This document shows positions 1 through 64,000 of a stretch of 64,000 nucleotides of DNA, one piece after another (within the stretch, counting starts at the first letter, position 1; every line of letters begins with the position of its first letter). A program made the translations under genes and the position numbers. The stretch comes from Hypanus sabinus (taxonomy: Eukaryota): positions 17,732,001-17,796,000 of the forward strand of contig NC_082725.1 of assembly GCF_030144855.1 (NCBI RefSeq), read 5' to 3'. Below the pieces are notes generated by a model. It was given only the letters and a program-made list of their open reading frames with translations, was not told the DNA's origin and searched no databases.

Positions 1-155
1 CCCCCATTCTGATGTCTGGTCTGAACTACAACTGAACCTCTTGGCCATGTCTGAGTGCTTTTATGCATTGAGTTGCTGCCACACGATTCGTTGATTAGAT
101 ATTTGCATTAAGGAGCAGCTGTACAGGTGTATCTAATAAAAGTAGCCACTGAGTG
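1..155. mobile_element. Tc1/mariner-type MITE, right end
   Basis: TIR GTATCTAATAAAAGTAGCCACTGAGTG followed by TA. Confidence 0.7.
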
Positions 156-1409
156 TACAACCAGAAGGTCTCTGCAGGACCATGATCCAGATGGAGCGGT
201 GACTTTGCTGGAGAAACTTGAGATGGATGTGGAGCTAAATTCAATCATTAGTCAGTATCAAACAGGGGAAGTAAACTGTTGGCCATAAAATCAGACTCAT
301 GACATATCACCATATAACCCATATTGATTGTTCAATGTAATATGAAGTACTGGCTCTCCGAGTAACATGAAATATTAGATGACTTGTTTCAAGAATTTTT
401 GCTTTGAAATTGCAATATGTGTAGCCACCAATGAACTAATATTAAAAATGTCAATTCTTTGTTGAGGTTGTGAATGAAAGTGTATAAAACACAATAAGGT
501 GAATTCCTGTCAAAAATAATAGCAGACTCACTCCTTGTTCTGCAAAAGAAACTTTAAATTTGCCAACACACTCATTCATCTCAAATTTCCAGGACAAGTA
601 AAGGGAGGAAATGAAAAAAATTGTTTCTTACATCCAACCTGACTTCTGGAGAGATGATCAACCACAGGTACTTCCTTAAATGTGCCCAAATTACTATCAT
701 ACATGTTATTTTTTTTCCTTTTGGCCTCTCAAAAGACTTTGGCCCAAAAAAATTGAGTGAGATGGAATAACATTCTTCTCGGGTATGACAGCCCATAGAA
801 CTTGACGCAGCCACTATTTTATTTATCGTGCCGACACCTGAGGCAATTCCAATGCGGAATGACGTCAAAGGAGTTACACTATCATCCCAGATACTGGTTG
901 ACCTTTCCCATCTTAATACTGCACCTCACTTTAACAAGCCACCCAGTAGATTAGAGCCACGCTCCAGGACCAAAAGGAAATGATTCTACCTATATTGGCT
1001 CCACTCCAGAATCCAAAGTCATCCCAACTTCAGTCACCACAATTGTAAGGGCACATTTTTAGAGGTGGAACACTAAGTCACATTGCTTCAGCACTGAAGT
1101 GTCTGAAACATTCACAATACAAAGATTCTCCAGCAATCTTCACATGACGGATAACAACATCCTCCAAGAGAGGAACATTTTGGTTTCAACCAAGCCATTG
1201 AAGGTGTTTGGAGTTTGTGGAATGAGCGAGGATAATGGTTGGTATCATGAGTTTCCGATCAGGAATGGACATGACAAGTAAGTGGAAAAACTAAGATATT
1301 TCCCACAAGTTGAGAGCCACTGCTCAGTGGAGGCAAATATCAGTGATGAAGTTTACCTTTTTCCTCCGGAGTGACAACACTTTCTTTAGGCCTCTGAAGA
1401 AAATGAACA

Positions 1410-1890
1410 TAGAATAGTAGAGCACAGTACAAGCCCTTCAGCCCACAATGTTGTGCCAATCTTTTAACCTACTCCAGGATCAATCTGACCCTACCCTTCC
1501 ACATAGCCCTCCATTTTTCTTATATCCCTGTGCTTATCTAAGGGTCTTTTAAATGTCCCTGAAGTATCAGCCTCTACCAGCAGAATGTTTCACACAAACC
1601 ATCACACTCTCTCTGTAAAAAAACATGCCTCTGTCATCTCCCCTATACTTTCCTCCAATCACCTTAAAATTATGCCCTCTTGTATTAGCCATTTCTGCTC
1701 CGGGAAAAAGTCACTGGCTGTGCACTCTTATCTTCTTGTACACCTCTATCAAGTCACCTCTCGTCCTGCTCCTTTCCATTAGAGAAAAGTACTAACTCAC
1801 TCAAACTACCTCATAAAACATGCTCTCTGATCCAGGCAGCATCCTGGTAAATCTCCTCTGTGCCCTCTCTAAAGCCTCTGCATCCCTACC
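1410..1890 (-). mobile_element. CR1 3' fragment
   Basis: CR1 3' end (CATAGAATAG...GCACAGTACAAGCCCTTCAGCCCACAATG) plus decayed ORF2 C-terminus. Confidence 0.75.
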
Positions 1891-2516
1891 ATAGAAAGTT
1901 TGAAGATCATGTGCTCAATCTGAGCAGATAACTTAAATACGGAGGAGCAGTGATCCACGCACTCCCATCTGAAGTTTGGCTGCATACAACCACAACCACA
2001 AAACACTAGAGAGTTAGCATCTGTACTGTCTCTGCCAGAACCTCTCATGCCAACATCTCCAGCATTAAAGTTCTAATTACATGTAGGTGTTGTCCATAGC
2101 AAGAGAACATGGTTTGTACACCTCACAAATGACTGGCAATATAGATATTCTATTCTGAGCTCAGTCACAGCTAATAATTATTAGTAAACTGAGCAAGAAA
2201 TGTCAAAGTTATTCTCAAAGCCCACTTGAAAAAGTGTAACATTCTGCACTGACTTGTGGGAATCCTGGCCCATAGCAACTCAAAGAAGAGAAAGAATGTT
2301 TGGGATGACTTCAAGAACTTCACATCCGTACATCAGGAAGACTGAAGTTCAGCATAAACAGCAGAGTGTGTGCACGTGCTCCCAAGCACCTCACCAAACA
2401 TCTCGGTTCCACCTGCGGCAGAGGCCTCAAGCTCTGCCTTGACACCAAAGTCCAAAGAACTGGAAACAAATCATCAATTGAGCAAAATGTTCTGCTGAAG
2501 AAAGAGACTTCCTTAG

Positions 2517-2650
2517 TCCTGATGAAGCATCTCAGGCAGAAACACCGATCGTCTTTTCCTCTATATTGATGCTACCTGACTTGATGAGTTCCTCCTGCTT
2601 TTTATGTGTATTTCTCTGGATTTCCAGCATCTGCAGAATCTGTTGTGTTT
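2517..2650 (+). mobile_element. Short Penelope-derived repeat starting with a minimal hammerhead core; 13-bp TSD
   Basis: CTGATGA..GAAAC at 2519-2543; GAGACTTCCTTAG at 2504-2516 and 2651-2663. Confidence 0.8.
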
Positions 2651-3104
2651 GAGACTTCCTTAGAATTGCTCCAATAACAAAGAGTTAGCCATGAAGTGAT
2701 AAATAATAGAAAGAGCTAATAAATGTGTGCCATCTGCTGGACTTCTGTGAAATTTCATCATCTTTATGCACTTTGACTCATTAAGCCAATGCCTTTAAAC
2801 TAATTTATTTTTAACATCAGTTGTTTGTCTTCATAAATTCAGTGGTGTATACTTTTGCAATAGTGCAGGCCTTTCTTTATCCATGAATTAAGTCAGTTGA
2901 TGCAATGTACTAGTTAAAGTACAGCAGACTTTTGCAAGCAACTTCTTTAATCAAGTATGGAGGTGAATTGTAAACATGTGACTGCCATCATGATTTAGTG
3001 GCTGTTAAAAAAAAGTCTGCATTTCATGTAGGTAATTTTACTCATATTTATTAACTATTTCCCCATTTGTTTTGCTTAACTTCGCTTTCGTTATTTATTT
3101 ATCT

Positions 3105-3356
3105 AGAGTAGGCCCTTCCAGCGCCACCCAGTAATCCCCTGATTAACGCCTAGCCTAATCATGGAATAATCTGCAGTGACCAATTAACCCACCAATCAGT
3201 ACCTCTTTGGACTGTGGGAAGAAACCGAGCACCCTGAAGAAACCAACACGCAGTCATGAGGAGAACAGACAAACTCCTTACAGACAGCAGCGGGAATTGA
3301 ACCCAGGTTGCTGGTACTGGAAAGCGTTGTGCTAACCACTATGCTACCATGCCACC
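3105..3356 (-). mobile_element. tRNA-derived V-SINE/HE1-like SINE
   Basis: A box TAGCATAGTGG, B box GGTTCAATTCC, central CTGTAAGGAGTTTG..GGTTTCTTCCCACAGTCCAAAG. Confidence 0.8.
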
Positions 3357-3594
3357 CCCAATCACTGGTCTTTTCTTCCGCTAATCCTTTCCAGCTGTGC
3401 AATCTATTAGCAAGGCAGTACAACTGGATGGTTGGACCACGAGATCCTAAAGGAGAAGTACAATTAGGCTCACGGTTTCCAGCATCTGCAGAATCTCTTG
3501 CATTTGCAGTCATGGAAAAGTCAGTATAGTTACTACTGGGAAAGACTTCTCTTTATTTTTGTGTAACAACACAGTGCCAATAACTTATAAACAT

Positions 3595-3890
3595 AAGACG
3601 TTCTGCAGATGCTGGAAATCCAATGCAATGCGCACAAATTGCTGGAGGAACTCAGCAGGTCAGGCAGCATCTACAGAGGGAAGTAAACAGTCAACAGGAC
3701 TAGAAGGAAAGGGGCAGAAGCCATAATAAGCCTTTGGGGGGAAGGGAAGGAGTACAAGCAAGATGGTAGGCAATAGGTGAGATCAGGTGAAGGGAAAGGT
3801 CAGTGGGTAAGGTGGGAAGGATGAAGTAAAAAGCTGGGAGATGATGGATGGAAGAGGGCTGGACAAAAAGGAATCTAATAGGAATATCAA
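3595..3890 (-). mobile_element. Penelope-type terminal repeat plus purine-rich UTR, hammerhead core deleted
   Basis: TGCTGGAGGAACTCAGCAGGTCAGGCAGCATC..CAGTCAAC|AGGACT. Confidence 0.7.
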
Positions 3891-4948
3891 TGTTTACTAT
3901 TTTTTTAATACAAGTACACAGAGAAAACCCCTACACTATGGAGTATAGGTATGGGTCACGATGGATAACCAAATGTATAGAAGGCAATGAGAAAGGCTAT
4001 GAAGGTGATCAATTGCTCTTTCCTATATTGATTTTGTGTTATGTATCATGTTCACATATCATCTTCATCTCTTCTTCATTGATATACATTGGCAAAGACA
4101 CACTCCTCACCTATCACTGTGGTACAAGAAGATCTGATCATTATCAAATGATTAGTTTTGGGACCCTGCTGTGCACAAATTGGTTCTTGCGTTTCCTGTG
4201 TTATGCCAATGTGTGCTCTTCAAAAGTGCTTCATTAGCTGTTAAAGAACTTGGAACACCCAGAGGTTGCAAAATGTGCTATGTAAACATTAAATCATGTT
4301 TTTGTCATTTTAAATCTGAGCAAACAGCTGATCAATAGAACATTACTGAAACCTTTAAAACCGGCAAAACACATTGGGGCATAAATTGGATACAGCAAGT
4401 AAACAGATCTTGTTTTATTAATCTGTGTAAATTTGGCCCAGTGCAAGACAAGCAGAAGATCTTTACTGCAAACTCATGATTATGATAGCAGTGACCAGCA
4501 AGGTTAGTAACTGTTCATTTCTGTGGCCATATCCACCAGGCTCCACTTCATGTATTTCTCACACTAATTCAGCCTGGGATCACAACCAAGGGTGCAAGTT
4601 ATTTGAACGTGTGTTTGAGTTGGAAGCTGTAGCTGAGCAAGGGTGAAAAGAGATTGCAAATTTCAAATATGACTTCCCCACAGAGGCTACTGGAACTCAC
4701 CAAGTCAGATATTCAAATCCTTACGGGAGGAGGCAGTAGTGAAATGGGTGGAATAATTCCAGCCCCAGGAAGTGGCCACAATCTTGTAAGAAGTTAAAAT
4801 ATCTCAGATGTACAAAAAAAAAGTTCAATCTCCACGATCAAATCCAGCCTCTAACAACTATGACTTAAGTCCCAAACTTTGCCTCAAGCAATGCAACGCA
4901 TCATTCACCTCCCAACTAACCCTACCCATCAGAGTTGCAGCTCCTGTC

Positions 4949-5848
4949 CAATGTTCCTCCAATTATTTTTACAGCTGCACAGACCAACCAATGTTCTGAG
5001 CATAACATTTTTACATGGCCTGAAAACTGTGCAGCACTTTAAATTCTTTTTGTAATATGCATACTATGAATATTTAAAATTAAAATTGAAAAATTACATA
5101 CTTTTGATTTTATTTATTATAACCGTATAACCATTTAACAATTACAGCACAGAAGCAGGCCATCTTGGCCCTTCTAGTCCGTGCCGAATGCTTACTCTCA
5201 CCTAGTCCCACCGACCTGCACTCAGCCTCTATTCCTTTCTTGTCCATATACCTATCCAATTTTACTTTAAATGACAATACCGAACCTGCCTCTACCACTT
5301 CTACTGTAAGCTCTTTCCACACAGCTACCACTCTCTGAGTAAAGAAACTCCCCCTCGTGTTACTCCTAAACTTTTGCCCCCTAACTCTCAACTCACGTCC
5401 TCTTGTTTGAATCTCCCCTACTCTCAATGGAAAAAGCCTATCCACATCAACTCTATCTATCCCCCTCATAATTTTAAATACCTCTATCAAGTCCCCCCTC
5501 AACCTTCTACGCTCCAAAGAATAAAGACCTAACTTGTTCAACCTTTCCCTGTAACTTAGGTGCTGAAACCCAGGTAACAGTCTGGTAAATCTCCTCTGCA
5601 CTCTCTCGATTTTGTTGACATCTTTCCTATAATTTGGTGACCAGAACTGTACACAATACCCCAAATAATTCAAACTCAAAATAATTGAAGGGTATAATGA
5701 AATACAGTACAACAAAAAAAATCATTTACGTTTCATAAACCTTTCCTAGCTGCATCGAATTCCTGTTTCGCAGCAACCATGGCTATGTGAGCTGGGACAT
5801 TTCAGTTACTGCACGGCCATGCACACGCACAGCTTAGAGGGCATAGTG
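4949..5848. mobile_element. hAT-like non-autonomous element interrupted by CR1
   Basis: Ends CAATGTTCCTCC / GCTTAGAGGGCATAGTG; homologous to 51040-51632. Confidence 0.5.
5118..5665 (-). mobile_element. 5'-truncated CR1 3' fragment, same young subfamily as 56275-60762
   Basis: YCVQFWSPNYRKDVNKIERVQRRFTR... nearly identical to 60225-60760; (TTATATGG)-like tail. Confidence 0.93.
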
Positions 5849-5974
5849 CTTCGGGTACAGCTTTACCCTACAGCAAATTAGCACTGCCAACTATTCAGCC
5901 ATGAGGGAAACATCACTGAGAGATCTTTATTGATTTATTTATTATTTATTTCTTTATCAAACAGCAGTAAATCA

Positions 5975-6072
5975 GGGCAACTGGACTTGCTGTGTTCTGT
6001 AGAAGATGTTTTCTCACTCATCCGAGAGGCTTCTTCAGTTCTGATCCATGGTGGCCTATGAACTAACAACTC
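5975..6072 (-). mobile_element. Penelope (Poseidon-type) terminal-repeat relic with decayed hammerhead
   Basis: Minus strand GAA-CTGAAGA-AGCCTCTCGGATGAGTGAG-AAAA-CATC-TTC..GCAAGTCCAGTTG. Confidence 0.6.
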
Positions 6073-7271
6073 ACAGTGTAATTCATCCCTAATTCTTTTT
6101 ACCTTCAATTTACCAGTCTCACATGAACTTAGAAATGGCAGATGGCTTAAGGTCTTGACATTCCACTCTTCCCCTCACTCTATCTTTATCCTGGTGTTCT
6201 TCTCCTTTCAAGTCTCATGGCTCCCACCTGGCCAACTGACAGCAGCTCATCCTCAAGGCAACAAAGAGGAAGACACTTCATCACCATTCCTGATCCACTC
6301 AGCAGTCAGCTCAAATTTTGAACGTTGCAGGCAAGAAATGGCATCTTTAAGCAGTGAGTCATTAGGCACAAGTGGTGGACAGAGTGACTCAGAAATTCTC
6401 CGCAGAGCCAAGACAAACACCATTTCTGCTCCAGGAAGTTCAGAAGGTGAATTTGATGGTGCAAGCGAAAATTAGAATGAATTTCGTGGTCTACTGGCAG
6501 GACTGCCAAGAGTCTGTGTGAAATCTCATGGGGAGGACAAACTCCAGTCTAGTGCTGTGCTCAGCTTTGCACAAAGCCAGGTGCCCATATCTTTCCAGAC
6601 TAGATACACCTATCAGTCCCCTTTCAAGACTTGTGTGACTAACGTCATGCTGATTCGATTTGGGTGAAATTTCAGTTTGCATTGCAGAGCAAGCAGAAGG
6701 CATCACTCCAAACCAAATCAAGTCTGGAGATGAAGGTATCATTGTTAAAAAGGATTTACTGTGTTTCACAGTGGGTTCAGTTGCCTGTCCTCCAACATGT
6801 TTTCATAAAGTGCTGGAAAGAAACATGAGAAGTTGGAATGTTCTAAATATCATCATGCTGAGTTTATTAATATGAAGATATGGGTAGCAACTCTGGGTCT
6901 ATGTCCAGACATTCCTCATCTGGGATGAGCTAGCAGAAGGATTAACAGTTTGTTTCTATTACAGAAATGTTTTTGGAAAGGGTTGGATATACTCCAGCAG
7001 AATGGTTAATTCCAGAGGAGGAGGTTATATAAATGTTGATAAGGCTGATAATGCTGAGAATGTGAATGATCTCATAAATCCTGCAAGGTAACCTTAATTG
7101 ATGAAAGTATGATACTAATGAGTTCTGCATGGCCAGTTGAAGAACAACCACCTTTTCAATGAGCAGCCATTTAAAACTAGCACTGAAGATCAATACCTTC
7201 TGAGTAAGCATAAAGCCAGCTAGGGCTCCCTCATCCACACTTGATACTCTCCACGTCAATTACTCAATGGC

Positions 7272-7640
7272 CATAGAAACATAGAATAGAAAACCTACAG
7301 CACAATACAGGCCCTTCAGCCCACAAAGCTGTGCCAAACATGTCCTTACCTTAGAAATTACCTAGGGTTACCCATAGCCCTCTATTTTTCTGAGCTCCAT
7401 GTAGCCATCCAGGAGTCTCTTAAAAGACCCTATCGTATCCACCTCCACCACCGTCGCCGGCAGCCCATTCCACGCACTCACCACTCTCTGCATAAAAAAA
7501 GTGCCCCTGATATCTCCTCTGTACCTACTTCCAAGCACCTTAAAACTGTGCCCTCTTGTGCTAGACATTCCAGACCTGGGAAAAAGCCTCTGACTATCCA
7601 CACGATCAATGCCTCTATCAGGTTACCTCTCATCCTCCAC
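7272..7640 (-). mobile_element. CR1 3' fragment
   Basis: RLFPR..TRGHSFKV..FFMQRVVSAWNGLP. Confidence 0.85.
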
Positions 7641-7684
7641 CAGGGCATGCTGACATTTGAATTCAATATACTATGACCCATCTA

Positions 7685-8176
7685 CATTCTGTGGCCACTT
7701 TACTAGGTACACCTGGACACCAGTTTGTTAATGCAGATATCTTATCAGCTAACCATATGGCAGCATCTCAAAGCTAAAAGAATGGTCAAGAGGTTCAGTT
7801 GTTGTTCAGACCAAACATCAGAATGGGGAATAAATGTGATCTTAAGGACTGACCGTGGCATGATATATTGAAGACAGACAGAATGGTTTGAGAACCTTGG
7901 AAACTGCTGACCTCCTGTGATTTTCATGCTCAACAGACTCTAGAATATAGAGTGAATAGTGCAAAAAACAACAAAACTTCCTGTGGATGGCAATTCCGTG
8001 GATGAAAATGCCTCAATAATGAGAGCAGTCAAAGGAGAATTCTAACAGGAAGGTGACAATAAACTCAAATAAACACACATTACAACAGTGGTGTGCAGAA
8101 GAGCGTTTCTGAATGCACAACACGTCGAACCTGAAAGTGGATGTATGGGTTACCCTAATAACATGGCCACTCTGTG
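7685..8176. mobile_element. Tc1/mariner-type MITE
   Basis: Decayed TIRs GTGGCCACTTTACTAGGTAC / TAATAACATGGCCACTCTGTG with TA flanks. Confidence 0.75.
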
Positions 8177-8339
8177 TATGTGCACATTATGTTGTTTTTA
8201 GATATCATAGGTACAATTCTCTCCCTGTTCCTACCGCTGTGCCGATCCAAAGACATAGTCACTGTTTGCACTTCTTGCACAATCAATGGGCAGTAGCAAA
8301 TGAAGTGAGGGTTATTACAGGAGGCTTTTGCAGACTTAC

Positions 8340-8483
8340 CGTGTATATACCAGCCACAGGTATTAGATCTTTTGCATATGTTAAGTAGAAATAAGTCTTG
8401 TTGAAGGAACCCTCTGAAGTTAATCTATAATAAATAGACCAAATAGCAGGACTGCTCGGCTCTGCTCTGGTTAACATACCTAC
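8340..8483 (-). CDS. Candidate internal coding exon of an unidentified host gene
   Basis: ttaccttttacag acceptor and ACG|gtaagt donor; 144 nt, phase 0-0, single open frame VGMLTRAEPSSPAIWSIYYRLTSEGSFNKTYFYLTYAKDLIPVAGIYT; non-repetitive context. Confidence 0.35.
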
Positions 8484-8669
8484 CTGTAAAAGGTAAATCA
8501 CCTCAAACATTTATCTCTAAAAAAAAATTCCTTCTGGAACCAAGAGGAATAGAAGTTCCACCTCAGCACCATTGACATCACCCTGACCCAATATTCTTTA
8601 CAATGCCCTTCTAAAGTTTAATTCTAATCCCCCACCAAGTTATAAAGTGACTTGACATTTGGGGTTTTC

Positions 8670-9030
8670 CATTCCCCATTCTGGCTCTCCTCTTACCCCT
8701 TCTCTTTTCCTCATCTGCCCATCATCTCCCTCTGGTGTCCCCCTTCCTTCCCTTTCTCCCGCAATCCACTGTCCTCTCATATCAGGTTGATATTCGTCAT
8801 CCCTTCATTTCTTCCACCTATCACTTCCCATCTTCTTACCTCATCCCCTCTTCCTCACCCATACCTAGTACCTAGTACCTGCCAGCTTGTACCCTGTATC
8901 CTCCCACCAGCTTCAACCCCCTTCATTTCCAGCCCTACTGAAAGGTCTCAGCACAAACTTTTGACTTTATTCATTTTCATAGGTGCTCTCTGACCTGCTG
9001 AGTTCCTCCAGTATTTTCCGTGTGTTGCCC
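8670..9030 (+). mobile_element. Penelope-type 3' UTR and terminal repeat (decayed)
   Basis: Pyrimidine-rich tract followed by CTGACCTGCTGAGTTCCTCCAG. Confidence 0.65.
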
Positions 9031-9754
9031 TAACACTCTGGAGTTTCAATGAGCATGTCAAGTCAGCATTGGGTCAGACCATACCACATCTAGATCCTAA
9101 GATGTGCCAGGGCAAATCTCTATCTTAATATATATTTTGCTTAATATGATCCTCTCTATTTCTCTCCAATTCTTTTATCCAAACTAGTGAACTATGATGT
9201 CCCCAAATAAATCTGCTGTAAGTATCCAAGTACCAAGGGTATAAACATACTCTGCAGCAGTGCAATAAACATCCGGTTCCTCTTAGTCACATTCTAATTC
9301 AATCGGGGTTCAACAAAAAAAAAAACCTGGTCCTCAAATATGTGTAGATATGATATGTCTTTTTAGCAGGCATCAACACTTAAATTCTCTCTTTAAAAAT
9401 ATGATGAGGTGATATTGGTTCCCTGATACAGGTTAATTTGCAGTTGAGAAATTTCTGAATGACCTGTCTGTCAAAATGCATGAAAGTTCTGTAGGTTTAT
9501 CCAATGAGTGGACAAGACAAGCGATTCCAAGTTCAACATATTGTTGACACTAAGGAAGCTCATTTCAGCCAGAAGGCAATAAAGGCACCATCAATAGTGA
9601 GCATTGTCATTCCTGAATGCTATCTAGTAAACTGTAACTGTATGAGCATGATTGTTAGCTAATGACTGGACCATATAATTAGGCTGAACTGTGATAAATT
9701 TGTGACAGCCACCCCCTTTCCCTTTTATGTTGATAAATTTATAAACAACAAATA

Positions 9755-10231
9755 CACTCAGCGACCACTTTATTAGGTACCACTTATATACTTGATCATT
9801 AATGCAAATATGTCAGACATGTGGCGGTACAAAAATGAGCAGACATGGTCAAGATGTTCAGTTGTTGTTCAGACCAAACGTCAGATGGGGAAGAAGTGTC
9901 TGACTGTGGAATAATTGTTGGTGCCAGACAGAGTGATTTAAATATCTCCGAAACTGGTGATCTGAGATTTTCACTAGAATTTACAGAGAATAGACGAAGA
10001 AACAACAAAACATCCAGTGAGTGACAGTTCTGTGGGCAAAAACACCTTGTATTTGAGAGAGGTCAGAGGAGAATGGCCAGACTGGTTCAAGCTGACAGGA
10101 ATGTGACAGTAACACATATAACCACACATTACAACAGTGGTAGGTAGACGAGCATCTCTGAATACACAACACATTGAGTCTTGAACACCACATAATTTCA
10201 CTCCTGTACCTAATAAAATGCCCACTGAGTG
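9755..10231. mobile_element. Tc1/mariner-type MITE, same family (partial copy also at about 53630-53840)
   Basis: CACTCAGCGACCACTTTATTAGGTAC / GTACCTAATAAAATGCCCACTGAGTG. Confidence 0.8.
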
Positions 10232-10314
10232 TTTAATAAATGAATCAGATTTGCACTTTGAAATTTCCGCAGATTAATTTTCTCCAATGAAACAATCATA
10301 GAGTGTGTTAAACA

Positions 10315-10450
10315 GCACACACAAACTGCTGGTGGAACGCAGCAGGCCAGACAGCGTCTATAGGAAGAAGCACTGTGGATGTTTCGGGCCCAGACCCTTC
10401 ATCAGGACTAACTGAAAGGAAAGATAGCAAGAGATTTGAAAGCAGGAGGG
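10315..10450 (-). ncRNA. Best-preserved minimal type I hammerhead ribozyme motif, in a Penelope-type repeat
   Basis: Minus strand TAGTC-CTGATGA-A-GGG-TCTGGG-CCC-GAAA-CATC; conserved boxes intact, helix I and III partly decayed. Confidence 0.65.
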
Positions 10451-11653
10451 TGTTAAACAGTTTTTGAAGTTCATTTGATTTCCTGAATTGTTATTATAAG
10501 GCTCAGTAAGCCAGCTACAAATTTTGGGGCAACACAAGAGACTACTTATTCTGGAACGTGGAGCAACGCATATAGTGCTGGAGGAACTCAACAGGTCAGG
10601 CACACCAATGGAAGCAAGTGGACAATCAATGTTTTGAGTCGAGACTCTTCATCTGGATAATACTTTTGAGTTAATGCATAGGTTTATGCTGGAACAGGAC
10701 GGTCCATGTTCAAAGCAAAAGTACTACATATCCTTTGAATTTTTGATGCGATGTAGAGGAAATGGCAGGTATGGTGGGAGGGAAGATACAAGATATATTA
10801 ATAAAATATCTTCAGATTTTTGGAACTGTATGCAGTAATTGATACATCTTCAGATTAGTAAAAACTAACATTCAACATTTCTAAAGATGTTCATTAAGCA
10901 TAGGTCTAGAAGTCCCATCCCATAAAAACCCAGAGCTACAGAAATGCCAACAGAAGCTCCAAAGACCTCGTCCCTGGGAGAGAAAGGATCGTCAAAGATC
11001 AGCTATTCCTGGGGTCAACGCAAAAGCATGCTCAGGACAGAGGGACTCTGGACAGCTGTTGTTGGTAGCCAATGCCCCAGTAGGGTGTGGTGGACTTAAG
11101 AAGAAGAACAGGTGCAAGAGAGACTGCCAAAACTGGAAATCTGGAGCAACACGCACAAAATGAAGAAGGAAGTCAGCAGGCCAGGCAGCATCCATGGAGG
11201 AAAATGAAGAGTTGACGTTTCAGGCCAAGGCCCTTTATCAGGACCCTTCCTAATTCCTCTTATTCTGAAGTTCGTAAACATACCAATGCACGACAGTTTC
11301 CCCAAACTCAGTGCTAGTATTGGGGTTCTCATTTTAGGTAGGGCAGTGAGAATCAGAATACATTTGTGTGTCAGTTTATACAGTGTGTACCATTAAAGCT
11401 AAAAATTGTAAATTGTTCAACACATTGTGACTCATTACCTGAAGATGAGTGTATCAGTTGTGCAATATGCTTCTAATACCTCTTGCTTTGCGAAATTTAC
11501 TTAATAAAACCACAAATTATTTCTAATGTATATAATTAAAAACCATGAGTCACAAAAGATTTTGCAGGAATTCTTTTTGTATCTGCATCCCTTTTTGAAT
11601 GTATCATTGTGGTTACATGAATTGCTAAATCCCCTTTCTCTGTGGAAAGGGTG

Positions 11654-11656
<3 letters not shown>

Positions 11657-11699
<43 letters not shown>
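11657..11699 (+). repeat. (GA)n microsatellite
   Basis: About 21 perfect GA units. Confidence 0.97.
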
Positions 11700-11701
<2 letters not shown>

Positions 11702-12764
11702 TGTGGCATGTCAAGGTTTATGGACTGTAGTTGTTGGTGGATTGCATATCATGGGCTCTTTGGGGGCTTGCTTGGTAGGTGGGTGCTACTGCACGTTGGG
11801 TGGTGGGTGAGGGGAGGAGGCGGGGGCAGTTGGTACCTTACCGCTGCTTGTGCATGGGAGAGGGGTGGGCGGGCTTTGGTGTTCTAACTTCTTTCTGTCA
11901 TTAATTCTTTGGGAGCCATCTTCTGTTTTGCGGATGCCTGTGAAGTGTAACGAGGTCAGGTTGTAAACTGTACTCATTCTCTGATATTAAATGGGACCAC
12001 TGAACCTAACCCACTGAGCAGTGGAATTATTTCTGAGGGTAACATAAAGGAGTTGAATGTTATACACTTTCAAGTCCTTTACATTCCTATCATTTTGCAT
12101 CAACATTTTATTCCCATTGTGGGGTGGTTAGTATCAGTGCCACACGGCCTCAGCTGATGAAGGCCATTACTAGACAGAGCAAAGCTTCTTTCTCTTCTGT
12201 CACATTGACGTGCCTTGACACAGTCTTAAAAGACCCCAAAGCATGTGCTGTGATATTGGTTTTCACCACTCGTATCTGCTAGCTGCATTTCTCTGAAGTA
12301 CAATCCACAACTGAGTGTGAATTTCTGGGTATTTATATACTGTCACTCTTCAGCCACAGGGAATGGGGGTAAGACTGCTTTGACAAATTAAATAAAACTC
12401 TTGTCAACATTAATTCCATAAATCCAAGCTGAGTGTTTGATGCAATGATAAAAAGGAAAGTATGCTATCTCATCTGGGTATTTATTAATTCTGCAGTATT
12501 CCAAAGTAAACAATACTGAATCCGCAATTCAGCTCTATTGATTTATAGGCAACTGAAATAATTTTTTAGCTTGATGTTATATGAGGTGTCAATTCACTAT
12601 CAGTCATTTCACACAATCGCTGAGTAAGCATCTATCGCATTCCGTTCTCCAGTCCCTAAGAATGCTTCCTATAGACACATTCCATGAAAATGTTCCAAAC
12701 TTTTCAAATACTTCCTTGTAATAAGTAAGTTATCTTTTCAACACTTGTAACCTATATGTTGAAG

Positions 12765-13078
12765 TACATTTCTATAGTGGGAGAGTCTATGACAAGAGGG
12801 CACAGCCTCAAATTAGAAGGATGTCTCTTTAGAATAGAGACAAGGAAGAACTTCTTTGACAAAAGGGCAGTGAATCTGTGGATTTCATTGCCACAGACTG
12901 CTGTGGGTATATTTAAAGCAGAAGGTGGTAGGTTCTTGATTAGTGAGGGTCCCAAAGATCATCAGGAGAAGGTAGGAGAATGGGGGTTGAGAGGGATGAT
13001 AAATCAGCCGTGATGCAATGCCAGTGTAGACTCAAAAGGCCAAATGGCCTAATTCGGCTCCTATTTCTTATGGTCTTA
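12765..13078 (+). mobile_element. CR1 3' fragment
   Basis: VGESMTRGHSL..NFF..AVNLWISLP followed by a CR1-type 3' UTR. Confidence 0.8.
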
Positions 13079-15214
13079 TAAAGAAAATAAAGCAATGTAA
13101 AGGGAGGAGGAAAAGAATATTTGAATAAACCAGTTACACTAAAGTCAGAGATAACTAAAAGAAAAATAAACAATTTCTTCGAGAATGAAGGCTCAATTCT
13201 TTTAAGAGCTAGACTATACTGTTTGCTTTCAGTACCTCTACTCAACACTTAGTTGATCCACAGTCAGTTCATAAAAATGGGACAGAGAATGATTGAATTG
13301 GTGGATAGAACGCAGACAGTATAAGCACCATTCACGAGCTAGAAATTGGCAAGAAATTTCACTCAAACCTGAATGGCATTCTGTGCTGTGACTAAAATAA
13401 CCAGGTTCAAGAAGTTAGCTATTGCAGTTCTGACAACACTGAAGAATGTTTTTGGAAAGCTTCTGGGAGGTTCTTCCTCAGGGTACACTTCACCGTTGAT
13501 TGAATTGATGCATCAGTGAAGAAAGGCAATTTAGTTTTCACACTGCAGCAAGAAAGTTTGCATAGTTCGAAGAGAGCTTACATGGGAAATAAGATATTCC
13601 ATTTGTTTTGAAATTACCTGTGTGTTAATGCTCTTGTGTGAAACCTTATTATGTGATATCTGAATAAGTGTATCAACATGTTTATTTTAAGTGGATTTGC
13701 TGATTTTATGAAACAAGAAAAAGGTCATAAAAGGCATATTTGCTGCACTTTAGAACTATTACAATATCCCCACCATTTGGAGCAGCCTGCTAATATTAAA
13801 ATCACAGATTTATTTATGTATTTCTTTACTAGTACTGGGCGGCTTCAGTTAAACACAAGAGATTCTCCTGATTAAAGGTCTCAGTCCAAGACATCATTTA
13901 TTCCTTTCCATAGATGCTGCCTGGCCTGCAGAGTTAGTTCAGAATGTTGTCTGCGTATCTTCAATTAAATTCTTGGGTACAGAAGATTTCCTGGGCATGT
14001 ACACAAAGAAAATAATAAAATTATCATTGTGATTCTCTATGCTTAGTTTTACACTACAATCAGGTGATAATTGCAGGCTGGTTCAATGAGGGGAAAATCA
14101 TCCCACCATTGCTGAAAATAGTTTACCCCAGCGGTTTATTGAAAACTTTTTTTTGATTATTTTCTGACCTTATAATTATATCCTTATGCTAGCTCTGGTT
14201 TTACTTTTTCTTTATGGGAATTGAATGCCATTGGAAGTTTTGGCAGTTGTTTACATTCCTGTTTTTTCATAGAACTGAGGATAAAGCTAAAGTCAACTAC
14301 AGTACATAGATGTGTCTGGAGTCACGTTTTGGACAGTTGGCTAAGGATGGCAGATTTCCATTCCTGAAGGGCATTAGTGAACAATGTGTAATTTTGCACC
14401 AATCCCCTGGTTCTGTATTTGCCATTACCTTCTTCTCAAAAATAGTCCAAGTTTATTTAATTACTTGTGATTCATTCCCCAGCTACTATGATAGGACTTG
14501 ACCTCATGCTTCTGAAGTCAATGAACTACCAAGTCCACTGCTAGCCCAGTAAGTGAAATAATATGCCAGCATGTAATCCAAACTACAAAATACAAGGTAC
14601 TAAGTGTAAACCAGAAGTTCAATACTTTTTGTACTGAGAGTTCAGTTCTGGAAATCCAAATACACTACTCCAAATGGCTTTGCTATATCAGCTTGTTACA
14701 TTCTCAAAAAACTTTAATAAAGCTGTCAAACATTACTTTCATTTTGTAAAGTCATATAGATTCTGCTTGATGTAATCTTGCCACTACTATCTTATTAATG
14801 GATTCCTGCATTTTTCAGGCAAAAAGCAGTCGTGTGGGTGGACCAGAGCAAGCCACTCAGCCACTGAGAAAACTGAGACAATTGGCAAAGCCATTCCCTA
14901 ATACAGTCAGTTTTCAAACCTGTGAAAATCTATGAATTGTTTCTGAACGTTCCTGATATTTAGAAGCATGCAGAAATCATTAAAAATGTAAATAAATAAA
15001 AATGTTTATGTAAATACTGACTGATTAGCAAATACCAATCAAAGTCAAAGTAAATTTATTACCAAATTATTATAAATTTAATATCAAACCATTTGTCACC
15101 ATAAGCTACCTTAATATTCATTTCCTTTTGAGCATTCACGAGAAAATAAAGAAATGCAATAGAATTTATGAGAAACTATGCATAAATAAAGACTGATAAA
15201 CAACTGATGTGCAA

Positions 15215-17810
15215 GAGGTTCTGGTTAATTGGGGCAGACAATTTGAACAAAACAAAATTAAATAAAGAAAATAACCGGGATTCTTTTTGTTTGTTTGGGA
15301 CACTATGCCACTTAAGTAGGACAGGAGTCAGTCAGTCACATGCACTTGTGTGGCTGTTAGACACTACACTATGCTTAGAGCAAACAACTATGTTAGTTGC
15401 TTCTGCTTGTGCTATGTTATCAATTTGGGCCGACAAACACCAATTCAAAAAACAATGATTCTTGATCATTTTTTTATTTTGATGTCAAAATATTTTTTGA
15501 AATCCTCAGCAAGATGCCACAAAAAGATTTGACACTAGCCCAAAAAGTTACCCTACTGGACTAAATTAAAAGCCATCTGCTTAACACCACTCAGTGTCAG
15601 CTAGCAGAGACAACGGCAGTGCCAAAAGCTGCAATAGCACGCTATATCTCACAGACACACTATGAGAAAAATGGGCATTATGTGAGGGAAAACAGGGAAA
15701 ATCCCAAAAACAAAAGTGTGAAGGTGTAGCGATGTGCTACACACAGAGCTAGAAATAACAACACACAGTCTGTAAGTTGCACTCCAGACTAGTTTATTCA
15801 AACTTCGTGGCGCTGGCTTTTACGCAGTTCCGTTCCCACCCTCTCCAGGCGGAAATGACGTCTGAGGTGCATTACAAAAGTCTCTTCCATGCTTGGGCTT
15901 TCTCCCCTAGAAGAAGGCCCAGCGCTATTTTGGGGCTGGCCTCTCTGCCGACGCACACGCCATTTTGTGAGCCCGTTCGCCTGCGTGGAAAGTCAGTCGC
16001 CACAAAGCTAAGGATCCAGATGTTGAAGATGCCCTCAGTCAATGGTTTTCCATTGTACCTAGATGAGGTGTTTGTTACATTGGACCAATATTAAGAAACA
16101 AGCCAGAGGAGTCTGCTAAGAAACTGATTTGTTTCTTAGATGGCTGGTTATCTCAATGAAAACAAAGGCAGCACATTACATTTAGGAAAACGCATGACGA
16201 GAAAGGTAGTGCTGACGTTGAAAGTACAGAAACCTGGAAATCTACAAAACTCCCCGACCTGCTTCAAAAATTTTGTGCAGATGATATCTACAATATCAAT
16301 GAAACCAGCCTTTTTTCTATCATGCCATGCTGGACGATTCCCTTTGCTACAAACATGCAATGCTATCAGGCTCAAAGAAAGCAATGAATGGCATATCTGT
16401 GTTGTGTTGTTCAAAGATGTCAGGAGCTGATGAAAAAATGTTGTTGGTTTTTGGGAAAAGCATTAAACCTCAAAGCTTTAAGGGGCTAAGAATGGATAGT
16501 TTACTGATTGGTCACTATCCTAGTAAGGATGCATGGACGCCTTACAAATTTTTCAGAAATAGCTGATGAGTTGGAATATGGAGCTACAGCAGAAACTAAG
16601 CAACATTCTGCCTGTTAACAATTGAGCAGCACATGCTAATGTAGACTGTTTGAGAAATGTCATCATCATTATGTGCCGTGTCATATGATGTTGTTCTTGG
16701 CAAGTTTTTCTACAGAAGTGGTTTGCCATTTCCTTCTTCTTTTCAGTGCCATCCAGCTGGAATTTCTGCCTGCCTATACAACATCCTTGTTGCAGCAATC
16801 AGATGGGAATTATATTAAAAACATTAAAGCGGTTGTATCACAGAAAGTTGCTGAACCACATTCTCAAAACAATTGAGGAATATCTATTGACATCTTCTCC
16901 AACAGCCAAGGAAGTGAGTGAAAGGGTTAACCTTTTACAGGCATTACAGATTTTCAGTGATGTTTGGCAAGAATTAAGCAGCAAGATAATTCAGAACTGT
17001 TTTGCTCACTGCAGTTTCAAGCATTCAGGTTTAGAGATGCCAGAAACTGGCAGGAGTGAAAATGAAACTTCACTAATTCAACAGGAATTAGTGAAGTAAG
17101 GAACTACGAAGGTTACAATTAAAATGAAGATTTGGAAGATGGAATCATCAAAAACATTGTATCAAAACACCAAGGTGGGAATATGAGGATGACGCAACTG
17201 AACCTACACAGGATGACAGGAAATTTATTGTTGCATTATTGCATTATTTCATGCAGGAAGGCAATGACGAAAATCCATTATCTGCACTAGGTGTCAACTC
17301 TGATTCTCTTCTTTTACAGTCAATCAAAAGAACACACCAGCATTCACTGGATTAGTTCCTCCGCCAATAAAATGACAGTGAAAATGAAACAAGTTCACAA
17401 CTTCAACATGCTAAAACTATGAAGAATTTGAAAGTATGGACAATCATCTTCAATGTTGCAATAAAAATGAAGACTTGGAGGATGCAGTCATCGAAAGCAT
17501 TGTTTGAAGGCAGTCCATTATCTGCACTGGATGTCTACATTGACTTTGTTAATTTACAGTCAATCAAAAGAATATACCAATGTACACCGGATTAGTTCCT
17601 CTTTCAATAACTATTAGGAACTAATACACAGTTTTATAGTACTGTAGTAATATTGGTAGTGTTCTAATTAATTCTGTATTTTATTTAAGTACATGATTTG
17701 TTACTTAGTTAAACAGTAGTTTATTAAACTGTTTCCATGAAACTTCAGTTAATTGGGGCTGCCAGAATGTACTGGTCCCAATGAGTCCCAGTTTACTGGA
17801 ATCCACTATA
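15215..17810 (+). mobile_element. Tigger/pogo (CENP-B/Jerky-like DDE_1) DNA transposon fossil
   Basis: KDPDVEDALSQWF, SGADEKMLLVFGKSIKPQSFK, FLPAYTTSLLQQSD, VWQELSSKIIQNCF; TIR-like TTCTGGTTAATTGGG / CCCAGTTTACTGGAATCCAC. Confidence 0.85.
15725..16004 (-). mobile_element. 280-bp solo LTR nested in a Tigger element
   Basis: TGTAGCGA...TCGCCACA termini; AAGG/AAGC 4-bp TSD; AATAAA on the minus strand; CpG-rich. Confidence 0.75.
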
Positions 17811-18364
17811 TACTGAGAACAGCCAGTATATAGTTGTAGAATAATAACTGTTCCTGAACATACTCTTTTCCCTCTTAGACATTTTACTCCATTGAAAGGA
17901 ATGCATTTGCTTTCTGACAATGCACAGACGGAAAGGGAGGATTTCCCATAGTACACTTTGAAGCAAATTTGAGTTCCACTGCTGGGGCAAAAAAGTGTTC
18001 AATGTCAGAGCACAAAAGGTGAGAAATGGACTGAGTGTTCATTTGGGAGGCCCAAACTTCCTGACATTTAAAAAGAAAAATCCAGCAATTTAGTTCAGAA
18101 TTTTCAATGCTTCCCAGCAAGTTCAAGCCAAAATGTATTCTTTGAATCGTTATCCTTGGTCTGTGATTATCATCAGATGTGATTTTCTTTCAATTTGCTT
18201 CCTACATTCCCATAACCCTGTTCCACTGTTGTATAATTAACTGGACTAAGATCTACAGGAGGGCATTGGAACAATATAATTACCTTCCAGCCCGCTAAAA
18301 CACTGCTTGAATTTGCTTAACACTTTACCACAACAAATGTATCTTAAAGTGCTGAAAAACACAA

Positions 18365-19690
18365 GAATCAAAATCAGGTATAATATCACCAGACTGTGAA
18401 ATATGTTGTCTTTGCAGCAGCAGTATAATGCAATATATAATAGAAAAAAATGTGAATTACAAGAAGTAATAGTTAAATTAGTTAAGTGGTGCAAAATTAG
18501 AAATATTGAAGTATCATGGACAGGAATGGAGGGTTATGGGCTGAGTGCGGGCCAGTGGGACTAGGTGAGTGTAAGCATCGCCATGGACTAGAAGGGCTGA
18601 GATGGCCTGTTTTATGGTTATATGGTTAAGTAGTGAGGTGGTGTTCATGGGTCCAATGTCCATTCAGAAATCAGATGCTGGAGGGAAAGAAGCTATTCCC
18701 AAATCATTGAGTGTGTGCCTTCAGGCTTCTATACCTCCTTCTTGATGATCGCATTCAGGACTAGGCATGACTGATGTCACCTTTTTGAGACATCGCTCCT
18801 TGAAGATGTCCTGGATCCTGTAGAGGCTAGTGTCCATGGTGGAGCTGACTGAGTTTACAACTCACTGCAGCTTATTTCAATCCTGTGCAGTAGCCACTGT
18901 CCCCCCTAACCAGATGGTAATGCAGCCAATTAGAATGCTCTTCATTGTACATCTGTAGGAATTTGCAAGTGTCTTTGCTGACATACCAAATGTCCTCAAA
19001 CTCCTAATGAAATATAGCCGCTGGTGTGCCTTCTTTGTAGCTGCATTGATAAGGTGTGTCCAGGACAGATTGTCACAGATATTGACATGTAGGAACATCA
19101 AGTTGCTCACTCTTTCCACTTCTGATCCCTGTATGAGACTGGTGTGAGAACCTCATCTTACCCTCTCCACCTCTGATCGTCCGACGAGGACTGGCTCATG
19201 GACCTTTGGCTTCCTCTTCCTGAAATTAATAATCAGCTCCTTATTCTTGCTGATATTGAGCAAGAGATGGTTCTCGTGGCACCACTCAGACAGATTTTCA
19301 GTCTACCTCCTATATGCTGATTTGTCTCCACCTTTGATTTGACCAATGACAGCGACATCATCAGCAAACTTCGATATGGCATTGAAGCTATGCTTAGCCA
19401 CACAGTTATAAGTGGAAAGTGAGTAGAGCAGGGGGCTAAACACAAAGCCTTGTGGTCCACCTGTGCTGATGGATGTTGTGGGGGAGTTATTGTTGTCAAT
19501 CCATACTGACTGGGGTCTGCAAGTGAGGAAATCAAGGATCCAATCACACAAGGAGGTGTTGAGGCTTCTAGCTTATTGATTAGTTTTGAGGGTATAATTA
19601 TATAGAATGCAAAGCTGTAATCAATAAAGAGCATCCTTTTGTATGCACCTTTGTGTTTTATGATCCATAAGCAATTCTGCTCCAAGAACA
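18365..19690 (-). mobile_element. Rex1/Babar-type LINE fragment (RT to 3' tail) with a nested short CR1 tail at about 18510-18627
   Basis: [63 protein letters not shown]; CCTGATT(C)TGATTC tail. Confidence 0.85.
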
Positions 19691-20349
19691 TCAAATACTG
19701 CAGGGTTGCTCCAAATGTGAGCTGCGTATTGATGCAATAGCTGGACTGGTGTTGGTGGCAGAACTGGCCGAGGGGTCGAAGGAGCTGGTCAGGACGTTGG
19801 GGGAGCCCTGTGGGATATCAGAAGACCTCACCAATGTATCGGAGAAGCCGGTTTGGATATGGAGGAGCTGACCTGGCTGCAGAACATGTTGCTGCCCCTA
19901 CTCGGAGTTGGTGCAGTATAACCATGGGAGATGGTCTCAAATTTCACTTGCGATTGCAAGATTCTGTTGGATATTGATAATGTAAGTTGACACAGGTCTA
20001 TTACCCTTGTCTGGTGGAGGGACAGTCGACATGGGAGCTATGTAGCCACAGTCATGGCGAGAACTAGGCCTCATGCCTCAGGCTTGTGTGATACTGTAGA
20101 CCAGGTGAGAGATGCAGAAGCACTACAACGTGGTTGAGCCCATCTGGGGCCTCACCTCGCCTCGCCCATCGGTGCTGCCCTCCCATCTTAGAGTGGTGGA
20201 GTGACAGGCTGGATTGCGTGTGTCTGTACACTGCCGGGAGACTGTACCATCAATTGCTGGACATTGCCACTCAGGGTGTTAGAATATATATGCTTTCATT
20301 TCAAGTGAATATTCTTCTTTGCTCAATATTTTGAATTACGTTGCTCGCG

Positions 20350-20905
20350 GTCACAGGCAGAGTAGTTGCCATCCTAATCTTTTATGCAGCCAGGTAGAAT
20401 GCTTTCGATGGTGGAGCAATAAAAATTGGTAAGGATCGACAGCATCATGCCAAATGTCTTTTGCCTCCTAATGACCTAAAGGCTTTGATTTGTTTTCTTG
20501 GCTGTGACATCAATATGGTTGGACAAAGAGAGATGGTGCTTGCTCCCAGGAACTTGTTCTCAACCTTCCCAACCTCAATACTGTTGACGTAGACTGAAGC
20601 ATGTGTACCTTCTCAAAGTCAATAGCCAGCCCTTTAATTGACACTGATGAAAATATTGCTGTCATGACACCATGTCATTAAAGTCTCTCTCCTTTATTTA
20701 CTCTGACTCTTCATTATCTGAGATGTTGTCCACTGAACTGGTAATATCTGCAAACTCGTAGATGAAGCTAGAGGAGAATCTGGCCTTCCGGTCTTGAGTA
20801 CAGAGGGAGTAGGGCAGGATGCTGAGGACAAAACCTTGTGGAGCACCAGTGTTGCTGCTATCCTCACTGATTGTAGCCTGTTGGTCAGGAAGGCAAGGAT
20901 CCAGT
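20350..20905 (-). mobile_element. Rex1/Babar-type LINE relic
   Basis: NTGAPQGFVLSILPYSL..EFADI. Confidence 0.65.
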
Positions 20906-22242
20906 GGCAGAATAAACACTGAAATGCTATTTATTCTGATTGGAAAGAGACTGATCATCAAGGTTAAATTCATGAATGTAGTAAGGGAAAAGGTTAAAGA
21001 CATTTTTTTAGGCAGAATGTATCTTGGAGTTGTTTTTGAGACAGTTACCATTGTACCTTTTTAAGGGAAATGTAGTTAAGGATTTGAGTGAAGACAAAAG
21101 GCTGCGAAAAAGTAGGTCATTGAGATTATGTTGGATTTGGTAGAACAAAGAGCTAATACAAGGATGTACAAACAACTCATGCTCCCTGCAGGACTCTATC
21201 CTGTTGTCAGAAAGTCAGGGTTCAAGTCACACACCAGGAACTTCATTGCAAACACATATTTAAGAGTGCTTGACATCTTATGGTAATAGAGTAAGGAAGT
21301 TATTCCCAGTGTTCATTCTTCAACCCAGTATCAATAAGATGAATCACCCGGTCATTATGATGCACTGATTTGGGAGTCTCCATTAAGTGAAAATTGATTG
21401 CAATTTTTTCCTACAATACAACAGTATTGATCTCCAAATGTATTTCATTGACAGATGCAGAAGAAAAACACAAATACAAGGTTCTTTCGTTAATTTTACA
21501 CTACTTATTTACTTTAAATTTTATATATATTGTATAGGAATATATTTTTTATTATGTATTGAAATGTACTGAAATGTAATGCACATCATATGCCAGTGAT
21601 ATTAAACCAGATTCTGATTTCCCCTTTGCACTAAAAATGTCTTTGGATAGTTAGCAAATGAAAAATTAAAATTGGCAACACTGAATACTTAAGTCTAGGA
21701 ATAGTATGAGACCCCAGACAGATCACGGGGGGGGGTGCTGTCAATTTGATGGATGAAATGAACACTACATAGCATTTTTTTCTTGTTCCCAATATTAGGG
21801 CATTGCCAGGGGTGTCTAAGAGAACTGGGCTAAAGACATAGAAGATTTTATGGAAACATCATCGACCATACAAGTCTGGAGCAGAAGTGGGCTCACAAGA
21901 CATCTCAAGCATTTAATAAGATCACAGCTGATCAGATTGCAACCCACAGCTCAGCATTATCATTGCTCCATTGTTTACCTAGAAAACACCTCAACGAGTC
22001 CAAAGACTTAATGTCTGTATGTCTGAGTTAAAGTCCAAGGTGAGAGTCCAAAGATGATGGTCTAGCTTGGGGTAAGAGGACTGTGCATGTGTGTAGGTGG
22101 GAGGAAAGAAAGGAGCTTGTTTTGCTATTGTTTTGCTGCTTGTTGTGTTCTGGTCTGATGTGTTCCATTGTGCTTTGTACACACGCCTCTTGTGTCTTCA
22201 AAGTTCAAAGGAAATTTATTATCAAAGTACATATACTGTATA

Positions 22243-22921
22243 AAAACACAAAATGCTGGCAGAACTCAGCAGGCCAGACAGCATCTATGGGAGGAGGTAG
22301 TGATGATGTTTCGGGTCAGGAGTGAAGTAACATGGGATGGTGAAGAGGGGATAAGAAGTGGGGGGAGGGATGAAGTAGGGAGCTGGGAAGTGATAGGCTG
22401 GAGGGAAATGGGCTAGGGGGAAGGTGGAGAATTATGGGAAATAAAAGAGAAAGAAAGGTAGGGCTGGGGGGAGATTATAGTGAGGGGGGGGAAAGAGAGA
22501 GAATGAGAACCAGACTAAAATTATAGATAAGGATGGGGGTAAGGGGGGGCAGGCGTATCAACGGATGTCTGTGAGTTGGATGTTCATGCCGGCAGGCAGG
22601 AGGCTACCCAGGCGGGAGATAAGGTATTGCTCTATTGACCCGCGTGTGGCCTCATCTTGACGGTAGAGGAGGCCATGGACAGACATGTCGGAGTGGGAGT
22701 GGTCTGTGGAATTGAAGTGTGTGGCCACAGGGAGATCCCGCCACTGCTGGAGGACTGAGTGCCGGTGTTCGGCAAAACGGTCTCCCAGTCTGCAGCGGGT
22801 CTCCCCAATGTATAAACGGCCACATCGGGAGCACCGGATACAGTACCATCCCAGGCCCCAGACAGTCCTTTCAGGTGAGGCACCACTTCACCTGCGAGTC
22901 AACTGGGGTGATAGACTGTAT
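22243..22921 (-). mobile_element. Penelope-like element 3' part: GIY-YIG endonuclease, pyrimidine-rich UTR, hammerhead-type terminal repeat; 5' segment inverted
   Basis: Minus 22845-22558 reads YCIRCSRCGRLYIGETRCRLGDRFAEHRHSV...HFNS..HSHSDMSV..EQYLISRLGSLLPAGMNI* (open frame missing from the ORF track). Confidence 0.88.
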
Positions 22922-23104
22922 GCTTAGGGGCTGTGTGAGTTTGTGAAGGTGCCTCCATTTTTTGTTGGTCAAATCAAGCATAAAAAGCACTGGGCTCAGC
23001 TGGGAATGAATCCTATGTCACTTGGTTTCACTTTGTACGAGGTGATAGCACAGCAGTCGAGCATCCTTCAGTGATTCAAGTTGGGTCCAGAATTGCCACT
23101 TCTC

Positions 23105-26100
23105 ACATAGAGCCATAGAGTCCAACAGAAAAACAGCACAGAAACAGGCTATTCAGCCCATCTAGTCCATGCCAAAACCATTTAAACTGCCTACTCCCAT
23201 CAACATGTACTAAGGCCATAGCCCTCCATACCCCTATCATCCACGTACCTATCCAAACTTCTCTGAAAAGTTGAAATCGAGCTCGCATACACCACTTGTG
23301 CTTGGAGCTCATTCCACACTCTCATGACCCTCTTTGTGAAGAAGTTACCCCTCACTTTCTCCTTAAACTTCTCACCTTTCACCCCTAACCATGACCTCTG
23401 GTTGTAATTCCACCCAACCTCAGTGGAAAAAGCCTGCTTACATTTACCAATCTATACCCCTCATTATTTTGTCTACCTCTATCAAATCTCCCCTCATTCT
23501 TCTATGTTCTAAGGAATAAGGTCCTAACCTTTTCAATCTTTCTTTATAAATCAGGTCCTCCAGACCGGCAACATCTTTGTAAATTTTCTCTGCACTCTTT
23601 CAACCTTGTTTACATCTTTCCTGTAGGTAGGTGACTACATATAATACTCAAAATTAGGCCTCACCATGTCTTTTACAACTTCAATATAACGTCCCATCTC
23701 CCGTATCTGAAAACATTGATTTCTGAAAGCCAATGTGCCAGAAGGTTATTTACAGTTCTATCTACATGTGACATCACTTTCAATAAATTATGGACTTGTA
23801 TTCCCAGATCCCTTTATCTACCACAGTCCTCCATTCACTGTGTAAGCCCACCCTTGCTGGTCCTACCAAAGTGCAAAGCCTCACATTTGTCTGCATTAAA
23901 TTCAACCTGCCACTTTTAAGCCCATTCTTCTAGAAGATCACTCTACAGGCTGTGATAGCCTTCCTCGCCGTCAACTACACCCCAATCTTGCTGTCATCCA
24001 CAAATTTGCTAATCCAGTTGACCACATTATTATCCAGATCATGACAAACAACAACTGACTGACCACACACAAAGCCATTCTGAATAACCTTAGTCCACGT
24101 CTATCCAAATACTTATATATATATCCAGTCCCTTAGAATACATGCCAATGACTTTTCTACAACTGTCCAACTTCCCAGCCTATACTTCTCTGGTTTATGT
24201 TTACAGCTTCTTTTAAACAGCAGGAAAATGCAGGTTACCCTCCAATCCTCTGGTACCTCTCCTGCCACTAAGATTGATTTAAGTATCTCTGCTAGGCACC
24301 TGGCAATTTCTGTGCTTGCTCCCACAGAGTCAGTGTGAACACCTTGTAAGACCCTGGAAATTTATTCACCCTGATTTGCCTCAGTATAACAAACACCTCC
24401 TCGGTAATCTGTATAGGATCCATGAAGTCGGTGGCACTTTGCCTCACTTCTATAGACTCTGTGTCCATTTTCTGAGTAAATACAGATGCAAAAGATTTAT
24501 TTAAGATCTTACCCATCTGTTTTGGCTCATCACATTAATTGCCATTCTGATCTTCCAAGGGACCAATTTTGTCCCTTGCAATCCTTTTGCTCTTAACATA
24601 CCTGTAGAATCCTTTAGGATTCTCCTTCTTATTGCCTGCTAGAGCAACTTCATGCCTTCTTTTAGCCCTCCTGATTCCTTTCTTAAGTCCTCTCTTACAT
24701 TTCTTGTACTCCATAAGTACCTCTTTTATTCCTACCTGCCTATACCTGTTATGCACCTCCTTTTTTACTCGTAATCAGAGCCTCAATATCTCTCGAAAAC
24801 CAAGGTTCTCTACATCTGTTATCTTTACTTTTTATTCTGACAGGCTCATACAAGCTTTATACTTTCAGAATTTCACTTGTAACATCCTCCCACTTACTAA
24901 GCACACCTTTGCCAGAAAACAGCCTGTCCCGATCCACACTTGTCAAATCATTTCTGATACCATCAAAATTGGCCTTTCGCCAATTTAGAATCTCAACCCA
25001 AAGACCAGAACTATCTTTATGCATATTTACTCTTAAACTAATGGCATTGTGATCAGCAGATACAAAGTGTTCCCTTACACAAACTTCTGTCAGCCGCCCT
25101 GTTTCATCCCCTAATAGCAGATCCAGTATCGCACGCCGTCTTGTTGGGACCTCTACATACTGATGAAGGAAACTTTCCTGAATGCATTTGGCAAACTCTA
25201 TCACATCTAGTCATTTTACAGTTTGAGATTCCTAGCCAATATGTGGAAAGTTAAAATCACCTACGATAACAACCTTGCAATAGCCTGTGATCGTTTTACA
25301 AATTTGTTCCTTTAAATCCCTAGCACTGTTGGATGGTCTGTAATATAGCCCCATTAATGTGGTCGTACCTTTCCTATTTCTCAGTTCCATCCATTTCAGC
25401 TCACTAGTCAAGTTCTCCGGTCTGTCCTGCTAGTGCACTGTTGTGACATTTTCCCCGACTAGTAACACCACTCTTCCTCCTTTAATCCCTTCCACTCTGT
25501 CATATCTAAAACAACAGAACCCCAGAATATTGAACTGCCAGTCCTACCCCTCCTGCAACAAAGTCTCACTAATGGGTAGAATGTCTTAATTCCAGGTGTT
25601 TATCCATACTCTCAGTTCATCCGCTTCTCCTACGATACTTCCTGCATTGAAATATACACAGCTCAGAACATTAGTCACACCATGTTCAACCTTTTGATTC
25701 CTGACTTTGTCTGGGGTCTTACCAACATCCGTCTCCACAACCTCTCTACTATCTGTTCTGGCACTATGGTCCCCATCTCCCTGCATCTCTAGTTAAGACC
25801 CCACTGTGCAGCATCAGCAAACCTTCCCACTCGGATATTAGTCCCCCACCAGTTCAGGTGCAACCATCCCTTCTGTATAAGTCCCACTTTCCCCAGAAGA
25901 GAGCTCTATGATCCAAGGATCTTCTGCCCTCCCTCCTATACCTACTTCTTAGCCTCATGTTAAGCTGTATATTCCTCCTAGTTCTGGCCTCACTAACACA
26001 TGGATTGGGTAGCATTCCTGAGATCACAACCCTGGATGTCTTGCCCTTTAACTTAGCACCTAACACCCTGAACTCCCCGTGCAGAAACTCTTCATTCATT
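23105..26100 (-). mobile_element. Degenerate CR1 LINE of a second subfamily (ORF1 esterase C-terminus, ORF2 with internal deletions, 3' end)
   Basis: Fragments TSRVVISGMLP, CVYFNAGSI, NPKGFYRYVKSKR, GNFFTKRVMRVWNEL, with many stops and frameshifts. Confidence 0.9.
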
Positions 26101-27312
26101 CAGCCACATCATGGTACTCATATGGAGTCGATAAGGAGGAATCGAATGGACTTGCATTGCTCTCCGATGCCCTGTACTCACTCTGAGAATCCCAAGGGAC
26201 ATGCATCAATGGTTGTGATGCGAAAAAGATGAGAGCTAGGCTTCATAGGGACTCCAAGCTGCACACACACACGGAGTCTGGTCCAGAAAGTTCTTCGCTG
26301 CCCCAGATTCCACCAGAGCCTCCTGTGTGCATAGAGCCACCGGGATGTGGAGGAGAGCGGAGAAAGTGAGACAGATCATGGTGCTGGCACAAGAGGCTGA
26401 GCGGGAGCTCACCAGGTAAAAGGACCCTCATCTCTAATTGATGTTGTCATTTTCCCAGATGCAGAGGGCATTGAATGTGTGGGTGATCAGTAACTCGGTA
26501 GTAAGTGGACAGGTTGTTTCTGTTATGCTGTTGGGGGATTAAAGGAACTCCCTCTAATTGCCTGGGTTCAGGAGGCACTGAAAATGAGGAAATTGCAGCC
26601 CTGAAGTGGTTCTGGGAATGGAGTGAGGGTTCTGGTTGTTGACCTGGAGGACCATGCCTTAAGACAATTGTCAATTCAGAGCACCAGAGTGAGTGATGAG
26701 GCTTGAGGTTGGTGGGCAACTCCCAGTTAGACAGTTCATCTAACAAGCGCTCTGAGTAATGGTAAAGGGTCAGCAGTGCCTCCATGTTCAAGCCATTCTC
26801 TGCCACAAGGGTCTTGAATTCCACTGAGTAATTCAGCACCGACCATGAGCCTTGAAGCAGGCAAAGTAGCTGATCCACTGACTTTCCTCCACTTCCCAGA
26901 GAATTGATAACCCAGCACACCTCAACGGTACTATCTGCATATTTATTGCAATCGGTGGTTTTATTGTCGCAGTTAGCAACAACCAAGATCAGAGCTTGCC
27001 CAGTCAAGAGAGAAATGACAAAGGCAATTTTCGTTCAGTCCGCACTGGAAAAACAGATCAGAAGTCCCGACCAAGGTTCTCAGGCTGATGCATCGACTGT
27101 TCACTCCTTTCCATAGATGCTAACTGGCCTGCTGACTTCCTCCAGCATTTTGTGTGACATTTGGTTGAGGCTGGCTAGCTCGTATAAATGAAGAAGAATT
27201 GTAGATGAGAGCTGGCTTTAAATAGGCTGCAGGTGACGATTTGGAAACAAGTGGCAGATGACTCCTATTAACTGGGTGGAGACTGGGAGGTGCCTGCCTC
27301 TGCAGGCCTGAC
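26100..27312 (-). mobile_element. Ty3/gypsy (Sushi/chromovirus-like) remnant: partial LTR, Gag, protease
   Basis: LLQGSWSVLNYSVEFKTL..EALL (retrotransposon Gag), PEPRQL (PEPMQL), decayed zinc knuckle, ALVESGAAKNFLD (DSGA protease), PYEYHDVAE; TGTCAGG...TATTTAA LTR-like start. Confidence 0.8.
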
Positions 27313-28094
27313 AACCTTTCAGAAAACTAAAACCAATGCATAAGCCAACTCGCAATTGTTCCTTTTAAGACCATAAGGTAAAGTCCATCAGGACCTGGGG
27401 ACCTGACAGTCCACAAATCCAACATTTTGCTTCCTGGTAATTGTAGCATCCCGCGTTTCTCCCTCCCCTCGAATTCCTGATTGCCAGCTGTTTCTATCAT
27501 GTTATCTGTATCTCCCATTGTGAAGACTGATAAAAAGTGACTGTTTTATCTATCTATTATCTCCTTGTTTTTAATTATTAATTTTTCATCATTACTTTTC
27601 AAAGGATCAATGCTCCCTGAGTTAAAATTTTACTTTTATAAATATCTGTCAGAATTCCTATCATCTATTTTTATATTTCTGACCAGTCTTGTCTCCAACT
27701 CCAATTTTGAAGACAAAATTGAGATAGGTACATAATTTAGTTGGAACATTGGAATGAATAAATAGGAAGAGGCCTCCGCTTTGAAATCCTTCTGTCCAAG
27801 GAAGGATGCACCAAGTGTGTTCTGAGTGCAAGGATCTGCCACACGGGGATCATATTCCATTACAAAGTGAGCAGAGGAAAATAGTGGATCCAGGTCACAG
27901 GTCAAGGGAGTGGGGAAACTGAAGAGAGATTTAATTGAGGTGGAGAGAGGATGAGATTGGAGAAGAGGGTTGCTGATGCTGTCAAAGGGGATTGATGGAG
28001 AGCTAAATCATGATGAATAATTGGGGTACAGTCAGGATTGTGCTCAGGTTTGGAGGGGAGCGTGGGGTTTGATGTTTAGATAGAGTGAAGGTGA

Positions 28095-28447
28095 ATGGGG
28101 TGTATAGATAAGATTAATGCAAGTAGGCTTTTTCCACTGAGGTTGGTTGGGTCTACAACCAGAGGTCATGGGTTAAGGGTGAAAGGTGAAAAGTTTAAAG
28201 GAATCATGAGGGGAAGCTTCTTCATTCAGAGGGTTGTGAGAGTGTAGAATTAGCTGCCAGCACAAGTGGTGCATGTGAGTTTGATTTCAACATTTCGGAG
28301 AAGTTTGGATAGGTACATGGATGGTTGGGGTATGGAGGGCCATGGTCCCAGTGCAGGTTGATGGGAGGAGGTGCTTTAATGGTTTTGGCATGGAGTAGAT
28401 AGATGGAAGTCCTGTTTCTGTGCTGTATTTCTCTCTGATGCTATGAC
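28095..28447 (+). mobile_element. CR1 3' fragment
   Basis: Similar to the 3' end of the element at 23105-23480. Confidence 0.8.
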
Positions 28448-29529
28448 TCCATTCTCAACCTCGCCCCTCAACCACACAGAATTCCCCTGGAGACAGCTAA
28501 AGCAGCAGATTGCTTAGTCAGCCCAAAAGCACAATATCAAAATGTAAATTACAGGCTCCAATCGCATGCAGATTAATAGTTGAAGTGTATTTAAAAGAAG
28601 GAGAGGAAGAATATCACCAAAATCGATTCAATCAACAACACACACAAAACGCTGGTAGAACACAGCAGGTTAGGCCGCATCTGTAGGGAGAAGCGCTGTT
28701 GACGTTTCGGTTCAATGGTCATTCTTGCAATTCTACATGGGATCTACTTCAAATGCAAGCCTAGAGGAGAAGAAGCAACTTGTATATATTACTGAAGGGT
28801 AATAAATATTTCCAAAATACTGTATTCTTGTTTCCTGTTGCAGTACCTGTATGGTTACATTGAGTGTTTTTTAAATTATTAGTGGGGGGCTAACATGGTT
28901 CATTTTGCACTATCTATATAAGAAACTTATTAATGAAATAAAATTCAAACAAATTCAGAGTTTATTGGCTTCCCAGCAATTTCATGAAAGAGTACAACAT
29001 TAAATATTGCCACCAACTTCTATCCATTACTTCGTGGATTAAAGGGATGTTCAATTATTAAGGGTCCCTCTATGGTCAACCAGTGTAGAGAGAACATTGT
29101 GTGAAATAGTCTAAATTTCACAAAATCACCAAATGAACATTTTACGTTCACCTGAGTTATACAAGGGAGAAAAGAATAAATGCTGTAATCTATACAGGAC
29201 AGCCACTGTAATCTGAAAAATGAGTCTCTGAATTTCAATTACTTCAAACATGCTCAGCAATTTTGAGTTGTATACCTGACCATGTAATAATAAAACTCAA
29301 ACTGTATAGGATAATGTCACTATACGATACTGTGCAAATGTCTTAGGCGTATATATTTTTGTGCTGCCACAAAAAAATCATGGTAAATGTGAGTGAGTAA
29401 TCATAAATCTGTTTCTGACACAGGTCTCTGTTGTGGACAGAGAGTGGGAAAAGAGCTGGGAGGGGAGAAGGTTGGGAAAAGGGGAATGGAGAGAGGAGGG
29501 AATGGGAAGCACCAGAAAGACATTTTGTC

Positions 29530-30575
29530 ATAAGACATAGGAGCAGAATTAGGACATTTGACCCATCAAGTCTACTCTGCCATTGAATAATCATGGTTGA
29601 ACTTTTTTCCCTCTTCCCAACCTTCTCCCCATAACTTCTGATGCCATGTCCAATCAAGAACCTATCAAACTCTGCCTTAAATACACCCAAAGTCCTGGCC
29701 TCCACAACTGCCAGTGGTAACAAATTCTACAAATTTACCACCTTCTGGTTAAAGAAATTTCTCTGTACCTCTGTTTCAAATAGATGTCCCTTTATCCTGA
29801 GGCTCTTCTCCTAGACTCCCCACCACGGGAAACATCCTTTCCACGTCTACTCTGTCTAGGCCTTTCAAATTTCAAAAGGTTTCAATGAGAGCCCCCTTCA
29901 TCCTTCTAAATTCCAGCGGGTACAGACCCAGACCTAACAAACGTTCCTCATATGATAACCCTTTCATTCCTGCAATCATCCTTGTGAATCTCCTCTGAAT
30001 CCTCTCCAATGCCAGCACATCTTTTCATAGATGAGGAGCCCAAAACTGTTCACAATGCTCAAATTGGGGCTCCACTTGTGCCTCAAAAAGCCTCAGCATC
30101 ACTTCCCTGCTTGTGTGGTCTAGACCTCTTGAAATGAATGCTAACATTGCATTTGCCTTCCTCACTGCCAACTCTGCCTGCAAGTTAACCTTTAGGCTGT
30201 TCTGCTCAAGGACTTAAGTCCCTTTGCATCACAGATTTTTGGATTTCCTGCCCATATAGGACATAGACTGCACATTTATTTCTACTACCAAATTGCATGA
30301 CAGTGCATTTTCCAATACAGTATTTTCAATTGCCACATTCTTGCCTACTCTCCTAATCTGTCTAAGTCCTTCTGCAGCCTACCTGGTTCCTCAACACTAC
30401 CTGTCCCTCCATAAATCTCCATTTCATCAGAAAAATTGGCAACAAAGCCATCTATTCCATCATCTAAATCATTGATATACAGCATTAAAAGAAGACGTCT
30501 GAACACCAGCCCCTGCACAACACAACTGGTCTCTGGCAGCCGGCCAGAAAAGGATTCTTTTATTCCCACTCCTCA
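29530..30575 (-). mobile_element. CR1 3' fragment inserted into a composite MITE
   Basis: LYINDLDDGIDGFVANFSDE..LQKDLDRLGE; TCAT repeated at both junctions. Confidence 0.85.
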
Positions 30576-31189
30576 TGATCAATAAACCAGTTGTTTAGAA
30601 TCAAATGCCCTTGCCTGGTGTCTCAGAGTTGGGTGTGTCTGCACCCACGCTACCACTGCCCCAGATAATTCTTTTTGTGACCTGTTCCACGCCACTTCCG
30701 CTCTCAGCATTCCCAACATCTTTGTTTCCGCCAGATTTACAAACTTGCTCTCTGTTTCACGTTGACAAGTACATTTCTGTGCAAAAGTCTTAGGCATCCT
30801 AGCTCCATATATATATGTGCCTAATACTTTTTTCACAATACTTCAGTTACATCATTTTTTCTAATTGTGATTCAATAGTGTTCAACATTGATTTTTATTT
30901 ATTTCTGTTTTATGCTTTATTTCATCAGTCATGTCATTTAATATTATTCAGCCTTCTGCCATGGAGAACTGGTTATTTCAACACATTCAACTGCTCCAAT
31001 TTAAACACAAATTTTTAAGTGTCTCTCCAGCTTCTGTTCTTTGCCCAAGGAAATTACTGTGTCCATTTGGGATCACATTAAAGATTGTTCATATTTGTTT
31101 TTCAATCAGTCAATTATCTTCAACAAGACAAATGTCCTTACATTTTAGTTACACTGTGTTCTTTCTGCAAAATAGACACCCATCCATGC

Positions 31190-31893
31190 TGCACACACAA
31201 AATGCAGCAGGCCAGGCAGCATCTGTAGGAAGAAGTACAGTCGACTTTTGTGTCGAGACCCTTCGTCAGAACTAACGGAAAAAAGAGATAGTAAGAGATT
31301 TGAAAGTGGGAGGGGGATGGGGGAGACCCAAAATGATAGGAGAAGACAGGAGGGAGAGGGATGAAGCTAAGAACTGGGAAGTTGATTGGCAAAAGGGATA
31401 CAAGGCTAGAGAAGGGGGGAGTATCATGGGACGGAAGGCCTTAGAAGAAAGAAAGGGGGAGGGGGCACCAGGGGAAAATGGAGAACAGGCAAGGNNNNNN
31501 NNNNNNNNNNNNNNNNNNNNNNNNNNNNNNNNNNNNNNNNNNNNNNNNNNNNNNNNNNNNNNNNNNNNNNNNNNNNNNNNNNNNNNNNNNNNNNNNNNNN
31601 NNNNNNNNNNNNNNNNNNNNNNNNNNNNNNNNNATATATAAATAGGGCTTTGATAAGAAGGGGAGGAGGGGTATTAATGGAATTTAGAGAAATCAATGTT
31701 CATGCCATCAGGTTGGAGTCTACCCGGACGGCATATAAGGTGTTGTTCCTCCAACCTGAGTGTGGCTTCATCTCGACAGTACAGGAGGCCATGGATTGAC
31801 ATATCGGAATGGGAATAGGATATGGAATTAAAATGTATGGCCACTGAGAGATCCTGCTTCCTCTGGTGGACAGAGCATAGGTGTTCAGCAAAA
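31190..31893 (-). mobile_element. Penelope-like element 3' part (GIY-YIG C-terminus and terminal repeat), spanning the assembly gap
   Basis: FAEHLCSV..VAIHFNS..HSDMSIHGLL..LEEQHLI..LQPDGMNIDFS. Confidence 0.85.
31495..31633. other. Assembly gap (139 N)
   Basis: Run of N inside the purine-rich Penelope UTR. Confidence 0.99.
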
Positions 31894-33411
31894 CCCATCC
31901 ATGCTACTATGGGGGATATAGATTTTGTATAGCTCAACCTTAAAATGTCAGGACGTCCTATTACACTTAACATTCAAATAAATACTCTTAACCATTGTAG
32001 GGAATACAAAGGTAAATTTGCACACAGTAATGTCTCAAATACAAAACAATGGAAAATATCGACTGTTTAATCTCTTTTGGTGATATTGATTGTGGGTTTG
32101 AAAGTTAGCGAGGGAACCAGAGTTAAGCTGCAACAAAAATGCACGTGGGGCAACTCAGCTGATTGTTTTATCTAAAATGTGTGCTTTTTGTTATTGCAAC
32201 AGACCCATATTAATGCACTGGAATGTCCACCACATGCTTTTGAAATGGGATGGAATCTAGTCACACTAAAATTATAACCCTTTTCTTTTCTTCATATCAC
32301 TCAGTTTGAGTGCACTGACAAACTCCTGCATCATGTTAAGCTCTTTGCTGTTCCAATTGTATTGAAAAGATAAAATCGCAGTTTTACCTGAAGCATCTGA
32401 CATTCTTAGCATGCTGTTTTTGGTATAAATCGAGATTAAAGTGAGCATGTTGATGTGTTGCTCCAATTTACACTCTTTACTCTAATATTAAAATGTTTAC
32501 ACAATGCTTTAACAATAAAGTGCATGAGCCTGGTCCATCTCCAGTTCATGGAAACTGACACTGAGAATCTGTTGCAGATGATGATTTTCACAAAACTACT
32601 TTCTCTTCTCCTTCTTCTTTTAAATGTACTGCAAATTGAACTAAACTGAACGGAACTGAACAGTCCTATGCTGTTTCAAGGACTCTGTGGTTTGATGTTT
32701 AATATTCTGGGTGTTATTTGCCATTTGTGGAATTTCGGTTTTTTTGCATGTTGTGTGTTTGATGTTTACTTGAATGGGTTCCATGATGTTTCTTTGTTTT
32801 GTGGCTATCTGTGGGAAGGAGAATCTCAGGGTTGTATACTGCACACGTACCCGGATAACAAATGTACATTGAATCTTTGAATCTTTTAAAACATTTTGGT
32901 TAAAATTATATTCCTTGCCTCTGTTCTCCTGTGGGCACCCCACACTGCACCTGATCATGACCACCAACACCTTCACTCCATCTGAACATCAAACCCTGCA
33001 TACCCGTCCAATCCTGAGCACGATCCTGACTCAACCCCAGTTGCTGATCATGACTCACCTCTCCACTAATCCCCTCTGACAGTATCAGCAGCCCTCTTCT
33101 CCAACGTCGCAATCCCTTCTTTGCAAATCAAACCCTCATCTGATCGCCCACTCCCAGGACCTGTGACTTGAATCCATTTATTTTCCTCTGCTCACTTTGG
33201 AATGGAATATGATCCCCGTGTGGCAGATCCTTGCACTCAGAACACACATAGTGCATCTTTCCTTAGACAGAAGGACTTTAAAGCTGATGCCACTTCATAA
33301 TTAAACATTCCAATGTTCCAAACCAAATTATGTACATATCTCAATTTTGTCTTAAGATTGGAGTTGTAAACAAGGCTGACCAGAAATGTAAAAATAGATA
33401 ATAGGAATTCT

Positions 33412-33736
33412 CAGGCTTTCAGCCAGGTGCAATTTTCAATCTTAACGCACATTTCGATGACAAATTCTGCCATCTTCATCAGGGATGATGCCTGGGCATG
33501 GCTAGTCAATTTATTGTTTGTCCCACCTAATTGGATAAGGACTATCCAATGAGGAGAGATGGACGCCGGGGATATAAATACCACCAGAATAGATATGCCC
33601 AGGCATTATCCAAAATGAAGATGGCAGAGTTTGTTACTGAAGCATCGATTAAAATCATACCTGTACCTGGCTGGAAGCCTGATAACCATTTGTTCATCAT
33701 ATACACTGGGAAAGCACTAGATCCTTTTTCAATATC
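33412..33736. mobile_element. Palindromic Penelope-like mini-element with hammerhead motifs in inverted arms; AATTCT TSD
   Basis: TCAGGCTTTCAGCCAGGT / ACCTGGCTGGAAGCCTGA arms; minus strand CTGATGA-A-GATGGCA-GAATT-TGTCATC-GAAA at 33452-33482. Confidence 0.7.
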
Positions 33737-34279
33737 AATTCTGACAGATATTTACAAAAGTAAAACTTTACGCCAGTGAGCATTGATGCTATGGAAAGTA
33801 ATGCTGAAGAACTAATAATTAAATATGTAGATCACAAGGCAGAAACAGTTGTCAATCAGGAACTAGAGGGGAGGGAGGAACTTGGGATATTACAACCACC
33901 AGGAAGTAGTTCTGAGCAAATTGTACAATTTGTGGACTGACACGTTCCCAGTGCCTGATGGACTTTACCTTAAGGTCTTAAAAGGAACAAGTTGTGAGTT
34001 CGTTTATGCATTGGCTTTAGTTTTCCAAAATTTTTCAGAAATACCAAATGTGTTTCTTTATTCAAAAAGTGATGAAGATAGAAAGCTGGAGACTACAGCT
34101 CATGCAGGGATTCAACTTGAAATGTTGACAGTTCCTTTTCTCCCACAGCTGCTGCTCTGTCCATTGAGTTCCTGCAGCAGATTGTTTGTTAATCTTACAT
34201 TGAAAAACTAAATGAACTAGGTTTGTATCTGCTGGAGATTAGGAGAGTAAACAGATTTGATTGAAGCATGTAAGATCCT

Positions 34280-36912
34280 GATTGGCTGAGCCCAATAGGG
34301 AAAAGGCAATTTTGGATTGGTGTTGTTTAATGAACCAGATTTGATTAGGGAGCTTAAGGTAAAGGAACCTTTGGGAGGCAGTGATCATAATATGATAGAA
34401 TTCACCCCTCAATTTGAGTGGGAGAAGATAAAACCAGATGTATCAGTATTATAGTACAACAAAGGGAATTCCAGAGGCATGAGAGAGGAGCTGACCAAAG
34501 TTAATCAGTAGAAACACTAGCAGGGATGACAGGCAAGAAGAACAATGGCAGGAGTTCCTGGGGAAAAATTAGAAGATGCAGGATAGATACATCCCAAAGA
34601 TGAAAAGATATTTTAAAGGTGGGATGAGGCAACCATGACTGACAAGGGAAGTGAAAGACAACATAAAAGGAAAAGAGAGGGCATATAATACAGCAAAAAC
34701 TAGTGGTAGTTTAGAGGATTGGTAGAAGATTGGGAAGTTTTATAAGCCATCATACGGCAATTAAAAGCCATAGGGAGAAAAAAGATGAAATATGAAAAGG
34801 GAAGCAAGTAAAAAAATAAGATGATACCAGAAGTTTTTCAGATATATAAAGAGTAAAAGAGAGGCAAGAGTGGATATCAGACTACAGGAAAATGACACTG
34901 GAGAGGTAGTAATGGGGGACAATGAAATGGTGGACAAACTGAATAAGCATTTTGCATTAGTCTTCACTGTGGAAGACACTAGCAGTATGCTAGAAATTCA
35001 AGAGTGTCAGGGGGCACAATTGATTGAAGTAGTTATTACTAAGGAGAATGTGCTTGGGAAGCTGAAAGATTGGAAGGTTGATAGGTCACCTGGACCAGAT
35101 GAACTACATCCCCAGGTTCTAAAAGAAGTATCTGAAGGCATAACTAATGATCCTTCAAGAATCACTAGATTCTGGAATGGTTCTGGAGAACAGGGAAGAT
35201 GCAGACATCATTCCACTCTTTAAGAAGGGAAGGGGGCAGAAGAAAAGAAATTATAGGCCAGTTAGCCTAACTTCATTGGTTGAGAAGATGTTGGAGTCCA
35301 TTACTGGGGATGAGGTTTGGGGGTACTTGGAGGCACATGGTACTTGGAGTAAGTATGGTTTCCTTTAGGCAAAACTTGCCTGACAAACCAGTTGGACTTC
35401 TTTGAAGAAATAACAAACAGGATAGATGAAGGAAAATCAGTGGATGTTGCTACTTGGATTTTCAGAAGGCCTTTGACAAGGTTCCACACCTGAGCTGCTT
35501 AACAAAATAAGACTCCATTGTATTACAAGAAAGATACTATCAGAATCAGGTTTATTATCACCAGCATGGGATGTGAAATTTGTTAACAGCAGCAGTTCAA
35601 TGCAATGCATAACATAGAAGAGAAAAAAATAATAAATAAACTAAAAATAATAATAAATAAGTAAATCAATTACAGTATATGTATATTGAATAGATTAAAA
35701 ATGTGCAAAAACCAGAAATACTGTATATTAAAAAAAGTCAGGTAGTGTCCAAGGGTTCAATGTCCATTTAGGAATCAGATGGCAGAGGGGAAGAAGCTGT
35801 TCCTGAATCATTGAGTGTGTGCCCTTGGGCTTCTATACCTCCTGCCTGATGGTAACAGTGAGAAAAGAGCATGCCCTGGGTACTGGAGGTCCTTAATAAT
35901 GAACGCTGCCGTTCTGAGACACCGCTCCCTGAAGATGTCCTGGGTACTTTGTAGGCTAGTGCCCAAGATGGAGCTGACTACATTTCCAACCCTCTGCAGC
36001 TTCTTTTGGTCCTTTGCAGTAGCCTCTTCCCCCATACCAGACAGTGATGCAGCCTGTCAGAATGCTCTCCACGGTACAACTATAGAAGTTTTTGAGTGTA
36101 TTTGTTGACATGCCAAATCACTTCAAACTCCTAGTGAAGTATAGCCGCTGTCTTCCCTTCTTTATAACTACATCAATATGTTGGGACCAGGTTAGATCCT
36201 CAGAGATCTTGACACCCTGGAACTAGCATGCATAGAAGATTGGCTGACTGGCCCAAGGCAAAGGGTGGGAATAAAGGGGGCCTTTTCTGGCTGGCTGCCG
36301 GTGACTAGTGGTGTTCCGCAGTGGTCGGTATTGGGACCACTTCTTTTCACATTATATGTCAATGATTCAGATGATGAGATTGGAGGAAACAGGGAGACTA
36401 GAAAGGGACTTATGCAGATCGGGAGAAGAGGCAAAGAAGTGACAGATGGGATATAATGTACAGAAGTATATAACCATGCACTTTGGTATAAGAAATAAAG
36501 GCATAGACTATTTTAGGGAGAAAATTCAAATATCAGACATGCAAAGGGACTTGGGAGTCTTTGTGCAGGATTCCCTAAAAGCTAACCTGCAGGCTAAGTT
36601 GCTGGTAAGGAAGGCAAATGCATTATTTGCATTCATTTCAAGAGGTCTAGAATATAAAAGCAAGGATATAATGCTGAGGCTTTATGTAGAACAGAGGTGA
36701 GGAGGAATTTCTCTAGCTAGAGGGTAGTGAATCTGTGGAGTTCATTGCCACGGATGGCTATGGGGGCCAAATCATTGAGTATATTAAAGCAGAGATTGAT
36801 ATGTTCCTGATTAGTCAGGGTGTCAAAGGTTATAGGGAGAAGGCAGGAGAATGGGATTGAGAGAGATAATAAATCAGCCAGAGTGGAATAGCGGTGGCCA
36901 AATGGTCCGATT
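34280..36912 (+). mobile_element. Degenerate CR1 ORF2 fragment interrupted by a Rex-type LINE
   Basis: RSPGPDELHP, NYRPVSLTS, TSGVPQWSVLGP; AAGATACTA|GCATG junction split by the 35540-36220 insert. Confidence 0.85.
35540..36220 (-). mobile_element. Rex1/Babar-type LINE 3' fragment nested in CR1
   Basis: KKLQRV...PGHALFSLLPSGRRYRS; AATAAACCTGATTCTGA tail. Confidence 0.85.
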
Positions 36913-37859
36913 CTGCGTCTATGTCTTATGGTCTAACAGTCACTTATAAGGAGGATGCATGGCCTTCCATTTGGTCTTAATAAAGTGCAATAAAACAGAA
37001 TAACAAATTCTCTCACTGAATGAGCATGTAATGTATTTAGTGCATCTGAGCTGAGGCACCATCATTTATCCGACTGTTTTCGGAAAAAAAGGACATGAAA
37101 GATTCTACAAATGCCGAAAAAACTGGGATCAATGGAACTTCAGTGCAACAGTGCAATCCGCAGATTATATTTTCTAAAACAGGAGAGGCAAAAGCAAAGA
37201 AACAAAAGAACATCTGCAGATGCTGGAAATCCAAACAACACACACAAAATGCTGGAGGAACCCAGCAGGCCAGGCAGCATCTATGAAAAAATCTGTAGAA
37301 ACCCTTCGGCAAGACTCAGAAAAACTCCTTGGCAGGAAAAGAAAACCAGGAACATTTATTTCAGGCAAAAACAATCCTTTTGCTGTTTGGAACTGCAGCC
37401 ACGACTGCCAATCTCCGATCAGTAAACACTCTCACCGTTTCCTTCATCCTGTGCCAAATGCAAAGTATGTGGTTAATGGTTAAATAGGTATTTCGGAACA
37501 CGTTGCTGAAACCGGGAAGCGATAGGGCGTGGGATCATCTATGTGTAGGTGGTGTAAATGGTTCTCTGTAATGAGGAGTGCATAGCAATTGACGATAGTA
37601 ATGACAGATTTTCAATCAAGAGGTATGAAGAACTGTAATTACTGGCTGGCAAGCTGGAGGCAGTGCCCAGGTGTAACACAAGCTGGGCAAGTAGAGTCAG
37701 AGAGTGAGAAAAGCATCCAGACTCTCAATTGCAGTGTGAGAAACAGTTTGACTGTACTGTTCCATGCCCTAGAGAAAAACAGTACGGTTAAGAAAACCTC
37801 AAACACAATGTTTCTGCTACAGATTTATTCTATCCAGAGAAATAATTTCAATGTGTCAG

Positions 37860-38385
37860 AGAACACTACAGCACAGGAACAGCCCTTTGGCCCATCCAGC
37901 TGCTGTTCTGCCTAACCCCGTTGATGCACATCTGGACCATTACCTTCCATTCTCCTGCATCCATGTGCTTATCCAAACTTCTCTTAAATGTTGCAATCGA
38001 ATTCACATCCACTTCTTCGACTAGTAGCTTGATCCACACTCACACCACCCTTTCAGTGAATAAGCTCCCCCTCAGCTTCCCTTTCAATTTGACCTCAGCT
38101 TCTAGTCTCACCCAATCTCAGTTGGAAAAATCCTGCTTGCACTTATCCATCTATAATCCCCATAATGTTGTTTTTTAACCATATAACCGTATAACAATTA
38201 CGGCACGGAAACAGGCCATCTTGGCCATTCTAGTCCATGCCGAACGCTTACTCTCACCTAATCCCACTGACCCACACTCAGCCCATAACCCTCCGTTCCT
38301 TTCCTGTCCATATACCTATCCAATTTTGCTTTAAATGACAATACCGAACCTGCCTCTACCACTTCTACTGGAAGCTCATTCCATT
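37860..38385 (-). mobile_element. Two adjacent CR1 3' fragments
   Basis: 38177-38385 matches 5118-5315 including the (CCATATAA) tail; 37860-38170 is an older CR1 3' end. Confidence 0.75.
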
Positions 38386-38934
38386 TTGTGGAAAATACAT
38401 ATTTTATCTGTGATCATAGTCGTCTAAATATATAAACTACAGATCCTGCAATTCCATATAAAAGTAACTGGACTGAGCAAGTAGAATTTTAATTTGGAGG
38501 AAGAAGAACTAGGCAGATAATTCTGTAAAACAAGGGTTCCCAACCTTTTTTTATAAACCCTGATGTAAAAGTTCAAGCAATAGGATAGGTAATTGTTGCA
38601 TGTCCTGAAAGGTGAGCCATAGGGTCATTGTATGATGTACTGACCTACGTGATGGTCATTATATCTTAGGGGCATTGACCATGGAAGCAGGCCATTCAGT
38701 CTTTCTGGTTCATGCTGACCAGAATGTCCATACAAGCTAGACTCTTTTACCTATGTTTGATCTCATTGACATCTAAAAAGCAACTAAATACTTCGTTATT
38801 CACACTTTTCTGGTAAATAATTGCTCCACAGAATGGACTGTGGCTCCTCTATGGGAGTTAAGTAGAATCACTTGTACGATCAGGCATTTTTGCAGTGTGA
38901 CTGGAGTCTCACTGGGGTAGGACAGTTGCACCAA

Positions 38935-39540
38935 CTCCGAGCTGGAGTTGGAGGCAATTCAATGCGATGGAGCTGAGGCATGGATAGATTCAAGGTTTAA
39001 TCAATTCAAGAGCTGAGTTGAATTGGAAAGGTCAGATAATTCAAAGCGGCAGGGTCAAGGTGAGGAGAAGCGAGGAGAAGATCTGAGGTTTGAATGATTT
39101 AAGAGCCGAGCAGAATTGAAAAGGATGGGTATTGGCCTTATGGAGGCAATGTAGCCTGAGCCCGAGAGTGGAGAACAATCCGAGGTTTGGACGATTTAAG
39201 TGCCAGGCCAGATTGAAATGGTCAGCGTGTTGGGATCAGAGGCGAGAGACGGCCCGGTTCAGCTTGCCGCTCCACAGAGTTTGCTCAACTCTCTGCTGGA
39301 CTGAAACCTTCAGAATCAGCTGCAATGATGCCTAGTGTTATGAACTTCAGTTCTGAATGCTGTTTGCTTGCTTTATTGTTTGCAGAATTTGTATTTTTCT
39401 CTTCTCTGCACTTTGGGTGTTGGACGGTCTTCTTTTGTTTTCAGGAGTTCCATTGGGACTTCTTGTTTCATGGCAGCCTGTAAGGAGACAAATCTCAAGA
39501 CTGTGTAAAGTATACATACTTTGATAACAAATGAACTTTA
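38935..39540 (+). mobile_element. Non-LTR element 3' fragment splitting a CR1 3' end (about 38670-38780 and 39541-39765)
   Basis: Tail ACTTTGATAACAAATGAACTTT shared with repeats at about 11900-12000 and 32800-32885. Confidence 0.5.
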
Positions 39541-40227
39541 AATCTTTCTTATCCATGTACCTGTCCATTTGTCTTTTAAAAGTTGTTATTGTACCTGCTT
39601 CAACCACTTCATCTGGCAACTTCACTTACAAATCAACCCCTTGTGTAAAAACAATCCCCCTTGAATTCGTATTAAAACTTTCTCCACTCACTTTAAGCCT
39701 ATGCCCTCAAGTTATTGATTCCCTACTCCAGGGAAGAAGTCTGAGTGCATTCACCCTGAGTGTATTCACTGCATTGGTATCTGATATACAAGGCCACAAG
39801 TGCTAATGATTGGCCATTGCACACACTTCTTACTGACCGGGGAGACTGGCAGCAGGCCAGGTCCAGTGACCACGGCCCTTCATTGGGAAGGGAGTTGTAG
39901 CTGGACTCACATCCTATCAGAGGGGAGTGGAATTGTGGCATCCAGGAGTGTGTCGATTGACGTGGTTGAAGGATCAGAAAGTCAGATGACAATTTGGTTG
40001 TCAGCTTTTGGTGGGGGGTGGGGTAGTGTGGAGTGCTAAGTTTACTGAGGGCATTGAAGGACAAGACTCGTGGGTGGGGAGTGATTGGCTTTACGATGGG
40101 AGTTGTCAGGGGAGAGATGGCTATCAATTGAACTTAATCTAAAGGTAACTAAATTCAAAGCAATGGTAGAAATACAAAAAGCACTTACAAGCACACTTCC
40201 AGTGATATATTTTTTGTATTGAGACAC

Positions 40228-40467
40228 AATGCAGAATAGGCCCTTCGAGCCACGCAGCCAAGCAATCCCCTGATTTAATCCTAGCCTAATCACAGGACAA
40301 TTTACAATGACCAATTAACCTACCAACCAGTACGTCTTCGAACTGTGGGAGGAAACACACACAGTCACGGGGAGACCGTACAAACTCCTAACAGGCCCTG
40401 GCAGGAATTGAAGTTGCGTCACCAGTACTGTAAAGTGTTGTGATAACCACTATGCTTCTGTGCTGCC
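40228..40467 (-). mobile_element. V-SINE/HE1-like SINE
   Basis: Homologous to 3105-3356. Confidence 0.75.
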
Positions 40468-41136
40468 CGATGGACTGCAACCCCTAATGCTTACCTAATG
40501 CATTCTCAGAGGCATTGAGGGATGTGTAATAGATGCTGGCTTTGCCAGTGACACTCACATCCTGGTAAAAATGTTCAACAAAATTCTCTCACCATTTTCC
40601 AAAAGGACCACCTCAAAGGGAATGAGGTACGTCTGACACAGAAACCATGAGCCAAGAAAATCTCATCTGGAAGTGAATTTTCCAATGCAGTGCAGTGCAA
40701 CCTGAAAAGGGTTAATATGATATACCATGTCTACGAGAACCAATTTTCAGACAACGCTCTGAAGGAACTCTATGTCTGAACTTTTTGACCATCAGCACAA
40801 CATCTGGAGTGTGAAAATGACATTGCTGTACTCAAACGCACTTCACCAAATCCTGCTCAATTCAACCTGCTGCACAAATTCTTGCCCCACCCTTGACCTG
40901 CACTGTCCACAAGCACAGCTGAATTGGTCCAACAAATCTGAGACCCTAAGTTCCCAGTGTCCTGCAAACATAATGAGGCATTGGTAATGAAAAGTCCACG
41001 AACGGTGTACCACAAAGAACCTACCAGGGACAGAGCCTCACCCTCTTTCAAAACTCTGTCAAGCTTCTAAAATTATATTCAAAGGTGACGAAAGAACTGA
41101 TTGACAAATGAGGTGACCTTACAAACTGCAATCAGA

Positions 41137-42520
41137 TCTGTACTAGACTTTTCGTAGTTTTCAATCTTAGGATCTTCTCTTCCTTTTTCTTTATCTAAAT
41201 TGAATAAACAATTAACTAATCCTATTGTCAAATACACATTGCAAATCTGGTTTCAATTTCGTAAATTTTTTGGTTTGAATAAGTTTATTCTATCATGCCC
41301 TATAGTATCATTATTTTTTTCGGCCTTCTTTTATGGATCAAACTTTTTTTTATGGAAACAAAAGGCATAACATGTTTTTTGTGATTTGTTTTTAGATGAT
41401 AACGTTATGTCCTTTGAACAGTTATCTAATAAATATAATTTACCTAAAACTCATTTTTTTAGATATTTGCAAGTTAGAAATTTTTTGTATAATGAGTTAG
41501 TCTTTTCTGAAACTAGGTCCATTAGACATTACGGAAAGAATTTTGGCTCTGAATCCTTCTCAAAAGGGTTTAGTAGTTGTCATTTATAATATTATTATGA
41601 ATATACAGCCAGATGTATCAGAAAAAATTAAGAAGGAATGGGAAGAAGAACTTCATTGTCTTATATCCACTGAGCAATGGGAGAAAATGTTACTATTAGT
41701 TAATTTGTCTTCTATTTGTGCTAAACACGCTCTAATACAATTTAAGTTTGTACATAGAGCTCATATGTCTAAGGATAAACTTGCTCGATTTTATTCTTAT
41801 GTTAATTCAACCTGTGACAGATGTCATTTTGATGTTGCCTCATTAACCCATATGTTTTGGTCTTGGCCTTGTTTACAAAATTACTGGAAAGATATTTTCA
41901 GTATTATTTCAAGAGATTTGAATATTAATATCCAACCGCATCCTTTTACTGCAATATTTGGTTTACCAATGGTGGATAATAGTTGTCTATCCTCTTCATC
42001 CCGACAAATGATTGCATTTGTTACACTAATGGCTAGAAGATCTATTCTATTGCATTGGAAAGAAATTAATCCTCCAAATATATTTCAGTGGTTTTCTCAA
42101 ACCATTTCTTGTTTGAGTTTAGAAAAAATTAGAAGTGTTGTTTTTGACCCTTCAGTTAAATTTGAAGAAACTTGGAGACCATTTATTCAACATTTTCATA
42201 TGAGTTGAACTGTCTTTTCCTAAACCTTACTTATATTATCCTTAATTGTTTGGATGGAGGTTCGGAGTTATTGGCACTACTGTATATGTACTTAACATTA
42301 TTCAATGGCCCATGTTGGTTAGTGTTTTTTTTTCTCTTTTTTTCTCTGGGGTCTTTTTTTTTCTTTTTATTTCTTTGTTCATCAATGTTATGAGTTTGGG
42401 AGGTTATCTATTTTATTATTATATGAATGTCTATTTAAACTATTAATTATGTACTCTCAAACACTTTGTATTCATGTTTCATTTATGTTTGTTTAAAATT
42501 AATAAAAAGATTTAAAAAGA
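41137..42520 (+). mobile_element. 5'-truncated L1/Tx1-clade LINE (ORF2 C-terminal zinc-binding region, 3' UTR, polyA signal) with 16-bp TSD
   Basis: FFRYLQVRNFL; QFKFVHR..CDRC..LTHMFWS; AATAAA plus A-rich tail; ACAAACTGCAATCAGA at 41121-41136 and 42521-42536. Confidence 0.9.
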
Positions 42521-42531
42521 ACAAACTGCAA

Positions 42532-43780
42532 TCAGAATCAGGCTTAATATCACTGGTATATATTGTGAAATTTGTTGGTCTGCAGCAGCAGCAATAGATT
42601 TAAAAAGCTATAAATTACAGTAAGATATATATATAATTAAATTAAAGAGTATTGCAAAGTGAGAAGAAAATTTAAAAAATTGAGGTCTTGTTCATGGATT
42701 CATTGTCCATTCAGAAATCTGATGGCAGAGGGGAAAAAGCAGTCCCAAAACAATTAAGTGTGTGTTTTCAGGCTCCTACCAGATGGTTGCAATGAGAAGT
42801 GGCATATCCAAGGTGGTGAGGGTCTTTAATGATGAATGCCACCTTTCTGAAGCATCTCATTTTGAAGATGTCCTTGATGCTGATGAGGTTAGTTCCCATA
42901 ATGGAGCTGGCTGAGTTTACAACGTTCTGCAGCTTTTTCTGATCCTGTGCAGTGTCCCCTCTATACTAGAATCATAGAAATCTGCGGCACATTACAGGCC
43001 CTTCGGTCCACAATGTTGTGCTGACCAAGTAACCTACTCTAGAAACTGTCTAGAATTACCCTACCACATAACCCTCTAAGCATGTATCTATCTAAGAGTC
43101 TCTTAAAAGACCCTATTGTGTCCCCCTCTACCACTGCCACTAGCAGTGCATTCCACACACCCACCACTCTCTGTGTAAAAAAAACTTACCTCTGACATCA
43201 CCCTTGTACCTACTTCCATGCAGCTTAAAACTGTGCTCCTCATGTTTGCCATTTCAGCCCTGGGGAAAAGCCTCTGGCTATCCACACAATCAATGCCTCT
43301 CATCATCTTATACACTAGACAGTGATGCAACCAGTTAGAATGCTCTCCATAGTACACCTGTAGAAATTTGCTAGAGTCTTTGGCAACTTACCAATTCTCA
43401 CAAACTCCTAATGAAATATAGTCGCTATCACGCCCTTTTTATAACTGCATCAATATGTTGGACACAGGATAAATATTCAGAGATGATCTCACCCAGGAAC
43501 TTGAAAGGGTCAACAATTTCCACCGCTGACCCCTTGATGAGGACTGATATGTGATCCCTCCACTTCCTCTTCCCGAAGTCCATAATCACTTCCTACTGAT
43601 ACTGAAAAAAAGGCTGTTGTTGCCGCTCCATTCAACTGGCTGACCTGTCTCACTCCTATATGACTTCTCATCATCGCCTGAGATTGTGGCATCAACATAC
43701 ATATAGACATGATTTGAGTAGTGCCTAGCCATGCAGTCATGGGCATAGGGAGTGTAGAGCAGTTGACAACTCACACATCC
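42532..43780 (-). mobile_element. Rex1/Babar-type LINE fragment with nested CR1 3' end (about 42971-43312)
   Basis: Homologous to 18365-19400; ACTAGA flanks the nested CR1. Confidence 0.8.
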
Positions 43781-44524
43781 AGGTTTATAAAATCAACTGT
43801 TCTCCATCAATGAAACATCAATTGAAATGTCACCTTGGCGTTGGTCCTTCTGGATTACAGATGGTAAGTTCCTAAGGAGGGGAGCATTTCATTTCTCCAG
43901 GGGTAGAGAGGGCCAGTTAAGGGAGAAGAGAAACACTCCATAGCTGATTTTGCCATGGTGAATTATTAGTTATTTAGCAGAATAGGTAGAAGACTTAAAT
44001 ATGGTCAACTGCACACCACTTCTGTGAGAGAGATACCTGGGAAAGGAAGTGTTCCTCTGTCATCCTGTTCTGTTACTCAAAACAACCAAAGACTCTAGCA
44101 ACATGTTGTGTCTTTGAATTTTATTAATGGTTGAAGTAGGTTGAACAATAATACCCAACCATAATATCAAGACTTGTGAAAGTTACTTATATCTGTGAAA
44201 AGTTACATAACGACTTGGTTCACTGCTGAGGCTCATCTATCCCTGGTAATTACCCAACTTGGCTTATCGTTTCCAGGTGAACAGGGCTAAAGGAGTTGGC
44301 CCTTTACACCTGAGAGGTGTCCTGTGCAGTGGATTGGGTTCCAAGTGGTATTTGGGCTTCAGGTGGGGTATCACTGAGGCTGAATCTCTCAAACCCCCTG
44401 CAGTCTTTAGCAGTTCACTGCTGTCAAAGAATTAAAAACCTTTAAAATACATTTCAATAATTTAATTAAACTAAAGATTATTCAGAAATTTTTGAAACCA
44501 AAGGTAAAATTGCAATTTAGTGAA

Positions 44525-44900
44525 AACTTCAGTAAGGCAGCCAACATAATCTGAGAGCCCCTTTCACCACAGACATTCTCTCCTCTCCCTTCTCCCATTG
44601 GGCAGAAGATACAAAAGCTTGATAAGGTGTATCATCGTTCTCAAGGACAAAGTCTATCCCAATGTTATCAGTCTCCTGAATGAACCTATTGTTTGATAAG
44701 TTGGACTCTTGACCTCACAATCTACCTCATGATGATCTTGCACTGTATTAGTTTACTTGCACTGTACGTTCTCTGTAGCGTTTATACATTATTCTGCATT
44801 GTTATTATTTTGCTCATTCTCCTTAGAGGGTTGTGTAATGAATTGATCGGTATGAACAGTATACAAGATAAGCTTTTCACTGTATCTTGGTGCATGTGTT
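44525..44900 (+). mobile_element. Rex-type LINE 3' fragment
   Basis: Decayed H.LFS.LP.GRRY-coding segment plus 3' UTR. Confidence 0.55.
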
Positions 44901-45002
44901 GGATTAGAGTATCGAGTTGTTATTTTTCCTGTATTTTCCTGGTAGTTTAACTTTTCTATGGATATTTATATATTTACTGTTTATAATCACCTATATACAT
45001 TA

Positions 45003-45553
45003 ATGTGCAAAAGTCATAGACACATACTGTATATATAGCCCTGGGGTGCCTAAGACTTCTGCACAGCACTGCAGTAATTTTATGTACTGCACTATACTGC
45101 TGATGCAGATAAAACAAATTTCATGACATATGTGAATGATGATAAAGCTGATTATGATGAGGGTCTCTGTTGTGGGCTAGGAGAGTGAAGGGGCAGGGAG
45201 AGAGAGATCATGGTTGGGAAAAGGGGAAGGGAGAGGGGAAGGGAGAGGGGAGGGAGCAGGAAGCATCAGAGAGATATTCTTTAATGATCAACAAACCAAT
45301 TTTTTGGAATCAAATGACCTTGCCTGGTGTCTCAGGGCTGGGTGAGTCTTCACCCACGCCACCCCCTGCACTTGGCACTCCTTCTCCGCCACCTGTCCCA
45401 CAACTCTCCAAAGGCACGCCACCCTCACCATTCCCAGCATCCTTTGCTCCTTCCAGATTTAGAAATTCACTCTCTACATCATATTGGCAAATACAGCACT
45501 AGGCAGAAGTCTTAGTCTTATATGTATGCCTAAGATTTTTGCATAGTTCTGTA
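45003..45553. mobile_element. Composite MITE bracketed by two ~60-bp hairpin units (second copy at about 29327-30840)
   Basis: TGTGCAAAAGTC(T)TAGGCAC...GTGCCTAAGACTT(T)TGCACAG hairpins at both ends; same interior in both copies. Confidence 0.65.
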
Positions 45554-46199
45554 CATGCAATTGCTCAGTGGATTTTCCAGTAATTATTTTCTGTATTTTT
45601 CTCAAAGCTTCTTAGTTTTCGGTAGTAGATGTCACGCTACCTTAATCTGGCTATTATATTTGTTAATTGTTATCACTGGCATTTGCTATTATTTCTAGTC
45701 TGGGTATGAGATGACCACGATGGCTTTTCTTTGTTCTCTTGGCTCCTCTTTCTTGTTTATTTCACCTCTTGTAATACATAATAAAGTTATCATAAGCAAC
45801 AAGCTTTATGCATCATTCTTGATTTCCAAAGAACCTTTGAATCCCAAAAGTATCAGGGTCCAACATGTGACAATATTTAACCAAAACCAATACCAAAATA
45901 TTTGCACCTTTCTGTCAACCCCATTTTAACAAACACAGTCACCATCCATACACTGGCTCACTCCCCTGCGTCCAGCTTAAAGATTGAATGTAAAGTGATA
46001 CCCAGTCTCTCTCTTTGGCTCTTCAATATTCCACCACTGGACATCCACATTTCAGTAAACACAAGCAGAAGTCTTTAACATTATGGATAGCGAAAGGCTG
46101 ATAGACAGCATTTCTCCTTGGGTGAACACTTTTTTGTCATTCAGCTGCACCAATGCATTCCTAAAGTAAATTTAAATCAGGGGTGACTGTACACAGCTG

Positions 46200-47040
46200 C
46201 ATTTAATGCAACAAGCTCAGTGTTTATGTCCAAGTACATATGAGGCCTGAGTATTTTGAAATAATTTTGGCAGAAAAAGAAAGAAAATCAATGCTTAGGC
46301 ACAAGCAGATATTGTTGACATGCTGATGCAAAACGTTCATATTCTGCGTGGAGGGAATGAAGTTAGATCTTATGACCAACGAAATACTTGAACTGGAAGA
46401 TGGTGCTGAAAATATTGGAAGTTCCAGTAAGGGATTGGAAGTTATATTACTTACCAATTCAGCTCTAAAGTGTATCATATATTTACCAAGATATAAAGCT
46501 ACAGATTCTAGAGGTCATACAGAGATTGGAAGAATACTTCAATCCACAGTCCTTTGAGATTGCAGAAGGCCATAAATTCAGCACACACAATCAAATGCTG
46601 GGGAAAAGCATGCGCTATTACATTGTCGCATTCAAGGACTTATCCAGCTATTGTAACCAGAGAGATTTTAGATTGTGGCATCAGAGGCAGATTTGTGTGT
46701 GGCCTTAGGGACAAAAAGGATCCGGAGAAAGCTATCAGGCACGTAAAGCCTTGTGTTTGATTTAGCATGTAGGTTTTATAGTATCTACGAAGGTCAGAAC
46801 CAGGAACGCTAGGCAATTCTGTCCTGTAACACCCATAGATTTAATGGTAGCCTATAGTCAAAGGTAAACTTAGTCCAGAAGCCAGGGGAAATAATATGTT
46901 ACTACAAGTAGCTCAAGTCGCTAACATGTTGTCTGGTTTCTGGGTTCTGCTGAGGAAGTGCCTGGAAAACAGATTTGGTACTGTGTGACAAGAAAGGGGG
47001 AGTTTGTAAAGGAACCAACAGAAAAGAGAAACAGAAAATG
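46200..47040 (+). mobile_element. Gypsy Gag relic (K02A2.6-like)
   Basis: EEYFNPQSFEIAEGHKF..NQ..GKSM..YIVAFKDLSSYC; IRGRFVCGLRD. Confidence 0.65.
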
Positions 47041-47054
47041 ATATAGTTTTACAT

Positions 47055-47920
47055 CAGAATCAAAATCATATTTAATATCACTGGGATGTGTCATGAGACT
47101 TGTTGTTATGCATTGCATACAAAATAATAAAAACCATGAATTACAGTAAAGATAAATATATGTATATATTTGCACTACTTATATAGAGGGATCCTCACAG
47201 AGGATCAGAATTACTTTTTTGCTATACTTATTTAAATTAACATACTGTTTAGTAGGTGTTCATCAGACCAATGTCCATTCAGAAATCGGATGGCAGAGGG
47301 GAAGAAGCTGGTCCTGAATCATTAAGTGTGTGTCTTCAGGCTCCTGTACTTCCTCCCTGATGGTAGCAATGGGAAGAGGGCACGTTGTAGGCGATGGGGG
47401 TCCTTAGTGATGGATGCCACCTTCTTGAGGCATCAGTCCTTGAAGATAACCCGGATGCTGTGATGGAGCTGACTGAGTTTACAACTTCCTGCAGCTTATT
47501 TTGATCCTGTGCAATGTCCTCCCCCAACCATACCAGCCATTTAGAACACTCTCCATGGTACATCTGTAGAAATTTGGTAGTGTCATTGGTGGCATAGCAA
47601 ATCTCCTCAAGCTTCTAATGAACTATAGCTGCTGCCATGCCTCCTTTATAACCGCATCGACAAGATGGTCCCAGGATAGATTCTCTGAGGCATTGACAGC
47701 CAGGACCTTGAAATTGCTCACTCTTTCCACTTCTTATCCCTCTATGAGGACTGGCATTTGCTCCCTCATCTTAAGTCCACAGTCAATTTTTTGGTCTTAC
47801 TAATGTCAAGAGCCAGGTTGCTGCTGGGACACCACTTAACCAGCTGATCTATCTCGCTCCTGTACGCCTTACATCACCATCTAAAATTTGGCCAACAATA
47901 GCTGTGTCGTCAGCAAATTT
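47055..47920 (-). mobile_element. Rex1/Babar-type LINE 3' fragment
   Basis: Homologous to 35540-36220; AAATTTGCTGACGAC (KFADD) at the 5' end. Confidence 0.8.
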
Positions 47921-48059
47921 ATGTACAAAGGTCATGCGGCTCAATCTAAAGCCAGACTTTTCAATCTAAGCTAAGTAAGCAATGAAGATTGGCTGGGGTA
48001 GACTGGAAATGTGTATTCAATAGTGGACAGGCAATGCCTTGCATTTAAAGAAACAGTAC

Positions 48060-48750
48060 ATGATTTGCAATAAATATTCCTTCAAAGAACGATGAAAGTG
48101 ATTCATACATAGATTTAAATAATTTTCAAGATAAAACTTATATTTAAAGGAAACATTATAAAGTTGACAGAAAAAGGCAGGAAGCCTGAGAAATGTATGT
48201 GGTTTGGAGTTCAGATGCTAATACTGAGAAAACAGAATATGAGAGTAAACTGGAGGAAACATTTATACAGACTTTTACGGGAACGTAGAAAGAGAAATAG
48301 CAGTACCAACCAATATGGTCTCTCATAGAAAGTGACTAGAAAATTTATAATGGGGGATTATAAAATGGCAGAGGAATTGAACAGATACCTTTTGTTTTCT
48401 TCATAGAAGAAGATGCAAACAAAAATTCCCTAGAACCAAGGGTGCAGTAATAAAAGAAATTCATATTAGTAGAAGAATACTAGTGAAGAAACAAATTAAA
48501 ACTGCTGAATACTGAAGACCTGATTATCTATTTCCCAAAGTTTTGAAAGAGATGACTTAAAAGGATCATGCATATACTGTTTCTTATATTCCAAAATTCT
48601 GTAGATGCTGAAATAGTAGGAAGTGCCACTGCAGAAGCCGAGAAAGGGAGAGAGAGCTACCCGATGTCAATTGTAGAGAAAATGCTAGAAACCTTAATGA
48701 AGAACGTGATTTCAAGTCACTTGGAAAATGTTGATGTGACTGAGCAGCAT
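48060..48750 (+). mobile_element. Ancient CR1 ORF2 relic
   Basis: Decayed similarity to the 34830-35330 region (LIFQNSVD..IVEKMLE). Confidence 0.5.
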
Positions 48751-49014
48751 AGCACTAAAAAAGATCAGAAGTGTTTTAAAGCACCGAAGACAGGTCTTGA
48801 CTTGAAATGTCGACTGTTTGTTCATTTCCATGGATGCTGCCTGACCTGCTGAGTTTCTCCAGCATTTTGTATATGTTGCTTTGAATTTCCAGCAGAATTT
48901 CTTGTGTTTAGAGATCTCTTAATATGAGTAATTTTAGTTTGCATTTTCTACCTTGGAGGGCTGTGAATGCAGAGTCATTGAGTTAATTCAAAATAGATCC
49001 ATAGGTTTTCGTGT

Positions 49015-49320
49015 GGCCCAATCAATAGCAGATAGCATAACTCTTTCCAGTGTCAGTAACCATTTTTCAATCCTCGCCGCTGTCTGTAGGGAGTTTGTAT
49101 GTTCTCCATATAACCGTGTGGGCTTCCACCAGGTGATCCATTTTCCTCCCACATTCCAAGAAAGCATGGGTTAGTAAGTTATGGGTATGCTATGTTGGTG
49201 TCGGAACCACAGCAACATTTGTGAACTGCTCCAAGCAATCCTTCAACTGCGTTGGTCAGTGATGCAAACAATGCATTTTACTGTAAGTTTCAATGTCCAT
49301 GTGAAAACTAATGCTAATCC
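49015..49320 (+). mobile_element. V-SINE/HE1-like SINE
   Basis: GCTGTCTGTAGGGAGTTTGTATGTTCTCC..CCTCCCACATTCCAA. Confidence 0.7.
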
Positions 49321-49911
49321 TGTCTTATAGATCTATATATAGCTGGGTATTAAGGAAAACACGGGAGATGGGTCTGGTAAAAGAAAATGATGTGGAGATA
49401 GAAGATTATCCATGCTTTTGATAAATGGCAAAGCAGGCCAATAGTGTTTCCACACAATGTGATGGGGAATTCTGTTAGTACAAAAATTGAGACATTGACA
49501 GTGACACACTGACTAATGTTGTCATGGCTGGAAGCATGCTTAAGCAATCCCACCTACCACATGAGCAGGTCCAACACCTGCTTCCTACTGCGACACACAC
49601 CTTGATCAGCAAAACCTAACCCCTTGTGGTCCAAAGCCTTCAGCCCACCTGCCCACAATGCATACCTACCCTCTCTCTCCCTCTGAACTCTCTTCAGACA
49701 TCAGGCAGGTGTCTAGTTTATCAGTCAACCTGTCTCTGGACAGGGAGCTGACAGGGTTAAAAGTACTAGCAGGAGTTCCCACAGTATAGTTAAACCCTTG
49801 AGAACATTCAGGAAACGTGCTCTTCCATGTTCACTTATCTCCTAATATAGCACTCAAGTTTAACTGGAAGTCATCCCAAATGTTATTGCTGCACATTTAC
49901 CACACCAACTG

Positions 49912-50212
49912 AGTGGCATGGTAGCACAGCAGTTACGTTGCCAGTGTTCACCAATCAGGGTTTGATCCCCAAGTCTTTCTGTAAGGAGTTAGTACGTTTT
50001 CTCTGTGACCAAGTGAGTTTCCTCCAGGTGCTCTGGTTTCCTCCCACATTCCAAAGACGTAAGGTCAGGATTAGAGTCAGTACATTGTGGGCATACTTTA
50101 TAGGTGCCACATGTGTGGAAACACTTGCGGGATACCCCACCATGATCCTTGCTAACTCAATTTTGACACAAACATTTCACTGTATGTCTCAATGTAAATG
50201 TGACAAATAAAG
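49912..50212 (+). mobile_element. V-SINE/HE1-like SINE
   Basis: GTGGCATGGTAGCACAGC..CTGTAAGGAGTT..GGTTTCCTCCCACATTCCAAAGACGT. Confidence 0.75.
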
Positions 50213-51039
50213 TTAAACTTTCACCTTTAACTGCTGATATTAAACTAACAAAATAAGCAGTTCAATATCTTTACCTACGGTCTGAGTAGGACACTGTAAA
50301 TACACCTGAAAAGGACCTTTAACAATTACTCACATAAGAAACCATAAACTTCAAAACAAAGTCCCAAGGGATGATGTCTATAATGTTTAAGCTATCTTCC
50401 TTCTAGACTGTAAATCAATGACCAAACTCAAAGATCAGTGAATATAAATCTGAAGGTTTTATCTGACAAAATCATCAGTGTCATGCCACATTAGTTTTTA
50501 ATGAACAGATATCAAATTACTGGAAGTTCATACGGCACCTCCAACAATTTATTTTGACAAACTGCCTGACTCACTAACATCTTTCCACCATTTGCAAAGC
50601 ACAAAACAAGATTATGATGGTACATTTTATTTTCGTGGATGAATGCAACTCCAAAAATACTCAAAAAGCTTGTGGACGCACAAGGCAAAGCAGCTCAGTG
50701 AGTTTGCTAGACATACCACCATCCCCAAGGGCCACACCTCTATTAGACTCTGTCTTCCAAAGTGATCATTATCTTGTCTCTCAGAACTATTTTCGAATAA
50801 CTCCCCCACTGCTAAACTGAGGCCTGGCCACAGTTTTGAGTGTAGAGAGACAGTGGAGTAGAGCCTGGAGGTTTTATTAAGGTAGAGTTGTGATATTTTT
50901 GTACACTGTTATTATCACTTACATGCCACATTTCAAGAGACACATGCACATTTGTTAATGATTTCCTTTCTTCTCAGCAAACAGAGACCTACTGAAGTCA
51001 GAAACCCACTGTTTGACTGGGACATTTTCAGAGAGGTCT

Positions 51040-51632
51040 CCAACACTCTCTCTATTTTTTTTACACAGCTGTGCAGACCAAACCTTGCTTTGCACAGGAA
51101 ATTTTTACACATCCTGAAAATGGTGGCACTTTAAATGTTTTTTTTTGTAATATGCACACCAAACAAACACAAACCACAACTCACAACACAAGAAGCAAAC
51201 AATGTCAGGCAATCAAAACAACTGGCAAGCATTATGGCAAAAGTAAAATGCTTTGACTAGATGGCCTCAGCGTTTAGCTGAAGCGGTTTATTAACAATCA
51301 GCTACTGAGTTCCATTCTGTGTTTATTGTTACAATTTGTAACAGTTTTGTAACTTGAATCACTGACAACATAAATACATTGAAGCTCTAAAATGTTTTAA
51401 AGTAAAGGTTGTGGTACATTTATTATTTAGAAAATTCATTAACACATAGATAATATTCATTAATTTATGAATTATATTCATTATGTATTATATTTAATCA
51501 CAGGCTATTTCACAATTATATTAAGATAGATTTCAAAAATTATATTAGCATTATATAAAGGAAAATTCCAGCTGCGTGACAACAGAGACTACGTGTGATG
51601 GCCACGTACCTACGCAGCTTAAGGGCAACAGT
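51040..51632. mobile_element. hAT-like non-autonomous element
   Basis: CAGCTGTGCAGACCAA..GCACTTTAAAT and GGCCACGTACCTACGCAGCTTAAGGGCAACAGTG shared with 4949-5848. Confidence 0.5.
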
Positions 51633-52429
51633 GGTCTTCTTCACATTGTGCAGAAGCACATCATGTTACAGAAGTGACATGTTACAGTGGCCTCTGAATG
51701 TCATAGGTTAAATTAGTATACACTGAACTACCAGAGATGGTGTCCAGATCTAAAAATGCTCGTCAGTAGATCCTGCTAAGTTTGTTCAGGGTCTTCAGCG
51801 CACTACACAGCAAATACACAGAGGAATCAAAAATGAAAATCACAGACTTTAGGGACCAGAATAGGTTCATATTTCCATTCACAATTTATTTTCCTTAGAA
51901 GGTTGATTGGATAGGCCACAGGAAAGCAGAATGCCTGATCTAATTGCTAAGAAAATATATCTTTTGTCTTTCATAAAGATCGCTACATGGAATTCAACTA
52001 ATTTTCCTAACATTATACCAATAACATTAAGTCTCTGCCTCATATACCATAACACAGTCTCTGCCTCATAAGCAAAAGGCTGGCCAATATTTGTCAAAAT
52101 TATTTCAGTCAGTCTTGCTAATAATACTTTGGCCAACTCATTTGGCTGGATCACAAATTTTAATCCTCTTGATAACATCTGTACAATCCCAGTGAAGAAA
52201 GGGAATTGCATCCAGGTGGTAATCAGTCCACCGAACCTCACCACATCTTTTAGGCCAGAATACACTTCATCTGCATCTGTTACTGTTGTTAATTCTACAT
52301 TACAAATTTGTCACTCCATGCACGATTTAATTTGGTTGAATAAGCTGCTGAAAACATTACAACTATTCTCTTTGTTTAATCTTTGGCTTTGATAAGCGAA
52401 AGAAACTGAAATGCATTACCACTTCATAG

Positions 52430-53610
52430 GCTCTGATTGGAGGGTCGTCCCTTTAGAACAGAGATGGGGAGAAATTTCGTTAACCAGAGGGTGGTGAATC
52501 TCTGGAGTTCGATGGCAATGAGGGTCAATTCATTGGGTATACTTAAAGCTGAGGTTGGTAGGTTCTTGATTAGAAAGGGTGTCAAAGGTTACAGGGAGAA
52601 AACAGGAGAATGAAGTTGAGAGGGATAATAATTCGACCATGATCGAATGGCAGAGCAGAAAACATACCCTTCTGCCCAACTGGCCAATGCAGACTACAGC
52701 ATCCTTCCTGCTGGTCCCAGCCTCCTACATTTGACCTATAAACCTCAAAGCAGCTCCCCTCACTGTGGATATCCAACTACATTTTAAACAATGCAATTGT
52801 ACATGCCTCTATCACTTCCTCTGGCACCTCACTCCAGGTACTCAGTATCCTAGGTGTAAATGAAAAATACCTCTCAGGTCTATTATAAATATATTCCTCT
52901 TATCTTGCATCAGTGCTCTGGAGTTTTGGACTCCCCAGCCCTGGGGAAAAGATTATGATTGCCCACTTTATCCATACCACTCATGATTTTGTACATTTCT
53001 TTGTGGTCACCACTCATTCTTCTGTGCTCTGGGGAATAAAGATCCAACATGGTTAACTTTTCCCTATAATTCAGACCATGTAAATCTCTTCTGCGCCCTC
53101 TCTGGTTTGTCAACGTCTTTCAAAATCAGGTGACCAAAACTGTACACAGTTCTTTAAGTTCAGCCTCACTATCACTGCAACATAATGTCCCTGCTGGCCC
53201 TCATCTTGATACTCTGACTGATGGAGGCCGACATGCTAAATGCCTTCACCCATCTGTCTACTTGTATGACCACTTTCAGCAAACTGAGCACTTGTACATC
53301 TGTCCTTTTACATTGAACATGGCTATCCTGATTGCTAGTGCTACACTCTTTGGTAACTCCCTTGAGTTACCCCTCCCTTGCCAATCTAGTTTAAACCCTC
53401 CCAGTGTCAAAGGCAGATTTCCCCACTAGGATCTTGGTCCCAATCTAGTTCAAGTGCAACCTGTCTCTCTTGACAGGTTGCCTCTACCCTAGAAGAGATG
53501 CCAGTGACCAAGATCCCAAGTTGCTTGCCCTTGCTCCAACTTTTCAACCACACATTCATATTGCTCATCTTGCTACCTCTGCACATGGCACCAGAGGTAA
53601 TCTGAGATCA
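52430..53610. mobile_element. Old CR1 fragments in both orientations; the minus-strand piece includes an ORF1/ORF2 junction
   Basis: LNYREKL..LDLYSPE; minus strand GGGAGGGTTTAAACTAG at 53386-53402. Confidence 0.65.
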
Positions 53611-54559
53611 CACCTCAGTTAGGTGTGAAAATACCAGGGGATCCACAGTTTCTGAGATGCCAGCCTATCTGGTGCCAACAATCATTCCAAGGTCAAAGTC
53701 ACTTCGATCACATTTCTACCCCACTCTGATATTTGGTCTGAACAACAATTGAATCAGTTGACAACGTTTGCATGCTTTCATGCATTGAGCTGCTGACACA
53801 TGATTGGCTGATTAGATATTTGCATTAGTGGGCAGGTGAACATAATTACCAGATTAAGTAGTCTCAGAGTAATATCATGAATCATACAAGATTTCACAGA
53901 ACGGCTGAGTAAAGTACTAAATAGCTTGTTCCTGATCTTATACAGTATGTATTCAAACACTTCCTGGTGCTGCCTGTAACTTTCAGGAGACTTTGGCAGT
54001 TTTAAACTCTTTCAGCATGTATTAGCTTAGCTCACTTCCATTCTTCCGCAGTCTAGAAGTTATACTGCATATTTTGCTACGAGAACAAACTTTAAGAATA
54101 AAACTGTTTTACTTTCCTCCAACATGTGTTGTAACTGTTTTCTGTAACCTACATTTAGACGATGCCGCACAACTGAAGAAGAAAACAAGTGAGCAAAATC
54201 AAATATAGGTCAGCACTCTCCTCCAGGCATCTTGTCAGACCAAAAATATGCTTAATTCCGCTGGAAAGTTCAAATTAGGAGAAAAAAGGACAAGGGAGTG
54301 TTGCTCTAGGACAACTTCAAAGAAAGTAATTGCAGGTACAAATTGGTGTCCTAACAACGTTCAGAACCTGCAAATAATACTCTGCTAAAAGTTTTCTGAT
54401 TTCTTAACAACACTTTAACACATATGCAAACAATAATAACATTCACATATGTTATGATTGAAATATTAACAAATAAATGTAAATAAATTAATTAATATCT
54501 TTTCAGCAGATGGCCTAAAATTAATGGCTTCTGAATTCTTAGAAACTTGCAGTCATTTC

Positions 54560-55230
54560 AGATTTGGATTCAGATTCAGTTTATTGTCATTTAGAAACCA
54601 CAAATGAAATGCAGTTAAAAAATGAGACAACGTTCCTCCAGAATGATATTGCAAAAGCACATGACTAAACAGACTACGCCAGAAAATCCACATAACGTTT
54701 GGCAATCCCCAATCCAGAGTCCGGAGAGCCTGCTGCATATTAATATCGCGCTACCATCTTAGCGTGTACCCCAGAAAGGAGCTCCAAATCCACCAGACAA
54801 AACAAGACCAAAAACTAAAGCTACAAGACCTGCACGAAACCACATAGTTACAACAGTGCAAACAATAGCATAATTGATAACAAAAAACAGACCATGGGCA
54901 CAGTAAAAATAGTCTAAAGATGTTAAAAGACTATAAGTTCGAAAGAAACCACCACACAGTTTCCACAAGTCTTCAGGGACCCGATAGACTCGTCATCCCA
55001 CGCAGGCGGCAGAAGGGAATATCCCCACTATGGACTTCCATGGCGCCGCCTGACTCAGCCTCGTAGATGCAGCACACAATGAAAGCTCCATCGAACCCAG
55101 CCTCGCAGACACAGCACACACTGAAAGCGCCCTGATTGCAGCGGACTCCGAGTCCGTCAAACCTCCGAGCCTCCGACCATCCCCTTCGGCACAGCTTCTC
55201 CAAGCACCATCCTCTGCCGAGCGTATAAAG
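54560..55230 (-). mobile_element. Non-LTR element 3' UTR with (CTGAAT)n tail, CpG-rich (young)
   Basis: Minus strand ends ACAATAAACTGAATCTGAATCCAAATCTGA; GC/CpG-rich body with no recognisable ORF. Confidence 0.5.
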
Positions 55231-55519
55231 ATTCAGATCAGTTCAGATCTACGCATCTATTCTAAAAAGACATTGTTTCATTTTTATTTCTTAGCCTTCA
55301 GTTCCTACTATTGCGTTTGGTTTTATTTATTTATCACATGTACATCAAAACACAGAGTGAAATGCATTATGTTAACAGATAGATAACATAAGGACGTGCT
55401 GTGTGCAGGGCACAAGTGTCAACAGACATTCCAATGCCAACATAGCATGTTCACGTCTGTTATAAACTGTGATATTGGAAGTATAGTGTTTGAAATTTCA
55501 ACTTCCAGTCATTGATGAT

Positions 55520-55756
55520 CTTACAGAAGGATCTAGCAGGGGATACAGCATAGTAACAAGCCTTTCCAGCTCAAACCACCCAGTTGCACCCATGTGACCA
55601 ACTGATCTACTCCCCTGAACGTCTTTGAAAATGTAAGAGGAAACCAGAGCACCCAGAGGAAACCTGCAGGAAGAACATGCAAACACCTTACAAACATCGG
55701 TGGAATTGAATCAGGGTCACAGGTGCAATAATAGTGTTATGCCAGCTGTGCTACCC
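55520..55756 (-). mobile_element. V-SINE/HE1-like SINE (decayed)
   Basis: GGTTTCCTCTGGGTGCTCTGGTTTCCTC core on the minus strand. Confidence 0.6.
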
Positions 55757-55817
55757 TGGAGTTCATGGGATGGTTGGGAATGTGGTGACGGGGAGTCAAT
55801 CCTTGATATAAAGGCAG

Positions 55818-55890
55818 CGCCTGAACAGGGACTTGAACTCTGGACCTCCAGGTTAAAAGTTTGATGCTCTACTGACTAAGCTACCCAGGC
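55818..55890 (-). tRNA. tRNA-Lys(UUU), probable pseudogene
   Basis: 73 nt GCCTGGGTAGCTTAGTCAGTAGAGCATCAAACTTTTAACCTGGAGGTCCAGAGTTCAAGTCCCTGTTCAGGCG; about 10 differences from canonical vertebrate tRNA-Lys-TTT, including G18A and A-C mismatches in the anticodon and T stems. Confidence 0.88.
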
Positions 55891-56280
55891 TCTATGAGTT
55901 AGGATATCTCTGTAAATTTAGGCGTGTAGTACTGCTCTGTTGCTCTTTTCATGTGTCAAAATCCCCAAGTCAAAGACAATCAAGTCTAGGACGAGAAGAA
56001 TAATAGCTGAAGCTTCGTAAATTATTGATTACAGGAAGGTGGTCAAAAGAGTTCCATAAAGTATTTTGCAAATGCTTATAACATTCATAGCATAATGTTA
56101 AGCAACATATGATGGCCAAATTCTATGAAGCAAAACTTTTTCCTTTACCCCTGCTATGCATGCAGCTTTGTAAAGCAAAACCAAACATTTATAACTTCTT
56201 CTCAATGGAATATTAATCATGGGGGATAATGAAATTTATTCCCAGCAGGAGATCAAAAATTACATAAGGTCAATGTCCTC

Positions 56281-56600
56281 TTTTGGAAGAGGACAGCGAG
56301 GCTTTGAGAGGAAGTGCGGCAGTGGCCATTTTCAAATTGTCCAATTGCTTCTCAGATCGGAGTTCTGAGAGGAGGGACTGCACAGGCACGTGAAGGAGGC
56401 CTGGGAAGGAGGGAAGATATAAAAAGGAGAGACTGGCTGAGGTAGTTCTCTTTCGGAAGAGGACAGCGAGGCTTTGAGAGGAAGTGCGGCGGCGGCCATT
56501 TTCAAATTGTCCAATTGCTTCTCAGATTGGAGTTCTGAGAGGCAGGACTGCGCAGGCGCATGTAGGAGGCCTGGGAAGGAGGGAAGATATAAAAAGAACG
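56281..56600 (+). promoter_or_regulatory. Two tandem ~170-bp monomers at the CR1 5' end with ETS, YY1, NRF1 and TATA-like motifs (putative internal promoter)
   Basis: GAAGAGGACAGCGAGG at 56286 and 56456; each unit has GAGGAAGTG, GGCCATTTT and GATATAAAAA; unit 2 has TGCGCAGGCGCA. Confidence 0.6.
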
Positions 56601-56745
56601 CAGCCTTAAGAAGCGAGCAGCTTCGTTTGCGGGCAGCGGAGTGCACCGGGAGCAGAGTGTAGGGCTTGGGCTCAAGGGGCTTAGGCGGAAGAGGGCAGAG
56701 TAGGCTTATCTTTTAGTTCTTGTTATTTTCAGTTATTCGGGAAGT

Positions 56746-57675
56746 ATGAGTGTGAGGGCAGCTTGTTGTTCTCAGTGTCGGATGTGGGAGGTCCTGGAGT
56801 CTCCGAGCCTCCTGGACATCCACATCTGCACCAGGTGTACCGAACTGCAGCTCCTGAGGGACCGAGTTAGGGAACTGGAGCTGCAGCTCAATGACCTTCG
56901 CCTGGTCAGGGAGAGTGAGGAGGTGATAGAGAGGAGTTACAGGCAGGTGGTCACACCGGGGCCACGGGAGGCAGATAGGTGGGTCACGGTCAGGAAGGGG
57001 AAGAGGCAGGTACTAGAGAGTACCCCGGTGGCTGTACTCCTTGACAATAAGTACTCATGTTTGAGTACTGTTGGGGGGGACAGCCTACCTGATGGAAGTG
57101 ACAGTGGCCGGGTCTCCGGCACAGAGGACGGCCCTGTAGCTCAGAAGGGTAGGGATAGAAGAAAGAGGACCATAGTAATAGGGGACTAGATAGTCAGGGG
57201 TTCAGACAGGCGGTTCTGTGGAGGTGATCGGGAGTCCCGGATGGTAGTTTGCCTCCCTGGTGCCAGGGTTCGGGACGTTTTTGATCACGTCCAAGATATC
57301 CTTAAGTGGGAGGGTGAGGAGCCAGAGGTCGTGGTACATGTAGGTACCAATGACATAGGTAGGAAAGGGGAAGAGGTCCTGAAACGAGAGTATAGGGAAT
57401 TAGGAAGGCAGTTAAGAAGAAGGACCACAAAGGTAGTAATCTCGGGATTACTGCCTGTGCCACGCGACAGTGAGGGTAGGAATGGAATTAGGTGGAGGAT
57501 GAATGCGTAGCTGTGGGATTGGAGCAGGGGGCAGGGATTCAAGTTTCTGGATCATTGGGACCTCTTCTGGGGCAGGCGTGACCTGTTCAAGAAGGACGGG
57601 TTACACTTGAATCCTGGGGGGACCAATATCCTAGTGGGGAGGTTTGCTAGGGCTACAGGGCAGACTTTAAACTAG
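56746..57675 (+). pseudogene. CR1 ORF1: CxxC..CxxC zinc finger, coiled coil, SGNH/GDSL esterase domain; two premature TAG stops
   Basis: One frame from ATG 56746 to TAG 57673-57675: CSQC...CTRC, LRDRVRELELQL, TIVIGD* (stop at the catalytic Ser codon, 57187), CLPGARV, HVGTND, W->TAG at 57508, DGLHLN. Confidence 0.9.
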
Positions 57676-60600
57676 TAAGATGGGGGAGTGGGAATCAATT
57701 TGAGGAAACTATGGGAAAGGAGGTTAGTTCACCAGTAGAGCAAGTAAGTAGACAGTGTGTGAGGGAGGAAAGGCAGGTGATGGAGAAGGGATGCGCTCAG
57801 CCCGAAGATGTAGGGGAGAAGAAAGAAAAGGATAATAAATTTGAATGCATTGTTAGGGATGAAAAGAGAGGAGGAGGTGGAGAGTATCTTAAATGTATCT
57901 ATTTTAATGCTAGGAGCATTGTAAGAAAGGTGGATGAGCTTAAAGCGTGAATTGATACCTGGAATTATGATGTTGTAGCTATTAGTGAAACATGGTTGCA
58001 GGAAGGGTGTGATTGGCAACTAAATATTCCTGGATTTAATTGCTTCAGGTGTGATAGAGTAGGAGGGGCCAGAGGAGGAGGTGTTGCATTGCTTGTCCGA
58101 GAAAATCTTATGGCGGTGCTTTGGAAGGATAGATTAGAGAGCTCCTCTAGGGAGGCTATTTGGGTGGAATTGAGGAATGGGAAAGGTGTAGTAACACTGA
58201 TTGGAGTGTATTATAGGCCACCTAATGGGGAGCGTAAGTTGGAAGAGCAAATGTGTAAGGAGATAGCAGATATTTGTAGTAAACACAAGGTGGTGATTGT
58301 GCGAGATTTTAATTTTCCACACATAGACTGGGAAGCTCATTCTGTAAAAGGGCTGGATGGTTTAGAGTTTGTGAAATGTGTGCAGGATAGTTTTTTGCAA
58401 CAATACATAGAAGTACCGACTAGAGATGGGGCAGTGTTGATCTCCTGTTAGGGAATGCGATAGGTCAGCTGACAGATGTATGTGTTGGGGAGCACTTCGG
58501 GTCCAGTGATCACAATAGCATTAGCTTCAATATAATTATGGAGAAGGACAGGACAGGACCTAGAGTTGAGATTTTTGATTGGAGAAAGGCTAACTTTGAG
58601 GAGATGCGAAGGGATTTAGAGAGTGGATTGGGTCAAGTTGTTTTATGGGAAGGATGTAATAGAGAAATGGAGGTCATTTAAGGGTGAAATTATGAGTGTA
58701 CAGAATCTTTATGTTCCTGTTAGGTTGAAAGGAAAGATTAAAGGTCTGAAAGCACCATGGTTTTCAAGGAATATTAGAAATTTGGTTCGGAAAAAGAGGG
58801 ATGTCTACAATAGATATAGGCAGCATGGAGTAAAGGAATTGCTCGAGGAATATAAAGAATGTAAAAGGAATCTTAAGAAAGAGATTAGAAAAGCTAAAAG
58901 AAGATACGAGGTTGGTTTGGCAAATAAGGTGAAAGTAAATCCGAAAGGTTTCTACAGTTATATTAAAAGCAAGAGGATAGTGAGGGATAAAATTGGCCCC
59001 TTAGAGAATCAGAGTGGTCAGCTATGTGTGGAGCTGAGGGAGATGGGAGAGATGTTGAACGATTTCTTCTCTTCGGTATTCACTAAGGAGAAGGATATTG
59101 AATTGTGTAAGGTGTGGGAAACAAGTAAGGAAGTTATGGAACCTATGGCAATTAAAGAGGTGGAAGTACTAGCGCTTTTAAGAAATTTAAAAGTCGATAA
59201 ATCTCCGGGTCCTGACAGGATATTCCCCAGGACCTTGAGGGAAGTTTGTGTAGAAATAGCAGGAGCTCTGCCAGAGATCTTTAAGATGTCATTAGAAACG
59301 AGGATTGTGCCGGAGGATTGGCGTATTGCTCATGTGGTTCCATTGTTTAAAAAGGGTTCTAGAAGTAAGCCTGGCAATTATAGACCTGTCAGTTTGACAT
59401 CAGTGGTGGGTAAATTAATGGAAAGTATTCTTAGAGATTGTATTAATAATTATCTGGATAGACAGGATCTGATTGGGAGTAGCCAGCATGGATTTGTGCA
59501 TGGAAGGTCATGTTTGACAAACCTTATTGAATTTTTTGAAGAAGTTACGAGGAATGTTGACGAGGGTAAGGCAGTGGATGTAACCTATATGGACTTCAGC
59601 AAAGCCTTTGACAAAGTTCCACATGGAAGGTTAGTTAAGAAGGTTCAGTCGTTAGGTATTAATGCTGGAGTAATAAAATGGATTCAACAGTGGCTAGATG
59701 GGAGATGCCAGAGAGTAGTGGTGGATAATTGTTTATCGGGATGGAGGCCGGTGACTAGCGGGGTGCCTCAGGGATCTGTTCTGGGCCCAATGTTGTTTGT
59801 AATATACATAAATGATCTGGATGATGGGGTGGTAAATTGGATTAGTAAGTATGCCGATGATACTAAGGTAGGAGATGTTGTGGATAATGAGGTGGGTTTT
59901 CAAAGCATGCAGGGAGATTTATGCTGGTTAGAAGAATGGGCTGAACGTTGGCAGATGGAGTTTAATGCTGAGAAGTGTGAGGTTCTACATTTTGGCAGGA
60001 ATAATCCAAATAGAACATACAGGGTAAATGGTAGGGCATTGAGGAATGCAGAGGAACAGAGAGATCTAGGAATAACAGTGCATTGTTCCCTGAAGATGGA
60101 GTCTCATGTAGATAGGGTGGTGAAGAAGGCTTTTGGAATGCTGGCCTTTATAAATCAAAGCATTGAGTACAGAAGTTGGGATGTAATGTTAAAATTCTAC
60201 AAGGCATTGGTAAGGCCAAATTTAGAATATTGTGTACAGTTCTGGTCACCGAATATAGGAAAGATATCAATAAATTAGAGAGAGTGCAGAGACGATTTAC
60301 TAGGATGTTACCTGGGTTTCAGCACTTAAGTTACAGAGAAAGGTTGAACAAGTTAGGTCTCTATTCATTGGAGCGTAGAAGGTTGAGGGGGGATTTGATC
60401 GAGGTATTTAAAATTTTGGGAGGGATAGATAGAGTTGACGTGAATAGGCTGTTTCCATTGAGAGTAGGGGAGATTCAAACGAGAGGACATGATTTGAGAG
60501 TTAGGGGGCAGAAGTTTAAGGGAAACACGAGGGGGTATTTCTTTACTCAGAGAGTGATAGCTGTGTGGAATGAGCTTCCTGTAGAAGTAGTAGAGGCCAG

Positions 60601-60691
60601 TTCAGTTGTGTCATTTAAGGTAAAATTTGATAGGTATATGGACAGGAAAGGAGTGGAGGGTTATGGGCTGAGTGCGGGTAGGTGGGACTAG
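57666..60691 (+). pseudogene. CR1 ORF2: apurinic-like endonuclease + reverse transcriptase; one stop and two 1-bp frameshifts
   Basis: CIYFNARSI, ISETWL, DFNFPHIDW, SDH (APE); KSPGPD, NYRPVSLTS, DFSKAFDKV, GVPQGSVLGP, YADD (RT); TGA at 57948, frameshifts near 58440 and 60255. Confidence 0.93.
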
Positions 60692-60949
60692 GTGAGATTA
60701 GGAGTTCGGCACAGACTAGGAGGGCCGAGATGGCCTGTTTCCGTGCTGTGATTGTTATATGATTAAGTCAGAAATTATTATGAACAGAAAATAATGAAAA
60801 GGACATTGGACAAGGTCAGAGACAGAGTATTAAGGCTATTATAGTCCTGATGAAGGCTCTTGGACTGTTTATTCCTCCTCATAAATGCTGCCTGACCTAA
60901 TGAGTTCTCCAGCTTTTGTGTGTGTTACTTTGCGATTATTAATGTACCC

Positions 60950-61450
60950 TATGCCAAACAAGGTAAATTCTCAGGCAGGAAAGTTCAGTGAAGGTATCAA
61001 GTAACAGCTGATTAATTGTCAGACTTCTGGGAGACTGTCAACACCTACTCATCAACAATTACTCACAAGCTGAAAAGATACCTTGCCAGACATGGTTTCC
61101 CTGAGGTGGCAACCACAGATAAAGGACTGGGATGAAGATCATAACAGAGATATAAATATCAGAAGATTCGTTATCATTTGAGGAAGATCACTGAGGAGGC
61201 TTGCTTGATGGAAGCATAGCTGGAAACACTGGAGGAAGTTCCACCAACCCTGCAGGGCAGGAAGACCACGGCTCAACCAAAGGCCCCAGAAGAACCCCAA
61301 AAAATTTGGACCATTTGGACAGTATGTCATGCCAAGCGCTTAGAAGATTATTGCGCAATAGGAATTCAGACAGAAACTATGCATTTATTTTGGATATTTA
61401 TTTTTTCTACCCTCTTGATTATCATTATTAGAGCAGGGAAGAAATGCACA
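60950..61450 (+). mobile_element. Gypsy integrase relic
   Basis: SSTITHKLKRYLARHGFPEVATTDKG at about 61050-61127, similar to FARHGIPE.V.SDNG. Confidence 0.55.
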
Positions 61451-61969
61451 AGACATTTGTATTATTGGTTGTGTAGCACAATAAGTTTAGACCATATGGC
61501 TCACTGTTGTAAGAGAGTTTCCAGTTTACAGATGCTTTCACAGTCTGGCTGTCTCTGTGAAGTGAGCACAAGATAGGAATGACATTCTCTTTCTCTATTT
61601 ACCACCTATCATCCAGTTTATATAGTATTACCTAAAGATACTGGGAGAGGGAGTAAATGTCCAGTCATCTGCTATTCAATTATATTACGTTCTTGTTTAC
61701 AATTCTTTAACAGTGAAGTTTCCAGGTAAAAATTAATTCCAATCACTGAGCCCAGGTCACCTGGGAAAATTTCACTGCAATGTTAAAATAGATATGATTG
61801 GGGGATCTTATCCCGCAAGACAAAGTAAAAAATTAACAGCAAAATATTATTAAGGCTGCATGGATAGTGTGCTTTGAACTCACGGGTGTTAAGGCTGTGA
61901 GTACTGTGAGTGGGCAGTGGAGCAATGGCTGCATTAAATGTCTGTGTGGATAGCTGAGTGAGGGGGCAA

Positions 61970-63050
61970 ATTTATTATCAAGTATGTATTTGGTGCCATC
62001 TACTACCTTGACAGTTATTTTCTTGTAGGCATTTACAGGAAATAAATGCAATAGAATTCGCAAAAAAACAAAGACTGACAAACGACAACGTGCAAAAGAA
62101 GACAAATGCGCAAATAAAACAATAATCCCGAGAACATGAGTTGTAAAGAGTTCTTGAAAGTTAGCCTGTAATTTGTCGACTCAGTACAGAGTGGAGTTGA
62201 CTGAAGTTATCCAAATGGGTTAAGGAGCCTGATACTTAAAGGATAATAACTGATCCCAAACTTGATTGTGCGGAACCTAAGGCTTCTCCATGCCATGCCT
62301 AATAGTAGTTGTGAAAAGGGGGAATTGCCTGCATGCTGGGGATCTTTGATGATGGATGCTATTTTCCTCTGGCAATGTTCCACGTAGATGTATTCAATGA
62401 TGTGGAAGGCATTGCCTGTGATAGACTGAGCTGCATCCATGACTTATTGTAGCCTTTTCCCTTCTGGGCATTGGTGTTTCCATACCAAGCCATGGTGCAA
62501 CCAGTGAGGATATACTCCACTGTGCATCTATAGAAGTTTGTAAAAGTTTCTGGTGATCTAATGAATCTATACAAACGTCTAAGAAAGTAGAGGTGCTACC
62601 TTCGCTTCTTTCTGATGTCTTTCATCTGGTTCCATCTGATATGTTAATGCATAAGAACTTAAAGATACTAGCTCTCTCCACCTCCATTCCCCTAATGAGG
62701 ACTTCCAAATTCTTCCTCCTGTAGTCAATAATCTGATCTTTGGTTTTGCTGACATTGTTGTTGTTGTATTACCATTCAACCAGATTGTCAGTCTCCTTTC
62801 TGTCTGGCAAGTTATCACAGTCTATGATTCAACCAACAACAGTGATGTCGCCAGTAAATTTATGTAAGCACAGCACTGGTGTGTATTGTGCAAGAGCTGC
62901 CACACAATCATAAGTATAAAGTCAATAGAGCAGGGAGCTAAGCACAGAGCCCTGTGATGTACCTGAGCTGATGATGAGTGGAGAGAAGACATTGTTGCCA
63001 TTCTGTACCAGTGAGGAAATTGAGGATCCAGTTGCACAGGAAGACACCAA
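61970..63050 (-). mobile_element. Rex1/Babar-type LINE fragment
   Basis: NFYRCTVEYILTGC..WYGN; IIKDPQH.G...FSQL. Confidence 0.75.
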
Positions 63051-63643
63051 CACTTTCAGTGGAGTAACTATGCCTGTTTCAAGGCTGTTTGTGTAAGGCA
63101 GTTCAAAGGATGGAGAGCACTAACCTTGACTAACGTTTGAGCACATGGATATTTTTCCCTGCCTGTTTCCCAGGTGCAGAATAAATCACCGCTGTTCGCA
63201 ATCTCTGCAGCCACGTCCTACTGCATCTTCTCCATCTGCCCTGGAGGCGCTCTTGGCATGCTTGATGTTGATGAGAATCTTCCTCAGATTTATTTTGGAA
63301 GGTCAGAACCTGTGAGGTGCATGGTACTGCCTCTTTTCTACAACCATAGTGATTAATAAGCAAAACCAGCAGTCTACAGAGAAGGCCCTTTTAGGGATGA
63401 AGTTCTGATGTCAATTAGCCAAGGAATTTGCCATTGGGTGTGCACTGCCCATTGCAATCTATTCACTAATGTGATAAAGATAGCACTCAATATGTGCATA
63501 ACATTCTTTCTGAGTTTGCAATCCCCTACTTTGTCTGTGTGAATAGCTGCATGCTAACCACAGAGCCTTGATCTGGGACGTGTGAATGGATTTTGTGAAC
63601 TTAATTGGCCAAAGGGACTGTTCACATGTTATTTCTCTCTAAG

Positions 63644-64000
63644 GCTATGTCCACACTACACCGGATAAATCCGTAACTGAAGCTTTTCCTCTTCGTTTTT
63701 ACCCTCCGTCCACACTAAAACTGCGTTTTCGTCCCCTGAAACCGGAGAGTTTCAGAAACACTCTCCAGATTGGCCAGAGCAGTGTGGATGAGGTAACCGG
63801 AGAAATCTAAAAACGCTGTTGTGATGTGCCAGAACAGATGATGACGGCAGCGCGCCACTTCATTGTTTTCCTGAACGCAACCTAACAATTTCAGAACAGA
63901 CGGCAACGAGACTGAAGCCAGAAGAGTTAGAAATGAACTAACCAAATACTCTGACCCATAACTTACTGAATAACTAAGTATACTCACTTTGCCCTATTTT
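63644..64000. mobile_element. PIF/Harbinger-like DNA element, left end
   Basis: TAA then GGCTATGTCCACACTA terminus, internal GTCCACACTA repeat and AGTGTGGA inverted motif; CpG-rich. Confidence 0.55.

What the first reader, a model, noticed from the sequence alone, without database searches (positions are those of the whole stretch)
57660..57720. Candidate programmed -1 ribosomal frameshift (U_UUA_AAC) fusing CR1 ORF1 to ORF2
Seen: ORF1 ends ...ACT TTA AAC TAG. The heptamer T TTA AAC (57666-57672) is in the exact X XXY YYZ phase, immediately before the stop. ORF2 lies in the -1 frame and is open from the slip site (TTT AAA CTA GTA AGA TGG GGG...) into the APE domain, and a G-rich tract (TGGGGGAGTGGG) starts about 8 nt downstream. 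Established: U_UUA_AAC is the slippery site used by coronavirus 1a/1b, whereas L1 ORF2 is generally thought to be translated by termination-reinitiation. Inference: this LINE may make a gag-pol-like esterase-APE-RT fusion by -1 frameshifting. I do not know whether this has been demonstrated for CR1. An in-frame ATG at 57711 leaves reinitiation as an alternative.
Basis: partly seen in the sequence, partly recalled or inferred. Interest (0 to 1): 0.85.

Follow-up and report, generated by a model that had tools for sequence, protein, structure and literature searches.

The report
Conserved frameshift signal in CR1 LINEs
A dead copy of a CR1-type jumping gene keeps a "slippery" seven-letter signal at the end of its first gene, and related elements from rays to turtles and invertebrates keep it too, which suggests they make their copying enzyme as a fusion protein by a ribosomal frameshift, as retroviruses do.

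Summary
T_TTA_AAC (57666-57672) is in X_XXY_YYZ phase, TAG follows at once, and ORF2 (APE-RT) lies in the -1 frame, open from 57651. This copy is dead, with stops in ORF1 and stops and frameshifts in ORF2, so it is a fossil of the signal.

The signal looks selected:
- In about 1,170 raw reads and contigs from four organisms, no position of 57666-57675 varies at 4% or more. Flanking positions vary at 37-72%.
- Of 51 ORF1 esterase proteins (35-66% identical), 40 end in Asn: LN, GN or KN.
- Their DNA gives U_UUA_AAC, G_GGA_AAC, A_AAA_AAC, U_UUU_UUA or G_UUA_AAC, always in phase and usually touching the stop.
- ORF2 is -1 in all but one intact lineage, often with no ATG before the endonuclease motif.
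- Canonical in-phase heptamers occur at 4 of 3,065 internal ORF1 positions, against 7 of 10 ORF1 ends.

No downstream hairpin is predicted. A conserved G-tract starts 6-10 nt after the stop.

Best reading: programmed -1 frameshifting gives an ORF1p-ORF2p fusion (about 0.78, no experiment). I found no prior description in the searchable literature. First readers noted the same heptamer in five other pieces of this genome.

The parts
56278..56596 (+). 5' UTR tandem repeat (170-bp unit, 1.9 copies) of the LINE
   Evidence: Tandem Repeats Finder, 93% matches
56746..57675 (+). ORF1 with an N-terminal Cys motif, a coiled-coil-like stretch and an SGNH esterase. It is broken by in-frame stops at 57187-57189 and 57508-57510.
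   Evidence: Translation. Pfam Lipase_GDSL_2. PDB 4c1b, the zebrafish ZfL2-1 ORF1p esterase, E 2e-12. 57509 A>G in 93% of reads restores Trp.
57666..57672 (+). Slippery heptamer T_TTA_AAC in ORF1 phase
   Evidence: No variant at 4% or more in four runs. Conserved in other lineages.
57673..57675 (+). ORF1 stop codon TAG, directly after the heptamer
   Evidence: Invariant in reads. TAA or TGA in other lineages.
57676..57681 (+). Variable spacer between the stop and the G-tract
   Evidence: 57676, 57678 and 57680 vary at 37-40% among copies. The equivalent +3..+6 is variable in the reptile-type group.
57682..57692 (+). Conserved G-tract (GGGGGAGTGGG; the family majority has G at 57687), the candidate frameshift stimulator
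   Evidence: G4-6 N1-4 G3-4 begins +6..+10 after the stop in 9 of 10 junctions. Columns +7..+21 are 0.83-1.0 conserved at all codon positions in 48 reptile-type junctions.
57711..57713 (+). ATG in the ORF2 frame, not conserved
   Evidence: It reads AGG in the consensus of 90 reads of a sister subfamily. It is absent in many lineages.
57651..60691 (+). ORF2 in the -1 frame (APE about 57891-58367, RT about 59355-60074). It is decayed: stop at 57948-57950, frameshifts near 58450-58620 and 60280.
   Evidence: Translation. Pfam Exo_endo_phos and RVT_1. 57950 A>G in 94% of reads.
60692..60765 (+). 3' UTR. The element ends near 60765, with no poly-A.
   Evidence: 3'-truncated copies elsewhere in the window align up to here. 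Sequence.
53386..53395 (-). Second junction in the window: a decayed fragment of a 72%-identical subfamily with GGT TTA AAC TAG
25789..25798 (-). Third junction: a decayed 67%-identical copy with GGT CTT AAC TAG AG ATG. It has no slippery heptamer, and ORF2 is still -1.

Best explanation
The site is the fossil, in a dead copy, of a programmed -1 ribosomal frameshift cassette used by CR1-group LINEs that encode an esterase-type ORF1 protein. In a live element, ribosomes translating ORF1 reach its last two sense codons, UUA in the P site and AAC in the A site. A fraction of them slip back one base onto UUU AAA. They then read CUA and continue in the ORF2 frame, giving an ORF1p-APE-RT fusion. For this copy the predicted junction peptide is ...GQTLN|LVRWGSGN... 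Ribosomes that do not slip meet the stop codon at once and release ORF1p. The slip frequency would therefore set a high ORF1p to ORF2p ratio, as for Gag and Gag-Pol. What is shown: the heptamer, its phase, the adjacent stop, the -1 ORF2, their conservation and their covariation. What is inferred: that slippage occurs, how efficient it is, and that the conserved G-tract 7-10 nt downstream stimulates it. How the G-tract would act is unknown. It could bind a protein, form a G-quadruplex with further G runs, or interact directly with the ribosome. The adjacent stop codon may add a pause.
For: (1) Own family. The 10 positions 57666-57675 show no variant at 4% or more in about 1,170 raw reads and in contigs of three more organisms. 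Neighbours vary: 57665 at 52%, 57661 and 57657 at 72%, and 57676 to 57682 at about 40%. Sister subfamilies keep TTTAAAC with either TAG or TAA while their flanks differ.
(2) Proteins. Of 51 representative ORF1 proteins that end 15-45 residues after the DGxHx motif, 40 end in Asn: 30 LN, 6 GN, 2 KN. They come from a ray, an eel, a frog, turtles, lizards and a snake.
(3) DNA. U_UUA_AAC is found in the window, L002, L004, L005, L091 and 45 of 57 reptile-type junctions. G_GGA_AAC is in L001, L006, L011 and L012. A_AAA_AAC is in L003. U_UUU_UUA is in L008. G_UUA_AAC is in L015 and L014. All are in phase. The X-run changes together with the third base of the preceding codon.
(4) The tree shows LN, GN and KN switching within clades; for example, L091 with U_UUA_AAC sits inside the G_GGA_AAC clade.
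(5) Where the path is open, ORF2 is -1 in 26 junctions, +1 in 3 and 0 in none.
(6) Of 36 junctions open from the heptamer to the APE N motif, 18 have no ATG in between.
(7) Background rate: canonical in-phase heptamers occur at 4 of 3,065 internal positions against 7 of 10 ORF1 ends, binomial 1.7e-15.
(8) Column conservation shows two islands, heptamer plus stop and the G-tract. They are separated by a variable 4-nt spacer, while ORF1 third positions vary at 0.42-0.6.
Against: There is no experimental, ribosome-profiling or peptide evidence. No stable downstream hairpin is predicted (z-scores -0.2 to +1.7 in most junctions), no partner for the G-tract was found, and there is no Rfam frameshift-element hit. 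Heptamer type follows clades, so the number of independent switches is small, about 4-10, and the binomial P overstates independence. There are exceptions. L010 is an intact element with ORF2 in +1 and a T6 run. L009 (G_GAA_AAC) and L007 (G_UCA_AAC) are non-canonical. Window copy 2 has TCTTAAC with an ATG 2 nt after the stop. From established knowledge, human L1 ORF2 can be translated without an AUG by an unconventional reinitiation route, so the lack of an AUG alone is not decisive. The G-tract also encodes a Gly-rich peptide in the -1 frame.
Confidence: 0.78

Rival explanations
1. ORF2 is made by termination-reinitiation or another internal initiation after the ORF1 stop, as in SART1 (UAAUG) or human L1. 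Under this reading, the conserved TTTAAAC-stop and G-tract are an RNA signal that holds the post-termination ribosome.
For: The stop codon is directly at the site in most lineages. An ATG lies 36 nt downstream in this copy and 2 nt downstream in copy 2. A conserved non-hairpin motif follows the stop. The 2013 review PMC3894237 treats reinitiation or an IRES as the options for non-LTR ORF2.
Against: It does not explain why the last 7 nt are always a tandem-slippage heptamer in ORF1 phase, nor why the X-run covaries across UUU, GGG and AAA. It does not explain why ORF2 is locked to the -1 frame. There is no ATG in 18 of 36 intact paths, and ATG 57711 is not conserved. In L008 and L014 the heptamer sits two codons before the stop.
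Confidence: 0.12
2. The heptamer is a by-product of protein constraint on the ORF1p C-terminus (Leu-Asn) plus shared ancestry, and has no role in decoding.
For: The LN ending is very widely conserved at a fixed distance of 21 residues after DGxHx. Heptamer type follows phylogeny.
Against: Synonymous positions are fixed: Leu is always TTA, Asn is always AAC, and the preceding codon always ends in T, across 6 different codons. The alternative endings GN and KN are just those that give GGGAAAC and AAAAAAC, each with a matching preceding base. Upstream ORF1 third positions vary freely.
Confidence: 0.05
3. The frame change is made at the nucleic-acid level, by transcriptional slippage or editing at the A/T runs, rather than on the ribosome.
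For: None was found. It is listed only because the frames differ by one base at a short homopolymer pair.
Against: Runs of three A or three T are far shorter than known polymerase slippage sites. No insertions or deletions were seen at the site in laid reads or contigs, including RNA-labelled runs among the holders. This is weak evidence, since most of that data is DNA.
Confidence: 0.02

Closest known systems
Retroviral and LTR-retrotransposon gag-pol -1 frameshifting (HIV-1 U_UUU_UUA, MMTV A_AAA_AAC), and the domesticated PEG10 gene (G_GGA_AAC). These are cited from established knowledge.
   Same: The canonical heptamers are the same. An abundant upstream structural or accessory protein and a rare fusion to the RT-bearing protein are made from one mRNA.
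   Different: Those elements use a downstream stem-loop or pseudoknot, and the zero-frame stop is not normally adjacent. Here the element is a non-LTR LINE, the upstream protein is an esterase rather than Gag, the stop touches the heptamer, and the conserved downstream feature is a purine/G-tract.
Coronavirus and arterivirus ORF1a/1b frameshift sites (U_UUA_AAC; equine arteritis virus G_UUA_AAC), from established knowledge
   Same: The heptamers are identical, including the G_UUA_AAC variant seen in L015 and L014.
   Different: No H-type pseudoknot is present and there is no Rfam hit. There is no sequence relationship. The resemblance is convergent use of the same tRNA-slippage chemistry.
Protein-stimulated frameshifting with a linear downstream motif (arterivirus nsp2TF C-rich motif, cardiovirus 2A), from established knowledge
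   Same: A short conserved downstream element at about 8-13 nt, without a strong autonomous structure.
   Different: The motif here is G-rich, the binding factor (if any) is unknown, and no trans-activator was identified.
Known routes to LINE ORF2: SART1 UAAUG coupling, human L1 unconventional reinitiation, 2A peptides in some CR1 and other non-LTR elements (PMC3894237)
   Same: The same biological problem: making a little ORF2p from a bicistronic LINE RNA.
   Different: Those give a separate ORF2p and need no in-phase slippery heptamer. The cassette here predicts a covalent ORF1p-ORF2p fusion.

Membership tests
Programmed -1 ribosomal frameshift signal | Heptamer X_XXY_YYZ in the zero-frame phase | tested here: met
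   T_TTA_AAC at 57666-57672 in ORF1 phase
Programmed -1 ribosomal frameshift signal | Downstream ORF in the -1 frame, open from the slip site into a functional domain | tested here: met
   Open from 57651 to the APE motif at 57900. The same holds in 36 of 73 junctions elsewhere.
Programmed -1 ribosomal frameshift signal | Heptamer conserved beyond coding need, or replaced only by other slippery heptamers | tested here: met
.
Programmed -1 ribosomal frameshift signal | Stimulatory stem-loop or pseudoknot 5-9 nt downstream | tested here: not met
   Folding z-scores are about 0 to +1.7 and no partner sequence was found. A conserved G-tract is found instead. Pseudoknots were not searched exhaustively.
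Programmed -1 ribosomal frameshift signal | A transframe protein is demonstrated | not testable with these tools
   No proteomic or ribosome-profiling data were available.
CR1-group LINE with esterase-type ORF1p | ORF2 with APE endonuclease and reverse transcriptase | tested here: met
   Pfam Exo_endo_phos, Exo_endo_phos_2 and RVT_1
CR1-group LINE with esterase-type ORF1p | ORF1 with an SGNH esterase domain | tested here: met
   Lipase_GDSL_2. 4c1b, the ZfL2-1 ORF1p esterase. The catalytic Ser codon is a stop in this copy.
CR1-group LINE with esterase-type ORF1p | Placement in the CR1 clade rather than L2 by RT phylogeny with reference elements, and a CR1-type 3' end | not tested
   No reference consensus library was available. 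The nearest ORF1 proteins come from a ray, turtles, squamates, a frog and an eel. There is no poly-A at the 3' end.
Termination-reinitiation cassette | A restart AUG overlapping or close to the stop, conserved | tested here: not met
   ATG 57711 is not conserved. There is no ATG in 18 of 36 intact paths.
Coronavirus-type frameshift element | U_UUA_AAC followed by a three-stem or H-type pseudoknot | tested here: not met
   The heptamer is present, but there is no Rfam match at E up to 1 and no stable fold.

The most novel reading that the evidence does not exclude
Esterase-type CR1-group LINEs, the dominant retrotransposons of many vertebrates and also present in invertebrates, generally express their endonuclease-RT as a covalent ORF1p-ORF2p fusion by -1 ribosomal frameshifting. 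The cassette would be of an unusual design: an X_XXA_AAC heptamer abutting the ORF1 stop, plus a G-tract stimulator instead of a pseudoknot. That would be a Gag-Pol-like strategy in non-LTR retrotransposons, conserved for several hundred million years.
Probability: 0.6. Interest if true: 0.88.

Novelty: new variant of a known kind. Interest (0 to 1): 0.8.

Why it matters
How LINEs translate ORF2 is a long-standing open question. A 2013 review says so and does not mention frameshifting, and the large 2016 recoding review lists non-LTR elements only for the fly telomeric HeT-A and TART. A conserved -1 frameshift cassette would give a mechanism for a whole LINE group. It would explain the ORF1p to ORF2p stoichiometry. 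It would imply that ORF2p is physically tied to the lipid-binding esterase protein, which bears on cis-preference and RNP assembly. It would change how CR1 ORF2 should be annotated: many callers start ORF2 inside the endonuclease domain, as. It would also offer a possibly new class of frameshift stimulator, a G-tract plus an adjacent stop. All of this is directly testable with a short reporter.

Tried and rejected
- Downstream RNA structure. Four folds of the window copy and 110-nt folds of ten junctions gave no consistent or stable hairpin. G-quadruplex-aware folding gave nothing consistent. A scan for a long-range pyrimidine partner of the G-tract found no conserved position.
- Rfam. No hit in 56000-61000.
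- TTTAAACTAR elsewhere in the window. The count is no more than chance, and the site at 2794 is unrelated to any LINE.
- Literature. Ten full-text searches and nine papers read found no description of a slippery heptamer at a CR1 or non-LTR ORF1/ORF2 junction. Kapitonov and Jurka 2003 and the original chicken and turtle CR1 papers are not held, so an older remark cannot be excluded.
- P0003 had no encoding contig on record.
- The 20-sequence alignment A1 was too diverse for a locus scan. A2 was used instead.
- Window copy 2's family (TCTTAAC) had no relatives among the fetched loci. Whether its heptamer loss is copy-specific is unresolved.
- Zebrafish ZfL2-1, the active laboratory element. Only its PDB chain could be compared. 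Its junction DNA was not obtained.
Full report
**What is at the site**

The window holds a 4.5-kb LINE on the + strand, at about 56280-60765. Its parts are:
- a 5' UTR with a 170-bp tandem repeat;
- ORF1 at 56746-57675, whose middle part matches the SGNH esterase family and the solved esterase of the zebrafish ZfL2-1 ORF1 protein;
- ORF2 with APE endonuclease and reverse transcriptase.

ORF1 ends ACT TTA AAC TAG. The heptamer T_TTA_AAC (57666-57672) is therefore in exact X_XXY_YYZ phase, and the stop follows directly. ORF2 is in the -1 frame and is open from 57651, across the heptamer, to the first endonuclease motif YFNARS at 57900. The G-tract GGGGGAGTGGG starts 9 nt after the heptamer. An ATG in the ORF2 frame lies at 57711.

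**This copy is dead**

ORF1 has in-frame stops at 57187-57189 (replacing the catalytic Ser of the GDS motif) and at 57508-57510. ORF2 has a stop at 57948-57950 and at least two frameshifts. When public reads are laid on the region, 93-94% read G at 57509 and 57950, which restores Trp codons. These are private decay mutations, so the site is a fossil of whatever the active family carried.

**The family in this genome and its relatives**

The family is very abundant: 22,491 reads were laid from about 1% of one Hi-C run. About 55-69% of its 31-mers are held by runs of ten coded organisms.

On an 85-nt stretch, with every variant at 4% or more listed, none of the ten positions 57666-57675 shows any variant. 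This holds in about 1,170 raw reads of one organism and in the contigs of three others. Flanking positions vary strongly:
- 57665 at 52%, and 57661 and 57657 at 72%;
- 57676, 57678, 57680 and 57682 at 37-40%.

Sister subfamilies whose flanks no longer align still read ...GAGGGTTTAAACTAG or ...TTTAAACTAA. The window's own second fragment at 53386-53395 reads GGT TTA AAC TAG. The ATG at 57711 reads AGG in the consensus of a sister subfamily. First readers of this scan noted the same heptamer in five other pieces of the genome and in the second fragment here.

**Across lineages: proteins**

A profile-free search of the ORF1 esterase piece against 1.84 billion representatives gave 627 hits. Of the 51 that end 15-45 residues after the DGxHx motif, 40 end in Asn: 30 LN, 6 GN, 2 KN. 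Most end exactly 21 residues after the motif. Named members come from an electric ray, an eel, a frog, five turtles, three lizards and a snake.

**Across lineages: DNA**

I fetched DNA for eleven of these proteins and for 80 metagenome loci. Each ending corresponds to a slippery heptamer in phase:

| Ending | Codons | Heptamer | Where |
|---|---|---|---|
| LN | xxT TTA AAC | U_UUA_AAC | L002, L004, L005, L091 and 45 of 57 reptile-type junctions. The other 12 are one-base decays or frame-broken copies; at least four of the latter (L034, L041, L075, L080) still carry TTTAAAC |
| GN | CAG or GCG GGA AAC | G_GGA_AAC | L001, L006, L011, L012 |
| KN | TCA AAA AAC | A_AAA_AAC | L003 |
| FLQV | TCT TTT TTA, two codons before the stop | U_UUU_UUA | L008 |
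| (one group) | | G_UUA_AAC | L015, L014 |

- All three stop codons occur.
- The codon before U_UUA_AAC is ACT, GGT, GCT, TAT, TCT or GAT, always ending in T.
- A tree built on the esterase domain alone shows LN, GN and KN switching within clades. L091 (U_UUA_AAC) sits inside the G_GGA_AAC clade.

**ORF2 frame and start codon**

Where the path from the heptamer to the endonuclease domain is unbroken, ORF2 is -1 in 26 junctions, +1 in 3 and 0 in none (reptile-type set). Across all 73 junctions, 36 run open in -1 from the heptamer into the conserved endonuclease N motif, and 18 of those have no ATG in between. In L001 the gene caller could only start ORF2 inside the endonuclease domain. That start would remove catalytic residues.

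**Statistics**

Canonical in-phase heptamers occur at 4 of 3,065 internal positions of ten ORF1s, but in the last three positions of 7 of the 10. The binomial P is 1.7e-15. This overstates independence because the lineages are related.

In 48 reptile-type junctions, ORF1 third codon positions are only 0.42-0.6 conserved, while columns -12 to +2 (heptamer plus stop) are 0.90-1.0.

**Downstream element**

No stable hairpin is predicted. Folding energies are no better than shuffles in the window copy and in most other junctions. No Rfam family matches, and no conserved pairing partner for the G-tract was found.

What is conserved is the G-tract itself. G4-6 N1-4 G3-4 begins 6-10 nt after the stop in 9 of 10 junctions from very different lineages. 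In the reptile-type set, GAAGGGGGAAGGGGA at +7 to +21 is 0.83-1.0 conserved at all codon positions. It is preceded by a variable 4-nt spacer and followed by variable sequence. The layout is that of a slip site, a spacer and a stimulator, but the stimulator is of an unusual kind. It also encodes a Gly-rich peptide at the start of the ORF2 part, so some of the constraint may be on the protein.

**Mechanism and rivals**

The best reading is tandem -1 slippage of the Leu and Asn tRNAs (or Gly/Lys and Asn) on X_XXA_AAC. This would make an ORF1p-ORF2p fusion, while non-slipping ribosomes terminate at once. I give it about 0.78.
- Reinitiation after the stop (about 0.12) fits the adjacent stop and the occasional nearby ATG. 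It does not explain the phase-locked heptamers that covary across lineages, the fixed -1 frame, or the lineages without an ATG.
- Pure protein constraint on an LN terminus (about 0.05) is contradicted by the fixed synonymous sites and the matching preceding base.
- Slippage at the nucleic-acid level is unlikely on runs of three.

**Exceptions kept in view**

- L010 is an apparently intact element with ORF2 in +1 and a T6 run at the junction.
- L009 (G_GAA_AAC) and L007 (G_UCA_AAC) are non-canonical. L007 is a decayed relative of L015.
- Window copy 2 has TCTTAAC and an ATG 2 nt after the stop.

**Novelty**

Ten full-text searches over about 8.4 million papers found nothing that links a slippery sequence to a non-LTR ORF1/ORF2 junction.
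- The 2016 recoding review mentions non-LTR elements only for HeT-A and TART.
- A 2013 review of non-LTR protein biogenesis calls ORF2 initiation an open question and does not mention frameshifting.
- From memory, overlapping ORFs and possible frameshifts were remarked on for a few insect and plant LINEs in the 1980s-90s. The early CR1 papers are not in the library, so an older passing remark cannot be ruled out.

The mechanism class is well known. Its systematic use by CR1-group LINEs, with a stop-adjacent heptamer and a G-tract, would be a new variant.

**Limits**

All evidence is comparative. The organisms behind most metagenome contigs are unknown. The CR1-versus-L2 clade assignment was not tested against reference elements.

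Noticed in passing
window 56278-56596: A 170-bp tandem repeat (1.9 copies, 93% matches) in the LINE 5' UTR. It may be promoter monomers like those of some L1 families.
   Followed up: no
window 23133-25915 (- strand): A second, 67%-identical decayed LINE copy. Its ORF1 ends GGT CTT AAC TAG AG ATG, so the heptamer is lost, the -1 frame has TAA at that point, and an ATG follows 2 nt after the stop. It could not be decided whether this is copy-specific decay or a subfamily that reinitiates.
   Followed up: partly
window 53330-53470 (- strand): Downstream of the third junction there is a perfect 8-bp hairpin, GGTAACTC/GAGTTACC, about 17 nt after the heptamer. It is the only junction with a clearly negative folding z-score (-1.9).
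   Followed up: partly
L010:2060-2100: An apparently intact esterase LINE (ORF1 415 aa, ORF2 896 aa) nested in the G_GGA_AAC clade. ORF1 ends CAG TTT TTT CAC TAG and ORF2 is in the +1 frame with no ATG before the endonuclease motif. This could be +1 or -2 slippage on the U run, or a one-base homopolymer difference.
   Followed up: partly
L007:1060-1080 and L015:680-700: These elements end ORF1 with two or three consecutive TAG stops directly after the heptamer.
   Followed up: no
window 57200-58200 (runs X1-X20): About 55-69% of the 31-mers of this decayed copy are held by runs of ten different coded organisms, and by three runs labelled RNA. That implies a very slowly diverging or recently shared LINE family across species.
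   Followed up: no
window 5128-5666 and 38184-38383 (- strand): 3'-truncated copies of the same family (86% identity) that end at the same 3' boundary, as expected for 5'-truncated LINE insertions.
   Followed up: no
L018-L090 (metagenome Ga0065711): One JGI 'metagenome' supplies dozens of long contigs full of reptile/turtle-type CR1 copies. Much of it is evidently host animal DNA.
   Followed up: no
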